Of a stretch of DNA of 64,000 bases, positions 1-64,000 are shown in pieces. Below the pieces are notes generated by a model that was not told where the DNA came from, made no database searches, and saw only the letters and a program-made list of their open reading frames with translations. Numbering within the stretch: the first letter of the stretch is position 1; each line of letters begins with the position of its first letter. The DNA comes from an uncultured Nitrososphaerota archaeon (GTDB lineage: Archaea; Thermoproteota; Nitrososphaeria; Nitrososphaerales; CADDZS01): contig CAWCYI010000006.1 of NCBI GenBank assembly GCA_963799845.1, positions 704,001 through 768,000 on the forward strand. Reading direction: 5' to 3'. The translations under genes and the position numbers were made by a program.

Positions 1-1275
1 GGCAATTAGCGAGCTCACAGTTTGGTACGGAAGAGTTAGCGACATCAAGACTATCGCAAGGTTAAGGCTGATCGTGTATCCTACGTTCCACGCCGTCGTC
101 CTGATCGCTGATGCAATGCCTCTCCTATTTGCCGGCGCAGCCCCCATAACGGAGCTCATGTTTGGAGACGCAAATAATCCCACCCCCGCGCCGAACATTG
201 ACATGTAAATTACAGCGTAGAAGTACGATGTACCGGTGCCCAGTGTAGAGAAGAGAAACAGCGCCAGGCTTTGGATAACAAGGCCGGGGATAGTAAATTG
301 AATCTGTCCAAACCTGTCGGACAATTTTCCGCTCAGGGGCCCGGTCAGGAGAAACGCAATTTCGAAGGGAAGAATGCGGATGCCGGCCTGGAACGGATCC
401 ATACCCAGACCAACTTGGAAATAGAGGCTCAGCATGAGCAAAAGTGCACCCCAGGCGATTGCATTTATCATGACTGCAATCGATCCTCCCGTAAATTCGG
501 GAATCCGAAGAAGGCTGAGATCCAGAAGAGGATATTCTATCCTTGACTCCTGATAAACAAAAAGGGCAAGGGAGAGAGCCGAGATTACGAAAAAGAGTAA
601 AACAATATCAATGCTCGACAATCCGTACGCGGCGTAAGTTAGGGCAATCAGGAGTCCCGAAATCGATGTCGTTATCAAGGCGAATCCGATCCAGTCCATC
701 GGTGCTCCCAAATCGAGCTTGGCGATTTCTTTCAGCTTCCCGTGAGACCAATAGGTTCCGAAGATTCCGATCGGGACGTTTATCAGAAAAAGGAACCTCC
801 AATCGAGGAATGAGAGGATGATGCCGCTTACCGTCAGTCCGGCAATCGATCCGGCCCTGAAAGCTATCTGATTTAGCCCGACGGCAAATCCAAGCTCGCT
901 TCGCGGAGTTGCGTCTGTGATCAATGTCGCACTTACGATCGTCAGGAACGCAGAACCGAATCCCTGGACTCCACGGAACAATACCACCTGGTCGGGCGTC
1001 TGCGATAATCCGGTCAAGAGCGAACCAATTGTAAAGATTGCAAATCCGATGTTGTAAATGCGAACGCGGCCGATGATGTCAGCTGTTCTGCCGATCATCA
1101 GGACGGCGATGGTAGCTCCGAAAACATACGCCTGAGTAAACCAGATAGCCTGTTCAGCGTCTGCATGTAGGGCGAAGGCAACCTCGGGCAACCCAACAAT
1201 GACTATTCTCGAATCGATTCCGGACATCAGGATGCCGACCGTTGTCACGAGCAATACCGTCCATTTGTACTGCAA
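1..1275 (-). CDS. MFS transporter, DHA2/EmrB-QacA-like (3' end outside window)
   Basis: Manually translated minus-strand frame from TTG at 1275: MQYKWTVLLVTTVGILMSGIDSRIVIVGLP...GRTADIIGRVRIY...FRGVQGFG...WRFLFLINVPIG. These are 14-TMS MFS motifs. The frame runs off the window start. Confidence 0.9.
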   Translation of the reverse strand, partial: MQYKWTVLLVTTVGILMSGIDSRIVIVGLPEVAFALHADAEQAIWFTQAYVFGATIAVLMIGRTADIIGRVRIYNIGFAIFTIGSLLTGLSQTPDQVVLFRGVQGFGSAFLTIVSATLITDATPRSELGFAVGLNQIAFRAGSIAGLTVSGIILSFLDWRFLFLINVPIGIFGTYWSHGKLKEIAKLDLGAPMDWIGFALITTSISGLLIALTYAAYGLSSIDIVLLFFVISALSLALFVYQESRIEYPLLDLSLLRIPEFTGGSIAVMINAIAWGALLLMLSLYFQVGLGMDPFQAGIRILPFEIAFLLTGPLSGKLSDRFGQIQFTIPGLVIQSLALFLFSTLGTGTSYFYAVIYMSMFGAGVGLFASPNMSSVMGAAPANRRGIASAIRTTAWNVGYTISLNLAIVLMSLTLPYQTVSSLIA

Positions 1276-1529
1276 TTCTTTTCGGCGACTACCTCTTTCC
1301 CATTTCGTAAATAATTCGACGCGAGCTGCTGCTGGAAAGCTCATTCCCCGAGCTCATTGATTTTCCTCGGCTCGCAAAAATCGATTTAATTTTAGATCAA
1401 AATATTAAAGGTTTAAGCAAATCGCTTTTCATTAATTATTAGACGCGCAAAAATTATTTTCTTCTTACTAATTTTCAAATTTCGTACTTCTTATACTTTA
1501 GCAGATTTTTGGTTCACTCAAGGTAAAAC

Positions 1530-1778
1530 ATGGCAGAACCCAAAGAATGGAAAGATCTGTTCGAAGACCCTACCAGATACACTAGAATCATCAGCAGACT
1601 CGACAATCTCAATATGGTCATACTGAATTATCAACATGAGTTTCACGAGCGGGAACTCTACTACGACATTGACCATGACATTGAGAGGATGTTACTCATC
1701 CTCGTGAGTATGGAGAACAAAGTGCAAGCTCAATTCATCGACCAACTCAAATCCAAACTGGAAGCGAAACAGCCATGA
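1530..1778 (+). CDS. hypothetical protein (helical orphan)
   Basis: 82-aa ATG ORF after an AT-rich intergenic stretch with AAGGT upstream. Its stop overlaps the next ATG (ATGA). Confidence 0.6.
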   Translation: MAEPKEWKDLFEDPTRYTRIISRLDNLNMVILNYQHEFHERELYYDIDHDIERMLLILVSMENKVQAQFIDQLKSKLEAKQP

Positions 1779-2077
1779 GCGACGATGAATACTCACCCGA
1801 TGAAACTGTCCAAAGAATGCGAATGTGGAAGGGTGCTCTAGTGGACAGCAAAAGGCTGTACTTCGAGATCGCAGATGTATTGGATGGTGCATTAGAACAG
1901 TCATCGACTCCTTACTAGATCTACTTCGCAATTCTGTCCGTAAAACAAGGTGCCGAGAAGGCATTAGAGAGACGCGGTTTTACAACAGAGCAGCCTGAAA
2001 TGATGCAGAAGTTCATCAATGGAAATGGCAAGCTCATAGATGGGGAACTCATAATGTCTCTTCACGACGATGAATAA
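1775..2077 (+). pseudogene. orphan ORF with in-frame TAG at 1916-1918
   Basis: MSDDEYSPDETVQRMRMWKG...SSTPY*IYFAILSVKQGAEKALERRG...HDDE*. 101 codons in one frame with a single internal stop. Confidence 0.5.
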
Positions 2078-2105
2078 CAATCATAACTGCTGAGGAAGCA
2101 AGAGT

Positions 2106-2343
2106 ATGACCGAACTCATTCACGATCAACGTGAGAGTCTTAAGGCTCCTTCACGCGAAACACGGTTAGGCAATTCTTAACGTACAGAAAGAACTCGACG
2201 AGATTCGTACTGCTCATTTTGGACTGTCATCAACCGAAAGAGCAGCTGTCCTCGAACAAGTGTCAAGTTTCACTTGACGACTTGCCCAGCTTGAAAGGGA
2301 GTTTGAGGAAATGGCGAAGGAAAGTCACCGCTTCAGGCTCTGA
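2106..2343 (+). pseudogene. decayed orphan ORF (frameshift plus internal TGA)
   Basis: MTELIHDQRESLK... then shifted frame AILNVQKELDEIRTAHFG...FT*RLAQLEREFEEMAKE, which is coiled-coil-like. Confidence 0.3.
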
Positions 2344-2354
2344 AGACCTCTAGA

Positions 2355-2594
2355 ATGTGTGTGATTACAAGTGACCTAAACACATTGATGATACTTCTGT
2401 GGCTTGCTAAACCATGGTCACTAAAAGACGAAAATCTTTCTTCGGGCATCGAACAATTATCCACTCGATTCCGAACGAAGCTTATAGAATTCGGAGTCCC
2501 TCTAGAGTGTGTTGAAAAGCTATCATCCTCGGAATTGGTTCGAGTTCCAATCTCAGAATGGGAGAGGATGATCTCGTCACACTTGCACGAATGA
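2355..2594 (+). CDS. hypothetical protein
   Basis: 79-aa ORF, same strand as the upstream orphan ORFs. No recognised motif. Confidence 0.35.
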   Translation: MCVITSDLNTLMILLWLAKPWSLKDENLSSGIEQLSTRFRTKLIEFGVPLECVEKLSSSELVRVPISEWERMISSHLHE

Positions 2595-2692
2595 TTAGGT
2601 TAGTTAGAGCACGTCTGCTCCCGTATTTTTTGGGACGGCAGTTAAGTCAGCCCTTATGCATACGGTCGCGTATTGAATCCAAGAGTTTACAG

Positions 2693-3740
2693 CTACGAAT
2701 GTTCGCTCTGTTGAGTTTTATCAGGAGCTTTGCCGAAACCCTCACTCACGCCTTCGGTCTTTTCCTTGAAGTGACACGCGACGAGGTGACCCGGCGACAA
2801 TTCTTCGAGCGGAGGATCGACCCGCGTGCATACTTCCTCCGCGTAGGGGCACCTCGGATTGAACCTGCACCCACTGGGCGGGTTAATCGCGCTCGGGACC
2901 TCTCCCTTGATCTCGATGTTAAGCAGATTTCTCTTCCACGGATTTGCGATCGGGGCCGCCTGCATGAGCGTAATCGTATATGGGTGTCTCGGCTTTGCCA
3001 TCACGGTCTTCGTCGGTCCGTACTCGACCAGGTGGCCAGCATACATAACGGCGACAATGTCGGAAAGATACTGCGCGACAGCAATGTTGTGAGTGATCAA
3101 CATGTACGAAAGCCCGAAGCGAGTCTGAAGCTCGATGAGCAGTCGGAGGATCTGAGCTTGGACGGAAGCATCCAGCGCGCTGGTCGGCTCGTCCAGTATC
3201 ACCAGTTTAGGTGACGGTGCGATGGCCCTTGCTATCAGCTACTCTTTGCCTCTGACCTCCACTGAGCTGCTTGGGGATGCGATAAGCCTGCTCCTCGGAC
3301 AAGCCAACGGCCTGGAGGCTCTTCATTACCATGTCGTCTACCCTGTCTCTACTTCCGCCGATAAGACCGCGAATTGGTTCGCCGACCGTGTCTGCGATAG
3401 TCCTTCGGGGGTCGAGCGACGAGTCCGGGTCCTGGAAGACTATCTGCATGTTCCTGTAGACTTCTTTTCGATTTACCTTCTGCAAATCCTGACCTTCAAA
3501 CAAAACCTGCCCCGAAGTAGGCGCGAGTAGCTGCGCGACGGTGCGGGCGAGCGTGGTCTTCCCGCAACCAGATTCGCCCACAACCGCGATCGTTTTGCCA
3601 CGCGGAATTCTAATCGAAACTCCGTCGACTGCTTTCACAAACCTGCGCTCGACCCTGCTGAAAGGATTTAGCGTACGACGGAGCTGAAAATACTTCTTGA
3701 GGTCCTTAGTTACCAGAAGGCCGTCGTGTTCAGTTTCCAT
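2693..3740 (-). CDS. oligopeptide/dipeptide ABC transporter ATP-binding subunit (DppF/OppF-like); +1 frameshift at ~3236
   Basis: GESGCGKT, LSGGQRQRVA, DEPTSALD and a C-terminal oligo_HPY Cys motif. Split between ORFs 3207-3779 and 2693-3202. Removing C3236 restores VAIARAIAPSPKLVILDEP. Confidence 0.9.
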
Positions 3741-4797
3741 ATAGAAAACACGACACCCTGTGTCCAGGACTGACCTCAATGAGTTTTGGCGGCCTCGTTC
3801 GACAGATCTCCATGACGGACGGACACCTGTCAGCGTAGCGGCATCCTATCGGTGGATTGACCAGATCCGGGACCGACCCCGCAATAGGCTTCAGGTCAGT
3901 ATCGTCCTTGGATCCGCTCGGAATGCAAGAGAGCAGCCCCTCCGTGTACGGATGGAGAGGCTTTGAGAAAAGATCGAAAACTCCTGCATCCTCTACAACA
4001 TCGCCCGCGTACATTACAACGACCCTGTCCGCCACCTGACTTGCAACGGCCAGATCATGAGTTATGAGAACGATACTGGTATTGACCTCGGTGATCAGCT
4101 CTTTCATCAGTTTCAAGACCTGGGCCTGGGTGGTCACATCGAGCGCCGTTGTCGGCTCGTCCGCGACCAGAATGGCCGGTCTTTGCGAGAGCGCCATTGC
4201 GATCATAACTCTCTGACGCATTCCGCCGGAGAGCTCAAACGGATATCTCTCCAGCACCTGCTCCGGGTCCGCGATCCTTACGAGCTTTAGGGCGTTCATC
4301 GCTTCCGTCTTGAGTTCTTTGGTCAATTTTCTCCTTCTCATGCGCATTCCTCTGGACGTGGTGATACCGTCGGTTCTGTAGACCTTCTGCATGACCTCGG
4401 ACTCTGTTGTAACATCAATTCCTGCGGTCCTGCTCTCCCTGATCAAGATAGCTTCGGCGATCTGGTCACCTATTCGGTGGACGGGGTTGAGGCTCGTGAG
4501 CGGCTCCTGGAAGATCATAGCGATCTCTGTACCGCGATAATTCCTAAGCTTCTTGTTGTCAAGCTTGACGAGGTCTGTACCCTTGTAGACGATCGATCCT
4601 TCAAGGACTTTTGCAGGAGGACTCGAGAGCAGTCCGATCATAGAAAGCGCGAGAGTTGACTTGCCGCAGCCTGACTCGCCGACCACGGCAAGAAACTCCC
4701 TTTCGCCGATGTCAAGATTAACTCCGTTTAGGGCGACTAATCGCCAATCGCGAAACTCGTACGCGATCCTCAGATCGTCGATCTTGATGACGCTCAG
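3730..4797 (-). CDS. ABC transporter ATP-binding subunit (DppD/OppD-like)
   Basis: GESGCGKST, LSGGMRQRV, ADEPTTALD and HPY...C-C-C tail. Probable CTG start overlapping the permease stop (CTGA). Confidence 0.9.
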   Translation of the reverse strand: MSVIKIDDLRIAYEFRDWRLVALNGVNLDIGEREFLAVVGESGCGKSTLALSMIGLLSSPPAKVLEGSIVYKGTDLVKLDNKKLRNYRGTEIAMIFQEPLTSLNPVHRIGDQIAEAILIRESRTAGIDVTTESEVMQKVYRTDGITTSRGMRMRRRKLTKELKTEAMNALKLVRIADPEQVLERYPFELSGGMRQRVMIAMALSQRPAILVADEPTTALDVTTQAQVLKLMKELITEVNTSIVLITHDLAVASQVADRVVVMYAGDVVEDAGVFDLFSKPLHPYTEGLLSCIPSGSKDDTDLKPIAGSVPDLVNPPIGCRYADRCPSVMEICRTRPPKLIEVSPGHRVSCFLYGN

Positions 4798-5709
4798 GCC
4801 GAAGCCCCCTCCAGAGCATCCCGGAATCCATCGCCGAATAAGGCGAATCCAATCGCTCCCAGCGCTATTACCAGTCCCGGTACAAGCGGAAGAAATGGCT
4901 TTGTGATCAGATAGTCTTGGTAGTTGCTCACCATGTATCCCCAGTCGGGCGCCGGAGGCGGGATGGAAAGTCCCAGATAGCTGAAGACCGGCGTAAAAGA
5001 GCACGACTGTGCCCAAATCCAGAGTAGCGTACACCACGAGCGTCAGAAAAATATTGGGTATGACATGTCTCAAGACAATTCTCGCTGTACCGAAGCCAGA
5101 TGTCCTCGCTGCCTCGACGTAATTCTGATGGGCTACTTTCAGCGTTTCTCCTCGCGAAAGTCTGGCATAAGCCGGCCACCACACTATCATGAGCGCAAGC
5201 GCGATCGTCAGAATGCCCGGCCCGAGCCTTGCGACGATTGCGATAGCGAGTATCAGAGCAGGGATCGCGAAGAAGATATCTGTAGTTCTCATCAACGCTT
5301 CGTCAAATAGACCGCCACGGAATCCTGCAAAGCATCCCACAGTAATTCCGACAGTCAGAGCTACGCCGACGACCGCAAATCCTATCGAAAACCCATTGGG
5401 AGTGCCGGCAAGAATTCTGCTGAAAACGTCCCTTCCATACTGATCCGTTCCGAAGAGGTATTTCAGCGAGGGAGAGACTAGCGCGGGCCCCACGTTTTGC
5501 TGTATTGGATTGTATGGCGTAATTGGAATCTTTAGGGCGTCAGCTATTGCCACGATAACCGATACTATCACGAAGAAGACAACGATCCCGCCACCGATCA
5601 TCATCTCCTTGTTCCGGTGAATTCTAAGCCCGCCGGTGATGAACCCAATCGGCCCGACACCTTTTCGGGTAGAGCGTTTATTGGACGATGGTTTTTCTTG
5701 CGAGGTCAT
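4794..5709 (-). CDS. ABC transporter permease (DppC-like); +1 frameshift at ~4983
   Basis: FGTDQYGRD and an EAA loop (YVEAARTSG). Removing one base restores YAGLSYLGLSIPPPAPDWG...GDGFRDALEGASA*. Confidence 0.88.
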
Positions 5710-5713
5710 TTGT

Positions 5714-6732
5714 TTAGCTGTACCTGATCTGTGGATCCACCACGACGTAAAGAACGTCCGCGACTAAATTGGTTAGGACGATCAGTAGTGCGAAGATGAG
5801 GGTGGTCGCCAGTATTCCGGGATAGTCCTGAGCCAAAAGAGCCTCAACTACATATTGTCCCATCCCTGGATATCCAAAGATAGTTTCAACGAAGACCGTT
5901 CCAGTGAGGAGATAAGTGACCACCAGAGAGGAAACCGTCACTACGGGTATCAAGGCGTTTTGTAAACCGTGATTCAAAAAAACAGTCCTCTCATCCGCGC
6001 CCTTGGCCGGGCCGTTCGAATGAAATTGGAATGCATGACGTCTAGAACGGAGCTTCTAAGAATTCTCGTTACGACCCCAAACGTGGTAAGCCCTAAAGTG
6101 AGACTAGGCAAAATCACGTGCTCCAGAGCACTTGAAAGGTACGTAAAATTCCCCCGGAGTAATGCATCTAGCATGGGTATTCCGGTGATAGCTTTGGGCG
6201 TAACGAGAGAGATGGCGGCGGCGCCGCCGCTCGGCAGGAGATGAAAAACGTAAACGAAGATTATCAAAAGCAGCAATCCGATAAAAAAAGGCGGCGAGGA
6301 ATATCCTCCAAGGTAAAATGCTCTAATGCCTGCATCGATCGGTTTTTTGTGGTAGTATGAGGCGATTATCCCGAAAACGAACCCAAACAAGAGCGTTAGA
6401 ATGATTGCAAAAAACGCAATCTGGAGGGTGTATGGTAAAGTCTGCTCAATTACCGTCGTTACTGGAGCGAACCCCCGGGAAGGAGAAACACCGAGATTTC
6501 CCTGAGCTAGCCCGATGACATAGTAATAGAATTGAACGTATATCGGATCGGCGAGATGAAACTTCTTCTCATAAATTAACACCAACGCAGGATGGAAAGC
6601 CGCGCCTTTTCCCAGCCACGCATAGATCGGATTACCAAAACTGTGGGATATGATGAAAGTTATAACGAGTACTCCAAGAAGGACGAATACCGCGAGCCCT
6701 AGTCTTCTCGCGATAAAAGGGCCTATCTCCAA
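5714..6732 (-). CDS. ABC transporter permease (DppB-like); -1 frameshift at ~6005
   Basis: Typical DppB N-terminus, GNLGVS, HVILPSLTLG. Adding one G restores RTARAKGADERTVFLNHGLQNALIP. Confidence 0.88.
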
Positions 6733-6930
6733 CGACGCACCGACTCTGGCAGACCGAGATTTATCGATTTACGAACTAAATCCATTACGGAATTACTCAG
6801 TTTTACGAAAATCCTATTCACACCTTTGTCTGCAGCCAATTCCCGATCGGTATTTTCACCGCTCGGATTACACAAGTCCAGTCAGGCCGTTCCCAGGGAG
6901 TAAAAAGACCGGGCGCCCTTTGAATGAAGG

Positions 6931-8943
6931 TTACTGTCCGTTTACGAACTGAATAGTGTTGAAGATGGCTGTCGCGGACTGGCCGCTAAAGACCGCGTCC
7001 GGAAGGAAGCTCTTGATGATGTGGTTGTTGTAGACTAAGGATCCGCTACCTAGGAAAAGTCTCACTGAGCCGAGCCAGACATATGGAACATCGTTAGCAA
7101 CACGAGCTTGCATGGCGGTGCAATCGGCGGTCAACTGGGACTGAGACGCTCCATCGGTAAGGTCGTTAACGCAGGTTTGGGTAACGGGATTTGAGTAAAT
7201 CGCCCAGTTACCTCCCGCCGTATCGTTTGCTATCCAGGTGAGCAACGAATCTGCCGGCGTCGGCTCATCCGGTGCGAACGTTGCCGTTCCAAACCACGTA
7301 ATCTGAGCGATACTCTGCGACTGGTTCAACATCACTGGGAAGGTGGTACCGCCCCCGATGTACGGGGGTGCGTACTGCGATGGTGGCGTAACGATGATAC
7401 TAACAGGAATCCCTACGTTTGAAAGATCACTTTGGACGATTGTTGAAACCGTCGAACATACTCCGCATCCCTGAATGTAACGGAATTGCAGAGGTTGCAA
7501 CGTTGCAAGGTCAACGCCGCTCGCACTTAATTCCTGTTTCGCCAGCGTCGCGTTAAACTGGTATGGTGGAATGTTGCCCAAATCGTAAAGCTGCTTGAAT
7601 GCCGGATAGACGGGACCCATCATAGGAGTTGCGCCTCCTCCTTGGCTTCCAAGAAGGGCCTCACTGTCGATCGCGCTGTAATTAATCGCATGGGCTATCG
7701 CCTGTCTGAAGGACGTAATGTTAGTCGGATAGCGTTGAGTGTTCAGCGCCAAGGCGATAATGTTGGCAGAGGAACTTGGCATGGTGAAATAGGAGTACTG
7801 CGAGTTGTTCACTACGTTAGACCAATCTTGAGCTAAAATCGCGGCAATATCTGCCGCTCCGGATGTTAGATCGACATATCTCGTGACATCATCGCCCTTA
7901 ACGCTGATAACCACGTTCTGAACGTGGCCGGGATCCATGTACGGGTTTGTAGCAAGCTGTGCAGCAGTCCAATTTTTCGCCCAGTAATTCGGATTCTGAG
8001 TAAATTGTACTTCGGAGTTCATCACTACATTAGTTACCGTGTATGGACCCGTGCCGGGAATGGGAGCAGCGTTGAAATTCGGGTTGTAAGCAGCTGGCGT
8101 ACCAAAGCCACCATTATTTAGCACGTACTGCGTGTCGAAAATCAGGCCCTGGAACTGAACCCAGACCAGAGGGAAGTATAGAAATGGAGCTTTCAGATTG
8201 AAGATAAGCGTGTAAGGTCCGCTAACGTAAATCGGCCATGAACTGTTTGTCATGATGCTCATTAACTGTGAGTTCGGATTGACGAGACCGCTCTGACTCA
8301 TGAGCGCGAGGGTAGCAGGGCCAAAATCCGCATTGTTCATATTGAATACTGTGTAACCCGACGCCCAGCCAGATGCGTTGCCTGTAAGATAGTACAATCC
8401 GTACATCTGACCCCAGACCTGGTATGAATTGAAAGGATCACCATTGGAGAAATTAACGCCCTGTCGCAGATTGAAAGTCCAGGTAGTCCCGTTCGCAGCT
8501 TCAGTCCAGCTGGATGCGAGTCCGGGCTCGGGTGTGACTGTTCCGTTGGAATACATCTCATTACCGTTAACAGAAACGAGAGGCTGGTAAACCGTGAAAT
8601 CAAGCCAGTTGGGATAAGGTACTTCCGAGGGCGAGGTTAATTGATTGAGGTTTTGAGCTGGCGAGATCTCGTCATCAATTGCGAGCGTGGTAATCTTTCC
8701 TGCGACACTACTCTGTGAGCTTGTACTCGTCACTGGGGACGATGAAGAGGTTGTCGCCACGGAGGACGAGGTGGTTGTGCTTGGTGGTGATGTACTCGAC
8801 GTAGTTGGCGTAGTTGTACTGGTTGTGCTCGATCTAGTCGCGAGATACGCCCCCGCAGCCGCGATAACCAGAATGACAATAATTACAACAACGATAATCG
8901 CTCGTCCAATTCCCATCCTTTTCTCAGATACGGATTGCATCAA
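6931..8943 (-). CDS. ABC transporter substrate-binding protein, family 5, with class III (prepilin-like) signal peptide and Ser/Thr linker
   Basis: KRMG/IGRAIIVVVII..., S/T-rich stalk, PGLASSW...WTFNLRQGVNFSNGDPF, GTGPY. Confidence 0.92.
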   Translation of the reverse strand: MMQSVSEKRMGIGRAIIVVVIIVILVIAAAGAYLATRSSTTSTTTPTTSSTSPPSTTTSSSVATTSSSSPVTSTSSQSSVAGKITTLAIDDEISPAQNLNQLTSPSEVPYPNWLDFTVYQPLVSVNGNEMYSNGTVTPEPGLASSWTEAANGTTWTFNLRQGVNFSNGDPFNSYQVWGQMYGLYYLTGNASGWASGYTVFNMNNADFGPATLALMSQSGLVNPNSQLMSIMTNSSWPIYVSGPYTLIFNLKAPFLYFPLVWVQFQGLIFDTQYVLNNGGFGTPAAYNPNFNAAPIPGTGPYTVTNVVMNSEVQFTQNPNYWAKNWTAAQLATNPYMDPGHVQNVVISVKGDDVTRYVDLTSGAADIAAILAQDWSNVVNNSQYSYFTMPSSSANIIALALNTQRYPTNITSFRQAIAHAINYSAIDSEALLGSQGGGATPMMGPVYPAFKQLYDLGNIPPYQFNATLAKQELSASGVDLATLQPLQFRYIQGCGVCSTVSTIVQSDLSNVGIPVSIIVTPPSQYAPPYIGGGTTFPVMLNQSQSIAQITWFGTATFAPDEPTPADSLLTWIANDTAGGNWAIYSNPVTQTCVNDLTDGASQSQLTADCTAMQARVANDVPYVWLGSVRLFLGSGSLVYNNHIIKSFLPDAVFSGQSATAIFNTIQFVNGQ

Positions 8944-9055
8944 AGCTAAACCAAAAGCGTGCAGTATAAAATCTTAGTGCTTGATCGTGAATTCACAATC
9001 GCAAGTTTACTTCGTTGTCAGCGCATTGACAGGACGTTTTCAGGCCTCGTCAAAG

Positions 9056-9430
9056 TTAGTTTTTGAACTGGACCTTGGAACCAGTCTTGGCCTTGGCCAT
9101 CTGAAAGGCCTCGTCTGCCTGATCTAGATCAAATCGGTGACTCACAATGGCTTCTGCCCTAATGAGATTATTGCTAAGAAGATTTATGGCTTCCCCGTAA
9201 TGCTTCCACGCGGAGCCATAGGAACCACTCAGCGAAATCTGCCTCCTTACCAAGTCTGAAGCAGGAATCAAAATATTTTCTGGAAATATTCCAATGATCA
9301 CGATCTGATCTCCCTTCGGAGCGGAATAGCTGATTTCAACGCCGCAGGCGCTCCCGCTGCAACAACCAGCGTATCGAATCCATAGCCGTCAGTCATCGAA
9401 TTCATCTTTTCTAGGATGTCAATTTTCTCA
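9056..9430 (-). pseudogene. C-terminal fragment of a Zn-dependent alcohol dehydrogenase (paralog of 27000-28037)
   Basis: EKIDILEKMNSMTDGYGFD...AFQMAKAKTGSKVQFKN aligns with the C-terminus of 27000-28037. ~4-nt deletion frameshift near 9315. No N-terminal domain. Confidence 0.85.
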
Positions 9431-9879
9431 GAATCTGTGGTGTCGGTTGGAAATACTTCTTCGCGTCTCGGAGATTCGACAGCCATCACGAGGTCTATCG
9501 GAATGTCATTTCTTCTGTAGAAACTCTTCATGTAGTGCGTGTATGTTTTGCAATTCTTCTGCTTCGAGAATGCGAGTAGATCTCGTTTTGCCTTGAGTGC
9601 AATCGAAGGATCGTCAGAGGATTTATTCTTCCATGCTTCCTTGATCAGTTGATCAGGCAGCCTTAATTCCTCAGCTGTCAGGACATCTTTTGTTGTCTTA
9701 CCTGTTTTCCAAAGCAGGAATCTATACAAGCCATAAATGATGTTCTTTTCAGTGTCTGTCGAATCAGAGAGCTGACCTTGCCAAACCTTTACCGTTTCAT
9801 TTTCCTTCAGTTTAGCACAGATCTCCTTCAGCCTCGGATGCTTTTCATCCCTTCTTTGTACCCGTTCAGAGCTAGCCAT
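9431..9879 (-). pseudogene. N-terminal fragment resembling an archaeal tyrosine-integrase core-binding domain
   Basis: Pattern ...V.VW...YGLYRFL...PDQLI...KSFYRRNDIPI resembles the N-terminal region of archaeal integrases. No catalytic R-H-R-Y domain; it runs into the ADH fragment. Confidence 0.45.
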
Positions 9880-9958
9880 GAGCTGAGAGGCCCGGGTCTC
9901 ACGCTTAATCTGTTTAAAAATTATTCTTATTTCAAAATTTCAAAGGTTTAAACATTTT

Positions 9959-11179
9959 TTGAATATAGTAAACAAGAAAAGACAGTATGCGAATTTCGGA
10001 ATTGTCTGGACGAGCCAGGCTACCGCCGCAGTTCTGATATTCACAATCCCTGCTCTCGCCCCGCTTCTCGTTTCGAAATTCGGATTGACCGCAGTCCAGA
10101 TTGGCGAACTTACTGGAATAATGTACGTAGGAATCTGCGGAGTTTCAGTTTTCATCAGTGTTTTGTCGGATTCGCTTGGCGTTAGAAAAGTTCTGTTCAT
10201 CGGACACAGCGTTGAAGCGGTATCGATAATCGGGGCCTCGTTCGCGCACAACTTTGCAGGACTGGCGACCTGTATATTCGGCGTTGGCGTCGGGTACAGC
10301 TCCATTACCCCAGTGACGAGCAAGGCGATCATGGGCTGGTTCTCGAAAGAGCAGAGAAGCTCGGTTATGGGTCTGAAGCAGACCGGTACAACTGTTGGAG
10401 GGTCAATTGCTGGAGCTGTGCTGCCCTATGTAGGAATAAAATACGGAGTGTCAGCAGCTTTTGTTGCAGCCGGAATCCTCGTATTGATTGGAGTGGTGTT
10501 CCTCATGGGATACAGCGAATCGACCCCTCACGCGAACTCATCAATAACTACAGGAGCTTTTCTTAAGCAGGGACTCTCGATTTCATTCAGGAATAAGAAC
10601 CTCCTTTGGGTCGGCGGTATTGGATTTTTTTATGCAACAGTCCAGTCGATTGTAGTCACTTTCATCACCTTATTCGCCAAAAATGTTCTCGGATTTGATG
10701 CAATAATTGCTGGACTTTTTCTGTCGCTGGTGAATATTTCTGGCACAATCGGAAGACCCGTGTATGGGGCAATCAGCGATCGGCTTCTCGGAGGAAGCAG
10801 GATCAAGGATCTCCTCGTGATTTCGATTACGTCTACTATAATGCTACTTCTTCTCTCATCAATACGTCCTGGCATCAGCCTCCTCCAGGTTCTACCCATA
10901 GTCGCATTACTCGGATTTGGGGCATTGGGATGGAATGGAGTCTTTCTCACTCTTGCCGGGGAATATTCGAATCTGGGCTACGAGGCCGTGGGTACTTCAG
11001 TTGCTTTTTCGATCGCGATGACCGGACAAATAGTGGGCGCACCAATTTTCGGAATTATTGTCGAGCAAACGGGAAGTTACGACATTGGCTGGCAAGTTTT
11101 TGCGATCTCACTGATTACCGCTTCAATAGTATTCTCAATTGCGAGGAGAAAACACGAGCCAAGTGCCGCCGTCAAATGA
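9959..11179 (+). CDS. MFS transporter
   Basis: 406 aa, about 12 TMS, motif A-like LSDSLGVRK and GAISDRLLGG. Confidence 0.9.
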   Translation: MNIVNKKRQYANFGIVWTSQATAAVLIFTIPALAPLLVSKFGLTAVQIGELTGIMYVGICGVSVFISVLSDSLGVRKVLFIGHSVEAVSIIGASFAHNFAGLATCIFGVGVGYSSITPVTSKAIMGWFSKEQRSSVMGLKQTGTTVGGSIAGAVLPYVGIKYGVSAAFVAAGILVLIGVVFLMGYSESTPHANSSITTGAFLKQGLSISFRNKNLLWVGGIGFFYATVQSIVVTFITLFAKNVLGFDAIIAGLFLSLVNISGTIGRPVYGAISDRLLGGSRIKDLLVISITSTIMLLLLSSIRPGISLLQVLPIVALLGFGALGWNGVFLTLAGEYSNLGYEAVGTSVAFSIAMTGQIVGAPIFGIIVEQTGSYDIGWQVFAISLITASIVFSIARRKHEPSAAVK

Positions 11180-11318
11180 TCTTCTCTAGATCTCCAACGC
11201 CTAACTGAAAAGTCATTGAACCTAAAGATTCGAAAGGTGCTCAATCACAACAGCTCCCTTTCAAAAAAAGGCAAGCTTACTAGAATTTATTCTTGACCAT
11301 TCTTTATATCCAAGTTTT

Positions 11319-11447
11319 CATTGATTCTTATATAGAATTTTTTCTGCGTTCGCACACGGGGCGTGTTTTCTGAGTGAAGAGCTACGTTCAAGCTCTGTAA
11401 GCTCAGAAGAGCTTGAAACGAGCTGAACGGAGCTTACACAGCTCGAA
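11319..11447 (+). repeat. dispersed intergenic repeat copy A (phased AGCT array)
   Basis: AGCT at 11380, 11391, 11400, 11410, 11421, 11431, 11440. 68-bp core is 64/68 identical to the reverse complement of 29436-29503. Shared CATTGATTCTTA upstream. Confidence 0.92.
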
Positions 11448-11477
11448 TCTCATTGATTCCACCCTAGTTGACAGCGG

Positions 11478-12803
11478 ATGAACTCTCCGACTGATCCTTT
11501 CGAGAGTGATTTATTAGCCGTAGATTTTGAGAATTCTTTACCAGCGACACAATTCAGTGATCTAGAATTGCAATCGACCGACAATATTATTCCAAAGATT
11601 TCAAAAGACATTGAAAGCGAAAAATCCAGAATCCAGGACTTCTTCGTAAAGATGCTGAAGATCAACTCGGTAAATCCGAGGATGGGCGGTCCCGGCGAGG
11701 TGGAACGCGCCAATTTTATTCAGTCCTTCTTGGAATCTGAGGGGTTTGTCGTGGGAAGGGTGGATGTTCCCGAAGACGGACGATTTCGCCCAAACATCAG
11801 CGCCAAGATTGAGGGCGAAGACGAGTCAAAAAGGCTCTGGTTTCTGTCGCATATGGACACGGTTCCGGAAGGAAGCAGGGACATGTGGAATACCGATCCG
11901 TTCGACCCCGTAGTCAAAGACGGGAAGGTGTATGCCAGAGGAGCGGAAGACAACGGACAGTCGCTGGTATCAAGTTTGTTTGCATTGATGGAGTTGAAGC
12001 GCCTCGGAGAAAAGCTTCCTTTCAACGTTGGCTTCTGGGCCGTTGCTGATGAGGAGTTCGGCAGCGAATACGGAGTCAAATACCTGCTGGATCACGATTA
12101 TTTCAGGCCGAGCGACCTGATTGTCGTTCCCGACGCAGGCTCCCCTGACGGTATGACGATTGAAATCGCGGAGAAGAATTTGCTCTGGTTCAGGATCGAG
12201 ACCAGGGGAAAACAGGTTCATGCGAGTCTGCCGAACAAGGGGAAGAATGCGCATCGCATCGGCATGGAACTGGCACTCAACTTAGACAAGGTGTTTCACG
12301 AAAAGTACACCAGTACTAACAACATGTACGATGATCCGTCGTCAACTTTTGAGCCGACGAAAGTAGAACCAAACGTACCCAACATCAACACGGTTCCCGG
12401 GGTTGACGTATTTTATTTTGATTGTAGGGTATTGCCTGAATACTCTCTCGACAGCGTTATTTCCGACATCAACAGGGCGGTTTCAGAATCCAATGAAATA
12501 CACGGCTCGGAAAGTAATCTAGAAATCATTAACAGGGAGGACGCCGGCCCGGCAACATCTGAATCAAGCGACGTTGTACGGATAATGGAGACGGCGATAT
12601 TCCAAGTTACGAAAAAGCAGCCGAAACTAATCGGGATTGGAGGTCAGACCGTTGGAAATCTATTCAGAAAGAAAGGGCTCCCAACAGTAGTCTGGAGCAC
12701 CGTCGATGATATTCCTCACGAACCAAACGAGTACTCCAAGCTGTCGAATCTGATCTCCGATGCGAAAGTTTTCGCGGCGATGCCGTTTGTCGCAAGAAGC
12801 TGA
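11478..12803 (+). CDS. M20 family metallohydrolase (ArgE/DapE-like)
   Basis: SHMDTVP, ARGAEDNG, ADEEFGS, GKQVHAS, PHEPNE. True start is probably TTG near 11568. Confidence 0.9.
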   Translation: MNSPTDPFESDLLAVDFENSLPATQFSDLELQSTDNIIPKISKDIESEKSRIQDFFVKMLKINSVNPRMGGPGEVERANFIQSFLESEGFVVGRVDVPEDGRFRPNISAKIEGEDESKRLWFLSHMDTVPEGSRDMWNTDPFDPVVKDGKVYARGAEDNGQSLVSSLFALMELKRLGEKLPFNVGFWAVADEEFGSEYGVKYLLDHDYFRPSDLIVVPDAGSPDGMTIEIAEKNLLWFRIETRGKQVHASLPNKGKNAHRIGMELALNLDKVFHEKYTSTNNMYDDPSSTFEPTKVEPNVPNINTVPGVDVFYFDCRVLPEYSLDSVISDINRAVSESNEIHGSESNLEIINREDAGPATSESSDVVRIMETAIFQVTKKQPKLIGIGGQTVGNLFRKKGLPTVVWSTVDDIPHEPNEYSKLSNLISDAKVFAAMPFVARS

Positions 12804-12893
12804 GTTGTATTGATCTAGGAACTCTGGGAGAAAAAGTCTCGAAGTACAGATCGTGTCCCTGAATTTTGATACGCCCGTCCGTCCTAATGACTG

Positions 12894-13979
12894 TCAATTA
12901 TCAGATCTCCTGTTACTTCGCGAAATCAGTGATCTTCCACTTTCGACTAAATCTGGATGAACATACTCTCCATTCTTGATGATGAGCGTTCCATCACCTT
13001 CCAACGTTGGCTTTAATGTAATACCGTCGGAGTGAGAGATCGCGACAGTGTCCCGGGCCTTGAATGTGCCGCTCTGATTTCCTAGGCCCCACTCCAGAAT
13101 TCCCCAAACACGCTCGTCTTCGAGTACATTTCCGGTCAATTTCGCCCCCGGATTACACCCGTAGGAGAGATGCGCAAGTACAAACATGTTGTCGTCATTG
13201 AGACTGTGGAGCCATTTTTCATAAATTCTAGCTTCTGGTCCTCCGTGAACACCCACGACCCTACCGAATTTTATTTCCAATTTCACTGGCTGCTTCAAGC
13301 GCCTCAATTCATCAGGCGGGTTCACGGAACCGTCAAAGGCTATCGTCCCTTCGATTGTTTCTTCCAGAGGCGCCCAGTCGACCTGCCCCAACAGCATATA
13401 CTCCCCTGGACCCAAAACGTCTCCTTCGACAAGCACCGGTCTATTTGGATCGTTTTCGAATCTGACATCGGTTCCTCCGGGTGTAGCGTAATGCATCGAC
13501 TTGGATTCTTTTGTTATGCGCTGGATCCGTCTTTGGAAGGCAAGGACTTTTTCAACGTCCACATCTCCGATGCAACGTCTCGCCATATCGACACTCATAC
13601 CGACCAGACACATGTATCTGGTCCGGTTTCGCTTCATCGCTTCCTCCCAGACTTTCGAGTACAACAACCACTTCCCATTGAGCTCAATCCAGACATCGGA
13701 CTCCTTGACAGCGCCAACCAGGCTGTCGAGCGGAAGGTAGGGTTCAGCCGCTCTTCCTACGTGGGGCGGTGCGTTTGTCCCTATGACGATCGGCATTGCT
13801 CCGAGAGCGGTCGCGGCCTTCTCAACGGCGAGGACGAAATTCTGGTCACTCTCGGTGTCGCACGTAATGGCGACGGATTCTCCCTTCTTGGTTTTCAGGA
13901 GATCTCCGACTAGTTTTCTCGCAGTTCTATCTGATTCCTTACCTTGAACCTTTTTCCGTTGCGAAACTGAACGTGACAT
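12894..13979 (-). CDS. aminopeptidase T / M29-like metallopeptidase family protein
   Basis: K.GESVAITCD, TPGGTD, GTIAFDGS, AHLSYGCNP, EDER..G...WGLG, HSD. Confidence 0.75.
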   Translation of the reverse strand: MSRSVSQRKKVQGKESDRTARKLVGDLLKTKKGESVAITCDTESDQNFVLAVEKAATALGAMPIVIGTNAPPHVGRAAEPYLPLDSLVGAVKESDVWIELNGKWLLYSKVWEEAMKRNRTRYMCLVGMSVDMARRCIGDVDVEKVLAFQRRIQRITKESKSMHYATPGGTDVRFENDPNRPVLVEGDVLGPGEYMLLGQVDWAPLEETIEGTIAFDGSVNPPDELRRLKQPVKLEIKFGRVVGVHGGPEARIYEKWLHSLNDDNMFVLAHLSYGCNPGAKLTGNVLEDERVWGILEWGLGNQSGTFKARDTVAISHSDGITLKPTLEGDGTLIIKNGEYVHPDLVESGRSLISRSNRRSDN

Positions 13980-14072
13980 TTTTGTTTCATTCTCACATCT
14001 TGAGTTTCTTAAAAATAACCTGTGGGGATACAATTCTTATTACCCTCGTCCAAAGTTTTCAATGCAAGAAAA

Positions 14073-15175
14073 ATGAAGAGAGAGCTTTCTGTCCAAGAAA
14101 TTGAGGATCTGATAGTTGGCGCGACGATACTGGGAGTCGGCGGTGGGGGAAATCCTCAGGATGGACTGAAATCGATGATGGGGCAACACGAGGCAGGAAA
14201 AAGGATCAACGTCTGGACTCTCGATGAATTCTCTGATCTGGATCGATTTGTTAGTCCGTATTTTGTGGGTTCTGTCGCTCCCGTCAATGCAAACAAGAAA
14301 AAAGCGCCCAAAACAGTGGATGATCCAATTCGAGTTGCTTTCAAAATACTGGGGGAGAAACTGGGAAAGAAAATTTCAGCTACCGTCGCTACTGAGATCG
14401 GGGGAGGGAATACCGCAGCTTCACTCGCAATAGCGGCCAAGCTGGACATACCTGCGGTAGATGGAGACTTGATGGGGCGAGCTGGGCCGAGCTTCACCAG
14501 AGCACCACTCACATCTTCGGGGTGTCAATGGTCCCGGCAGCTATCGCGAGCGAGACGGGGAACGAAATCCTGATCGAGCGATACGCAAACATCGACGATT
14601 ACGAAGCTCTCGCTAGATACTCAAGCGTAATTTCGGGCGGTCACGTCGCAGTGGTTGACAGTCCAATGTCCACGGCTGAAGCGAAAAAGTGTGTAGTTCA
14701 AGGTACTATCTCGAAATGCATCGAGCTAGGAAAAGCGAGAAGAGAGGCGATCAGTTCTAAAAAAGATCCAATTAAAGAAATTACAGGTAAGCTGGACCAC
14801 GGCAAAAAAATATTCGAAGGAACTATTTCCAAATATTCTTGGAAAGACGAAAGAGGGTTCCTTTTCGCAGATTCGTATGTCAAAGGCTCCGAAAATTTTT
14901 CAGGATCGACATTGAAGACCTGGATCATGAACGAGCACATCATGTGCTGGATTGACGAAAAGCCCGCAGTAATGCCGCCCGATTTGATTATTTTTCTTGA
15001 GCCGGAAACTGGGCTGGGGATTACGAATGATCGATTGAAGGAGGGAATGCAGGTTGTCGTCATCGGCGCGAGCATTGACAAAGTATGGAGAAAAGAACGA
15101 GGGCTGGAGCTCTTCGGACCGAGGCGTTTTGGACTCAATTACGATTACATTCCTTTCGAGACTCTTTCCGCATGA
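14073..15175 (+). CDS. DUF917 family protein; -1 frameshift at ~14489
   Basis: GATILGVGGGG, EIGGGN, DGDLMGRA, NEH, PDLI. Adding one base restores GRAGPELHQSTTHIFG. Confidence 0.85.
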
Positions 15176-15245
15176 ATGGATATGCGCTTATCCGAGTAAA
15201 CTTAGAGACTACTCCTGATTTTTGGTAGAGGCCGATCAAGACCGG

Positions 15246-16259
15246 ATGGGTTTTGTTAGTTTCCTAATCAAGCGGTCAATCTACTCCTTTATTCTAGTCA
15301 TTGGAGTAGTCATCCTCACCTTTTTACTCACCCACATCATTGCGTCGAACCCTGCAAATGTCTGGGCTGGGCCCCACGCTTCAAAGATCCAGGTACAGGC
15401 GGTGATCAACGAATACCACCTGAATCAGCCTGTTACGACTCAGCTCTATTATTACCTCATTGACGTGTTTACCCTCAACCTGGGAAACTCGCCGTTCTTT
15501 CATCAACCCGTCTCTGTTCTGATCGAGACCTACTTTCCGAGGACTCTCGAGCTCACATTCGTCGCGATGGGGATCACGATAATTCTGGGAATCTTCAGCG
15601 GAGCTTTTGCTGCCGCCCATCAGGAACGTGCAGGAGACCACGCCGTCCGCGCCGCCTATCTTCTAAGTTGGAGCATGCCCCCTTTTCTTGTAGCTCTCTT
15701 GCTACAGTTTTTCCTTGCGTACAACAATCACATATTCCCACCGAGTCAGCTCGCCGATCCCGCTCTAACGCTTCCACACCAGGTCACGGGTCTTATCTCG
15801 ATCGACGCCCTGATCGACGGAGATTACACTTTCTTTTATTCTTCCGTCCTGCATTTGATTCTTCCAGCTGTTGCACTCGCCCTCATCTCGTTCGGCTTGA
15901 TCACCAGAATCATGCGCTCCTCGATGTTGGAGAACCTGCGCTCTGACTTTGTCCGAACGGCGATAATGAAGGGAGTGGGGGAAAGAAGGGCGACCTATGT
16001 GCATGCTCTGAAGAATTCATTGATCCCAGTTATCACGGTGATCTCGCTGACATTTGCGTACCTGATTGCCGGCTCAATTGTAATCGAAGAAATTTTCAGC
16101 TATGAAGGCATGGGATATCTCATCACTCAGTCGCTGTACAACTACGACTACCCGACTTTGATCGGGTCCGTCATCGTAATTACCATCTCGGTTATTGTCA
16201 TCAATCTCATTGCGGATCTACTTTACGCCGCTGTTGATCCGCGCGTGAGGATCGATTAG
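15246..16259 (+). CDS. ABC transporter permease (DppB-like)
   Basis: NLGNS, LHLILPA, FVRTAIMKG, DPRVR. Confidence 0.93.
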   Translation: MGFVSFLIKRSIYSFILVIGVVILTFLLTHIIASNPANVWAGPHASKIQVQAVINEYHLNQPVTTQLYYYLIDVFTLNLGNSPFFHQPVSVLIETYFPRTLELTFVAMGITIILGIFSGAFAAAHQERAGDHAVRAAYLLSWSMPPFLVALLLQFFLAYNNHIFPPSQLADPALTLPHQVTGLISIDALIDGDYTFFYSSVLHLILPAVALALISFGLITRIMRSSMLENLRSDFVRTAIMKGVGERRATYVHALKNSLIPVITVISLTFAYLIAGSIVIEEIFSYEGMGYLITQSLYNYDYPTLIGSVIVITISVIVINLIADLLYAAVDPRVRID

Positions 16260-16265
16260 AAATTC

Positions 16266-17162
16266 ATGATCGTTCTCAACACGAAGCGAGCAATTGGCGG
16301 TCTTCGCAGACTCGCCTCAAGGCCCTCATCTCTCATAGGACTTGTGATAATCAGCGCATTTTACGGATGGTCCCTTATCGAAGGAATCTTGCAGGTGATC
16401 GCATCAACTATCAAGGCACCTTCAATCGGATGGGCACTCTTACCTTCCAACCCACTGTTGGTTTCGATTTCGAATTCGCTTCTTCCGCCTTCGGCCACAC
16501 ATTTGATGGGAACTGACGATCTCGGGCGGGACATTTGGAGCAGAGTGCTTTATGCTGCTCCGACTGATGCAGCAGTTTCAATTCTTGTTATCACAGGCGG
16601 GATCGCAATTGGAGCTCTCGTTGGTTACCCGGCGGGTTACTTTGGTAAGGGCGTCGAAGAGATCAATATGCGAGTTACTGATCTCTTCCTCGCTTTTCCC
16701 GCGCTAATCCTGGCCCTGACCATAGAGGCGACCTTGGGAAGAAATGTGGTCTATGCGATCATTGCACTCGTTGTTGTCTGGTGGCCCTCGTACGCGAGAC
16801 TCCTTCGAGGCGAGACCCTCAAGATAAAGAACCAAAAGTTCATCGATGCAGCGCTTCTCTCGGGGTTGTCTAGTTTCGGAATTATCGTAAAGCACGTATT
16901 TCGTTCTTCGCTTAATACTCTGATCTCCTATGCCACAATAGATCTCGGGAATACGATCCTCGTCTATTCGATTTTGAGCTTTCTGGGACTTGGAGTTCCC
17001 GCTCCAGCACCCGAATGGGGAACGATGGTGGCTTCGGGACTCAATTACTTTCCGGGACAGTGGTGGTACTCCATGTTACCGGGCATCGTCATCACCGTCA
17101 TTGTCATAGGGGCGGCACTTCTGGGCGACGGGTTGCGCGACATGTTCGCGGGAGAGCTGTGA
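16266..17162 (+). CDS. ABC transporter permease (DppC-like)
   Basis: HLMGTDDLGRD, LSFLGLG.P.PEWG, GDGLRD. Confidence 0.93.
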   Translation: MIVLNTKRAIGGLRRLASRPSSLIGLVIISAFYGWSLIEGILQVIASTIKAPSIGWALLPSNPLLVSISNSLLPPSATHLMGTDDLGRDIWSRVLYAAPTDAAVSILVITGGIAIGALVGYPAGYFGKGVEEINMRVTDLFLAFPALILALTIEATLGRNVVYAIIALVVVWWPSYARLLRGETLKIKNQKFIDAALLSGLSSFGIIVKHVFRSSLNTLISYATIDLGNTILVYSILSFLGLGVPAPAPEWGTMVASGLNYFPGQWWYSMLPGIVITVIVIGAALLGDGLRDMFAGEL

Positions 17163-18175
17163 TCTTGCAAGATTCGGATCTCCTCAGGATCGAGGATCTC
17201 AGCGTCGACTACAGGTCCGCGAGTGGGAATGTTCCCGCGCTAAGGGACGTATCAGTTTCAGTGAAACAGGGAGAGATACTCTCTATTGTCGGTGAAAGTG
17301 GCTCTGGGAAGACGACCCTCGCCCTCGCAGTATCGCGTCTGCTGACCAAGAATTCATCTTTGATGAAGAGTGGGAAGATAATTTTCCGGGGGAAAGACAT
17401 CACCAATCTAAAGACCCGCGGCATGGACTCCATTCGCGGCACCGAGATCTTCATGATTTTTCAAAATCCATTCATGAGTCTGAATCCTCTGATGAGGGTC
17501 AGAGACCAAATTCGCGAAGCGATCAAGGTTCGCGATAAAAGATCAGGACAGAAAGAGAACCGCTCTAAGATCTTGAACCAGGTGGTTGATGTCCTGAAAG
17601 CTGTCAGGATTGGAGACGCAGAGGACCTCATGGAGCGTTATCCGCATCAGCTGTCCGGCGGACAAAATCAAAGAATAATGCTCGCGATGGCCCTCGTGGA
17701 AAGACCCAGTCTCCTGATAGCGGATGAACCGACTACCGCACTTGACGTCACCACCCAGGCTCAAGTGCTCCTGCTCCTGAAAGACATAATCAAGGAAACT
17801 GGAATGTCCGTGATTTTTATCACCCACGATCTCGCTGTAGCGGGATCAATTAGCGATAGAATCGCCGTCCTCTACGGAGGAATGATACAGGAAATAGGAT
17901 CTTCGAAACAGATTCTCTTTGAACCGAAGCACCCCTACACAGTGAGTCTGATCAAAAGCATCCCTTCGAAATCGAAGAACGAGGGGTATCTTGACGCAAT
18001 CAAAGGTTCATTTCGGTTAAATGGAATAGAGAACATGTGCGCGTTTTATCCCAGATGTCCGCTGGCTCACGATGAATGCAAGAGGAGGGTCCCCGCGTTG
18101 ATGAGCCTCGGCACGGGAACCTATGTTCGTTGCGTCAATTACGGGGAAGCGGAGGAGGATGCGACGGTTGAATAA
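17159..18175 (+). CDS. ABC transporter ATP-binding subunit (DppD-like)
   Basis: GESGSGKT, LSGGQNQR, ADEPTTALD, HPY tail. GTG start overlaps the previous stop. Confidence 0.93.
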   Translation: MILQDSDLLRIEDLSVDYRSASGNVPALRDVSVSVKQGEILSIVGESGSGKTTLALAVSRLLTKNSSLMKSGKIIFRGKDITNLKTRGMDSIRGTEIFMIFQNPFMSLNPLMRVRDQIREAIKVRDKRSGQKENRSKILNQVVDVLKAVRIGDAEDLMERYPHQLSGGQNQRIMLAMALVERPSLLIADEPTTALDVTTQAQVLLLLKDIIKETGMSVIFITHDLAVAGSISDRIAVLYGGMIQEIGSSKQILFEPKHPYTVSLIKSIPSKSKNEGYLDAIKGSFRLNGIENMCAFYPRCPLAHDECKRRVPALMSLGTGTYVRCVNYGEAEEDATVE

Positions 18176-19187
18176 TGTCTCAGAGGAAAGTCCAACAGAA
18201 AAACTAGGCAGCTTCTTGCAGATAGACCATACTATCAAAAGATTCTCGCAGAGAAAATCTAGCTTCTGGATTAGCCTGATTGGACGGGGCAAACCGTTGC
18301 GGTTCGTGAGCGCAGTAGACGATGTTTCCCTTCAGGTGATCAGAGGCCAGACTCTCGTGATACTCGGAGAGAGTGGATCTGGCAAGACGACTCTTGGCCG
18401 AATGATAGTCGGGTTGGAAAAGATAGATTCCGGTTCGATTAGCCTCAACAATGAATCAGTAAAATTTGTCCGCGACCGCGGAGCGAAACGGGGGAGACTC
18501 CAGATGGTGTTCCAGGATCCCGGATCTTCGCTCGATCCATACATGAGCGTCTCAAGTTGCGTTTCGGAACCCATCAGCAAGTTCGGCTTGACAAAACTTC
18601 AGGTTTCCTCGAAGGTGACTGAATCCCTTCGGCTCGTCGGGCTCGAGGGTGACCTGCTCGCAAGAAGAACTTTAGAGTTGAGCGGAGGTCAGAAGCAGAG
18701 AGTTGCGATAGCTAGGGCTATCATCAGCGACCCGGAGGTCATAGTTTTGGATGAGCCGACTTCTTCTATCGATGTTTCGATTCAAGCGCAGGTTCTCAAT
18801 CTCTTAATAGATCTTCAGAGAATCAAGAATCTCACCTATATTCTGATTTCTCACGACCCGAACGTCGCGAAATTCATGGCAGACAACGTCGCGATTATGC
18901 ACTTGGGCAAGGTCGTTGAGTACGGCCCTTCGGCGAGCATACTTTCGCGTCCAAAACATCCCTATACTCAGGCTCTCCTTGCCTCTGCCCCAAAACTGGG
19001 TTCCACTCTTCCCGAAAGCATCGCAAGATCTGGTGATCCTCAGAGCATGATCTCACTGCCCAAGGGATGCAGGTACGAGTCGCGTTGCCAGTTCGCGATG
19101 GAAAAGTGTAGAGAAAAAGAGCCTCTCCTTCTCCCGGTGAAAGAAGAAGCAGAAACTTCGGTTTCCTGTTTTCTCTACAATGATTAG
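18168..19187 (+). CDS. ABC transporter ATP-binding subunit (DppF-like)
   Basis: GESGSGKT, LSGGQKQRVAIARA, DEPTSSID, HPY tail. GGAGGAGG precedes the start. Confidence 0.92.
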   Translation: MNNVSEESPTEKLGSFLQIDHTIKRFSQRKSSFWISLIGRGKPLRFVSAVDDVSLQVIRGQTLVILGESGSGKTTLGRMIVGLEKIDSGSISLNNESVKFVRDRGAKRGRLQMVFQDPGSSLDPYMSVSSCVSEPISKFGLTKLQVSSKVTESLRLVGLEGDLLARRTLELSGGQKQRVAIARAIISDPEVIVLDEPTSSIDVSIQAQVLNLLIDLQRIKNLTYILISHDPNVAKFMADNVAIMHLGKVVEYGPSASILSRPKHPYTQALLASAPKLGSTLPESIARSGDPQSMISLPKGCRYESRCQFAMEKCREKEPLLLPVKEEAETSVSCFLYND

Positions 19188-19211
19188 AAGCTGATCTTCT
19201 TTTCCTGAAGA

Positions 19212-21339
19212 TCACGAACCTGTGTAACCGATGAGAGGGAAGTAGTATCCGAGGATTCCCGAGTTATCGATGACTCCCGTCACATAAGTCCTCTGAATCC
19301 AGTACGGATCGACGGCGTACAGCCAAATGTCGGGAGCCTGCTGGTACATTAGATTGTAGACCTGAGCAACTGTTGAATTGATCTGGGTAGAGTTTGTATA
19401 GAAGGGTAGATTCGCCGTCAAGTCGTTAACCTGTGTGTCGTTAAACCAAGAAACGTCACCGCTGATCCCCCCATACTCTACGTTGCTCAATAGCACAAGA
19501 TCCTGATACACCGCATCCGCCCAGCTTGGGTACCGGTACCAGATTAGCAGCCCAGGGTAACTCGGGTTGCCGCCTGATTGGGATATAGCATTCTCCTCCC
19601 CCTGTGTCGTTACGCCGTTCAATGTGAACGTTACTCCAATGCTAGCTAGAGTCGCCTGCATCTCCTGCGAAATCTTTGTCTCGGCCGGATCGGACGTGAC
19701 GTAAGTAATGGAGAGATTCGTGGGCAGAGCATTTCCATTTGGATTGACCACAGTCCCGTTAGGCAGGCTAAGTTTGAATCCCGCCTGGACAAAGTAGTTG
19801 ATTGCCATGTTCTGATTAAACGAATAATTCGTCAGGTTGCCCGGATTGTAGTAAGGATACCCAGGTGCCATGGGACCAACGTACGTCTCCGTATAGCCGC
19901 TGCCAACAGAGCTCAAAATTTCGGAGTAGTTTATTGCGTGAACGACCCCCAGCCTGAAGTCCTGAATGTTGTATGGATACTGCTCTGTGTCCATCATACC
20001 TGTGAGAAACAAGAATTTTGGAGCGCTGGGAAGTGAAGGAACCGAAATGCCGGAGGTAGAGGAAAGAGATGGTAGATAATTTGGAGAAAGGGCGGAAATC
20101 GACAGCGGTCCGACCAGCGATGCTGAGTTGCTGGTAATGCTCTGAATAATCTGACTGCTGGCCGTCGAGTACTCAAGAATCACGACTGGAATCTTCGGAG
20201 GGGAAAGCATGATGTTGCTTGAACCCGAAGCAAGTTTCGAAGCCCAGTAGTTCGGGTTCGCAACCAAGGTAGCTACCTCACCCTGGACGTCAGCTCTGGA
20301 CTTGATACGGACCTGTCCCCATCGTGTGAGTGTTGACGAAAGTGTTCTCTGTGTTCGGGACCACTCCTCCATTTGCATCGACAAATGACGGATCCACCTG
20401 ACCGGCACCAGGCACGGAGAGAACTTGAAGGAAGTTCAGGTAGGGATTTACAAGATTGAACTGCACGGAATAAGTCCCGGTAGCAACGATCGCCTGATCC
20501 GGATAACTCATTATTTTCTGGATCGTGCTGTTTGACGGATTGAAGTTGCTCAAGATCGCCGCGAGATCTGTCGCCGCTTGCTTCTGTCTCAATGTAGAGT
20601 TCGTCGTTGAAAGCTGATAACCGCCGGCTACCAGTGCGTTGTCGACTCCGTTAGAAATTGAATACCCTGTCGCGAAAGCGGTCGTTCCGTTGTAGATCAG
20701 ATTTGTAAAGTAAAATGCCCCGATCTGTCCCATGAGGATTACCCGGTTGAAATTGAACCAGGTAACGGAAGAGTTGTACGGGTTACCGTTTGCAAAATAG
20801 GCGTCATTTCTCAAGTTGAGTGTATAATTCAGATAATTTGCAGATATGGTCCAGTTCTGTGCAAGTATCGGAGCGAACTCCTGAAGACTGGTATAGTTGA
20901 ACATCACAAGCTCCTGGTACGTGTTGACGAGGATTTCGTCCTCTCCGGCAAAGAATCCAGATGACGGATCGTAAGAATTAGGAGGCTCATTCTCTGCAAC
21001 CACGAGCTGGCTTCTGTTCTCCGGGCCGGTCAATGCTGAAGATGAGCTGGTGGCAGATGTCGATGAAGATGAAGACGAAGAAGGAGTGGAAACGGAACTG
21101 GTTGATTGGCTAGAAGCGGCAGACGTGCTAGATGCAGAGGAAAAGCTCGAAGTAGGCGACGACGAGCTGGAAGATGTGGTTGCAAGAGAAGATGAGGTTG
21201 GTACGGAAGACGTTGTGGCCCTGTTGAGATTCAGGGCTGCATACCCGCCAACGATTACTATGATAATTACAACGACGACAATTCCAATACTTGCCCCTCT
21301 ACTGATTGCGTGTCGCAATCTGGATTTTCTGGACAGCAC
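19212..21339 (-). CDS. ABC transporter substrate-binding protein, family 5, class III signal peptide; +1 frameshift at ~20291
   Basis: RLRHA/ISRGASIGIVVVV, S/T linker, SYDP...TYQELV, GTGPY. Removing C20291 restores QSYVQGEVATLVANPNYW. Confidence 0.88.
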
Positions 21340-21470
21340 AAATTACACGAGAGAAAGACGGCACTTTTAAGAATTTAATGATCTTCTGGAATAAAGTTTC
21401 AATAATAGATCCGAAATGGCCAACAATCAGCTAGCGACCTTTATTGCCTAGTGAATTTTTACTAGTATTC

Positions 21471-21701
21471 ATGACTTCGGCGTGCATGCTGATCAGAACG
21501 GAAAAAGGAAAGTATCAAGAGGTCGTTGATAGGTTGAAGCAGATTTCGTCCGTAAAGGACGCGTTCCCAGTACTCGGGCGATACGACGTTGTGGCTGATC
21601 TCGAATCGACCAGTAGCAAAGAACTTGGAAAAGCGACCCTCAAAGTAAACAGACTGGCTGGCGTAGTTTTCACTGAAACGATGCCAGAGGTCGAAACCTG
21701 A
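21471..21701 (+). CDS. stand-alone Lrp/AsnC ligand-binding (RAM) domain protein
   Basis: ACMLIRTEKG...V.DAFPVLGRYDVVA...GVVFTET; no HTH. Confidence 0.85.
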   Translation: MTSACMLIRTEKGKYQEVVDRLKQISSVKDAFPVLGRYDVVADLESTSSKELGKATLKVNRLAGVVFTETMPEVET

Positions 21702-21718
21702 AAAAGAGGTCTTGAAAA

Positions 21719-21946
21719 ATGGAATTGAACGCCTGCATCCTCGTAAAGACTACGCCGATCCAGACAGACGAAGTACTCGATGCCGTTAGAAAGTTAACCG
21801 GAGTCAAGAAGGCTTTCGTTGCTTATGGCAGGTACGACTTGATCGCGTTTGTGAAGGCGGCGGATTACTCTGGAATAACAAAACTCACAAGCCTGGTTAA
21901 CTCGCTTGCCGGAGTCAGGAGCACTGAAACTCTCGTCGAAGCCTGA
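21719..21946 (+). CDS. stand-alone Lrp/AsnC ligand-binding (RAM) domain protein
   Basis: ACILVKT...GVKKAFVAYGRYDLIA...GVRSTETLV. Confidence 0.88.
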   Translation: MELNACILVKTTPIQTDEVLDAVRKLTGVKKAFVAYGRYDLIAFVKAADYSGITKLTSLVNSLAGVRSTETLVEA

Positions 21947-21970
21947 TTAGCCAAGCTTCATTTTCAAATG

Positions 21971-22849
21971 TCAGATTGATTTGGCTGGTTGGGTAGGGAT
22001 CGAAAGTCCGGTCATTTCCTCGCAGATCTTCCACAGCCGCTTCGCGGTTGGCTCGTCATATGAGATAGGATTTGCCTTGACCTGTTTCTGGTTTGCGAAA
22101 TATTTTCCAGTTACACCTTCAACATCTGGAGAAGACGCAAGATAGATCGAAGTTCTCGCGCCCTTCTCTGGAGAGGCCATGAACAGCTTGACGAACGCGG
22201 CAATCGCTTTGAAAATCGGATTTACATCCCTGGTACCGAGTTCAGTCCTGATGACCCCGGGATGCAGAAAGTTTGCTGTGACTCCGGTGCCTTCGAGGCG
22301 CCGCGAGAACTCTACGGTTATCAAGTTCAGCGCAAGTTTTGATTGTCCGTAGATTCGAAAAGAGCTGTACTTTTTTTCTCCCTGAAGATCGTCAAAATCA
22401 ATCTTGGCATTGTTTGATGCGGCCGAGCTTACGTTCACGATTCGCGACGGCGCGCTGGACTTCAATTTGTCGTTAAGCATAGTCGTCAGCAAAAATGGCG
22501 CCAGGACGTTGACCGCAAAGGTCATCTCAATCCCGTCAGGAGACAGCATGCGATGGAACTGGTTCACACCAGCGTTATTCAGCAACACATCCAGTCGGTC
22601 AAACTGGCTGTTGAATTTCTTCACGAGTTCCCCGATCGACTTTTGAGATGAAAGATCGGCCGCAAGATGCACTACCGAGTCAGCCTTTCCGCTTTGGGTC
22701 TTGATTTCTTCAAGCGCGGCCCTGCTCTTTTCTGAATCTCGCATTACCGCGACGACGGTGGCGTCGAGCCTCGCCAATCCTATCGCTGTAGCCTTTCCGA
22801 TGCCGGTACTTGTCCCGGTAACTAGGCAGACCTTGCCCTTCATGCTCAA
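21971..22849 (-). CDS. short-chain dehydrogenase/reductase (retinol dehydrogenase-like)
   Basis: TGTSTGIG, NNAG, YGQSK, HPGVIRT. Confidence 0.92.
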   Translation of the reverse strand: MSMKGKVCLVTGTSTGIGKATAIGLARLDATVVAVMRDSEKSRAALEEIKTQSGKADSVVHLAADLSSQKSIGELVKKFNSQFDRLDVLLNNAGVNQFHRMLSPDGIEMTFAVNVLAPFLLTTMLNDKLKSSAPSRIVNVSSAASNNAKIDFDDLQGEKKYSSFRIYGQSKLALNLITVEFSRRLEGTGVTANFLHPGVIRTELGTRDVNPIFKAIAAFVKLFMASPEKGARTSIYLASSPDVEGVTGKYFANQKQVKANPISYDEPTAKRLWKICEEMTGLSIPTQPAKSI

Positions 22850-22901
22850 TGCTGGTCACAGTGCGGATAACGATTGCTAGAAGTCACTGCTCTAAATGTT
22901 C

Positions 22902-23366
22902 TCAAGCAGGATTTGATTGAGCAGGCGCTTCTGCCGGAGCGGCCTCTTGATTCGCATCTGCTGATTCCTTCAATGCGACCTGTTTCGACATCCAGAGCTC
23001 GAACGTATCTGGAGCCGCTGCGGTATCGAGTTTGGGAGACACATTTTCCTTGGGCTTTTGTTTTTCCATCCAGCGATCGAATGTATCTGGAGTTACTTCT
23101 GAATCTAGCTTACGAGAGGTAGTTTCTTTGGGCTTTTGTTTTTCTATCCAGAGCTCGAATGTACCCTTTGGCAGAACGACTTCCGCATGGGCAGATGGCG
23201 TGACTGCGCCTTCTTTTTTGCTCGCTCTCACCTGTTTCGCGATCCAAGCATCAAACGTATCGGCCGGGAGCTTCGATGTAGTTTTTGCCGGAGTCTTGGA
23301 GGCTCGGGTTGCTGTCTTTTTTGCTTTTGACTTTGCTGGTTTCTTCTTTGCACTTTTTGGCTTCAA
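22902..23366 (-). CDS. hypothetical protein: Lys/Ala-rich N-terminus plus four TF(D/E)xW(I/M)xKQ repeats
   Basis: Repeats DTFDAWIAKQ, GTFELWIEKQ, DTFDRWMEKQ, DTFELWMSKQ. Codon-level repeat conservation supports coding. Confidence 0.75.
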   Translation of the reverse strand: MKPKSAKKKPAKSKAKKTATRASKTPAKTTSKLPADTFDAWIAKQVRASKKEGAVTPSAHAEVVLPKGTFELWIEKQKPKETTSRKLDSEVTPDTFDRWMEKQKPKENVSPKLDTAAAPDTFELWMSKQVALKESADANQEAAPAEAPAQSNPA

Positions 23367-23511
23367 GTTCTATCAGGTGTCCTGTACTAGCGTCCGGAAG
23401 ATATGCTTTGTGATACAGAAGAGATTAGGTCAAAGAGGTTGATTCCTCTTTTTCGATAGTTATCGACCAAATTGACAAAACTAAAATTCCACTCTATCAA
23501 ACTAGCGAGTC

Positions 23512-23709
23512 ATGACCAGCGACAAAAAATGCTCGAACTGCCAACATTTCATGGAAAATGCCGGTGACTTTCATTCGAAAGTTAGTGAATACACCGGATT
23601 TGGAGGTATGTTCCTGTCGGGGTGGAATCCCGATGCAAGAACCCAGGCCTTCGTCCTATTTCGGTGCCCGAATTGCGGAAAAGTAGATTTTTACGAGCCT
23701 TCGAAATAG
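23512..23709 (+). CDS. small zinc-ribbon protein (CxxC...CPxCG)
   Basis: KCSNC...FRCPNCGKVDFY. Confidence 0.75.
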   Translation: MTSDKKCSNCQHFMENAGDFHSKVSEYTGFGGMFLSGWNPDARTQAFVLFRCPNCGKVDFYEPSK

Positions 23710-23735
23710 ATTGCTGCGAGTTCTAAAACCAAAAT

Positions 23736-24038
23736 TTAGTACGGATTTTGCGGAGGAGTAGCTCCATCACCAATGACAGTGGCCCATTTTCGGACATTCC
23801 ATTTCGTGACTAACCCGTTTCTAACATATGGATCGTTTCTCGCAAACTCCTCGGCAGCTCCAGGGTGAGAACCTGAAAAAACAAACACTGCCCCATCGGA
23901 GGGATCGGCTAGTGCTCCCGCAAGAACGAGTTCTCCTTTGTCGTAGGACTTTCGTGCCCTCTCTAGGTGCTCTCCCCTGAACGGTGCTCTCTTTTCCACG
24001 TAGTCTTCAACGACATCATAAAAAAGCAAATAGTGCAT
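23736..24038 (-). CDS. YciI-like protein
   Basis: R..HL...LVLAGAL.DP.DGA...FARNDPYV.NGLV. Confidence 0.9.
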   Translation of the reverse strand: MHYLLFYDVVEDYVEKRAPFRGEHLERARKSYDKGELVLAGALADPSDGAVFVFSGSHPGAAEEFARNDPYVRNGLVTKWNVRKWATVIGDGATPPQNPY

Positions 24039-24105
24039 ACCTTCCTAAACCAACGAATCTGCACTTAAAGATCAAGACCGGAGTTTTCGTGAACTACCCT
24101 TGAAT

Positions 24106-25233
24106 TTATTCGTGGGCTTCTTGCTTCCTTGACTGAAACTTGCTGATCCGTGTGATCAGTAGAGGCTCTGTCTCCACAAGGGACTGCTCCAGTCCCAGCT
24201 TCAGGTGATTGCGAGCTGCGTTCACGTCACGGTCCAGTTCAAGACCACAACGCTCGCAATGAAACACTCTGTCCTTCAGAGTGAGTTTCGTCGGCGAGAG
24301 CTATCCGCATCTAGAGCATTTCTGCGAACTGCCAATGGGATTGACGAGTAAGACTCGCCCGCTACGCCTTTCTGCCTTGTAAGCAGTCATTACGCGTAGC
24401 TTCCCCCAGGTGGCATCCAATATTGCTGATGCGAGATTGTGGTTTCTCACCATGTTCAGAATCTTCAGGTCTTCGAATACAACCAACTTGTTCTTCCGAG
24501 CAAGGTCATTCGAAAACTTATGGCAGAAGTCTTCCCTCTGTCTCCGCACTTTTCTCCACGCCTTGGCGAGAACGATCCGTGCCTTCTCCCTGTTCTGAGA
24601 AGCCTTCTTCTTTCGTGAAAGCTTTCGCTGAAAAGACTTGATTCTCTGCACACTCCCCTTCAAGTAGCGTGGGTTTTCTATAAGGGTCCCATCGCTGAGA
24701 GCTGCTACACTCGAGATCCCAACATCCACGCCAATTTTTCCATCGGAGCATTTCACAGTCGGATTGGATTCGTCGACGAGCAGTGCCACGAACCACTGGT
24801 CGACGTCCCGGATAACGGTCACACGCTTGATGACGCCGGAGATTTTTCGGTGTAGCACAATCTTGATCTTCCCAATTTTGCTCAGGTAGATCGTGCCACC
24901 TTTCAGCTTGAAGCCGGATTGAGGATAGGTGAAGGAGTTGTAGCGACCGTATTTCCTGAACCTCGGATACTTCATCAGCCCTTTGAAGAATGCTTGGAAC
25001 GCCTTGTCCAGTCTCAGGGCTACGTCCTGCAGGACTTGGGAGAATACAACCTTGAGATATTTATTGTCCCGCTTCAAAGGCACGAGCTGTCTTTTCTGTT
25101 GGTAGAATCCAGTCCGATTCTCATTCCGATCCGCAAGAAGATTGTTGTATAGACGCCTGCATGTTTCAAGAGTCTCGTTGAGGCTTCTCTCTCGTTGCGT
25201 GCTTGGATAGATCCTGAACTTGTAGGTGATCAA
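24106..25233 (-). pseudogene. tnpB: TnpB (RNA-guided nuclease) with premature TAG at 24301-24303
   Basis: YKFRIYPS HTH, RuvC-I GVDVG, RuvC-II FEDL, CSRC*. The same frame continues ...CERCGLELDRDVNAARN...KQEAHE* to 24106. Confidence 0.9.
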
Positions 25234-25628
25234 ATCTCTTTCTGCTCTGCAATGTATTGCTTGATCGTGTCGGATGAGACGTGTCCGTGTGTTGAAACAA
25301 AGTAGCTTCGACTCCAAAGAGTAGGAAGCCGGGTTGCAAGTTCTGGGAATTCCTTTCTGAGCTCGTGGGAAGTATAACCCTTGAGAGCCGCGATGATCCG
25401 GTTTGGTGCGATCACCGGAGTAGCCTGGATGAATAGATGCATATGGTCCGGCATTATTTCGAGTGCGATAATCTTGCAGCCGAGAGCATCTGTTTTCTCT
25501 TGAAGTAAAGCTTTGAGTCGAGCTTCAACTTTTCCAACGAGAACCTTTCGCCTGTATTTGGGGCACCAGACGAAGTGATAGTTCATGAAGTGGACTGAAG
25601 TCTGGGAAGGGAGATAGCCCCGTGGCAC
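25230..25628 (-). CDS. tnpA: IS200/IS605 Y1 (HUH) transposase
   Basis: YHFVWCPKYRR, PDHMHL (HUH), LWSRSYF, YIAEQ. Confidence 0.95.
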   Translation of the reverse strand: MPRGYLPSQTSVHFMNYHFVWCPKYRRKVLVGKVEARLKALLQEKTDALGCKIIALEIMPDHMHLFIQATPVIAPNRIIAALKGYTSHELRKEFPELATRLPTLWSRSYFVSTHGHVSSDTIKQYIAEQKEI

Positions 25629-25686
25629 GGGAAAAAATGGATAACATTTACTTAATTAAAATGCTCGCTTTCATCCCACGGCTGAA

Positions 25687-26862
25687 CAGTAGTTGCGAAT
25701 CAAGTATGCTTTCCTTTCATGTCAAATGACTTGTTCATGATTAGACCGATGAGAGAGAGTTTCATTTGTATTACTTCCACCGATTCGTTCGGATGGAGCA
25801 GCTCTTGGTTGGCATTGTACATGACCCACGAATTGTAGACAAGACATGCAAAGAGATAGTAGAACAATCTTACCACGTAGTTCCTTGATGTTGTTTTTAT
25901 CAGGAATTGATTTGACATTCGGTAGCTTGTCTCTATGCCCCAACGGTTCTTGAATAGCCTTAGGATTGTTTCAGCTTTGTAGGGAAGATTTGTTGCAAAC
26001 AGGTACTTGTAATCCTTTGTCTTGTCATATGCCACTACAACTTCAAACGAGGCTTGTTCAGATTCCCTCCTCCTGTGTCCGCTAGTAGTGTACGTGAACC
26101 TCCTACCCTGCCAGAGCCTCATTTTCTTTGTCTTGTAGGTTGGAGCCATTCGCACGATGTACTTGAGTCCAGATTCCTCAAGAAATCTGAGTAGATTTGT
26201 GTGAAAGAATCCGCCGTCAAAAACCAGATAGCGAATTCTTATTTTCAGCTCTTCTTGCAGTTTTCGCACAATTTGTGTGGTAGACGAGACAAGTTCCGAG
26301 CCTGATGCTAATCCTGTAACAGCTACGATCAGTCTTTCTCCATCTGCTAGAACAGAAGCTGTAAGGTACTTGAATGAATAATTGCTTCCGTCCCTGTGCA
26401 TGGTTCCAATGACCATCGGTGTTTCTTCATGATTACCGTAGTACATGACATCATGCAGATCCAAAGCGACAGGGACTGGTACGCGTAATTTTCTTCTTTT
26501 TCTAAGATCCTTCACATTCCCGTCTATCAAATTATCGAAGATTTGTTTGACTCTCGCTTCTCTTTGTGATTTAATGTACGAAAGAAGAGTTTCTGCAGTC
26601 GGTGATTCGCCTAGAGATTTCGAAACACCTTCAGCAAATCCATTTACCAAGCTCGCCGAGATGAGCAGGTTTAGGTGTTCATTCTTGGAATAAATCGCTC
26701 TCTCCTTCAGCTCATATGTCAGCAGTCCTGAGATGTTTTTCTTTACGAATTCATACAGCTTTCTCGAATTGAACCTCAATTGGAACGTCGGAAACAAGCC
26801 CTAAGGCGGGCTGGCCATAATAATTGCGGCCGGAAATCGCCTAGATTCGTTCGCAACTACTG
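25687..26862 (-). mobile_element. ISH3-family (IS4 superfamily) insertion sequence
   Basis: Perfect 13-bp TIRs CAGTAGTTGCGAA (25687-25699) and TTCGCAACTACTG (26850-26862). 4-bp direct repeat TGAA at 25683-25686 and 26863-26866. Confidence 0.9.
25700..26797 (-). CDS. ISH3-type DDE transposase
   Basis: VALDLHDVMYYG, FDGGFF, RWGIETSYR, KTTSRNYVVRLFY. Confidence 0.88.
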   Translation of the reverse strand: MFPTFQLRFNSRKLYEFVKKNISGLLTYELKERAIYSKNEHLNLLISASLVNGFAEGVSKSLGESPTAETLLSYIKSQREARVKQIFDNLIDGNVKDLRKRRKLRVPVPVALDLHDVMYYGNHEETPMVIGTMHRDGSNYSFKYLTASVLADGERLIVAVTGLASGSELVSSTTQIVRKLQEELKIRIRYLVFDGGFFHTNLLRFLEESGLKYIVRMAPTYKTKKMRLWQGRRFTYTTSGHRRRESEQASFEVVVAYDKTKDYKYLFATNLPYKAETILRLFKNRWGIETSYRMSNQFLIKTTSRNYVVRLFYYLFACLVYNSWVMYNANQELLHPNESVEVIQMKLSLIGLIMNKSFDMKGKHT

Positions 26863-26999
26863 TGAAACCCGTGGGGTTTCCCGCTCGACTTAGTGCTAAA
26901 AATGAAGCAGGTCTAGAACGATGTTGAGTCAATTCTCCGTGAAATAGTTTCGTCGTCCCATTACGCTTATACAATTGACAACGCGAAGTTTTCCCGGAA

Positions 27000-28037
27000 T
27001 TGAAAGCGGTAGCCAAGACAAAGAGAGAACCGGGTCTAGAGGTAATCGAGACAGATCCGGACAAGATTGGTGAAAATGATGTTCTCCTCAAAATGCGGGC
27101 TGCCTCAATTTGCGGGAGCGATCTTGGATTTTACAACTATACTGCGGCCTACCAGAAATTTGCGAAAGTTCCGACAATCATGGGCCACGAGTTTGCTGGC
27201 GAGATAGTCGAGGTCGGGAAAAAAGTTAACGATTTCGCCATCGGTGATCGGGTGTCCGTCGAATCTGTTCTTTACTGCGGGAAATGCAAGTTCTGCAGAC
27301 GAGGTACGACAAACATCTGCCGAAATTTCACGGTCTTTGGAATGCATCGCAACGGTGGGTTCGCTGAATTTGTCGCAGTGGATCAAGAGTACCTCCATCG
27401 AATTCCTAGCGAAGTTTCATTTCTGGAAGCGGGAGTGGTCGAACCGCTTTCGGTCGTGGTGAACGCCCTCGAGGATGTCTCGACACAGATCGACGTGGGT
27501 GACACTGCCTGCGTCATAGGTCCCGGCCCGCTCGGACTTTTTTCAGCAGAAATCCTGCGAGCGAAAGGCGTTAGTGATCCATTGATCCTTGGGATTGGAA
27601 TTGATGAGTACAGGCTAGAACTGGCCAAGACAAATCTATCTTACGAGACAATGAATACAGAGAAAATTGATCCCACGGAAAGAATGAATTCAATGACTGA
27701 TGGGTATGGGTTCGATGTTGTGGTTGTAGCGGCCGGAGCTCCGGCGGCACTGAGATCCGCCGTTCCCCTGGTATCAAAGGGAGGACAGATTATTGTCATT
27801 GGAATTTTTCCGGAAGATGTTTTGCTGCCAGTATCGGATCTTGTGCGGAGGCAGATATCCATGAGGGGCTCCTACGGCTCGGCCTGGAAACACTACGAAG
27901 AAGCTATCCATCTTTTGAATAACAAATTGGTTAGAGCGGAAGCCATTGTGAGTCATCGGTTTGATCTGGATCACGCTGATGAAGCCTTCCAGATGGCGAA
28001 AGCGAAAACTGGTTCCAAGGTGCAGTTCAAAAATTAG
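27000..28037 (+). CDS. Zn-dependent medium-chain alcohol/polyol dehydrogenase
   Basis: ICGSD, GHEFAG, structural Zn CGKCKFC...C, GPGPLG. Confidence 0.93.
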   Translation: MKAVAKTKREPGLEVIETDPDKIGENDVLLKMRAASICGSDLGFYNYTAAYQKFAKVPTIMGHEFAGEIVEVGKKVNDFAIGDRVSVESVLYCGKCKFCRRGTTNICRNFTVFGMHRNGGFAEFVAVDQEYLHRIPSEVSFLEAGVVEPLSVVVNALEDVSTQIDVGDTACVIGPGPLGLFSAEILRAKGVSDPLILGIGIDEYRLELAKTNLSYETMNTEKIDPTERMNSMTDGYGFDVVVVAAGAPAALRSAVPLVSKGGQIIVIGIFPEDVLLPVSDLVRRQISMRGSYGSAWKHYEEAIHLLNNKLVRAEAIVSHRFDLDHADEAFQMAKAKTGSKVQFKN

Positions 28038-28189
28038 TCGTGTCCTGTAAGTAGTCAAGTTGACGTAAGGTCGTTAAGGTGTTCCTTCCAATGACGATCC
28101 TGCGAAACTACTTCGGCGAATATCGGTAACAGCTAATCAGTTCTATTAAATGAGCATAAACCTCACGTAGATGTCGGATAATCTTACTA

Positions 28190-28210
28190 CGTTGAATCTA
28201 AAGTTCAACG
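28190..28210. terminator. hairpin between convergent genes
   Basis: CGTTGAA-tctaaag-TTCAACG between the ADH and LLM 3' ends. Confidence 0.3.
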
Positions 28211-28223
28211 CTTTGCCACCTCA

Positions 28224-29231
28224 TCAACTTGTGTAGGACTTGAAGTAGGGAATCACTTCCCTTCGAAACAGATCAATGAACTTTGGCTGGCTGGGACTCG
28301 AGCTCGTTATGTGGATCTGATCGAAGCCGATCTTCCTGTACTTCTCGATTGCCTTGATGAATGGCTCCGCGGAAGTGCCGACAATCCACGATCTGGACAG
28401 TTGTTCATTTCCCACCATGTCGCCGTGCGCCTCGATCTCCTTTGGATCGAACACAGCCATCTTGTAGAAAACGGGCATCGTCGATCCCGCCCAGGGGCGA
28501 GCAGCGTTCAGTGCTGCTTCCGGATCTTCGTCGTAGGTCATCCAGACTTCGAGCGATTTCGAGAAATCTTCCATCGCCCGGCCGGATGATTTCAGCCCTT
28601 TCTCCAGAGCCGGAAAGAGGACATCTCTGTAGGTTTCGTCGGTCGCCGGCGGCGTAAGGAACCCGTCTCCCAATCTTCCAGCAACCTCGGCGACCGTGGG
28701 CCCGCTCGCCGCCACGTAAATGGGAATCTTGTTTTTGCTCCGTGTGTACAGTTTTGCTTTGTTCAGCTTGAAGTACTTTCCGCGATAAGATTGAAGCTCG
28801 CCCGTCCATAGTCTGCGGATAACTTCGATCGCCTCTTCCAGTCGCTGGACCCTCTCCGAATAGGGCGGCCACTTGAACCCCAGCGGCATCTCATTCAGGG
28901 CCTCTCCTGTTGCAAGCGAAAGAAAAATTCTGTTGTTGTACATGTATTCCATGGTAGCAAAAGCCTGCGCAACAATCCCTGGATGGTACCTGAGAATGGG
29001 GCAGGTGATCCCGGTTCCGAATTTTATCCTCTTAGTCGCTTGAGCGGCAGAGGCGATGAATGTCCAGGCGAAGCTGCATGCGGCATTAGTGTGAAACCAC
29101 GGAAGAAAATGATCGCTGGCCCAGATCGAATCGAATCCGGCCTGTTCCGCCAGTACGACGTGTTCCAGCGCGACATCGGGCTGAAACTGCTCCAGAGAGA
29201 TCTGATAACCCAAGTCAAATTTCGGTTTCAA
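28224..29231 (-). CDS. LLM-class F420-dependent oxidoreductase (FGD / G6PDH-F420-like)
   Basis: SLEQF, SDHFLPW, GTGITCP, ATGEALNE. Confidence 0.9.
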   Translation of the reverse strand: MKPKFDLGYQISLEQFQPDVALEHVVLAEQAGFDSIWASDHFLPWFHTNAACSFAWTFIASAAQATKRIKFGTGITCPILRYHPGIVAQAFATMEYMYNNRIFLSLATGEALNEMPLGFKWPPYSERVQRLEEAIEVIRRLWTGELQSYRGKYFKLNKAKLYTRSKNKIPIYVAASGPTVAEVAGRLGDGFLTPPATDETYRDVLFPALEKGLKSSGRAMEDFSKSLEVWMTYDEDPEAALNAARPWAGSTMPVFYKMAVFDPKEIEAHGDMVGNEQLSRSWIVGTSAEPFIKAIEKYRKIGFDQIHITSSSPSQPKFIDLFRREVIPYFKSYTS

Positions 29232-29297
29232 TTGAATTACACTCGGACTCGGAACTTTCGGGCAATATAATGAATTCCTTCTTAGGAATAACTCGAC

Positions 29298-29349
29298 TTT
29301 TCGAGCTCCGTTTCAGCTACTGATAGATGAAACAAGCTAATAGAAAGCA
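29298..29349. repeat. degenerate third phased-AGCT unit
   Basis: AGCT 29304, AGCT 29315, AGAT 29325, AGCT 29335, AGCA 29346 (spacing 11,10,10,11). Shares GAGCTCCGTT(T)CAGCT with copy B. Confidence 0.55.
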
Positions 29350-29418
29350 AATCCATTGAGTAATTCGCGCGGTTGCACAACCCCCCTTAGGGGGCCCCTC
29401 ACTCCATCGTGACTTTGT

Positions 29419-29562
29419 GCGTCCGTTCAATTCGTTTCGAGCTCTCTAAGCTCCGTTCAGCTCGTTTCAAGCTCTTCTGAACTTACAGAGCTTGAACGGA
29501 GCTTAGCCGTCAAAACGATCGCGTGGTTGCGAAACGGCAGAATTTTTTTCTAAGAATCAATG
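29419..29562 (-). repeat. dispersed intergenic repeat copy B (phased AGCT array), inverted relative to copy A
   Basis: Reverse complement of 29436-29503 matches 11380-11447 with 4 mismatches. An extra degenerate unit lies at 29419-29435. Confidence 0.92.
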
Positions 29563-29603
29563 GGAACTCGTAATTAACGTCTCGGGGGCCGACAAGAGAT
29601 TCT

Positions 29604-30800
29604 CTAGTCCAGACTCAATGGGTACGAAGAGATTCTTTCGTTACCTTTCTTGGTGATTACGAACGCGTCTTCTAGTCTGATGCCGCCCGTCTCTTCCGTG
29701 TATATTCCCGGCTCAACGACGACCACGCTCCCTTCCTCAACCGTCTCCTCTGAATTGGGAATGAACCACGGGGGTTCCTGATCGTCCAGTCCGATCGAGT
29801 GACCGGCGTGGTGCAAAAGTTTAGGATAGCCTGCCTTTGTAATTTCGTTGTTCACGGCGGCGTAGATCTCCTTTCCCTTCGTACCCGGCTTCATTATCTC
29901 CTGCGCACGATCAAGCGCCGTTACCAGAGTCTCTGCGACCTTCTCCTGTTTTTTCGAAGGTTTCTTGCCTATGACAAAGGTCCTGCAAAGGTCCGACCAG
30001 TAGTTGTTGTAAGAGGCCTGGAGATCCAAGATGATCGTGTCTCCCTTTTTGAATTTACGACCTGTAGCCCAGCCGCCCACTTCCAGAGACCTTTCTCCTG
30101 AAGCATAGTCCCCGATTATCCAGCCGAACGGACCGAACTTCTCAAAGGCGCGAAAATTGGTCTTCCGATAAACATCGATTTCCGTTTTTCCAGGCTTCGA
30201 ATTTTTCTGCGCGGTCTTGTAGGCGTAATCTATCATTTTGGTTGCTGATCTTAGATTCTCGATTTCGTCGCTGCCCTTAGTCTTACGCATCGAGAGGATG
30301 GTCCGAGAAATTCCGACCAGCTCGGGCCCACCGCCGCCACTCAATATGGCCGATCTGAAGATGTCTGGAAGATGCCACTCCTCGATCCCGAGCCTTCGGA
30401 TTCCCGAGTGCTTCCTGTACCACTTTTGAAACTCGGAAGAAAGGGTGTCGGCATACGTGATCATCCGCTCATTTAGGTCATAATCAATGTAAGTTGATAT
30501 TTCCCCTTCAAAGACGAGCTCCAAACCATTTTTCCCGGATTGTTTTGCAACCCAGGGATTAACGAGCTCTCCCCTTCCAATGAGAAAAGTTGCCTTTCCA
30601 CTATTGTCGATTGCAAGAAAAGAAGTTGATCTCTGCCCCTTCATCAGAGTGAGGTACATGTTGAGGTTGGAAGGGAAACCGCTGAAGTAGAAAATGTGCT
30701 TCGGATTGGAAATAATCGCGAGATCGATATTCTTCTCCTTCATCTCCGAGGCGAAGAGTTCCCGTCTCTCTCTGGGACTGTTGATGCTTTTTCCTGGCAA
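29604..30800 (-). CDS. M24 family (Xaa-Pro) peptidase-like protein
   Basis: Creatinase N-domain; ILDL...SDLCRTF, HHAGHSIGL, EPGIY, GIRLED. Confidence 0.88.
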   Translation of the reverse strand: MPGKSINSPRERRELFASEMKEKNIDLAIISNPKHIFYFSGFPSNLNMYLTLMKGQRSTSFLAIDNSGKATFLIGRGELVNPWVAKQSGKNGLELVFEGEISTYIDYDLNERMITYADTLSSEFQKWYRKHSGIRRLGIEEWHLPDIFRSAILSGGGGPELVGISRTILSMRKTKGSDEIENLRSATKMIDYAYKTAQKNSKPGKTEIDVYRKTNFRAFEKFGPFGWIIGDYASGERSLEVGGWATGRKFKKGDTIILDLQASYNNYWSDLCRTFVIGKKPSKKQEKVAETLVTALDRAQEIMKPGTKGKEIYAAVNNEITKAGYPKLLHHAGHSIGLDDQEPPWFIPNSEETVEEGSVVVVEPGIYTEETGGIRLEDAFVITKKGNERISSYPLSLD

Positions 30801-30872
30801 GTTGTTACCTCGCCGTGAGGTCGAAGCGAGATAAGTGTTTTTCTCGGTATTTTCGGGCTAGTTCGAACGATC

Positions 30873-31703
30873 TTAAGCCTGGATTGAGCTCTCGACGGCT
30901 CGGGAACTCTTATTCTCGTTGAAGACTTGAGTCGCTTCGTGAACCGTCGCATTCTCGTGGACTACTGCTCTAATTCCCTTGATCATGGCGACGGGGTTGT
31001 CATTCTGCCAGATGTTTCTTCCCATGTCAACGCCAACCGCGCCTTCCCTAATCGCATTGTAGGCAAGCTGGAAAACGTCGATCTCGCTGTTCAGTTTCGG
31101 CCCACCTGCGACAACGATTGGAACCGGACAACCGTTCACCACTTTTGAAAAGTCCTCGCAGTAGTACGTCTTTACGACGTGAACCCCTATTTCTGCGGCA
31201 ATGCGACAGGCGAGGCTAAGGTAGCGCACGTCTCTCTTCTCCAACTCTTTACCAACTGCAGTGATTGCCATTACGGGCATACCATACTCTTCTCCTTCGT
31301 CAACGAGTTTCGCAAGATTAAGTAGCGTCTGTTTTTCGTGGTCAGTTCCAATGAAAATTGAAAGCGCCACCGCACAAACATTCAGCCGGACAGCTTCGCG
31401 CATCGAAGTCGTGATTCCTTCATCGCTCAGATCTTCATGAAGAACGCTGGTTCCTCCGGAGACCCTGAGCAAAATCGGAGTGTCCCACTTCGGATCAACC
31501 GATGTTCGGAGTACTCCTCTAGTGACGGCTAAAGTGTCTGCAAAAGGCAGTAGTGGTTCGATGGTCTTCTTGGGGTTCTCCAACCTGTGGGTAGGGCCCA
31601 TGAAGTAGCCGTGATCGCACGCAAGCATGACGGAATGTCCCGTTGAAGGTTTGATCATTCTCGATAACCTATTTTTTAGTCCCCAATCCATTTTCTTTTC
31701 CAC
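30873..31703 (-). CDS. lsrF: 3-hydroxy-5-phosphonooxypentane-2,4-dione thiolase LsrF (class I aldolase fold)
   Basis: DWGLKNRLSR, MLACDHGYFMGPT, VKTYY Schiff-base Lys, AGGPK, GVDMGRNIWQ. Confidence 0.88.
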   Translation of the reverse strand: MEKKMDWGLKNRLSRMIKPSTGHSVMLACDHGYFMGPTHRLENPKKTIEPLLPFADTLAVTRGVLRTSVDPKWDTPILLRVSGGTSVLHEDLSDEGITTSMREAVRLNVCAVALSIFIGTDHEKQTLLNLAKLVDEGEEYGMPVMAITAVGKELEKRDVRYLSLACRIAAEIGVHVVKTYYCEDFSKVVNGCPVPIVVAGGPKLNSEIDVFQLAYNAIREGAVGVDMGRNIWQNDNPVAMIKGIRAVVHENATVHEATQVFNENKSSRAVESSIQA

Positions 31704-31801
31704 CTTATCCCGATAGATTTGAGAAACGGGGCGCAGTGCCTATTAATTTATTCATGCGTAAAGAACGCTTAAAATGAGTCAGCCTTCTTGAAATAACGGA
31801 C

Positions 31802-32299
31802 ATGAAAGAAGCTCCAGTCCCGGCAGGAATGAGGATTACTCAAGTGGCAGTTGTCGTGAAAGATCTAAGGAAAACCATGGAATCTTACCACAAGATTCTG
31901 GGATGGGGGCCCTGGAGTGTGTATGAGCACAAGCCGCCGAATCTCCATCACACAACCCTGCACGGGAAGCAGGTTTCCTATTCAATGCTCGGGGCCGAAG
32001 TTCACTGCGATCCGATCGATTTTGAAATCCTGGAACCGCTGGACGGTCCCAGCATCTACAAGGAGTTTCTAGAGGAGCGGGGCGAGGGTCTGCACCACGT
32101 TTCAGTGGTCAGTCCTCGGGAAGACGTCCATGCAGCCTTGAATGATTTCAAAAAACAGGGAATCGAAGTCGCGATGAGCGGCCGTCTGGGCGATAATATC
32201 GAGTTCTATTACATGGATACAGATCCGATGTTGAAGATGGTCGCAGAGACCGTGAGCGGTCATGCGATCTCGATGAAGCCGAGCTGGACATATCCCTAG
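31802..32299 (+). CDS. VOC (glyoxalase / methylmalonyl-CoA epimerase-like) family protein
   Basis: QVAVVVKDL, EILEP..GPSIY.EFL...GEGLHH, YMDT. Confidence 0.88.
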   Translation: MKEAPVPAGMRITQVAVVVKDLRKTMESYHKILGWGPWSVYEHKPPNLHHTTLHGKQVSYSMLGAEVHCDPIDFEILEPLDGPSIYKEFLEERGEGLHHVSVVSPREDVHAALNDFKKQGIEVAMSGRLGDNIEFYYMDTDPMLKMVAETVSGHAISMKPSWTYP

Positions 32300-33866
32300 G
32301 TCCCGGCCGCGCGCCATAATGGATTCAACAATCCAGAATCCGCGATCTTCAGGTTTGCCCGATAAATATCAAGCCACTTTTCATATAGGACGGAGTATTG
32401 CTCGTGAATCTTCATTCTGGGCTTGAAGGTCTTCTCGATTCTTACCAGTTCAGCCGCGCCGTCTTGCAAGCTGTCGTAGAATCCGGCACCAACTCCCGCA
32501 CATATGGCAGCTCCCAGCGCCGTTGATTCCTTGATCACTGGAATATTGACTTGCACTCCCAGAGTGTCTGAGAGGATCTGGGCCAGAGGAAGCTTTTCGA
32601 TCCGCCCCCGGCAAAGGTCAATTCGTGAGGTTTTGATCGGGTTATCGACTCTATTATTTTCAGATGCCCTAACGAAACGTAGCCTGCGGCTTCCTCTATC
32701 GCTCGGATGCATTCTTTTTTACCTGATAACTTTGGGTTCGTAATATCAAATTGCAAAAACGAGGGAGACGCGTGAACCCAGTATTTTGAGTTCATTAGGT
32801 TTGAGAAGATTCCTAATACACCACTGCAACCTGGAGGGACCGAGCTTGCTTCCTTTTCCATCAGTTCGTACGCATCGACGCCGAGCCTTCTTGCCTCTTC
32901 TTTTTCCTCCTGGCAAAACGCATCCCTGAACCAGCGCATGGTCAGGCCGCAGTAAAATCCGATACCCTCGAGCATCCACTGGCCTTCGATGGTGCTGCAC
33001 AGGGTTCTCAATCTTATCTTTGGATCGATGAGCGGTTTATCGAGCAAAATTGTATGTTGCCAGAAACTTCCGCCAAGGATCGTGACCTTTCCCGGCCTCG
33101 AAACCCCGATCCCGGCGAGGCCCAGCTGAGTATCGGCGCCTCCTACGACCACCGGAGTCCCTTCGGGGAGAGACGTTTCCCTCGATGCTTTTTTCGTAAC
33201 TCCCCCGACGACGGTTCCCGACGAAATGACGCGGGGAAATATCTCCCTTTCCAGTCCGACCATCTCCAGTATTTCCCGAGACCACGACCTTGTCTTCAAG
33301 TCGAACATTCCGGAGCTGGAACCGATGGAGGGTTCAGTGACAAATTCGTCGGATAATCTGTAAAGAATCCAGTCAGCAAGCATCCCCATGTGCGCGATCT
33401 TACCGAACACTTCGGGCTCGTGTTTCTTAATCCAGAGAAACCTTGGCACTGAGGTAATGGAGACCCAGTCTCCCGAGATGAAGTATATCTTCTTGGCATC
33501 TCCACTCTTTACAAGTTCAGTGGCTTCATCCTTCGCCCTCGAATCTACGTTAGGGCAGGCCCAGATCTCCCGTCCCCGCTCGTCATACAAGACCATCCCC
33601 TCCCTCATGCTTGTCGCACTGACAGCATCAATTTTGGAGCCGTTGGTTCCCGCTTTTTCGATCGCGTCCCGAATGCAGACGCAAATTAGCCCCCAGTTTG
33701 TCCTTGTGTCGAAGACCTGCGATGTCGGGTAACCCTTGAGCGGTTTATGCGACCACTCCTGCTGGGAGAAGGAGACCTGATTACCAGATTTGTCGAAAAT
33801 GACGGCCCGGCAGCTGCCGGTTCCAGCGTCCACCGCCATTATGAAATGGTCTGATTCTCTCTTCAA
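32296..33866 (-). CDS. lsrK: autoinducer-2 (DPD) kinase LsrK, FGGY family; -1 frameshift at ~32580
   Basis: AVDAGTGSCRAVIFD, SATSMREGMVLYD, EIWACPNVDSRA, LGGSFWQ, WVHASPSF, C-terminal LWRAAG. Adding one base restores LWPQILSDTLG. Confidence 0.85.
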
Positions 33867-33892
33867 AGAAGGGACTCTTTTCTAAAAGGATG

Positions 33893-34939
33893 TTAATTCT
33901 TCAGAACTTCAGGATTTATCACGGTCTCAAGCGCGAGACCGGAAAGGTAACGTTGTAGCTGTTTTGCAACGATCTGAGCGCCCTTCGTCGTTGTTTCGAA
34001 TGTTGCTCCCGCAATGTGGGGAGTTACAATCACGTTATCCAGAGTGATCAACGGATTAACGGGGCGATTGGGATTGTACCTCAATACATCCATCGCTGCT
34101 CCCGCAATCTTATTCTGTTTCAGCGCTTCGAACAGGGCAGTTTCGTCAACCATGCTCGGTCTCGCCGTATTGATGAAAAAAGAGTCAGGCTTCATTGACC
34201 CGAACTCCGTTTCTCCAAAGAGGTATTCGTTTTCTTTCGATTCCCTGGCGTGAAGAGAAACAAAATCGGATGCCGATATTAGATTCTGAAAGTCCGTCAC
34301 CTTCACTCCAGGGGCCTCGATCTTTGATTTGTCAACGTAAGGGTCATAGACAAGAATTTCCATTCCAAACCCCAGGGCTCTCGTGCACACCTTTGAGCCT
34401 ACCCTGCCGTAGCCTACCAAGCCAAGAACTTTTCCGCCAAGCTCATGTCCGAAGAACTGGTTTCCCTCATAGTTATCTGCGCCAACGATTTTTGTTGCTT
34501 TTACATGATCCAGAGCTCGCACAATGTTCCTCGATAGCATGATCATGAACGCTATCGCGAGATCTGCAACAGCGTCCGCATTCTTGCCCGGTGCAGTTAC
34601 TACGGGGATCTTCGTTTCAGTTGCGGCCTGAACATCAATATTAACGGGCCCTCCGCGAGCGCAACAGATTAGTTTCAGATTGGGAGAAGCATCCAGTACC
34701 TGATCAGTTACGGGAGCTCCATGAACCACGAGGCAATCAACCGAATCTATCTCATTGATTAATTGACTTGGAGAGCCCAGGTACTCCCTAATCCTTCTTT
34801 CCGAATCGGAAATTGGATTCAGCTTCTGGTCTTCATTCATTTCGATATAGCGTACATCGCAGGTTCCTGAAATATCGGAGAATGCCTTTCTGAAATCCTC
34901 AACCGAGACAAAAGAGTCGCCTGCGACAAGAATCTTCAT
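33893..34939 (-). CDS. D-isomer-specific 2-hydroxyacid dehydrogenase
   Basis: ARGGPVNID, GYGRVG, INTAR, TPHIAG. Confidence 0.92.
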   Translation of the reverse strand: MKILVAGDSFVSVEDFRKAFSDISGTCDVRYIEMNEDQKLNPISDSERRIREYLGSPSQLINEIDSVDCLVVHGAPVTDQVLDASPNLKLICCARGGPVNIDVQAATETKIPVVTAPGKNADAVADLAIAFMIMLSRNIVRALDHVKATKIVGADNYEGNQFFGHELGGKVLGLVGYGRVGSKVCTRALGFGMEILVYDPYVDKSKIEAPGVKVTDFQNLISASDFVSLHARESKENEYLFGETEFGSMKPDSFFINTARPSMVDETALFEALKQNKIAGAAMDVLRYNPNRPVNPLITLDNVIVTPHIAGATFETTTKGAQIVAKQLQRYLSGLALETVINPEVLKN

Positions 34940-35706
34940 CGCATGCCCCTTCCGCCGCTGACAGTGAGGATCTCGCCAGTGACAAAATCAGATTCATCCG
35001 AAGCGAGGAAGACGCAAGCACTTCCGATCTCGTCCGGTCTTCCCAGCCTCTTGAGCAATGCTTCAGCTACCGCGTTTCTCCTAGCCTCTTCAGTCATGGA
35101 AGCCACCATGTCCGTCTCGATAGTACCAGGGGAAACCGCATTCACTCGAATGAAAGGTGCCAATCTGACGGCAAGAGCTCTAGTTACTCCAATCACCCCG
35201 GCTTTTGACGCCACATAGTTAGGAATCGTCAGAGCTGACGGCTGCGCGAGACCGGATATCGATGCTATGTTGATTATAGATCCTTTCTTCTGCTCGATCA
35301 TTATCGGAGCTACTTCCTTGCAACAGAAAAAAGTCCCCTTCAAGTTGACATCAATGGTTCTATCAAAATCTTCCTCGGTGGACGAGAGAAAATCCTTTCG
35401 TATGATGATGCCCGCATTGTTGACCAGCACATCTATTCTTCCCATCTTCTCTTTTGCAACAGAAACCATCGTCCTAATCTCGTCAATTTTCGAGACATTC
35501 CCCTTGGCAAGAAAAGCTCTTCCGGGGCCCTGATCGTTTAGAGACTCCACCAATTCGGTCGCTTGAGTCTCCGAGCTGTTATAATTCACCAAGACATCGG
35601 CTCCTTCCATGACAAACGATCTCGCAATGGCAGCTCCAATTCCTTTGCTAGCGCCTGTGACAATTGTTTTCTTGCCTTCCAGTCTGCTGTTTCCTGCGTG
35701 GCTCAT
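34936..35706 (-). CDS. SDR oxidoreductase (FabG-like)
   Basis: TGASKGIG, NNAG, YVASK. Confidence 0.92.
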   Translation of the reverse strand: MSHAGNSRLEGKKTIVTGASKGIGAAIARSFVMEGADVLVNYNSSETQATELVESLNDQGPGRAFLAKGNVSKIDEIRTMVSVAKEKMGRIDVLVNNAGIIIRKDFLSSTEEDFDRTIDVNLKGTFFCCKEVAPIMIEQKKGSIINIASISGLAQPSALTIPNYVASKAGVIGVTRALAVRLAPFIRVNAVSPGTIETDMVASMTEEARRNAVAEALLKRLGRPDEIGSACVFLASDESDFVTGEILTVSGGRGMR

Positions 35707-35815
35707 GTTACTGGTTCACCGGGCAGAGGTTATTCAGACTTTTGACGCGAGTGTCGCACACTTGAATCCTCATACTTTCTTATAAGAAAGGGAGGCCAAC
35801 AGTCGATTCGATTTA

Positions 35816-36169
35816 ATGTCAAGACAATTATCCTCAAGCGAAAGAGAGAAACTTCTTGAAGATATTTCGAACAAGTGGGAGGAAACTCTCCACTTCCTGG
35901 GAGAAGGCGGTGATGTCACTTTCGGTTTCCTTGCTCTGGCAAAACACGATCTGCTTGTTTCAGGAAATACGGTCAATTGTCAATATTGCAAACGGCATAT
36001 TGAGGAAGAAGCCAAGCTAATTGATATGACCATGGATCTCGCAAAGTTGGGAAACACGTACCCACACGCTCACGGTTTGGGCGAAAAGATGCGTATTGCT
36101 TTCTCGGCAATGAAAATCACAATATTCATTACACTTGGCGGACTGAGACGCGCCGGATTTCTCCCATAA
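35816..36169 (+). CDS. hypothetical protein with CxxC-x2-H motif
   Basis: 117-aa ATG ORF directly upstream of E2. Contains CQYCKRH and HAH. Confidence 0.6.
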   Translation: MSRQLSSSEREKLLEDISNKWEETLHFLGEGGDVTFGFLALAKHDLLVSGNTVNCQYCKRHIEEEAKLIDMTMDLAKLGNTYPHAHGLGEKMRIAFSAMKITIFITLGGLRRAGFLP

Positions 36170-36171
36170 AA

Positions 36172-37356
36172 GTGTGTGAACGTTTGGCGGAAGCGGTGAC
36201 GGTCCCTAAACTTGGTTTGACGATGAAGAAAGCCACCGTCGTCAAGTGGCACAAGCGAGAAGGGGAAGGAGTAAAAAAAGATGAAACAATCGCCGAGATA
36301 GAAACAGACAAAGTAACGTGCCAAATTCAATCCCCGCAAGACGGGATCCTTCTGAAAATCTTAGGACAAAAGGGCGCAAACGTCCCTGTAGGGGGAATTC
36401 TCGCTTACGTGGGACAGCAAGGGGAACAGGTTCCGGAGAATGTCGTGGCTCCGCCAAGTCCAACGGATAAACCAGCGCCTATTGCGGGAAAGCAATCAAG
36501 TGCTCAACCACTGATTCAAAGCCCCGCTTCTGATAAGAAGAGAGTGTCTCCGCGAGCTAAAAGACTGGTCGAAGAAAAGGGAATAGATCTCTCAAGAATT
36601 GTCGGCAGCGGACCTGAAGGAATGATCCTTGAGAGCGACATACTGGCTTACATCGAGACCAATCTCTCCCGAACGAGCAATGGACTGAAAGTTAAACAAG
36701 TGATTCCGTTCACTGCGATCCGCAAGGCCATCGCTGAAAATATGACTGCCAGCTTGCAGGGGATGGCGCAAGTAACACTGATGGCGGAAGCTGAGGTATC
36801 TCGCTTTCAGAAAATTCTAGCGGGAGCCGAGTCGTCCGATGATCATCCGACATACACAGATCTGCTGGTCCAATTAGTATCAAAGACTCTGGAAAATCAC
36901 CCCATGTTAAATTCGACGATCGAGGAAGACCAGATCAAGATTATCGAAGAGATCAATATTGGTGTGGGAGTCGCCGCAGAATCCGGTCTGGTCGTCCCAG
37001 TAATCAAAAACGCAAACAAAAAAGGTCTCAGCGAAATTTCAACCGCCCTTAAGGGACTGGGCGAGAAAGCCCGTCAGCAAAAATTGATGCTGGAAGACGT
37101 TTCTGGGGGAACGTTCACAGTTACAAATCTTGGGATGTATGGAATCACTGCATTTACCCCGATAATTAATCCTCCTCAAACTTCAATCTTGGGCGTTGGC
37201 GAAGTCACCCTCAAGCCAGTCGTGGACTCGGGGAAAATAGAAGTTAGACCGATGATGATGCTCAGCCTGACTTTTGATCATCGGGCGATGGACGGACACA
37301 TCGCAGCTAATTTTCTCAGGGACCTGAGAAAAGCCATCGAAAGTGGCTCTGGTTAG
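36172..37356 (+). CDS. dihydrolipoamide acyltransferase (E2) of a 2-oxoacid/acetoin dehydrogenase complex
   Basis: Lipoyl domain EIETDKV, E3-binding SPRAKRL...GSGPEG, catalytic DHRAMDG. Confidence 0.93.
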   Translation: MCERLAEAVTVPKLGLTMKKATVVKWHKREGEGVKKDETIAEIETDKVTCQIQSPQDGILLKILGQKGANVPVGGILAYVGQQGEQVPENVVAPPSPTDKPAPIAGKQSSAQPLIQSPASDKKRVSPRAKRLVEEKGIDLSRIVGSGPEGMILESDILAYIETNLSRTSNGLKVKQVIPFTAIRKAIAENMTASLQGMAQVTLMAEAEVSRFQKILAGAESSDDHPTYTDLLVQLVSKTLENHPMLNSTIEEDQIKIIEEINIGVGVAAESGLVVPVIKNANKKGLSEISTALKGLGEKARQQKLMLEDVSGGTFTVTNLGMYGITAFTPIINPPQTSILGVGEVTLKPVVDSGKIEVRPMMMLSLTFDHRAMDGHIAANFLRDLRKAIESGSG

Positions 37357-37369
37357 GCGCAGCGAAATC

Positions 37370-38359
37370 TTACTTTCCGAACGAGGCGTGAACTGCCTTG
37401 ACGATTCTTTCGGTGCTCGGAAGGAAGACTTCTTCCAGAACCGGACTGAACGGAGCCGGAGAGTTTAGGGCAGTGACCATCTTGATCGGAGAATCCAGAT
37501 AGTGGAAACCCCGATCCGCAACCAGGGCAGATACGTCGGTAGCAAAGCCGCATCGCGGGTAATCTTCGTCGACAACTACGAGTCTACCTGTTTTCTTGAC
37601 CGAATTCAAAATCGCTTCCTCGTCCAGAGGTACAATTGTCCTCGGATCAAGAACTTCTGCACTGATTCCTTCTTTCGCTAGAAGCGAAGCCGCTTCCAGA
37701 CTTTGATAAACTGTCCGAGCTAATCCGACGATCGTAACATCCTTGCCTTCCCGCTTGATCTCTGCTTTTCCGAAAGGTATGGTGTAGCTTTCGGTCGGAA
37801 CCCTTCCTTCAATGCTGTGCAGGAACTTGTGCTCGAAGAACATCACGGGATCGTCCTGCCTCAGCGCTTGAGTGAGAAGACCTTTGGCATCGTAGGGAGT
37901 CGACGGTACCACGCACTTTATTCCAGGAATGTGCGCGAAGATGGAATAGAGGCACTGAGAATGCTGCGCGGCTGCCGACAATCCTCCGCCGATCATGGTG
38001 ATTATCGTAAGCGGGATTTTCGCCTTGCCGCCGAACATGTATTTCATTTTCGCGGCTTGATTGAATATCTGGTCAGCGGTAACGCCGAAGAAATCAACGA
38101 ACATCAAATCAACTACGGGCCTCAGTCCTGTCGCAGCAGCTCCTACAGCGACCCCGACAAATCCGGCTTCAGAGATCGGGGTATCGATGATCCTGCTATC
38201 GCCGAACTTTTCCTTGAAACCCTTGAATCTGCCGAAGACGCCTCCCCAGATTCGAACGTCCTCCCCCATGACGATGATGCGATCATTCCTCTCCATTTCT
38301 TGCTGGAGCGCGTTAGTTATCGCTTGCAGAAATGTGAATTTTACTTCGCTGACTTGCAT
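37370..38359 (-). CDS. TPP-dependent dehydrogenase E1 beta (AcoB-like)
   Basis: GEDV, DTPISE, AAQHSQ, FEHK. Confidence 0.93.
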   Translation of the reverse strand: MQVSEVKFTFLQAITNALQQEMERNDRIIVMGEDVRIWGGVFGRFKGFKEKFGDSRIIDTPISEAGFVGVAVGAAATGLRPVVDLMFVDFFGVTADQIFNQAAKMKYMFGGKAKIPLTIITMIGGGLSAAAQHSQCLYSIFAHIPGIKCVVPSTPYDAKGLLTQALRQDDPVMFFEHKFLHSIEGRVPTESYTIPFGKAEIKREGKDVTIVGLARTVYQSLEAASLLAKEGISAEVLDPRTIVPLDEEAILNSVKKTGRLVVVDEDYPRCGFATDVSALVADRGFHYLDSPIKMVTALNSPAPFSPVLEEVFLPSTERIVKAVHASFGK

Positions 38360-38376
38360 GAAACATATTTCTCCTT

Positions 38377-39357
38377 TTAGTTGCTAGAGTAGATGTCGTC
38401 CATGACCTCATCGGGCGAGGGCCATTCGCTTTTCTCGGCGAAATCGACCGCTTCATCGACTTCTCTCAGAATGGAATCGTCGATCTCGCGATATTTGGCT
38501 GCGGTCAAGTAACCTTGTTCGATCAATGAGTTCTTGAACCTCGCTATAGGATCAACTCTCTTCCAGTCGTCAACCTCCTGTGTCGTTCGGTATTTCTGAT
38601 CATCGCCTTCGAAGTGTCCCATGTACCGGTAAGTGTCACAGACAAGGTACGAAGGACCTTCTCCCCGTCTTGCTCTTGCGACCATTCCTGACGCGGTATC
38701 GAAAACTGTCATCACGTCCATACCGTCGATTCTGGACGCCGGAATGCTGTAGGACGATGCCCTGACTGTAGGGTCTTCCACACTCGTAGCATACTTGATC
38801 GAGGTTGATTCCGCGTATTGGTTATTTTCTAAAACGAAAATCACGGGTAGTTTCCATATCGAAGCGAGGTTCAGAGATTCGTGCAATACTCCTTGATTCA
38901 GCGCTCCGTCGCTGAAGAAAGCAACAGCTACCTGGTCTGTTCCTCGATATTTGGCGGAGAGGGCTGCACCCACAGCGTGAGGAACGCCCCCCGCAACAAT
39001 TCCATTGGCTCCGAGCATTCCCAAAGTCAGATCTGAAATGTGCATCGATCCACCCTTGCCCTTGCAGGTGCCGGTCCTTTTTCCAAAAAGTTCAGCCATC
39101 ATGGACTTGATTTCAATACCCTTAGCTATGCAATGACCGTGTCCGCGGTGAGTACTAGTCACATAATCGTCATCTCGTAAGTTGGATAAAACTCCCACCG
39201 CGACCGCTTCTTCACCGATGTAAAGGTGGACGAATCCCTTGACCCTCGAAGCTGCAAATTCCTTCTTTACTCTCTCTTCAAATCTCCTGATTGTAAGCAT
39301 CCTTTGGAGCATGTCCAAGAGCTTTTCATTGCTTTGAACCGTGATTGAACTGGTCAT
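38377..39357 (-). CDS. TPP-dependent dehydrogenase E1 alpha (AcoA-like)
   Basis: HLYIGEEA, THRGHGH, GKGGSMH, TPP motif SDG...ENN, GHFEGD. Confidence 0.93.
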   Translation of the reverse strand: MTSSITVQSNEKLLDMLQRMLTIRRFEERVKKEFAASRVKGFVHLYIGEEAVAVGVLSNLRDDDYVTSTHRGHGHCIAKGIEIKSMMAELFGKRTGTCKGKGGSMHISDLTLGMLGANGIVAGGVPHAVGAALSAKYRGTDQVAVAFFSDGALNQGVLHESLNLASIWKLPVIFVLENNQYAESTSIKYATSVEDPTVRASSYSIPASRIDGMDVMTVFDTASGMVARARRGEGPSYLVCDTYRYMGHFEGDDQKYRTTQEVDDWKRVDPIARFKNSLIEQGYLTAAKYREIDDSILREVDEAVDFAEKSEWPSPDEVMDDIYSSN

Positions 39358-39542
39358 ACGACCGTAAGACTGGACGACTCACTATTGAATTTATCTCGAT
39401 CATTCGAAGAGTAATTTGCGAGCAATGTCAAAATCGGTGTCTTCAGATAACTATCAGACTCGAAATACGCGGCCGTGGTCTAATCTCAAAAAACTGGGCC
39501 GCTATTCATCTGAAAGAAGATTCCTTCACTGGACAATCGAGG

Positions 39543-40295
39543 TTACTGATGCATTCCTCTGCCCCCTGTAACCAGCATGAGCTCGCCGGTGATGAAATCC
39601 GACATATCCGAGGCCAGAAACACTGCCGCGTTAGCAACATCTTCCACTTTTCCCAGCCTCTTCAAGGGTGTTTCATCAATCAGAGCCTTGTTCGCTTCCG
39701 AGTCTCTGAATGATGTCATATCAGTAACGATCGCGCCCGGACAGATCGCATTCACATTGACGTATGGACCAAGACGGAGTGCGAGAGCCTTTGTCAATCC
39801 ATTTACGCCAGCTTTGGAAGCAACGTACTCGGCGAAGCGCATCGCAGATGGATGGTACATGCCAGAGTTTGACGATATGTTGACAATCTTGCCTTTCTTT
39901 TGGTTCAGCATGATCGGAGCAACTTCTTTCGAACAGAGGTAGGTCCCTTTCAGATTAACGTCGAGCGTTTCATTCCACATTTCTTCAGTGTGTTCAAAAA
40001 GGTCAACTGGATAATGAATGCCGGCGTTGTTCACCAAAACGTCAATGCGCCCCCAAGCATTCATCGTATCTTGCACAATCCGCTTTACTTCTTCCAATCT
40101 TGACACGTTTGCTTTCACAAGAATTCCCGTCCCGCCATCCACTTCGATATCCTTCAAGAGAGAAGCAGCCTCTTGGGATGAGTTGTTGTAGTTAATTGCG
40201 ACTTTTGCACCCTCAGAGCTAAATTTTTTCGCAATCGCTCTCCCAATCCCCCGGCTGGCACCGGTGACGATGGCTGTTCTATTTTCCAATAACAT
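39543..40295 (-). CDS. SDR oxidoreductase (FabG-like), paralog of 34936-35706
   Basis: TGASRGIG, NNAG, YVASK; shared C-terminus GGRGM. Confidence 0.92.
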   Translation of the reverse strand: MLLENRTAIVTGASRGIGRAIAKKFSSEGAKVAINYNNSSQEAASLLKDIEVDGGTGILVKANVSRLEEVKRIVQDTMNAWGRIDVLVNNAGIHYPVDLFEHTEEMWNETLDVNLKGTYLCSKEVAPIMLNQKKGKIVNISSNSGMYHPSAMRFAEYVASKAGVNGLTKALALRLGPYVNVNAICPGAIVTDMTSFRDSEANKALIDETPLKRLGKVEDVANAAVFLASDMSDFITGELMLVTGGRGMHQ

Positions 40296-40365
40296 GTTCT
40301 GCTAATTATTGAGGAAGGTTGATGAAAGTTTTGATGAGTATGGGTTTGAGGTCACTTTCGGTTTC

Positions 40366-41214
40366 TTATCTTAATCCGAGCTCCCTCATCATCTTATCAG
40401 TCGCTGAATAAGCCTCGAAAACCCAGCTCCTGACTTGAGTCGGATCATTTGGCCACTGGAGCTCGATGCTCACCGGGCAAGCGACACCAATCTCTTTCAA
40501 GACTATGAGGTATTTCTTCAACGGGACGACTCCCCTTCCGGGAGGTAAATCTCCGTGTACTTTTCCATCGCAGTCCGAGAAGTGGATGTTGATGATTTTG
40601 TTTCGGAGTCTCTCCAAAGTCTCAGGATCGTCACCCATCAAGAACAGATGCGATACATCTGCGTTCGCTTTTACCGCCGGATGATTTGCGTCTTTGATGA
40701 ACGTCGCCATGTGATCTACGGAGTCGAGCAGGTAAAACATGTACGGCACATACTCTAGGGCGATCTCTATCCCAAGTGATTTTGAATAATCCGCAATTTC
40801 CCTGACTCCTTCGACTGCCCAGTTCCATTGCAATTCCGGTTTGAATTCCCTCTTCTCGTAAGAGTAATTTCCTAACACGAGGACCATTGTGGGGGAGTCG
40901 AAATCAAATCCGATCTCCAACTCTTTTTTCACGTAATCAATTGTTGCTTTCCTCATTTCAGGAACGAAATCAGTCAACCCGTTGGCAGCGACGATGAATG
41001 AAGAGCAGGGCATCTCGTTTTCCTTGAAGGCCTTGCGCTGGGCTTTTCTGACTTCAACCGAGGAATTCAATGGAAAAATGTCGTACGAATCAAATCCCAT
41101 TTTCTTGGCAACTTTGATTCCTTCGATGGGGCCCACCGGAGAACTCCACCAACAATTCTCAATCAGACCCAGTTTCAATTGATGAACTTCCGAAAACGGT
41201 GTGCAATCTTTCAT
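40366..41214 (-). CDS. sugar phosphate isomerase/epimerase (ketose 3-epimerase-like TIM barrel)
   Basis: IALE, NADVSH, IHFSD, HGDLPPGRG, SIE. Confidence 0.88.
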   Translation of the reverse strand: MKDCTPFSEVHQLKLGLIENCWWSSPVGPIEGIKVAKKMGFDSYDIFPLNSSVEVRKAQRKAFKENEMPCSSFIVAANGLTDFVPEMRKATIDYVKKELEIGFDFDSPTMVLVLGNYSYEKREFKPELQWNWAVEGVREIADYSKSLGIEIALEYVPYMFYLLDSVDHMATFIKDANHPAVKANADVSHLFLMGDDPETLERLRNKIINIHFSDCDGKVHGDLPPGRGVVPLKKYLIVLKEIGVACPVSIELQWPNDPTQVRSWVFEAYSATDKMMRELGLR

Positions 41215-41493
41215 TTATCTTATTTTTGCAAAGAATTGTGACGGTTCAAAATAATTTGAAAACAGGGATCTGATTATGGGTGGGCCGTTTTGGAAATATG
41301 TGTTGCCTGAAAATTTAGTGAAGTTATCCAAAATTATGGCATTTCTTTAGATCAGACTTGGCCTCGCATATGCCATTAGATTGTTACTTTTTTCTCCAAA
41401 ATTAGATTAATTTTATGAATCAACGACGGAGAAAGAATAAAAAAAGATATAATCTGCCAAGTCTTAAATAATCATAGACTTTCTCGGCAGATA

Positions 41494-43089
41494 ATGGCGG
41501 GTACAAAATCAGTTTTCGTGCGCGATGCCACGGGGTTGGTTCGAGCTTTTCGTTGGTATGATGCTCTGATTCTAAGTCTTGCAGTTACCGGTCCAACATA
41601 TTTTGGGATCGCCTCGCAGATCGGTTACGTCTCACCTAACGTTCCCGGCGCGGATTTCACGACTTCCGCCGCGATCGGTTTGTTGTTCATGATTCCTTTG
41701 GGGCTAGTCTACTATTTGTTTGCCGTCAGTATGCCTAGGTCCGGAGGAGATTACGTCTGGATAGGCCGATCCATTCATCCGATTTTGGGATTCGTGGGCG
41801 GCTGGGCCATGTTCATTTCATTCATCTTTCTTCTGGCGGGAGTTGGAGGTCCGACCTGGGCTGGAGTTGTAGTTCCAGTTTTTTACGTAACCATGGGATA
41901 TGTCTGGCACAGCCCAGGACTGGTCACTTACGCTACTACGTTCACCAGGAATACAGTCTTTGAGTATGGATTACTCGTGATAATCTTGGGTGCTTTAATT
42001 ACAGCCTTTGGTCCTAAAGTGTACAGCAGAATCATGATCTTCTTAGCGGCGATCATCCTTCTTGGCACTTTCGTTTTCATCGGTGTAGCGGCGACCACCT
42101 CTCCTACGACTTTCGCCAATGCTTTCAACACTTTCACTTCTACGAATGCGCTGAACGCGACATACAGTAGTATCATTAGTAATGCAGGAACCGCTGGCTG
42201 GGCATATCAGCCAATAACCACCGCGCTCACTTTGGCGAGCGTTCCTTTCGGGGTCCTCTTGTTTAACGGATTCAACTATTCAGTGTACGTGTCTGGGGAA
42301 ATGAAAGATGTCCGAAGGAGTATGCTGTGGGGAGTTTTGCTTGCATTACTCATATGCGGAATCTTGGATATCATAGGTCTCTACTTTGGAGTAAAGATGA
42401 TTGGCTACGAGTTCAATCAAGCAGCCTTCTATCTGTTCGGGCATGGATCTTCCGCCTGGCCGTTTCCAGGGATTTCTCCGTGGATCGCGCTATTCACCCC
42501 GATGGTGATCAACAATGCATACCTGTCCACATTCGTGCAACTCGGTTGGTTACTTTTCTTCATATGGTGGGCGGCCGCTCTTATCCTCGCGATTTCGCGT
42601 TACGTCTTTGCATTCTCTTTCGACAGGGTCCTGCCCACGGCTTTTGCGGACGTAAACCAGCGCTTCCACTTCCCGCTCAAAGCGACGGCCTTGACTTTGG
42701 GGATCGGGATACTCTTCCTGATCGACTTCACTTACCTCCAATCCTACCTGGTGGCTACACTCAACACTACTGCAATTTGGGCCGTGGTCTGGGTTGTCGT
42801 AGGCCTGTCGGCGATAGTCTTCGCGGTCAAAAAGAAGGAGATGGCGAAGGCTCTTCCCGGTGGTCCAGTGCTACTGATGGTCTTTGGTCTGCTGTCAATG
42901 CTCGCTATGGGCGCTACTTTCTATTACGCAGCGACAAACTCTGCAATCGGACCGTTCACCACTTCTGCGCAGGGCCTTCTCGGAGTAGTATTTGCGTCGG
43001 GCCTGGTAATCTACATCATCAGTTACTACTACCACAAAGCCCACAACATCAACCTCGACTTGGTATTGAAGGAAATACCTCCAGAGTAA
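41494..43089 (+). CDS. APC-family permease
   Basis: FVRDATGLVR, MPRSGGDYVW, GEMK, SRYVFAFSFDRVLP, C-terminal EIPPE. Confidence 0.9.
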   Translation: MAGTKSVFVRDATGLVRAFRWYDALILSLAVTGPTYFGIASQIGYVSPNVPGADFTTSAAIGLLFMIPLGLVYYLFAVSMPRSGGDYVWIGRSIHPILGFVGGWAMFISFIFLLAGVGGPTWAGVVVPVFYVTMGYVWHSPGLVTYATTFTRNTVFEYGLLVIILGALITAFGPKVYSRIMIFLAAIILLGTFVFIGVAATTSPTTFANAFNTFTSTNALNATYSSIISNAGTAGWAYQPITTALTLASVPFGVLLFNGFNYSVYVSGEMKDVRRSMLWGVLLALLICGILDIIGLYFGVKMIGYEFNQAAFYLFGHGSSAWPFPGISPWIALFTPMVINNAYLSTFVQLGWLLFFIWWAAALILAISRYVFAFSFDRVLPTAFADVNQRFHFPLKATALTLGIGILFLIDFTYLQSYLVATLNTTAIWAVVWVVVGLSAIVFAVKKKEMAKALPGGPVLLMVFGLLSMLAMGATFYYAATNSAIGPFTTSAQGLLGVVFASGLVIYIISYYYHKAHNINLDLVLKEIPPE

Positions 43090-43234
43090 ACTGGCTGTTT
43101 TCCTCGGTACGAAGCTGTCAGAAAAAGCTCTAACCGAAGTAGGCTCTATTTTTGAGTCTTCTTCGGACAATCTGATTTAGCGAGATTGCATCAGACTTAA
43201 ACATCAGCCGAATTCTTGCTGAGTCGATTCTAGA

Positions 43235-44323
43235 TTGAAAATCGAAGAGCTTCCGACTCCATGCGTACTGATAGACCTTGATGCGCTGGAAAGAAATATC
43301 GAGAAGATGGCAGCGTTTACAAAATCGAAGAATTGCGGGGTGAGGCCACATGCAAAGTCCCACAAGAGCCCGTTCATTGCAAAGAAGCAGATGGATGCGG
43401 GAGCTGTAGGTGTCTGCTGTCAGACTCTGATCGAAGCCGAGGCAATGATTCTGAACGGGATCGACCACGTCCTGTTGACGCATAATCTAGCCTCTACTGG
43501 GATGCTCGAGAGATTTCTAAGCCTAAGAAAGAATGGTGACATAAAGATTCTTGTTGATGGACCAGAAAATACAGAAATGCTTGCAAAGGCCGCTAGACAT
43601 CGCGGACTCACTGTCGATGTTTTGGTCGAGGTCAATGTTGGAAACAACAAAGCCGGACAGGAACCCGGCGAACCCGCCGCGAAATTTGCTTCGTGGGTTT
43701 CGAAAGTAGAGGGCGTCAGGTTCAAGGGTCTCCAGTGCTACGAAGGGAATCTTCAACTCACGATTCCGAGTTTTGAAACGAGAAAGGAGCAAGCCGGGCC
43801 GGTTCTTCAAAAGATCACGAAAACCTTAGGTGCTCTAAAAAACTTGGGACTCGTGCCCGAGATCGTAACCGGTGGAGGAACTGGAACTTACAACATTACA
43901 GCCGGTTATCCAGGAGTGACGGATATTCAACCAGGATCCTACATTATGATGGACAGGCGGTACTCGGAGATCGACACGGCAGGTTCCGATTTTGAGCAGG
44001 CGATGACAGTCCTTTCAACCGTTGTAAGTACTCCAAACGATACGAGAGCGGTCATAGACTTGGGGTGGAAGGCAGTTGGTATCGAGTATGAAGCCCTGGG
44101 ATGGGGAGGAATGCCCAAGCCCCTGATTCATGGTGTTACCTATTCGACCGGTGGCGACGAGCACGGAGTGTTGAAAAGCGAGATCGCTTCGAAGCGGCCC
44201 AACGTTGGTGACAAGGTTCGATTCATTCCTGCCCACTGCGATACCACATTGAACCTACACGGAGTTTTTTACGGAATTCGAGGGGACAGCGTTGAAGTGG
44301 TCTGTCCAGTTGCCCGTCGCTGA
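43235..44323 (+). CDS. DSD1 / D-threonine aldolase-like PLP enzyme (fold type III)
   Basis: PTPCVLID, RPHAKSHK, YEG, GGGTGT, QPGSY, EHG, PAHCD. Confidence 0.9.
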   Translation: MKIEELPTPCVLIDLDALERNIEKMAAFTKSKNCGVRPHAKSHKSPFIAKKQMDAGAVGVCCQTLIEAEAMILNGIDHVLLTHNLASTGMLERFLSLRKNGDIKILVDGPENTEMLAKAARHRGLTVDVLVEVNVGNNKAGQEPGEPAAKFASWVSKVEGVRFKGLQCYEGNLQLTIPSFETRKEQAGPVLQKITKTLGALKNLGLVPEIVTGGGTGTYNITAGYPGVTDIQPGSYIMMDRRYSEIDTAGSDFEQAMTVLSTVVSTPNDTRAVIDLGWKAVGIEYEALGWGGMPKPLIHGVTYSTGGDEHGVLKSEIASKRPNVGDKVRFIPAHCDTTLNLHGVFYGIRGDSVEVVCPVARR

Positions 44324-44332
44324 TTTTCGGGA

Positions 44333-45184
44333 GTGAATGAGATGAAATTCGGATTAGCTGTTACCGGACGGGCAAACCCGAAGATTCTGGAAAAGATGGC
44401 GATCAAAGCTGACGGCGTCGGTTACGACTCATTCCTCGTGACGGATCACTTTATGCTGCCGGATGCAAATAACCACATAGACGTCTGGTCCTTCCTCCCG
44501 TACCTAGCAGCAAAGACAGAGAACGTTCGGCTTGGGACTTGCGTGACCCCACTCCCATTTAGGCGGCCGGGTATTCTAGCGAAGATGATCTCCACCACGG
44601 ACAATCTTTCCGGCGGCAGGGTGATCCTGGGTGCCGGATTCGGGTGGTTCAAACCCGAATTCGATGGATTCTCTCAGTGGCTTGAAACGAAGGAGAGAAT
44701 TTCGTACAGCGAGGAAGCTATCCAACTTATGTTAAGGCTCTGGACAGAAAAGAATCCCGTGGATTATGATGGAAAATTCGTGCATTCGAAGGGAGCGGTA
44801 ATCGAACCGAAGCCAATCCAGAAACCGCATCCACAGATCTGGTTCGGAGGTCATAGGTCTCAGAGTTTGCGAATGGCAGGACGGTATGGTCAGGGCTGGA
44901 TGCCGATAGGGCCGAGATGGTTCAGCGACAGCTATCCCAGACCCGCCGAATACGCGGAAATGAAGGCAAAGATTGTGTCCAGATTAAAGAACAGAGGTGT
45001 CTCGGAGAAGAAATTTGTTTTTACGACTTTGATCAACAATGCAGACTTGAAGACAGTGAAAGCCGATGTGGAACAATTCATCGACGCCGGCATGAATTAT
45101 TTTACTCTGGGCGAAAAGGCGCAGTCCGAGGACAGCATCAAGAGTATTGCAAAAGTTGCAAAAGATATAGGCGGATCGCTCTAA
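44333..45184 (+). CDS. LLM-class flavin/F420-dependent oxidoreductase
   Basis: TDHF, RLGTCV, SGGRVILGAG.GW, PKPIQKPHP. Confidence 0.9.
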   Translation: MNEMKFGLAVTGRANPKILEKMAIKADGVGYDSFLVTDHFMLPDANNHIDVWSFLPYLAAKTENVRLGTCVTPLPFRRPGILAKMISTTDNLSGGRVILGAGFGWFKPEFDGFSQWLETKERISYSEEAIQLMLRLWTEKNPVDYDGKFVHSKGAVIEPKPIQKPHPQIWFGGHRSQSLRMAGRYGQGWMPIGPRWFSDSYPRPAEYAEMKAKIVSRLKNRGVSEKKFVFTTLINNADLKTVKADVEQFIDAGMNYFTLGEKAQSEDSIKSIAKVAKDIGGSL

Positions 45185-45188
45185 ACCG

Positions 45189-46086
45189 GTGAGCGGTTCT
45201 CAGTTGAAAAAATCGGGCTGGAAGATTTCATTTATCCCTTACTTCATGAAGGCGAAGCTCCAGTGGAGTGCTCCGAAAAACGACGAGGCTATTCGGGTCC
45301 TTTCTGAAGAGGGATTTGACGGTGTCGAGTGGATGCTGGGACACCACTTCAACAGTACCCGAAGAGCTCCAGCGTCTCGCAGAGAAAACTAGGAAGAATG
45401 GGCTTGAAATTTCAAACCTAATGTGCTGGCAGGATCTGGTAACTAACGTTAGCAAGACGCGAAATTTGCGTATCAAAGTTCTCGAAGAATACATTGCAGC
45501 AGCCGGATCGCTGTCAATCCCGATCGTGAACGTATTTACTGGGCCGATCACGTGGGCTCCGAATTATCAGAAGATCGGGCGAGATATTTCCGAAGGCAAA
45601 GCCTGGTCTGTCGTAGTTGATTCGTTTTCGAAAATAGTAGATGCAGCTGAGAAAAACAACGTTATCCTCACCGTCGAGGCAGTCTTCGGAATGCTGGTCC
45701 ACGACTATTACACGATGCGAGAGTTTCTCGGCCACTTTGACTCCAATCATCTCGGGGTCAACCTCGATCCGTCGCACTTGGCACTGTATGGAAACGATCC
45801 GGCGTGGGCAGTATCTCGGCTGGGACACAGAATTAGACATGTGCACGTTAAGGATGCCGTCGGGAAAGCCGGTACTCTGGGAGAAGATTTTGTTTTTCCT
45901 TTCTTGGGGGAAGGATCGGTCGATTGGAAAGATTTTCTCAAGGCTCTAGCGCAGGTAAACTACAGCGGTTATCTTTCTCTAGAGTTCGAGAATGATGTTT
46001 ACCTGAACAACGTCTGCGATGGCGACTGGGCGATGGCGGCTAGGGAATCAAAATCCCGTCTATTGAAATTCCTCGGAGAATTGTAA
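45189..46086 (+). CDS. sugar phosphate isomerase/epimerase; +1 frameshift at ~45360
   Basis: GFDGVEW, then LTVE, NLDPSH, HVHVKD, GEGSVDW, SLEFE. Split between ORFs 45189-45392 and 45268-46086. Confidence 0.85.
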
Positions 46087-46199
46087 TTGTCTCTGAAACT
46101 CGAAACAGTCGGCATCAAGTCGTAAAGAGCATTAAGTGATGCGAGTAAATACCGAAAGACGCAAAAACTCTCCGTCTGTAGAGTGTTCCGTTTTTATCA

Positions 46200-47189
46200 A
46201 TGGAATACGTTCGATTCGGCAACACCGGTCTCAAAATCTCCCGTTTGTGTCTCGGCTGCATGAGCTTCGGCAACGGGACAGACTACATGGTAGAGGAGGA
46301 TGAGGCAAAGAAAGTCATCGCGAGAGCATGGGACCTCGGGATAAATTTCTTTGATACTGCGAATGTGTATTCCGATGGAAGGTCTGAGGAGATAGTCGGC
46401 GACTCGGTGAAGGATTATGGCCGTGAGAACCTGGTGATCGCAACCAAGGTCTACAACGACATGGGGAGCGGCCCCAATCAGCGAGGTCTGTCGAGAAAGC
46501 ACGTGATGTGGCAGATGGGAGAGTCTTTAGCCCGGTTGAAGATGGACTACGTTGATCTATACCAGACTCATCGCTGGGATTACGATACCCCGATTGAGGA
46601 AACCCTGTCGGTACTTTCAGATCTGGTACACGGCGGAAGCGTCAGGTACATCGGCGCGTCAAGCATGTGGGCGTGGCAGTTTTCAAAAGCCCTCTACACA
46701 AGCGAACTCAGGGGTTTTGAAAAATTTTCCAGCATGCAAAATCTATACAATCTGCTCTATCGCGAAGAAGAGAGGGAAATGATACCACTCTGCGTGTCCG
46801 AAAATGTTGCTCTAATTCCGTGGAGTCCGACGGCAGGCGGCTTGTTGACAGGAAAGTACTTTTCTGATGGAAAGATCGCAACCTCCTCAAACGATTACAG
46901 CCGGCTGGCACCGGGTTCTTTTGGCTACAAGAGGTACGTTGGTAGAGCATCAAGTGACGAAATAATGAAGCGGTTGATCGAAATCGCGAAGAACGAGGGG
47001 GCAAAGCCAACGCAAGTAGCTATATCGTGGCTGCTCACCAAAAAGGCAGTTACTTCTCCCATAATTGGGACTTCGAAGGTCGAACATCTGGAAGAATTCG
47101 TAGGATCGCTGAGTGTCAACCTTTCAGCGGAAGATTGCCGGTACCTGGAAGAGCCGTACCAGCCGCAGACAGTCTCGGGATTCGTCTAG
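46200..47189 (+). CDS. aldo/keto reductase
   Basis: LCLGCMSFG, FDTANVY, ATK, DLYQTHRWD, PWSP. Confidence 0.95.
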   Translation: MEYVRFGNTGLKISRLCLGCMSFGNGTDYMVEEDEAKKVIARAWDLGINFFDTANVYSDGRSEEIVGDSVKDYGRENLVIATKVYNDMGSGPNQRGLSRKHVMWQMGESLARLKMDYVDLYQTHRWDYDTPIEETLSVLSDLVHGGSVRYIGASSMWAWQFSKALYTSELRGFEKFSSMQNLYNLLYREEEREMIPLCVSENVALIPWSPTAGGLLTGKYFSDGKIATSSNDYSRLAPGSFGYKRYVGRASSDEIMKRLIEIAKNEGAKPTQVAISWLLTKKAVTSPIIGTSKVEHLEEFVGSLSVNLSAEDCRYLEEPYQPQTVSGFV

Positions 47190-48055
47190 AGTTCGTCGAT
47201 CAATCCAGCTTTCGTCGCAGCAGTCTCGTTTTCCACGTCTGCAACTCTCTTCATGAGCGCCGTGACGCCGCTTTGAAGGGTGTCCATCTTCGAGTTCCCT
47301 TCAACGATACTTTTCTCCAGCCCGTCAAGCCGCTGGATAATTTTATTCAAATCTTCAGAAATTGAGTCTGTCTTCGAGTTTATAGGGCCGTTTCCGCTAG
47401 CGAAGGCGTCAAGTTTTGGTGAAACCCTTGCAACCGTCTCGGATAGAGTTTGGATCTTCTCGCCCCAAGTGAGGAGGTTCTTGTCAAACGATTCGAGCTG
47501 AGCCGCCAATTTCGGAATGGCATCGCTTTCGATTAATTCCGCTCGTGCCCTCGCATCTAAAATTGCAACGTCATGCTGCCCTAATTGTTCGTCCAATCCC
47601 TTGCACAATGTTTTTAGCTGCGACATTGTTTCATTTACCGATGCGAGTTCAGTCCAGAATGATTCCACTTTCTGATTTGTCGCCGTGAGACTATCGGTCA
47701 GGGTTTCAATGCCGTTGGTCTTCGGATTAAAATTTCTGACTTCGTGTTCAATTCCTGCTTTGTATGTCGAGATTTCGTTGGTCAGCGCTTGGATTCTAGA
47801 GTTGCTCGTCTCCACGGTTTTTGTGAGATTTTCGGCAATCTCCTGACTAGCAGCAAGTTCTCGGCTGAACTCCTCAATCTCCCGTGAGGTCGCCGCAACT
47901 TCTTTTGCAAGCTCCTCCGCTCTGGTACTGCTCGTCGCAAATTCCTTTGTAAGTTTCTGGACCTGACGGTCCAATTCGGTAACTTTAGTCATGATGAGCT
48001 TCCAGCGCTTTTTCTTCTTGGCATCCTTCTCGACATCTGTCTTTTTTCCTTTCAT
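47186..48055 (-). CDS. long coiled-coil protein
   Basis: Basic N-terminus, then continuous heptads with a 14-aa repeat. Confidence 0.7.
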   Translation of the reverse strand: MKGKKTDVEKDAKKKKRWKLIMTKVTELDRQVQKLTKEFATSSTRAEELAKEVAATSREIEEFSRELAASQEIAENLTKTVETSNSRIQALTNEISTYKAGIEHEVRNFNPKTNGIETLTDSLTATNQKVESFWTELASVNETMSQLKTLCKGLDEQLGQHDVAILDARARAELIESDAIPKLAAQLESFDKNLLTWGEKIQTLSETVARVSPKLDAFASGNGPINSKTDSISEDLNKIIQRLDGLEKSIVEGNSKMDTLQSGVTALMKRVADVENETAATKAGLIDEL

Positions 48056-48520
48056 TGCTGGTCTGGAGCCGCCACAAGCGATTCAATACAGGATAAACAC
48101 CCGCGACGCTCCTTCAGATAAATAACTCTAACAATCTTTCTGAAGGACTTCCGATTTATTTCGAACGAAATTCGGCTTCTTGTGCGGGAAAGGTGGAATA
48201 GTAATTCTATGAAGATGACGGAATTTGTGCCTGCTCCTTCTCGAATTTTACAAGCCCAAATATGGATTTGCGAGCCCAACTAAAGTCGAGGGAAGACGTC
48301 CCGGGGCTGCATTATGGCCGAAACACTTGACTTTGAACGGCGATTATCCAATGCCGCGGTTTCCACAATCCAAGTAGGCCTTTTGAGACGATCTGATTTC
48401 GAAGCAAACGAGACGAATTTCGATCAATGGGAAAAAGTTCTTCATATCGGGAAATTATAGGGCGATCTCGACTTTACTCGAGCTGAAAAATCGATTGCGA
48501 AAAAATCGTAACCGGTAATC

Positions 48521-49431
48521 GTGATCCTCGGTTTCGCAATTCTGATTTCACTAAATTTGTTTTCTTTTCTTCTAGCTTATCCAAACATATCTCAGCTAAA
48601 TTCGGGATGTTGTGGAACGACGCTTCTAGCAAAAGACTTTTCAGCATTTTACGTCGGTGCGTGGCGGCTCTTCAGCGATCCATCCCAAGTTTACTTTCAC
48701 GGCAACCTGAACGATGGGGGATCTCAGATTTATCCTCAGCCCGAGCAGTTCAAGTATCTCCCCTCTTTCTTGTTCATAGTTGCACCATTGATCTTCGAAA
48801 CATACAATCAGACAATTGTCACCTTTGACATCATCCAATTTCTTCTACTCCCCCTTGTTGCACTACTCATTTACAAGCTCGTAATCCCAAAGGGACTGTT
48901 GCTTACTTTTCTTGCAGGACTCCCCGCCCTGCTATTGCTGTCGCCCGGGATCCTCTGGGGATTTTCAGCCGCATTCTACTGGCAGTGGTCGGAGGGTCAG
49001 TCGAAGGTTCTTGAGACATTCTTGCTCTTGCTTTCTCTGTATCTTGCTTATACGAAAAAACCCAGATTTTCCGGAGTGCTTCAAGAATATCTTTTTTCGA
49101 CCCGAGGTTTTCGCTTATTGCTCTGCCGCTGTTTCTCACGTTCAACAAGCAGAAGTTACGTGCTTCGTTAACGGTTCTCGTGGCGACCGTAATAATTAGC
49201 AACCTGCCGCTTTTGTATCCCGGCATGGGGCCGGGATTTCTATCGATGCTGATTTCGACCGGATTAAGAACCGAACTCTATCCTTACGCGCTCATGCTAT
49301 TCGTTACCATCCTGGTGCTGAGTCTCGTCTATCACGAAGAAGTATCTAGCGCCTACAGGGAGTTTCGAGCCAAGAATCGGACCGCTGAATCCACTGAAAA
49401 CGGTCAAGTCGTGGTTACTCCTTTGTCTTGA
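48521..49431 (+). CDS. GT87/DUF2029-like membrane glycosyltransferase; frameshift at ~49085
   Basis: KDFSAFY, FKYLP, EGQ, multi-TM. Continues in a shifted frame FDPRFSLIALP into ORF 49180-49431. Confidence 0.7.
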
Positions 49432-49511
49432 TGTGGGATAATACTATTAGCCTAGAAATGTGCTAGCTGTATGCTCTTGATTATGTTTGAAAATTTTGTG
49501 GTGATATTTGA

Positions 49512-51581
49512 TTGATCGAGTCGGTTCTGCAAATAGATTTTAGCGATCCCACGATCGCTACCGCGACTATTTTGATAATAATAATCGCGCTCGTTTTATT
49601 CTACGTCTTTATCGGCCGCGGGATATTCCTCGTACGTGACAATCAGATCGGTGTCCTGACGAAGAAATTCGGCGGTCAGAGGATGCCACAGGGTCAGATA
49701 ATTGCCCGCAAAAATCAGATCGGAATCCAGGCGCACACCCTAATGCCGGGCCTGTATGTCAGGAATCCAATCATATGGCAGATAAAGAAATTTCCGATAA
49801 CCGAGATTGGGGAAGAACAAGTTGGAGTGGTCGAATCAATCGATGGAGAGGCTCTCCCCAAAGCTCGCCTACTTGGCGATGCCATAGAATGCGCGCATTT
49901 CCAAGATGGTGAAACTTTCCTCGATAACCACGGGAAGAAGGGACCTCAGGTGGACATACTTCAACCTGGGAAGTACAGGATCAACCCACTTCTGTTCAAG
50001 ATCACTCCCCAACCTGCGACGATGATTGGATCAAACGAGGTTGCGATCTTGATTGCGCAGGATGGCATACCACTCCCATCAGATTACATTGTCGCTCCGA
50101 AGCCTCTTGAAAAGCCGGATCCGGAGGGCAAATTCCCGAATGCGCGTCCGCATCACTATTTTCAGGACGGCCAGGCGTTCATTGATAGCGGAGGTTTCCG
50201 GGGCCCGCAACAAGACACGCTGCAGCCTGGAAAATACTACATCAATACGCTGCTATTTACGGTAACAAAGGTTCCGAAATTCGAAGTTCCGCCTGGCTTC
50301 GTTGCGGTTTTAAGATCTAACGTTGGGAAGGAGATCGTCCAGTCGCAGACTGTTCCCATGGCAGTCAGTCAGGCTTCAAGTCTCAGTTCTACTCTGGTCT
50401 CGGATGTCGAAAAAGTTCTCATCTCCGACGTGAACCAGAGGGGCATCTACGACAAACCGCTCACGCCCGGTACCTATAATTTGAACACTATCGCCTTCAC
50501 CGCGTACCCCGTCCCGACAAGCGCGATTATGGTTGACTGGGCGGATACCGAAAGCCCTCTCGCAGCAACAATGTCTCGCCCCGAAGCGACACCAGCCAAG
50601 AACATCTCGGCATATCCTTACCTCTCAGACCAGACGGTCAAGGGGATCTCGTATTTTCAATTCAGCCAATTGAACGTAGTTTCAAAGGACGGGTTCCAGC
50701 TGGAGGTAAGCGTCCGAATGATCATTCGAGTAGCGCCGGAGAACGCAGCTTTTGTAATCGCGCGATTCGGCTCTGTGTTCAATTTGATCAGTCAGATAGT
50801 CCACCCGCTGATCGATTCGTCGTTCAGGAACAGTGCCGGTGAAAAGAAAGCGCTGGAATTTTTCCAGAGCAGGTCTGATCTCCAGAAGGAAGCGCTGGAA
50901 CGAGCCAAGATGGAATTTGAAAAGTATCACGTCGAAGCCCAGAACCTGTTGATTTCTTACATCGACATTCTTGACAAGAGTCTCCTCGACACACAAACTC
51001 AGAAAGAAATCGCGCTTCAACAGCAGGCGCAATATCAGGAGCAGGCGAAGGCTCAGGAACAGAGAATCGACGTTGAAACAAAGAAAGCAAACGCCGACAA
51101 GCAGCCAGACGTGGTCGCATCAAAGCTGCAAATCACCATAAATCAAAACCTCGCGCAGGCCCAGATTGAGCAAGCGAAAGGAATCAGCGTTTCTACAAGT
51201 ACCCAGGCTGACGGGCAGTCGGAAGCCATCAGGAAGGTGGGTCAGGCGCAGGCGGACGCATATAGGGCTCAGGTACTAGCTTTAGGGCAAAACAACGTCG
51301 CGATGGTGAACGTGATGGACAGGGTGAAGGACGGCAAGATTCAGATTACGCCGCAGACCCTCGTCGTCTCGGGCGGCAAGGACGGGGAAACTACGTCCAC
51401 TCTTTTCTCGGCTTATCTCGCCACACTTATGCAGAAGGGCACGCCCCAATTCAAAGATGACAGTGGAGACTCCCAGAAGAGCGAATCAAGTCAGGTTTCG
51501 ACATCGGCGACCGGTAGCGCGTCTACATACATGGTCGGCTCGGATAAAGTGAAGAAAATGTCCGGCAATAATCAACCGTAG
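49512..51581 (+). CDS. SPFH/band-7 (flotillin-like) membrane protein with repeated N-terminal modules
   Basis: N-terminal TM; four G.Q...L.PG.Y repeats; SKDGF...ARFGS...FRNSA band-7 domain; AQ-rich coiled coil. Confidence 0.9.
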   Translation: MIESVLQIDFSDPTIATATILIIIIALVLFYVFIGRGIFLVRDNQIGVLTKKFGGQRMPQGQIIARKNQIGIQAHTLMPGLYVRNPIIWQIKKFPITEIGEEQVGVVESIDGEALPKARLLGDAIECAHFQDGETFLDNHGKKGPQVDILQPGKYRINPLLFKITPQPATMIGSNEVAILIAQDGIPLPSDYIVAPKPLEKPDPEGKFPNARPHHYFQDGQAFIDSGGFRGPQQDTLQPGKYYINTLLFTVTKVPKFEVPPGFVAVLRSNVGKEIVQSQTVPMAVSQASSLSSTLVSDVEKVLISDVNQRGIYDKPLTPGTYNLNTIAFTAYPVPTSAIMVDWADTESPLAATMSRPEATPAKNISAYPYLSDQTVKGISYFQFSQLNVVSKDGFQLEVSVRMIIRVAPENAAFVIARFGSVFNLISQIVHPLIDSSFRNSAGEKKALEFFQSRSDLQKEALERAKMEFEKYHVEAQNLLISYIDILDKSLLDTQTQKEIALQQQAQYQEQAKAQEQRIDVETKKANADKQPDVVASKLQITINQNLAQAQIEQAKGISVSTSTQADGQSEAIRKVGQAQADAYRAQVLALGQNNVAMVNVMDRVKDGKIQITPQTLVVSGGKDGETTSTLFSAYLATLMQKGTPQFKDDSGDSQKSESSQVSTSATGSASTYMVGSDKVKKMSGNNQP

Positions 51582-51587
51582 ATAGAA

Positions 51588-51914
51588 TTGATAGCCCGCA
51601 CAAAATTCCGAAGAAATGGAATAGGTCATCTGGTCTACGCTCTTGTCATAATCGGGATAGTCATAATCATCATCCTCGTGACAGTTATCCTCACGAGGAA
51701 TCAACAGCTTTCAAATCAGGCGCAGGCGGAAGTTTCTTACTTCAACAACCAGCCGCCAATCCCGACCCAAAGCTGTACTGTGCTGAACATTAATTATCAG
51801 AGGGCCACTCAGGATATTTCGACGTATTCTTCGTTTGTTCCCTCCAACTATTTTCAAAATCTTTCAAATCAGTATCTTTCGGAAATAAACGCGAAGACCT
51901 GTCCTTCAAGCTAG
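51588..51914 (+). CDS. small secreted/pilin-like protein (class III signal peptide)
   Basis: FRRNG/IGHLVYALVIIGIVIIIILV; two Cys. Confidence 0.6.
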   Translation: MIARTKFRRNGIGHLVYALVIIGIVIIIILVTVILTRNQQLSNQAQAEVSYFNNQPPIPTQSCTVLNINYQRATQDISTYSSFVPSNYFQNLSNQYLSEINAKTCPSS

Positions 51915-51924
51915 GTGATCGAAG

Positions 51925-52770
51925 TTGAAAGAACATGACGCTATCGTGAACGGGATCAATATCCATTACGTCACATGGAACAGCGGTTCAACAACTGATC
52001 GACCGCCCGTTCTTCTGGTGCACGGCCTGACTTCGAGCTCTCGCGCCTGGGTGAAACTCGGGGATTTCTTGGCATCGAAGGGTATGTACGTAATCGCCCC
52101 GGATTTGAGGGGGCGAGGGCTGAGCGATAAGCCTCCTCACGGATACGGCATCGCATTTCACGCCAACGATTTAATCGCCCTTTGCGATTCGCTCGGGCTG
52201 TCTAAAGTAATTTTCGTAGGACACTCGCTAGGTGCGGCCATCGGTCTCTACTTTTGCGCGTTGTTTCCGAATCGTGTTGAGAAGTTCGTCCTGATCGATG
52301 CAGGAGTAAGGCTACCCCCGGAGATACTGCAGGCTATTGGAGCTTCACTAAACAGGTTGGGGCAGGTCTATCCGTCGATTGATTCATACCTCGCGCTCTG
52401 CAAGCAGATCCCTTTTCACAAGTGGGACTCTTTCTGGGAGGAGTACTATCGGTATGATGCTGATGTGAGAGAAGATGGCACCGTAACTTCCAGAGTACCC
52501 AAATCGGTGATTCAGGAAGAAATCGCGGCCAATTCCATCATCAACACGGAACTGCTTGTACCGCTTGTTAAGGTCCCGACTCTATTGGTCCGTGCCACAG
52601 TTGGCACCCTAGGCGCAGATCGGGGATTGTTGCTAACTCGCGAAGAAGCGGAACGGCTTCAAGGGATAATCAAGGGCAGCACAATCGTCGAAATTCCCAA
52701 TACCAATCACTACACAATTATTATCTCTGAAGATTTCGAAAGAGAAGTTTCCAATTTCTTGGAAAAGTGA
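51925..52770 (+). CDS. alpha/beta hydrolase
   Basis: LVHG, DLRGRGLS, GHSLG nucleophile elbow, NH near the C-terminus. Confidence 0.92.
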   Translation: MKEHDAIVNGINIHYVTWNSGSTTDRPPVLLVHGLTSSSRAWVKLGDFLASKGMYVIAPDLRGRGLSDKPPHGYGIAFHANDLIALCDSLGLSKVIFVGHSLGAAIGLYFCALFPNRVEKFVLIDAGVRLPPEILQAIGASLNRLGQVYPSIDSYLALCKQIPFHKWDSFWEEYYRYDADVREDGTVTSRVPKSVIQEEIAANSIINTELLVPLVKVPTLLVRATVGTLGADRGLLLTREEAERLQGIIKGSTIVEIPNTNHYTIIISEDFEREVSNFLEK

Positions 52771-52905
52771 ATCAATTATGTTCTGAAAAGGCACTCAGAA
52801 CATAATTCGAATCCGAAAAAATAGAAAGGGTGCACTAAAGCGATGCAAATACGGATCGTGGCTCCAGAACTATTTTAGCAATTTGTCTATTATTGTTTCG
52901 TTATA

Positions 52906-53271
52906 TTGACTCTCGACTCGAAAGAAAGAGGTACCTTTCTTTCATCCTCGCGTAAAAGTGATGATGCTCCAACCATGCAGATTGTAGACTGCATCGAAAG
53001 GGGTTTGAACCACTATGGCGCGACTATGACGCGAGTAGTCTTCTGGAACTTCGAGAAGAAGTTTGGGCTTCAAAAAGCAGACATTTCAAAGTATCCCGAG
53101 AAATTCGTCCTGTCAATCGAAGGGATGTTTGCGGGGGGAGCTCCAAATGTCGAGAGATCCATCATCCAAGAAATGAAATCTTCTATCACTCATTGCGAGT
53201 TGGACGATTCTAATTTAGTTACGGCTTTGAAACAAGCAAGGGCATTTTATCAGAGGAACAGAGAGGATTAA
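52906..53271 (+). CDS. DUF3227/NitrOD5-like small helical protein
   Basis: IVDCIERGL..YG...V.W.FEKKFG....I..YPEKF...IEGMF.GGA..VER.II.EM. Confidence 0.7.
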   Translation: MTLDSKERGTFLSSSRKSDDAPTMQIVDCIERGLNHYGATMTRVVFWNFEKKFGLQKADISKYPEKFVLSIEGMFAGGAPNVERSIIQEMKSSITHCELDDSNLVTALKQARAFYQRNRED

Positions 53272-53287
53272 GGTAGTGAAAAATTAG

Positions 53288-54751
53288 ATGGGTCAAAAAG
53301 AAGTAACTACATATGAGACCTCCACTAATGTCAATCGTTCAAAAGTAGGGCCGACTCCTGAAACGAATCTGACTAATAACGGCCTGCTTGATTTGTTGCT
53401 TGCACCACAGATCAGATTCATCTTACTCAAAGGAGAGCCTGGAACCGGTAAAACCACACTCGCGATAGATCTGCTTACCAAATACGGAAAGGGCATGTAT
53501 ATCTCGACGAGATCGTCTCTTGAGCAGGCGACGATTCAGAACCGAATGCTTCGCGAGTTAGTCCAGAAAGGATTGGTCTCCGAACCCAATTTCGCTCGGG
53601 AAAACAAAGTCAGCTTCGCCGACTACAGGCTTGGTCTCCCTGAAAATATCATTCAGGCAGTAATCGAGAACTCTCGGAAATCAAAAGATGATGAAAAGCT
53701 GGTCGTACTGGACTCCTGGGATGCGTTTGCAAAACTACTGGATCCGATAGACAGACAAAAGACGGAGCAATCCATGCTTGCAATTTCCGAAGCAAACGGT
53801 ATCAGGCTTCTGTTCGTCAGCGAAACGGCAGAGCCTACTGCAATGGACTACATGGCCGATGCTGTTCTTGCAATGGAGGACAATTTATTCGAGGGTCAAC
53901 GTGTCCGCAGAGTGATCTGGAAGAAATTGAGGGGATTCGAGATTCCTCACAGGAACTATCCCTACACCTTGCACGGAGGAAAGTTTTTGATGATTGACAC
54001 TCCTATGACCTTCACTTACCCCGCAAATCCCACCAGAACACCGTTTGCTGGAAGGAAGCACGGAACGAATTCGTACTCCACGGGGATTGAAGCTTTGGAC
54101 TCTTTCCTTGGCAGTGGCCTTGCCAAAGGAAGTCTTGTTCTCTTGGAGTTGGGCGCAAACATCGGTTCCCTTTCACATATTCCTGTGATCACTACAATAG
54201 TTGGCAACTTTATAGCAAACGGCGGGTGTAGCATTTCACTCCCCTCCGTGGGAATTACTCCGAAGAGGGCAAAGGGGATGGGGCTGAGACGTTTTTCACC
54301 CGAGGTCGTAAATTCCAGACTCCGAATCTGTCACTTCGATTCTGAAGAAAACGATCCCTGCTTTGTTCAATTGGACAGAAATTCACTCGAAAGAACCTTT
54401 GAGCTGATCAGAAATGCGGTTATTTCTCTGAAAGGTTCCGAACAGCGCAGCTGCTTCATCTATCTCGGAATGGAGATGATGGAATATCTGTTCGGATCGG
54501 AAAAATTAGGCGGGATAGGAGTCGAAATTAACCAAGAATTGAAGAAGACGGGAGATATCGCGATCTGCGGATTGAAAAGCGGATCGGCCTTGGCTTCGAA
54601 GCTTTCAAACTCGTCCGACATTCATCTCAGACTGGATCAGGTAGACGGCGCGCTGATGCTTTACTCCGTTAAACCGCCGTCTTCCATTTACCACTTCAAG
54701 GTCGAGCAAGTAGAAGGAAACATCAAGATCGAGCTCATACCGATGGTTTGA
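53288..54751 (+). CDS. KaiC/GvpD/RAD55-family double-domain ATPase
   Basis: KGEPGTGKTT, VLDSWD, DYMAD, KKLRG. Second degenerate domain STGIEALDSFLG.GL..GSLVLLE. Confidence 0.85.
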   Translation: MGQKEVTTYETSTNVNRSKVGPTPETNLTNNGLLDLLLAPQIRFILLKGEPGTGKTTLAIDLLTKYGKGMYISTRSSLEQATIQNRMLRELVQKGLVSEPNFARENKVSFADYRLGLPENIIQAVIENSRKSKDDEKLVVLDSWDAFAKLLDPIDRQKTEQSMLAISEANGIRLLFVSETAEPTAMDYMADAVLAMEDNLFEGQRVRRVIWKKLRGFEIPHRNYPYTLHGGKFLMIDTPMTFTYPANPTRTPFAGRKHGTNSYSTGIEALDSFLGSGLAKGSLVLLELGANIGSLSHIPVITTIVGNFIANGGCSISLPSVGITPKRAKGMGLRRFSPEVVNSRLRICHFDSEENDPCFVQLDRNSLERTFELIRNAVISLKGSEQRSCFIYLGMEMMEYLFGSEKLGGIGVEINQELKKTGDIAICGLKSGSALASKLSNSSDIHLRLDQVDGALMLYSVKPPSSIYHFKVEQVEGNIKIELIPMV

Positions 54752-54837
54752 TGCAGCCTAGAACCGTTACTGACAGATTCTGGCTAAAGTCCTATTAACT
54801 CCCTTAGGAGAATTCCTAAATAATACATTAGGAATGA

Positions 54838-55293
54838 ATGTCCAGTAAAATGGAATCCGAGCGCAAGGCGTGGTCAAAAACTAAGGGTATCACTGCTATA
54901 ATTATCGTGTATGCTAGTATCATTGCCATCTTGTTCGTCAATGCCAATTTTAACAAACCACAGGTCAATCTTACGGGCTTGGGACTCACTGGGAATGTCC
55001 CGTGCTCACCCTGCATCTCGTATTTCGGCTCGAGCATCCAGAATGCGAGCAAGACAGATTCAATACTGGCCGGAGACCAGTTCAACGTGACAACTATTTC
55101 TGACCATCAAGGTTCTCAAACTCACAAGATCACTAACATTTCTATTCTCAGCCCCGGCTTTACGCTGATCTCCGCTTTTCCATCGCTGCCGATCGTTTTG
55201 ACTCCCAAGCATCACACAAAGATAACGATCGTGGTCGAGGCTCCCGATCAGGCTTACACTGGCCTATTGGTCTATCAAATTACGGCATCTTGA
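54838..55293 (+). CDS. membrane-anchored Ig-like beta protein (possible class III signal)
   Basis: KTKG/ITAIIIV; CSPC; ITNISILSPGF...P.LPI...YTG.L. Confidence 0.6.
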   Translation: MSSKMESERKAWSKTKGITAIIIVYASIIAILFVNANFNKPQVNLTGLGLTGNVPCSPCISYFGSSIQNASKTDSILAGDQFNVTTISDHQGSQTHKITNISILSPGFTLISAFPSLPIVLTPKHHTKITIVVEAPDQAYTGLLVYQITAS

Positions 55294-55378
55294 ACATAAG
55301 ACGTAGAATTTCTTTCAATCCTATAAGACACCCTTTGTTGGAATCTTTGTATCCTGCTCTTTCGTAATGAGGAGTAGC

Positions 55379-55654
55379 TCATTTGTTAGAGGAGAGTAAT
55401 TCAGATTCCAATAGCTCAATTTCCTTCTGAACGGCGTCGCGTTCAACCACGATCTTCAGGTTCGAATCCGTACCGGAGTAGGTGCCCAAAATATTCAAAG
55501 TCAATGTCAGTTGAACGAGGGCTCTTCTCTTTTCAGCCAACTGCTCGACTTTATCAAATACATCCTGCGTCTTTAGCAATGCAGTCATTGCCATGCAACA
55601 CCACTGCCATAAGTATTGAATATTCTCCGATTTAGGGGATTTTACGTAATTCAA
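55379..55654 (-). CDS. hypothetical small helical protein
   Basis: ORF divergent from 55824. Coiled-coil-like tail. Start uncertain. Confidence 0.4.
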   Translation of the reverse strand: MNYVKSPKSENIQYLWQWCCMAMTALLKTQDVFDKVEQLAEKRRALVQLTLTLNILGTYSGTDSNLKIVVERDAVQKEIELLESELLSSNK

Positions 55655-55720
55655 TGTGAAACCTTTCCGGGCGTTATTGATTATGGCAAGAAAAACTGCC
55701 CTTCTTTTCTTATCGTCTCA

Positions 55721-55823
55721 TATTGCCGTTTTCAATAATTAGTTATGCACGGGAGTTGGGAAAGTGGCATTCAGGGTTAAATCTCAATAGGGACCCCAAA
55801 TTACGGTTAGAGTTTAACCAATC
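55721..55823 (+). promoter_or_regulatory. conserved upstream region, copy 1
   Basis: TATTGCCGTTTTCAATAATT (55721-55740), TGGCATTCAGGGTTAAATC (55765-55783), AGTTTAACC. All three recur before 56547. Confidence 0.75.
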
Positions 55824-56123
55824 ATGGAAACGTATGAACTGGTTCAATGCGTGGAGAGAGGACTGAGTTTTTTCGGCGCAAATATGAAACAGGCCGCATA
55901 TTCGTCATTTTCATCTCGGAAACGAATAGGCTCTGAAGATATCTTAGCTAATCCCTGTGAGTTTGTCAATGCGTTGAAAGACGTTTTCGGTCCTGGATAC
56001 CCGCTCGCGGAACGCGCAATCGTGAAGGAAATAAAGAGTGAATTCGAGCTATTCTCTCCGTCCAGGTCATACAACCTTCAGGACGCCCTGGAGAACGCGA
56101 AAATCAAAATCGCCGAGATATGA
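55824..56123 (+). CDS. DUF3227/NitrOD5-like protein, paralog 2
   Basis: LVQCVERGLSFFG...ILANP.EF..ALK.VFG.GY.LAER.IVKEI. Confidence 0.75.
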   Translation: METYELVQCVERGLSFFGANMKQAAYSSFSSRKRIGSEDILANPCEFVNALKDVFGPGYPLAERAIVKEIKSEFELFSPSRSYNLQDALENAKIKIAEI

Positions 56124-56445
56124 GAACCCCAAGAAAATCGTAAAATGACCTTTTTGGGTTGGGAACCAAGAAAATCAGATTGTTGCTTAATGTTTATCTT
56201 GAATTTTCTGAATCGGTAGCTCCATGAATAAACCTTCAAAATCAATCTATTGCCGCACGTTGAAAGCTTCCTCTCATATTGCGGTATCAGCAGTTGCCAT
56301 GATGATCTTGAGCTTTGGATGCAGTTCTTGAAAAGCTTGATAGTTTCGATTCCATTCACATTGATAAATGGCATTATCATTCTTGACATTTCAGCCAGTC
56401 GAACCTATTCAATAGCGTAGTCGAGGAGTCTTTTCCATAGTCTTC

Positions 56446-56546
56446 TATTGCCGTTTTCAATAATTGATCATACACCAATCTCCGGAAATATGGCATTCAG
56501 GGTTAAATCCCCCCGTTGGCCTTGGCTAGGATTAGTTTAACCTATC
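56446..56546 (+). promoter_or_regulatory. conserved upstream region, copy 2
   Basis: TATTGCCGTTTTCAATAATT (56446-56465), TGGCATTCAGGGTTAAATC (56491-56509), AGTTTAACC. Confidence 0.75.
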
Positions 56547-56978
56547 ATGGAAATGTCTGACCTAGTTCAATGTGTGGACAGAGCGCTGAGTTCTTTCGGT
56601 ATGAACATGAAGCAGGCCACATACTTCTCAATGGAATCTCGGGAAGGAATGGGCTCCGACGAGATCTTGTCGAATCCCGAAGCATTTATTCGCACGTTGA
56701 AAAATACATTCGGGTCAGGATATCAGCTTGCCGAACGCAGGATCGTAAAAGAAATAAACGTGCTATGTTCTCCGTCCAGGTCATGCAACCTTCTTGACGC
56801 CTTGGAGATGGCGAGAAGCAAAGTCACCGATTTCAGAAGCGATCGAGATTCTGCACAATTCATGAATTGGGCGGCAGCCATGGGCCCAGAGCTGGACGCC
56901 GATGCTCAAGTGGCTCCAGTCGCTAATTTTGGTTCCGGGAACCTTACTGTATCTTTGGTTCGATTGAAGAAAGCTTAG
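56547..56978 (+). CDS. DUF3227/NitrOD5-like protein, paralog 3
   Basis: LVQCVDRALSSFG.NMKQA...ILSNPEAF..TLK.TFG.GY.LAER.IVKEI; close paralog of 55824. Confidence 0.75.
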   Translation: MEMSDLVQCVDRALSSFGMNMKQATYFSMESREGMGSDEILSNPEAFIRTLKNTFGSGYQLAERRIVKEINVLCSPSRSCNLLDALEMARSKVTDFRSDRDSAQFMNWAAAMGPELDADAQVAPVANFGSGNLTVSLVRLKKA

Positions 56979-57447
56979 AAATGAGGGTTGCTGTTACTTC
57001 TTCAATAGTTGACTCGGGAACTCTAGTCGAAAACCGTCGACAAGGTAACAGAGCTATGTGGGAAAGAAGCTTACAACTTCACTTTTGATTACTTTTGAAA
57101 AAGGGTAAGGATTTTACACAATTCTATTTGAAAGGGAAAACAAACCACAGGATGCGTCTATGGAAATCTCTAAGATTCATTCTTAGAATCGATAGACTCT
57201 GAAGCAAATAAGGACTCAAAATTGAGTTCCCAAACTTATGCCCCTTAACTTAGCAGAATCCAAAATTAGTTTCTCATAATATGGTTAGTTGGAATTTTCC
57301 AATCTGGCTCAATCGAAAAATGAGTCGACAGAATCGCAAAGGTCGCCATTTTCATGGCATATCTTAATGTCGAGTAAGGATTAATGATCTCGTTTAACGG
57401 AAAGAAACTGTTATTCTCGCTGTGGATGCGGAATACAAGCTTACGTA

Positions 57448-57734
57448 ATGCTTGGAAAGCAAGTAATCTTTGTAGACCCGTGGGGTACCACACAATTCTG
57501 CCACAGCTGCCTCCAATGGGTTCCAAAGAATTTAGGAGAAAGGGAACATGACTGCCCCAAATGCGGGATCAAACTATCAAGAGACCTCAATTCTGCAAAA
57601 TTGATTAGAAGGCTTGGCATCCAGAAAAGAAGCCCGCCCTCGGACGGGGAGTCGTCATCCGCTGAGCTTTTGCCTCTACCATCTCTGAGGAGAATGGCAA
57701 GCATTGGTGAGGAAGCGGGAGGCCTACGAATGAA
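57448..57734 (+). pseudogene. tnpB: TnpB C-terminal remnant (Zn finger plus RuvC-III) of an IS200/IS605 element
   Basis: VDPWGTTQFCHSC...HDCPKCG..LSRDLNSA. The right-end hairpin is split by IS1182 and completed at 59369-59390 (...GGAGGACGTCAC). Confidence 0.85.
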
Positions 57735-59368
57735 GAGACTGTGTGAGAACTATTTAAAGGCAAATACTTTGGCCGACAGGCCTATCTACGAGTACGCCCT
57801 AATGCATGAACGTGAGTAATAGCGGTCACGTGGAGGGTAGTGAGCGAAGGCAGAGGATACTCCTTCCAGACATGTTGGACGAATACGTAGACGAAGACAA
57901 TCCAGTCAGGTTCATTGATGCATTTGTAGACAAGCTCAGCCTGAAGAAGCTCGGATTCAAGCATTCCGTCCCAAGCGAGACTGGAAGACCGTCGTACGAC
58001 CCCGCAGATCTTCTCAAGCTATACATCTATGGATACCTGAACCAGATTCGTTCCAGCAGAAAGCTCGAGCGAGAGTGCAGGAGAAATCTTGAACTCGTCT
58101 GGCTCATGAAGAAACTCACTCCGGACTTCAAGACCATATCCGATTTTCGGAAGAACAACGTAGACTCGATCAAGCCAGTCTTCAAGGAATTCGTCTTTCT
58201 TTGCAAGAGCCTTGATCTCTTCGGGCTTGAGCTCGTCGGCATCGACGGGAGTAAGTTCAAAGCTGTCAACTCCAAAGACAAGAGCTACTTTAACGAAAGA
58301 AAACTCGAGAACAGCTTGAAACTCACGAACGAAAAGATAGAACGCTACCTGAAGGAGCTCGAGGAGAATGACAAAAATGACGTTGATGATGATAACGACA
58401 AAGAGCAGGAGACTAGGGAGCTCAAAGAGAAGATTGACAAGCTTGAGGAGAAGCGGAACGAATACATTCGAATACAGAATGAGATGAAGGAGAGCGGAAA
58501 GAAAGAGATGACGCTCAACGACCCGGAGAGCAGACTGATGAAGGCTGGCAGGGGGCTCGACGTGTGCTACAACGTAGAATCTGCCGTCGATTCAAAGTAC
58601 CACATGGTTTGTGAGTATTATATCACGAATCATCCTAGTGACAAGAACGAACTTGCAAATGTTGCAATAGGAGCTATGAAGACACTGGGCGTCGGAAAGC
58701 TTGATGCAACCGCAGATAGCGGATTCTTCGACGCGGAGCATATCAGAGAATGCATCCAAAATGGGATAACTCCGTACGTCACCGAGCAGAAGTCCATCGG
58801 GAGTGCGAAGAGGAGAGGCATACCAACGCCGGAATTTTACAAGAGCGAGTTCTTCTACGACAAAGAAGCAGATGCGTACACTTGTCCCGCGGGAGAGAAT
58901 CTTTGGTCCATGTACGTAATGGACAAGGGGAAGGGTAAGCGAATGAGGGTCTACGGGACAACGGCGTGCTCCAACTGCCCATTCTTCCTTACAAAATGTA
59001 CAGCCGACAGAACTGGCAGGAAGATATACAGAGGACTTCACGAAGAGCTAATCGAAGAGATGAGGCAAAGAATCAAGGACGACCCTTCCAAAACAAAATT
59101 TAGGAAGGAGCTCTGCGAGCATCCGTTTGGTACGATGAAGAGGGCGTTCAACCAGGGCTACCTTCTTCTCAAAGGATTAAGGAAGGTTGGCGGTGAAGTC
59201 GGATTCACCATGCTTGCATATAACATGAGGAGAGCAATCAATGTACTCGGAACAAAGGCATTGATAGGATCGCTCGGACTGTAGTCGAGATCCACTAGCC
59301 CTCTTTATGAAGTAACATCGAATAGATCTCATCGTGGGAGCGGATCAAATGAGTTTTAACACAGTCTC
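57735..59368 (+). mobile_element. IS1182-family insertion sequence
   Basis: TIRs GAGACTGTGTGAGAACT (57735-57751) and AGTTTTAACACAGTCTC (59352-59368), 15/17 match. Flanks are inverted repeats. Confidence 0.9.
57806..59284 (+). CDS. IS1182-family DDE transposase
   Basis: NPVRFIDAFVD, GRPSYDP..LLKLYIYGY...SSRKLE, IDGSK, ADSGF, EHPFGTMK. Confidence 0.93.
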   Translation: MNVSNSGHVEGSERRQRILLPDMLDEYVDEDNPVRFIDAFVDKLSLKKLGFKHSVPSETGRPSYDPADLLKLYIYGYLNQIRSSRKLERECRRNLELVWLMKKLTPDFKTISDFRKNNVDSIKPVFKEFVFLCKSLDLFGLELVGIDGSKFKAVNSKDKSYFNERKLENSLKLTNEKIERYLKELEENDKNDVDDDNDKEQETRELKEKIDKLEEKRNEYIRIQNEMKESGKKEMTLNDPESRLMKAGRGLDVCYNVESAVDSKYHMVCEYYITNHPSDKNELANVAIGAMKTLGVGKLDATADSGFFDAEHIRECIQNGITPYVTEQKSIGSAKRRGIPTPEFYKSEFFYDKEADAYTCPAGENLWSMYVMDKGKGKRMRVYGTTACSNCPFFLTKCTADRTGRKIYRGLHEELIEEMRQRIKDDPSKTKFRKELCEHPFGTMKRAFNQGYLLLKGLRKVGGEVGFTMLAYNMRRAINVLGTKALIGSLGL

Positions 59369-59886
59369 TTCATTCGTAGGAGGACGTCACATGAAAACCA
59401 GAACTGATAGATGCTGCAAAACTAGATCCACGGGCAGCATAAGTAATCCAACTGTTGATTCGGGATAATTGACTGTCTAGTTTTTGGACGACTTGCTTGC
59501 TCTAAATTTGTTCTTGAATGCATTTTATTAGGTCAAAAACAGCAGAGCGGACCATATTCTAAGATTGTAGCTCGATTCCAATATAGCGTTCCTTTTTTTG
59601 GCACTTCTTTGATGCCATCTACAAAGAGAGGATTGAAGTTGGGTCGTGGGGAAAAAGGCTGGATGCCTTCCATACAATCATAGTGAGTCGCCGTGGCTGG
59701 ACGCAAGCTCGAGGAAAGTTAGCTTGTCGGCCTAAGCGAATAATCTATTCAAGAAAGACTCATTTGGTTGTTTTTTCGCTCAAGGTAAGAAGAAATCCAC
59801 ATTGGCCTAGTTTACAATCTGACATAATTGAACGACTTGTTTTCATTCAAGGATGCAGTTACTCCTACTTGATAGAAAGGTATAGA

Positions 59887-60663
59887 ATGAAAATGAATAG
59901 AACTCTTTTGATTCCGATTTCCGTAACTGTTGTCATAGCACTTATGCTAGGTGGGATGACTATATTGAGCTCAGCGTCAACAACCGCTGCAAATCTGATG
60001 CCGGTGAATCTTGGAACAGCCGGTAATTTCGTAATTTTAGCGAAATCAGGAATCTCAACTACTGGAACTACCAAAATTACAGGTAACATTGGTGTGAGCC
60101 CAATTGCTGCCACCGCCATAACTGGGTTCGCCTTGAAATTGGATTCGTCGGGTACGTTTGCGACTTCATCGCTGGTAGTTGGAAAAGTATACGCGGCCAA
60201 CTATGCGCCTCCTACTCCGGCTATGATGACGACTGCCATTAATAATATGCAGACAGCTTACACCAATGCCGCTGGACGAGTTAATCCAAAGTCTACTAAT
60301 TTATACGCGGGAGATATTAGCGGGAGAACTCTCACTCCTGGCCTCTACAAATGGACAACCGGGGTTATAATAAACACTGGAGTTACTCTCGCCTGCAGTG
60401 GCAGTGCAAACGCTGTCTTCATCTTCCAGATAGCAGGAACTCTAACCGTGGGCAGCGGTGCTATCGTTACTCTTAGTGGTGGTTGCAAAGCTACCAACAT
60501 TTTCTGGCAGGTCGCAATGAAAACAATTCTTGGAACAACCTCGAACTTTAAGGGGATAATCTTGGATGAAACTGCGATTGTCGTGCAGACCGGGGCAACT
60601 CTGACAGGTAGAGCACTAGCGCAGACCGCAGTTACATTAGACGCCAACACTGTTGGGCCATAG
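59887..60663 (+). CDS. DUF3494 ice-binding-like protein with signal peptide
   Basis: VNLGTAGNFVILAKSGIS, GNIGVSP, AYTNAAGR, TLTPGLYKW, FIFQI, NIFWQV, GRALAQTAVTLD. Confidence 0.93.
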   Translation: MKMNRTLLIPISVTVVIALMLGGMTILSSASTTAANLMPVNLGTAGNFVILAKSGISTTGTTKITGNIGVSPIAATAITGFALKLDSSGTFATSSLVVGKVYAANYAPPTPAMMTTAINNMQTAYTNAAGRVNPKSTNLYAGDISGRTLTPGLYKWTTGVIINTGVTLACSGSANAVFIFQIAGTLTVGSGAIVTLSGGCKATNIFWQVAMKTILGTTSNFKGIILDETAIVVQTGATLTGRALAQTAVTLDANTVGP

Positions 60664-60822
60664 ACCAGTCCCATTGCGCAGTACGATTGGCTAGGTTTTG
60701 ATCTACCCTTAGATACGTTTGAAAATCAGAAATATTATCGAACATAAGTACAGCAGTATGTCGATCATATTTGTCGGTTCTGATCACGTATTCACGAGAC
60801 GTATCCGTAGGTGGTAAAGAAG

Positions 60823-60924
60823 TGGGGTTGTCAGGATTCGGACCTGAGACCTCCAATGGGTTAGCCTTTGTTATTTGGCTATCCGCCCAAGGGTGGAATG
60901 CTAACCAAGCTACACCACAACCCC
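60823..60924 (-). tRNA. tRNA-Pro(TGG) with 27-nt intron at non-canonical position 40/41 (60856-60882)
   Basis: Acceptor GGGGTTG/CAACCCC, D arm, anticodon stem CCACC/GG|TGG with loop CT-TGG-GC, T arm TCAGG-TCCGAAT-CCTGA. Mature length 75 nt. Confidence 0.9.
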
Positions 60925-61018
60925 AATTGTGGATATTTCCTTTCAAGCGATGGAAAAAGGGAATATTAGTCTTGTCAGAGGTCCGAATTTCTTTCTGAGA
61001 AATCTTCCGAGTATCAAA

Positions 61019-61789
61019 TCAGAGTTCTGTCTTTAATCCATCTTCGGCGACTATGACATTCGCAAATTCTGACAATGCTTCTTTCATCATCAGGCTGGGA
61101 GTTTCACGATCATCGTTAACATGAGTCAGGACTAGGTTCTTCGCATCTGCCGACCTTGCTGATTGGGCAGCTTCCAGCGCGGTAGAGTGTTTCGGCGGTC
61201 TAGCTCGCTCAACGTCCTTTTGAAGAAAAGTCGCTTCGTGAATGAAAACGTCGGCCTCTCTTCCCAGAGCCTTCAAGGGCAGACAGGGCATGGTGTCGCC
61301 CGTGTACGACAAGATCTTCTGATCGGGACAGGTTAACCTGTAGCCCAAGCAGGGAATCGTGTGATCCATCTCGAAAGTGTCTGCCGAATAACCGGCAAAA
61401 CTGATTGTCTGATTCGGTACAAGCTCGACAAGTTCGATCTGAAATTCCCGCTTCGAAGCGACCTTTGTTATCCTCTGGACCATCCCGAAATATTCTGCTA
61501 GTCCGGCAGGCCCATAAACTCTGAGATTCGTCTTCCTTTTCCTTATTCCCATCGTTTCAATTATCTGCGTAATCCCTGTAACGTGGTCGGAGTGATAATG
61601 GGAGACCAGAATGTCGGAAATTGAATTAACGTCCGCGCCAAACTTCAGCAGGTTTCTTATCGCTCCGTCGCCGCAGTCGAGCAACACGAGTTCCTTAGTC
61701 TGGCTTTCAGAGAGACCAATGCACGCAAAGCCCCTCTCACGGCTCGGGACTGCCGATGATGTCCCGTAGAAGGTAACAGACGAGACCAA
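61019..61789 (-). CDS. rnz: ribonuclease Z-like MBL-fold hydrolase
   Basis: GTSSAVPS, DCGDG, SHYHSDH, YTGDT, HEATF, HST, LTH. Confidence 0.8.
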   Translation of the reverse strand: MVSSVTFYGTSSAVPSRERGFACIGLSESQTKELVLLDCGDGAIRNLLKFGADVNSISDILVSHYHSDHVTGITQIIETMGIRKRKTNLRVYGPAGLAEYFGMVQRITKVASKREFQIELVELVPNQTISFAGYSADTFEMDHTIPCLGYRLTCPDQKILSYTGDTMPCLPLKALGREADVFIHEATFLQKDVERARPPKHSTALEAAQSARSADAKNLVLTHVNDDRETPSLMMKEALSEFANVIVAEDGLKTEL

Positions 61790-61843
61790 AGTTTTCCGGG
61801 ATCACATTCGAAATTAGCACGTAAAAAAGGAACTGCCGGGAAT

Positions 61844-62257
61844 CTACTTTTTCGGTTTCTCTTTGCTCCGATTTTCAATCAGCCCGTCGTTGGTCAGGGA
61901 ATATTTGTTCGCCTTCGCCCAGAGCCGGATGAGATCTATCGAAAGTAACGCATCTTCGCCAATAAGCACGCGATCCTGCTTTTGGAGCTCCTCGTCAAAT
62001 CTCGCCTCCATGAAGGTCGTGCCGTTGATCTCCTCGGTTGTTATCGGGCGGTTCAACGTTTTTGAAAACATAGCAAAATCGATCATTTTCTTGGATTTGC
62101 TGACCAAGATTTTCAGCGAAATTATGTCTCCCGCCTCAATGCTGATTTCGTTTTCAGTCACAGGAACGACGATCAGGGAGCTGCCGAGCAGCCTTCTTCG
62201 TAAGTAGTCGAAGAGGCCGACGCTGTTGGGATCGATAACCTCATCGGGGCTCGCCAA
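61844..62257 (-). CDS. hypothetical protein
   Basis: 137-aa ORF co-oriented between pduO and rnz. Confidence 0.6.
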   Translation of the reverse strand: MASPDEVIDPNSVGLFDYLRRRLLGSSLIVVPVTENEISIEAGDIISLKILVSKSKKMIDFAMFSKTLNRPITTEEINGTTFMEARFDEELQKQDRVLIGEDALLSIDLIRLWAKANKYSLTNDGLIENRSKEKPKK

Positions 62258-62391
62258 AGGAAAACATACTCCCCAACAAAACTGACGCCAGATAGCAACT
62301 TTGACTGCGTTATAATAGTGTCTGAGAGCGGTTTTCGAAAATTGTGAACGGCGGAGGTGCTTGTTACAGCAGTAGAGTTTAGTAAGATACC

Positions 62392-63075
62392 CTAGTTCTT
62401 CCCGTTCATGGAAGCGATTTTGGCGGGAAGGCTCTGCTTCTCTTCAGGAGAATGATTGTGATTTTCCTGTTTTGTTTCCGGCTTTGTCTGGGCCTGAAGG
62501 ACAGTAACAGGGGCAAAGTCCTTTTTCCACAAAGTATCTGGAACGCCCTGCGCCTTGTTTGCAAACCTCGCCAGGGTGAAAAGAAAATCGGAGAGCCTGT
62601 TTGTGTACGCCAGAATATTAGCATCAACTGGTTCTTCGGCGGACAAAGCGACTATGCTTCTCTCGGCACGTCTCGCAACCGTTCTTGCGAGGTGCAACCT
62701 GGCTGCAAGATCCGTCCCGTACGGAAGAATGAACGCCTTTATCGGCTGGACGTGCTCGTCCATGTGATCGATGCATTTCTCTAGATATTCGAGATCGGAA
62801 TCCTTTATCGAATAATTCTGGTCTTCGGTACCAGCGAGCGTCGCGCCCAGGGAAAAGAGCTTGTTTTGGACCGTCTCCAAGACTTGGTCGATGTAACTCA
62901 AAATCTCTCTGGAGCCAGATGATCCTTCGACTATGTACGACCTGGCGATCCCTATCGCTGCATTTGTCTCATCGATATCTCCGTAAGCACGGACTCGAAC
63001 ATTATCCTTCCGTACTCTCTTGCCTCCATAGAGGCCTGTTTCACCCTTGTCTCCAGTTTTTGTGTAGATTTTCAA
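62392..63075 (-). CDS. pduO: PduO-type cob(I)alamin adenosyltransferase
   Basis: KIYTKTGDKGET, AYGDIDE, FILP.G, ARTVARRAER, NRLSDFLF. Confidence 0.92.
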   Translation of the reverse strand: MKIYTKTGDKGETGLYGGKRVRKDNVRVRAYGDIDETNAAIGIARSYIVEGSSGSREILSYIDQVLETVQNKLFSLGATLAGTEDQNYSIKDSDLEYLEKCIDHMDEHVQPIKAFILPYGTDLAARLHLARTVARRAERSIVALSAEEPVDANILAYTNRLSDFLFTLARFANKAQGVPDTLWKKDFAPVTVLQAQTKPETKQENHNHSPEEKQSLPAKIASMNGKN

Positions 63076-63365
63076 TACATTATCAGTTCTTTCTTGGAAA
63101 GACAAACGACCTGTCATTCGAAGATGCATATTGGCTTTGTGTAGCGCGAATCAATAGACGATGGAACTTTTTCTGTAAAAACATCTTCTGGTGGAGTCAT
63201 CTGCGCTTTTTTGGTAAGATCGATTCGAATTTTACCAGTATCTAAATTTTTTTCAGTATACGGAGTAAGAGCTTTCATCTGAAAATAAATAGCTCGGGAA
63301 TATCACGGATGTTGTGAGGTTCAATTTTGAGCAGTGAGAGCTGGGGGTTAGACTCCCAGAATCGT

Positions 63366-64000
63366 CTGAAGATAAAGAGAGCTTTGCTTTCCGTCTACGA
63401 CAAGACCGGGCTGGCAGAGTTCGGAACCGCCCTGAAAAATCACGGCGTCGAGATCGTTGCAACCGGGGGTACGCAGGCATCCCTTGAAAAGTCTGGTATC
63501 AAGACCGTTCCGCTGGAAAAAATCGGGCACTTTCCCGAAATGCTCGACGGCAGAGTAAAAACTCTCCAACCCGAGATTTTTGCGGGCATCCTTGCGAGAA
63601 AATCCAGTTCCGACCACATGAAACATATCTCATCTCACGGGATCTCTCCGCTTGACATGGTCGTTTGCAACTTCTACGCCTTCGAGTCTGCGGCGGAGAA
63701 GGCAAATTCCACCGAGCAGGAGCTGATCGAGTTGATCGATATCGGCGGTCCGTCTCTTGTCAGGGCATCGGCGAAGAACTTCGAATCGGTCTGCGTTGTG
63801 CCCTCGGCCAAATACTACGGGGAGATTCAATCCGAGCTCGATTCCTCCAGCGGATCAATCTCCTACGAGACTAGACGAAAGATGGCGCTCGCTTCTTTTG
63901 AGATTGTCTCGGCTTACGACTGCGCAATTTACACTACTTTGAGCAAGCGGATGTATCCCCAAAAGTCGTTCTCCGACTCTTTCTTCGTCTCTGCGAGAGG
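63366..64000 (+). CDS. purH: bifunctional IMP cyclohydrolase / AICAR transformylase (3' end outside window)
   Basis: Manual translation LKIKRALLSVYDKTG...ATGGT...FPEMLDGRVKTL...NFY.F...IDIGGPSLVRASAKN. Probable CTG start. Confidence 0.92.
   Translation, partial: MKIKRALLSVYDKTGLAEFGTALKNHGVEIVATGGTQASLEKSGIKTVPLEKIGHFPEMLDGRVKTLQPEIFAGILARKSSSDHMKHISSHGISPLDMVVCNFYAFESAAEKANSTEQELIELIDIGGPSLVRASAKNFESVCVVPSAKYYGEIQSELDSSSGSISYETRRKMALASFEIVSAYDCAIYTTLSKRMYPQKSFSDSFFVSAR

What the first reader, a model, noticed from the sequence alone, without database searches (positions are those of the whole stretch)
11319..11447. Dispersed intergenic element built from helically phased AGCT sites (copy A)
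Seen: seven AGCT palindromes in 64 bp at spacings 11,9,10,11,10,9, so about one per helical turn. The 68-bp core recurs inverted at 29436-29503 (64/68 identical). About 60 bp of looser upstream similarity (CATTGATTCTTA, A/T tract, CTGC.GTT.CGCA) is shared, although the neighbouring genes are unrelated. The core has nested dyads (TTCAAGCTCT/AGAGCTTGAA; AGCT.CGTTCA/TGAACGGAGCT). It has no ORF, transposase or CRISPR spacers. Inference: since AGCT looks methylated in this genome, this may be a methylation-sensing protein-binding array, analogous to phased GATC clusters read by SeqA or to centromere/iteron arrays. Alternatives are a structured ncRNA or a MITE. I know of no described archaeal element like it.
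Basis: partly seen in the sequence, partly recalled or inferred. Interest (0 to 1): 0.8.

Follow-up and report, generated by a model that had tools for sequence, protein, structure and literature searches.

The report
Hairpin-array intergenic repeat family in Nitrososphaerales
The phased AGCT sites belong to two copies of a non-coding, hairpin-rich repeat scattered through the spaces between genes of a soil archaeon, much like the REP, BIME or BOX repeats of bacteria, and the regular spacing comes from the way its small hairpins are built.

Summary
Copy A has seven AGCT sites at steps of 11, 9, 10, 11, 10 and 9 nt, and an inverted copy B lies 18 kb away. These are not a pair: they belong to a family at 100 loci in this 4.6-Mb genome. 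A covariance model finds 38 matches in one congener and 8 and 2 weak matches in two others. It finds none in the other 9 genomes of the family searched.

The element is non-coding, intergenic and lies in either orientation relative to its neighbours. It is modular: an A/T-rich 5' module with TATA-like boxes, a TTCTGC...T-run module, then a variable chain of short hairpins. Their stems are (G)AGCT/AGCT(C) and their loops are 4-7 nt. That geometry produces the roughly 10-nt AGCT step. Segments between AGCT sites occur in both orientations.

No Rfam match, covariation, terminal inverted repeats, clean target duplication, partner transposase or CRISPR array was found. Many sites are shared with the congener, but the modules at a site differ, and some copies are truncated or absent.

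My best reading is a REP/BIME- or BOX-like hairpin-array repeat. The methylation-reader idea is untested and not favoured. Interest is moderate.

The parts
11276..11457 (+). Copy A, the whole family unit in its short form
   Evidence: nhmmer profile hit C6:715276-715457, model positions 3-184, score 164.9. Flanks 11150-11300 and 11440-11560 have no other match in the genome.
11302..11345 (+). 5' module of copy A: TATA-like CTTTATAT, the conserved AGTTTTCATTGATTC, a second TATA-like TTATATAG, and an A/T run
   Evidence: These columns are conserved across 70 aligned copies from two genomes. The promoter role is inferred, not shown.
11341..11379 (+). U module of copy A: TTCTGCG, a variable G+C-rich segment (CACACGGGGCGTG), a T-run, then GAAG
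   Evidence: Alignments. This module plus the first hairpin is the part still recognisable in G004 and G005.
11380..11443 (+).
   Evidence: As DNA it folds into a long imperfect hairpin, -22.9 kcal/mol, z = -5.27.
11444..11459 (+). 3' end of copy A. TCATTGATTC (11450-11459) repeats the 5' module's TCATTGATTC (11318-11327).
   Evidence: Direct repeat D4, 10 nt, 100% identical, 132 nt apart. Other copies end in ..CATTGAACGG.
29290..29584 (-). Copy B, a longer composite form: 5' module, U module, hairpin array, then further family modules (the GGGGCCCCC palindrome, a second GCAACCGCGCG unit, more AGCT hairpins)
   Evidence: nhmmer hit C6:733426-733584, minus strand, model 24-184, score 132.8. Region 29230-29440 matches other family loci.
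29427..29503 (-). AGCT hairpin array of copy B
   Evidence: Inverted-repeat pair I2 with 11380-11456, 77 nt, 91%. It has 6 AGCT sites; one site reads AGTT.

Best explanation
Copies A and B are two members of a lineage-restricted, non-coding, modular intergenic repeat family. It has about 100 loci in this genome. The genome belongs to the order Nitrososphaerales, judging by the record titles of a congener's contigs.

Each unit has three parts:
- an A/T-rich 5' module carrying TATA-like boxes and the conserved AGTTCCCATTGATTC;
- a 'TTCTGC - G+C-rich segment - T-run' module;
- a variable chain of short hairpins whose stems are (G)AGCT/AGCT(C).

AGCT is its own reverse complement. With stems of 4-6 bp and loops of 4-7 nt, AGCT therefore recurs every 9-11 nt. 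The 'helical phasing' is a by-product of this tandem-hairpin architecture (shown).

The element works like bacterial REP/BIME or BOX elements (inferred). It is a hairpin array that sits between genes in either orientation. It is reshuffled by recombination or gene conversion between copies, and by hairpin-mediated template switching that flips the segments between AGCT sites. It decays by deletion.

If it has a cellular effect, the most likely one is through hairpins plus T-runs read in either direction. That would make it a bidirectional terminator, or a 3'-end protecting structure, for the flanking transcripts (inferred, not shown).
For: Family size: nhmmer iterations gave 52, 141 and 169 hits, which merge into 100 loci. 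Of these, 47 score at least 85 bits.

Location and orientation: of 43 full copies, the downstream gene is opposite in 27 and co-oriented in 16. The 80 host spacers are 40 tandem, 21 convergent and 19 divergent, close to the genome's spacer-length shares.

No coding capacity or known class: no Rfam match and no CRISPR array.

Hairpins: DNA fold z = -5.27; RNA fold z = -3.31 on the plus strand and -3.40 on the minus strand.

AGCT clustering: AGCT-N7-AGCT occurs 92 times in family loci out of 194 in the genome, N6 67 of 154, and N5 58 of 186. Family loci make up 0.36% of the genome.

Flips: the unit occurs both ways round in element orientation, as AGCT[TC]GAAAC[GA]AGCT 20 times and AGCT[TC]GTTTC[GA]AGCT 24 times in 59 loci. 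A 15-nt block is also found flipped.

Modularity: short and roughly 500-nt forms exist. Solo 5' modules occur in 12 of the 49 motif matches.

Comparison with the congener: of 28 loci, 15 have an element at the collinear site of this genome, 9 have none, 3 are ambiguous and 1 has no usable flank. The orthologue is the nearest copy in only 2 of 11 pairs, and ranks 19th or worse in 5.

Loss and decay: partial copies here correspond to full copies in relatives. The orthologous MFS-M20 spacer of G004 lacks the element.

T-runs: of 52 gene 3' ends that face a full copy, the first run of five or more T lies inside the element in 23. Genome-wide, only 19% of genes have such a run within 100 nt of the stop.
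Against: No mechanism of spread is shown. I found no terminal inverted repeats, no clean target duplication and no partner transposase.

Many sites are shared with a congener whose coding DNA is only about 82-86% identical, so most copies are old rather than recently mobile.

In 3 of 6 collinear pairs the element is better conserved (0.87-0.88) than the coding DNA (0.69-0.84) and other spacer DNA (0.37-0.76). That could mean purifying selection for a function I have not identified.

The 5' module with TATA-like boxes is conserved too well for a mere hairpin repeat.

AGCT steps stay near multiples of 10 (9-12, 19-21, 30) even in variant modules. A pure hairpin account does not require this, although these modules are copies by descent and not independent cases.

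The terminator role rests only on the positions of T-runs. No RNA data exist.
Confidence: 0.55

Rival explanations
1. A family of small non-coding RNA genes. Each copy carries its own archaeal promoter (the TATA-like box about 20-30 nt upstream of ATTGATTC or the A-run) and is transcribed into a hairpin-rich RNA of roughly 50-150 nt.
For: A TATA-like box (YTTWAWAW) at a fixed distance from the conserved AGTTCCCATTGATTC is kept in nearly all full copies of two genomes. It is recognisable in the divergent G004 and G005 copies.

Orientation is independent of the neighbouring genes. The 6 family-like solo 5' modules, plus one further match I picked by eye, are not followed by a nearby co-oriented ORF; the nearest is 186 nt away.

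The element is better conserved than other spacer DNA in 3 of 6 collinear pairs. RNA fold z = -3.3.
Against: No Rfam match even at E = 10, apart from chance microRNA hits far below their thresholds.

There is no covariation. In 30 distinct copies, 657 cells gave 0 changes on both sides, 34 one-sided and 22 broken. On alignment A1, 0 of 16 pairs changed on both sides, and 305 of 500 shuffles reached the observed score.

T4-T5 runs lie 15-45 nt after the putative start and should terminate archaeal transcription early. That rule is my own recollection, not a tool result.

The opposite strand folds equally well. Many copies are truncated. The genome's own promoter consensus could not be derived.
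Confidence: 0.18
2. One reading: a protein-binding DNA array that reads m4C-methylated or hemimethylated AGCT sites placed on one face of the helix, like SeqA on GATC clusters or like centromere or iteron arrays.
For: AGCT density is 26.6 per kb in family loci against 4.5 per kb genome-wide (439 AGCT in 16,486 bp).

AGCT steps cluster at 9-12, 19-21 and 30 nt, with few in between.

AGCT m4C methylation is reported for Thaumarchaeota, at 82-91% modification in two MAGs (PMC8919816, passages). AGCT m4C methyltransferases are listed for three thaumarchaeal strains (PMC11033074, passages). The genome has 12 matches to PF01555.
Against: Hairpin geometry explains the step without any protein.

The different spacings come from a few module sequences copied by descent, so they are not independent cases.

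Array length varies from 0 to 9 AGCT per locus, and only 2-3 are kept in the G004 and G005 homologues.

AGCT columns are no more conserved than several neighbouring stem columns.

No candidate reader protein was identified, and no protein family recurs beside the loci.

Methylation of this genome was not measured, and the specificity of its methyltransferases is unknown.
Confidence: 0.08
3. A classical MITE: a deletion derivative of an insertion sequence, moved in trans by that element's transposase, with terminal inverted repeats and target-site duplications.
For: The element is small, non-coding, multi-copy and intergenic. Some sites differ between the two species by presence or absence (9 of 28 congener loci have no counterpart here; L039 and L050). 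The genome carries transposases of the IS605, TnpB and IS110 kinds.
Against: The unit is asymmetric. The 5' module has no inverted counterpart at the 3' end.

No clean target duplication could be read at three filled-versus-empty comparisons, because the surrounding spacer DNA is too diverged.

The ends of the only Y1-transposase element (2 copies) do not match the family profile at E = 10, and they carry a different hairpin.

No protein family recurs next to more than 5 of the loci. There are no matches in viral contigs. Most sites are shared between the two species, so there has been little recent movement.
Confidence: 0.1

Closest known systems
REP / BIME elements of enterobacteria and pseudomonads
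   Same: Both are short imperfect palindromes, present in many copies and confined to spacers between genes. Units occur in both orientations and combine into mosaic clusters of variable make-up. REP/BIME have proposed roles as terminators and 3'-end stabilisers of mRNA. REPs are known targets of IS110-family insertion sequences. The REP properties given here are my own recollection.
   Different: There is no sequence similarity. No REP-associated Y1 transposase (RAYT) flanked by the units was found: the 2 Y1 genes sit in IS605 copies with unrelated ends. The unit here is longer and has a conserved, asymmetric A/T-rich 5' module. The host is an archaeon.
BOX elements of Streptococcus pneumoniae
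   Same: Both are modular, with conserved end modules and a variable number of internal hairpin modules. Both have on the order of a hundred intergenic copies, no transposase of their own and stable stem-loops. The BOX properties are recalled.
   Different: BOX elements are bacterial and have no sequence similarity to this family. BOX modules are not built on one 4-nt palindrome, and flipping of segments is not a noted feature of them.
Prokaryotic MITEs, including the archaeal ones covered in the review PMC10969869 (seen as a search listing and abstract only)
   Same: Both are small, non-coding, multi-copy elements that are mostly intergenic.
   Different: No terminal inverted repeats, no demonstrable target duplication and no parent insertion sequence were found.
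SeqA-bound GATC clusters, iterons and centromere-like arrays
   Same: These share only the idea of a short palindrome repeated about once per helical turn.
   Different: Those arrays sit at one or a few loci and have a known reader protein. Here there are 100 loci, variable array length, a hairpin architecture and no reader.

Membership tests
MITE | Terminal inverted repeats at the two ends of the unit | tested here: not met
   The 5' module (TATA-like box, AGTTCCCATTGATTC, A-run) has no inverted partner at the 3' end (..GAGCTCGAAACGCATTGAA) in the 70-copy alignment. In copy A the ends share a direct repeat, TCATTGATTC, not an inverted one.
MITE | Target-site duplication flanking each insertion | tested here: inconclusive
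   Three filled-versus-empty comparisons were made: G004 against copy A, and L039 and L050 against G000. The surrounding spacer DNA is too diverged to place the junctions.
MITE | A related autonomous element with a transposase in the same or related genomes | tested here: not met
   No protein family recurs beside the loci; the largest cluster has 5 of 321 neighbouring ORFs. The family profile finds nothing in or around the two IS605 copies. There were 0 matches in viral contigs.
REP/BIME with RAYT | A Y1 (HUH) transposase gene flanked by the repeat units | tested here: not met
   PF01797 gives 2 matches. Both lie in 2.8-kb IS605-type copies that also carry TnpB. Their ends bear a GAAACCCGTGGGGTTTC hairpin, not AGCT hairpins.
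REP/BIME with RAYT | Short imperfect palindromes, intergenic, in many copies, with units in both orientations forming mosaics | tested here: met
CRISPR array | Identical repeats separated by unique spacers of constant length | tested here: not met
   No run of 4 or more copies of any 18-mer at 50-100-nt steps anywhere in the genome. Within the element, the stretches between AGCT sites are themselves conserved family sequence.
Known RNA family (Rfam 15) | A match to a curated covariance model | tested here: not met
   0 matches at gathering score in the window. At E up to 10 over 11200-11520 there are only chance microRNA and lncRNA hits, at 13-21 bits against thresholds of 85-100.
Structured non-coding RNA (generic) | Base pairs kept through compensatory changes | tested here: not met
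   0 both-sided changes in 657 cells on the plus strand and 1 in 420 on the minus strand. 0 of 16 pairs on alignment A1, no better than shuffles. Variation is low, so this is a lack of support rather than disproof.
Methylation-read DNA array (SeqA-like) | The motif is methylated in this organism and a protein binds according to methylation state | not testable with these tools
   Only indirect evidence exists: the literature on AGCT m4C in Thaumarchaeota, and 12 PF01555 matches of unknown specificity.
Methylation-read DNA array (SeqA-like) | The array, in number and spacing of sites, is conserved among homologues | tested here: inconclusive
   The full chain of 7 sites is kept in 8 of 47 full copies here and 7 of 23 in the congener; the other copies have shorter chains. 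The G004 and G005 homologues keep only 2-3 AGCT.

The most novel reading that the evidence does not exclude
The AGCT hairpin arrays may be epigenetic landmarks. Thaumarchaeota carry a conserved orphan AGCT m4C methylation. This lineage has concentrated AGCT about 6-fold at roughly 100 intergenic sites, and keeps the sites in a register of about 10 bp (steps of 9-12, 19-21 and 30 nt) even where modules have been swapped. A so far unknown protein could read the methylated or hemimethylated face, or the extruded cruciform, to organise the nucleoid, time replication or insulate transcription units. The promoter-like 5' module would then couple this to local transcription.
Probability: 0.07. Interest if true: 0.85.

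Novelty: new variant of a known kind. Interest (0 to 1): 0.42.

Why it matters
Small dispersed hairpin repeats are well studied in bacteria. I found no description of one in Nitrososphaerales: two searches returned nothing relevant, which does not prove that none is in print.

This family fills about 16 kb of spacer DNA and breaks short-read assemblies of the lineage. It marks roughly 80 spacers that are 3-4 times longer than the genome median. Anyone assembling or annotating these soil archaea needs to know about it.

The family also offers a natural experiment. The same sites in two species hold different module combinations and flipped segments. That makes hairpin-driven template switching and gene conversion in an archaeal genome directly observable.

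If the T-runs plus hairpins do terminate transcription in both directions, the family would be a portable archaeal terminator. If AGCT methylation matters here, it would give the conserved thaumarchaeal AGCT methylase a readable target.

Tried and rejected
Cis-regulatory 5' leader or riboswitch: rejected, because the downstream gene is opposite in 27 of 43 full copies.

Segmental duplication of copies A and B together with the nearby 260-nt repeat (9057-9316 and 27777-28036): rejected, because the order of the two repeats is not collinear.

CRISPR remnant: rejected, because the genome has no arrays.

Derivation from the IS605 copy that lies between the two copies in the window: rejected.

Link to the rRNA promoter: a long-form copy lies about 1.1 kb upstream of the 16S gene on contig C1 and is conserved there in a metagenome relative. 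An ORF and a separate A/T-rich region lie in between, so I treat the link as coincidence.

Expression: no RNA holder was listed for the locus, so expression could not be tested.

Earlier notes of this scan: nothing was on record for this genome or this sequence.

The genome's own promoter consensus: aragorn found only 9 tRNAs, and my crude ORF starts blurred any positional TATA signal, so the promoter-likeness of the 5' module stays unscored.

AGCT-specific conservation: the raw contrast (21 mismatches in 956 cells at AGCT columns against 243 in 1742 elsewhere) mostly dissolves on inspection, because the variation is concentrated in a few loop and flip columns.

Recurrent hairpin in the G+C-rich segment of the U module: different variants can each form a small hairpin before the T-run, but by eye the pattern was inconsistent, so I make no claim.

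Supplements of the cited papers were not seen.

Full report
THE OBSERVATION

Copy A reads ...GAAGAGCTACGTTCAAGCTCTGTAAGCTCAGAAGAGCTTGAAACGAGCTGAACGGAGCTTACACAGCTCGAATC... AGCT starts at 11380, 11391, 11400, 11410, 11421, 11431 and 11440. A triple AGCT with gaps of 5-7 nt occurs 7 times in the window, all in the two copies. Shuffles predict 0.03.

The inverted copy (11380-11456 against 29427-29503, 77 nt, 91%) and the weaker upstream similarity (37 nt, 73%) are confirmed. So are the nested dyads.

The flanking genes are unrelated. Copy A lies between an MFS transporter and an M20 peptidase. Copy B lies between an M24 peptidase and a luciferase-like monooxygenase.

HOW BIG THE THING IS

With the whole assembly laid (4.6 Mb, 9 contigs; the window is C6:704001-768000), blastn already found dozens of matches. 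Iterated nhmmer gave 52, 141 and then 169 hits. These merge into 100 loci, of which 47 score at least 85 bits.

In copy A the family sequence spans about 11276-11457, and its flanks are unique. Copy B continues to about 29290 with further family modules.

In three soil DNA runs the summed contig depth over the element is about 200 against about 7 on the flanks. Short-read contigs end in the element, and contigs cross both junctions of copy A. The repeat is therefore real.

ANATOMY

Alignments show modules.

(i) A 5' module: a TATA-like box (CTTTAAATA, CTTCATATA, CTTTTAATA and similar), 2-3 variable bases, the strongly conserved AGTTCCCATTGATTC, then CATTAAG or a second TATA-like CTTATATAG, then an A-run.

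(ii) A 'U' module: TTTTCTGCG, a G+C-rich segment that exists in about four sequence variants, a run of 4-5 T, then GAAG.

(iii) A chain of hairpins, including AGAGCT-ACGTTCA-AGCTCT, AGCTC-AGAA-GAGCT, AGCT-TGAAACG-AGCT and GAGCT-TAGAG-AGCTC. A second subfamily replaces one 23-nt block by AGCTCTGTTCAATTCGGACAGCT, which has the same length.

(iv) An end, ..CGAAACGCATTGAACGG.

(v) In about a dozen copies the element runs on to about 500 nt, with a spacer and two further U-like units, one carrying a GGGGCCCCC palindrome.

Twelve of the 49 matches to the 5'-module motif lie outside family hits. About six of these are clearly solo 5' modules.

AGCT is self-complementary. With stems of 4-6 bp and loops of 4-7 nt, the 9-11-nt step follows from the construction. 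As single-stranded DNA the core folds into one long imperfect hairpin (z = -5.27). As RNA both strands fold about equally well (z = -3.31 and -3.40).

Family loci cover 16,486 bp, 0.36% of the genome. They hold 439 of 20,817 AGCT sites. They also hold 92 of 194 AGCT-N7-AGCT, 67 of 154 AGCT-N6-AGCT and 58 of 186 AGCT-N5-AGCT.

Genome-wide, AGCT is not avoided. Its observed/expected ratio is 1.10, the highest of the 16 palindromic tetramers.

FLIPS

The segment between two AGCT sites is found in both orientations. In element orientation, 59 loci hold AGCT[TC]GAAAC[GA]AGCT 20 times and its reverse complement 24 times. A 15-nt block (CTGTAAGCTCAGAAG against CTTCTGAGCTTACAG) is flipped in some copies.

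Such inversions of loops bounded by short inverted repeats are the expected product of hairpin-mediated template switching. That attribution is inference from general knowledge. They point to a DNA-level process and leave the stems intact automatically.

WHERE THE COPIES SIT

All loci are in spacers. Six of 43 full copies overlap one of my crude ORF calls. Orientation is unrelated to the neighbours: the downstream gene is opposite in 27 and co-oriented in 16, and the upstream gene is co-oriented in 23 and opposite in 19.

The 80 host spacers are 40 tandem, 21 convergent and 19 divergent. This is close to the genome's spacer-length shares of 52%, 21% and 27%. Ten loci could not be classed. Host spacers have a median of 488 nt against 140 nt genome-wide.

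The element is therefore not a leader or riboswitch.

WHAT IT IS NOT

There is no Rfam match and no CRISPR array in the genome. No protein family recurs beside the loci; the largest cluster is 5 of 321 neighbouring ORFs. There are no matches in viral contigs.

The genome has 2 Y1 transposase genes and 15 matches to the TnpB zinc-ribbon family. One IS605-type copy lies in the window at about 24085-26901, between copies A and B. The family profile finds nothing in it, and its ends carry a different hairpin.

The unit has no terminal inverted repeats.

There is no covariation: 0 both-sided changes in 657 cells, and 0 of 16 pairs on alignment A1, no better than shuffles.

DISTRIBUTION

Record titles of a congener's contigs place the lineage in Nitrososphaerales.

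By blastn, 6 of 41 genomes matched. One is G000 itself, one congener matched strongly (25 matches), and the other four gave only matches of 21-31 nt.

A covariance model built on 20 copies found 80 matches in G000, 38 in G003, 8 weak ones in G004 and 2 in G005. It found none in three other congeners, which are 58-85% complete, and none in six genomes of two other genera of the family.

The G004 and G005 copies keep the ATTGATT/TATA-like part, the U module and the first hairpin, but not the long AGCT array.

Thirty-three metagenome contigs carry the 20-nt pattern, and all 33 have a profile hit. Twenty-eight have flanks that match G000 at 70-91% identity, so they come from the same clade.

HISTORY

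Of 28 congener loci, 15 have an element at the collinear site of G000. Nine have none, 3 are ambiguous and 1 has no usable flank.

Orthologous copies are 0.71-0.95 identical. The orthologue is the closest G000 copy in only 2 of 11 pairs, and it ranks 19th or worse in 5. So sites are old but their contents are exchanged.

In six collinear alignments the element is 0.87-0.88 identical in three, above coding DNA (0.69-0.84) and other spacer DNA (0.37-0.76). It is 0.58-0.73 identical in the other three.

G000 has truncated copies where relatives have full ones. It has 'empty' spacers where the congener has a copy, though the junctions are too diverged to read ends or duplications. The MFS-M20 spacer of G004 is only tens of bases long and lacks the element.

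POSSIBLE EFFECT

Runs of five or more T are scarce in this genome; only 19% of genes have one within 100 nt of the stop. The element carries T-runs on both strands. Of 52 gene 3' ends that face a full copy, the first such run lies inside the element in 23, before it in 16 and after it in 4. In 9 there is none within 600 nt.

Together with hairpins that fold on either strand, this fits a bidirectional terminator or 3'-end protector. It is inference only, because no RNA run holds the locus.

THE METHYLATION IDEA

Papers report AGCT modification at 82-91% in two thaumarchaeal MAGs (PMC8919816, passages). They also list AGCT m4C methyltransferases for three thaumarchaeal strains (PMC11033074, passages). 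G000 has 12 matches to the N6/N4 methyltransferase family, of unknown specificity. The sites may well be methylated.

Nothing shows that the methylation is read. AGCT columns are no better conserved than neighbouring stem columns. Array length ranges from 0 to 9 AGCT per locus, and the full 7-site chain is present in 8 of 47 full copies here and 7 of 23 in the congener.

The clustering of steps at 9-12, 19-21 and 30 nt is intriguing. It stems from a few module sequences copied by descent.

VERDICT

The element is a lineage-restricted, modular hairpin-array repeat, the archaeal counterpart in kind of REP/BIME or BOX elements. The AGCT phasing is explained by its construction.

How it spread and whether it serves the cell remain open. 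The small-RNA-gene reading, and more remotely the methylation-reader reading, are not excluded.

Noticed in passing
G000 C6:336646-339016 (locus L056:247-2617): One family copy is split between its 5' module and its U module by a 2.37-kb insertion. The insertion is bounded by 59-nt imperfect inverted repeats (73% complementary) and flanked by AAAAAATC on both sides (the flanking repeat read by eye). It carries an IS110-family transposase (PF01548, PF02371). The inner 1,512 bp recur at 99.6% identity at C4:1287262-1288773, so this looks like a nested insertion.
   Followed up: partly
G000 C4:886266-886867 (L057) and C4:152252-152469: Two more family copies appear, by eye, to carry insertions or remnants at the same A-run/T-run junction. 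One is about 600 nt. The other is a remnant of about 45 nt resembling the inverted repeat of the insertion above. The junction may be an insertion hot spot.
   Followed up: partly
window 24085-26901: An IS605-type element on the minus strand carries a Y1 transposase (window 25242-25595) and a TnpB whose zinc-ribbon match has an in-frame TAG. A second copy, 93% identical over 2.8 kb, lies on contig C4.
   Followed up: partly
window 9057-9316 and 27777-28036: A 260-nt inverted repeat, 77% complementary. One arm is the 3' part of a 345-aa ORF that, by eye, resembles a zinc-type alcohol dehydrogenase (27000-28037). The other lies partly in a 193-aa ORF whose C-terminus resembles it, probably a gene fragment. 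No family search was run on these ORFs.
   Followed up: no
window 42800-42834 and 57750-57784; TnpB-like match at window 57451-57606: A 35-nt inverted pair, 77% complementary. One arm lies about 150 nt from a short TnpB zinc-ribbon match. It may be the end of another transposon.
   Followed up: no
window 22981-23136; 55712-55750/56437-56475; 56045-56116/56759-56830: A 78-nt tandem duplication at 73% identity, and two pairs of direct repeats spaced 714-725 nt apart that suggest a local duplication of about 720 nt.
   Followed up: no
G000 C1:57-823 and C1:1950-2438: The 16S rRNA gene is cut by the contig end. A long-form family copy lies about 1.1 kb upstream on the same strand, with a 152-aa ORF in between. 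The arrangement is conserved at 90% identity in metagenome contigs L067 and L071.
   Followed up: partly
G000 contigs C2, C5, C8, C9: These four small contigs (36-87 kb) have no family copy at all, and C2 has a lower G+C content (0.442). They may be extrachromosomal or mis-binned.
   Followed up: no
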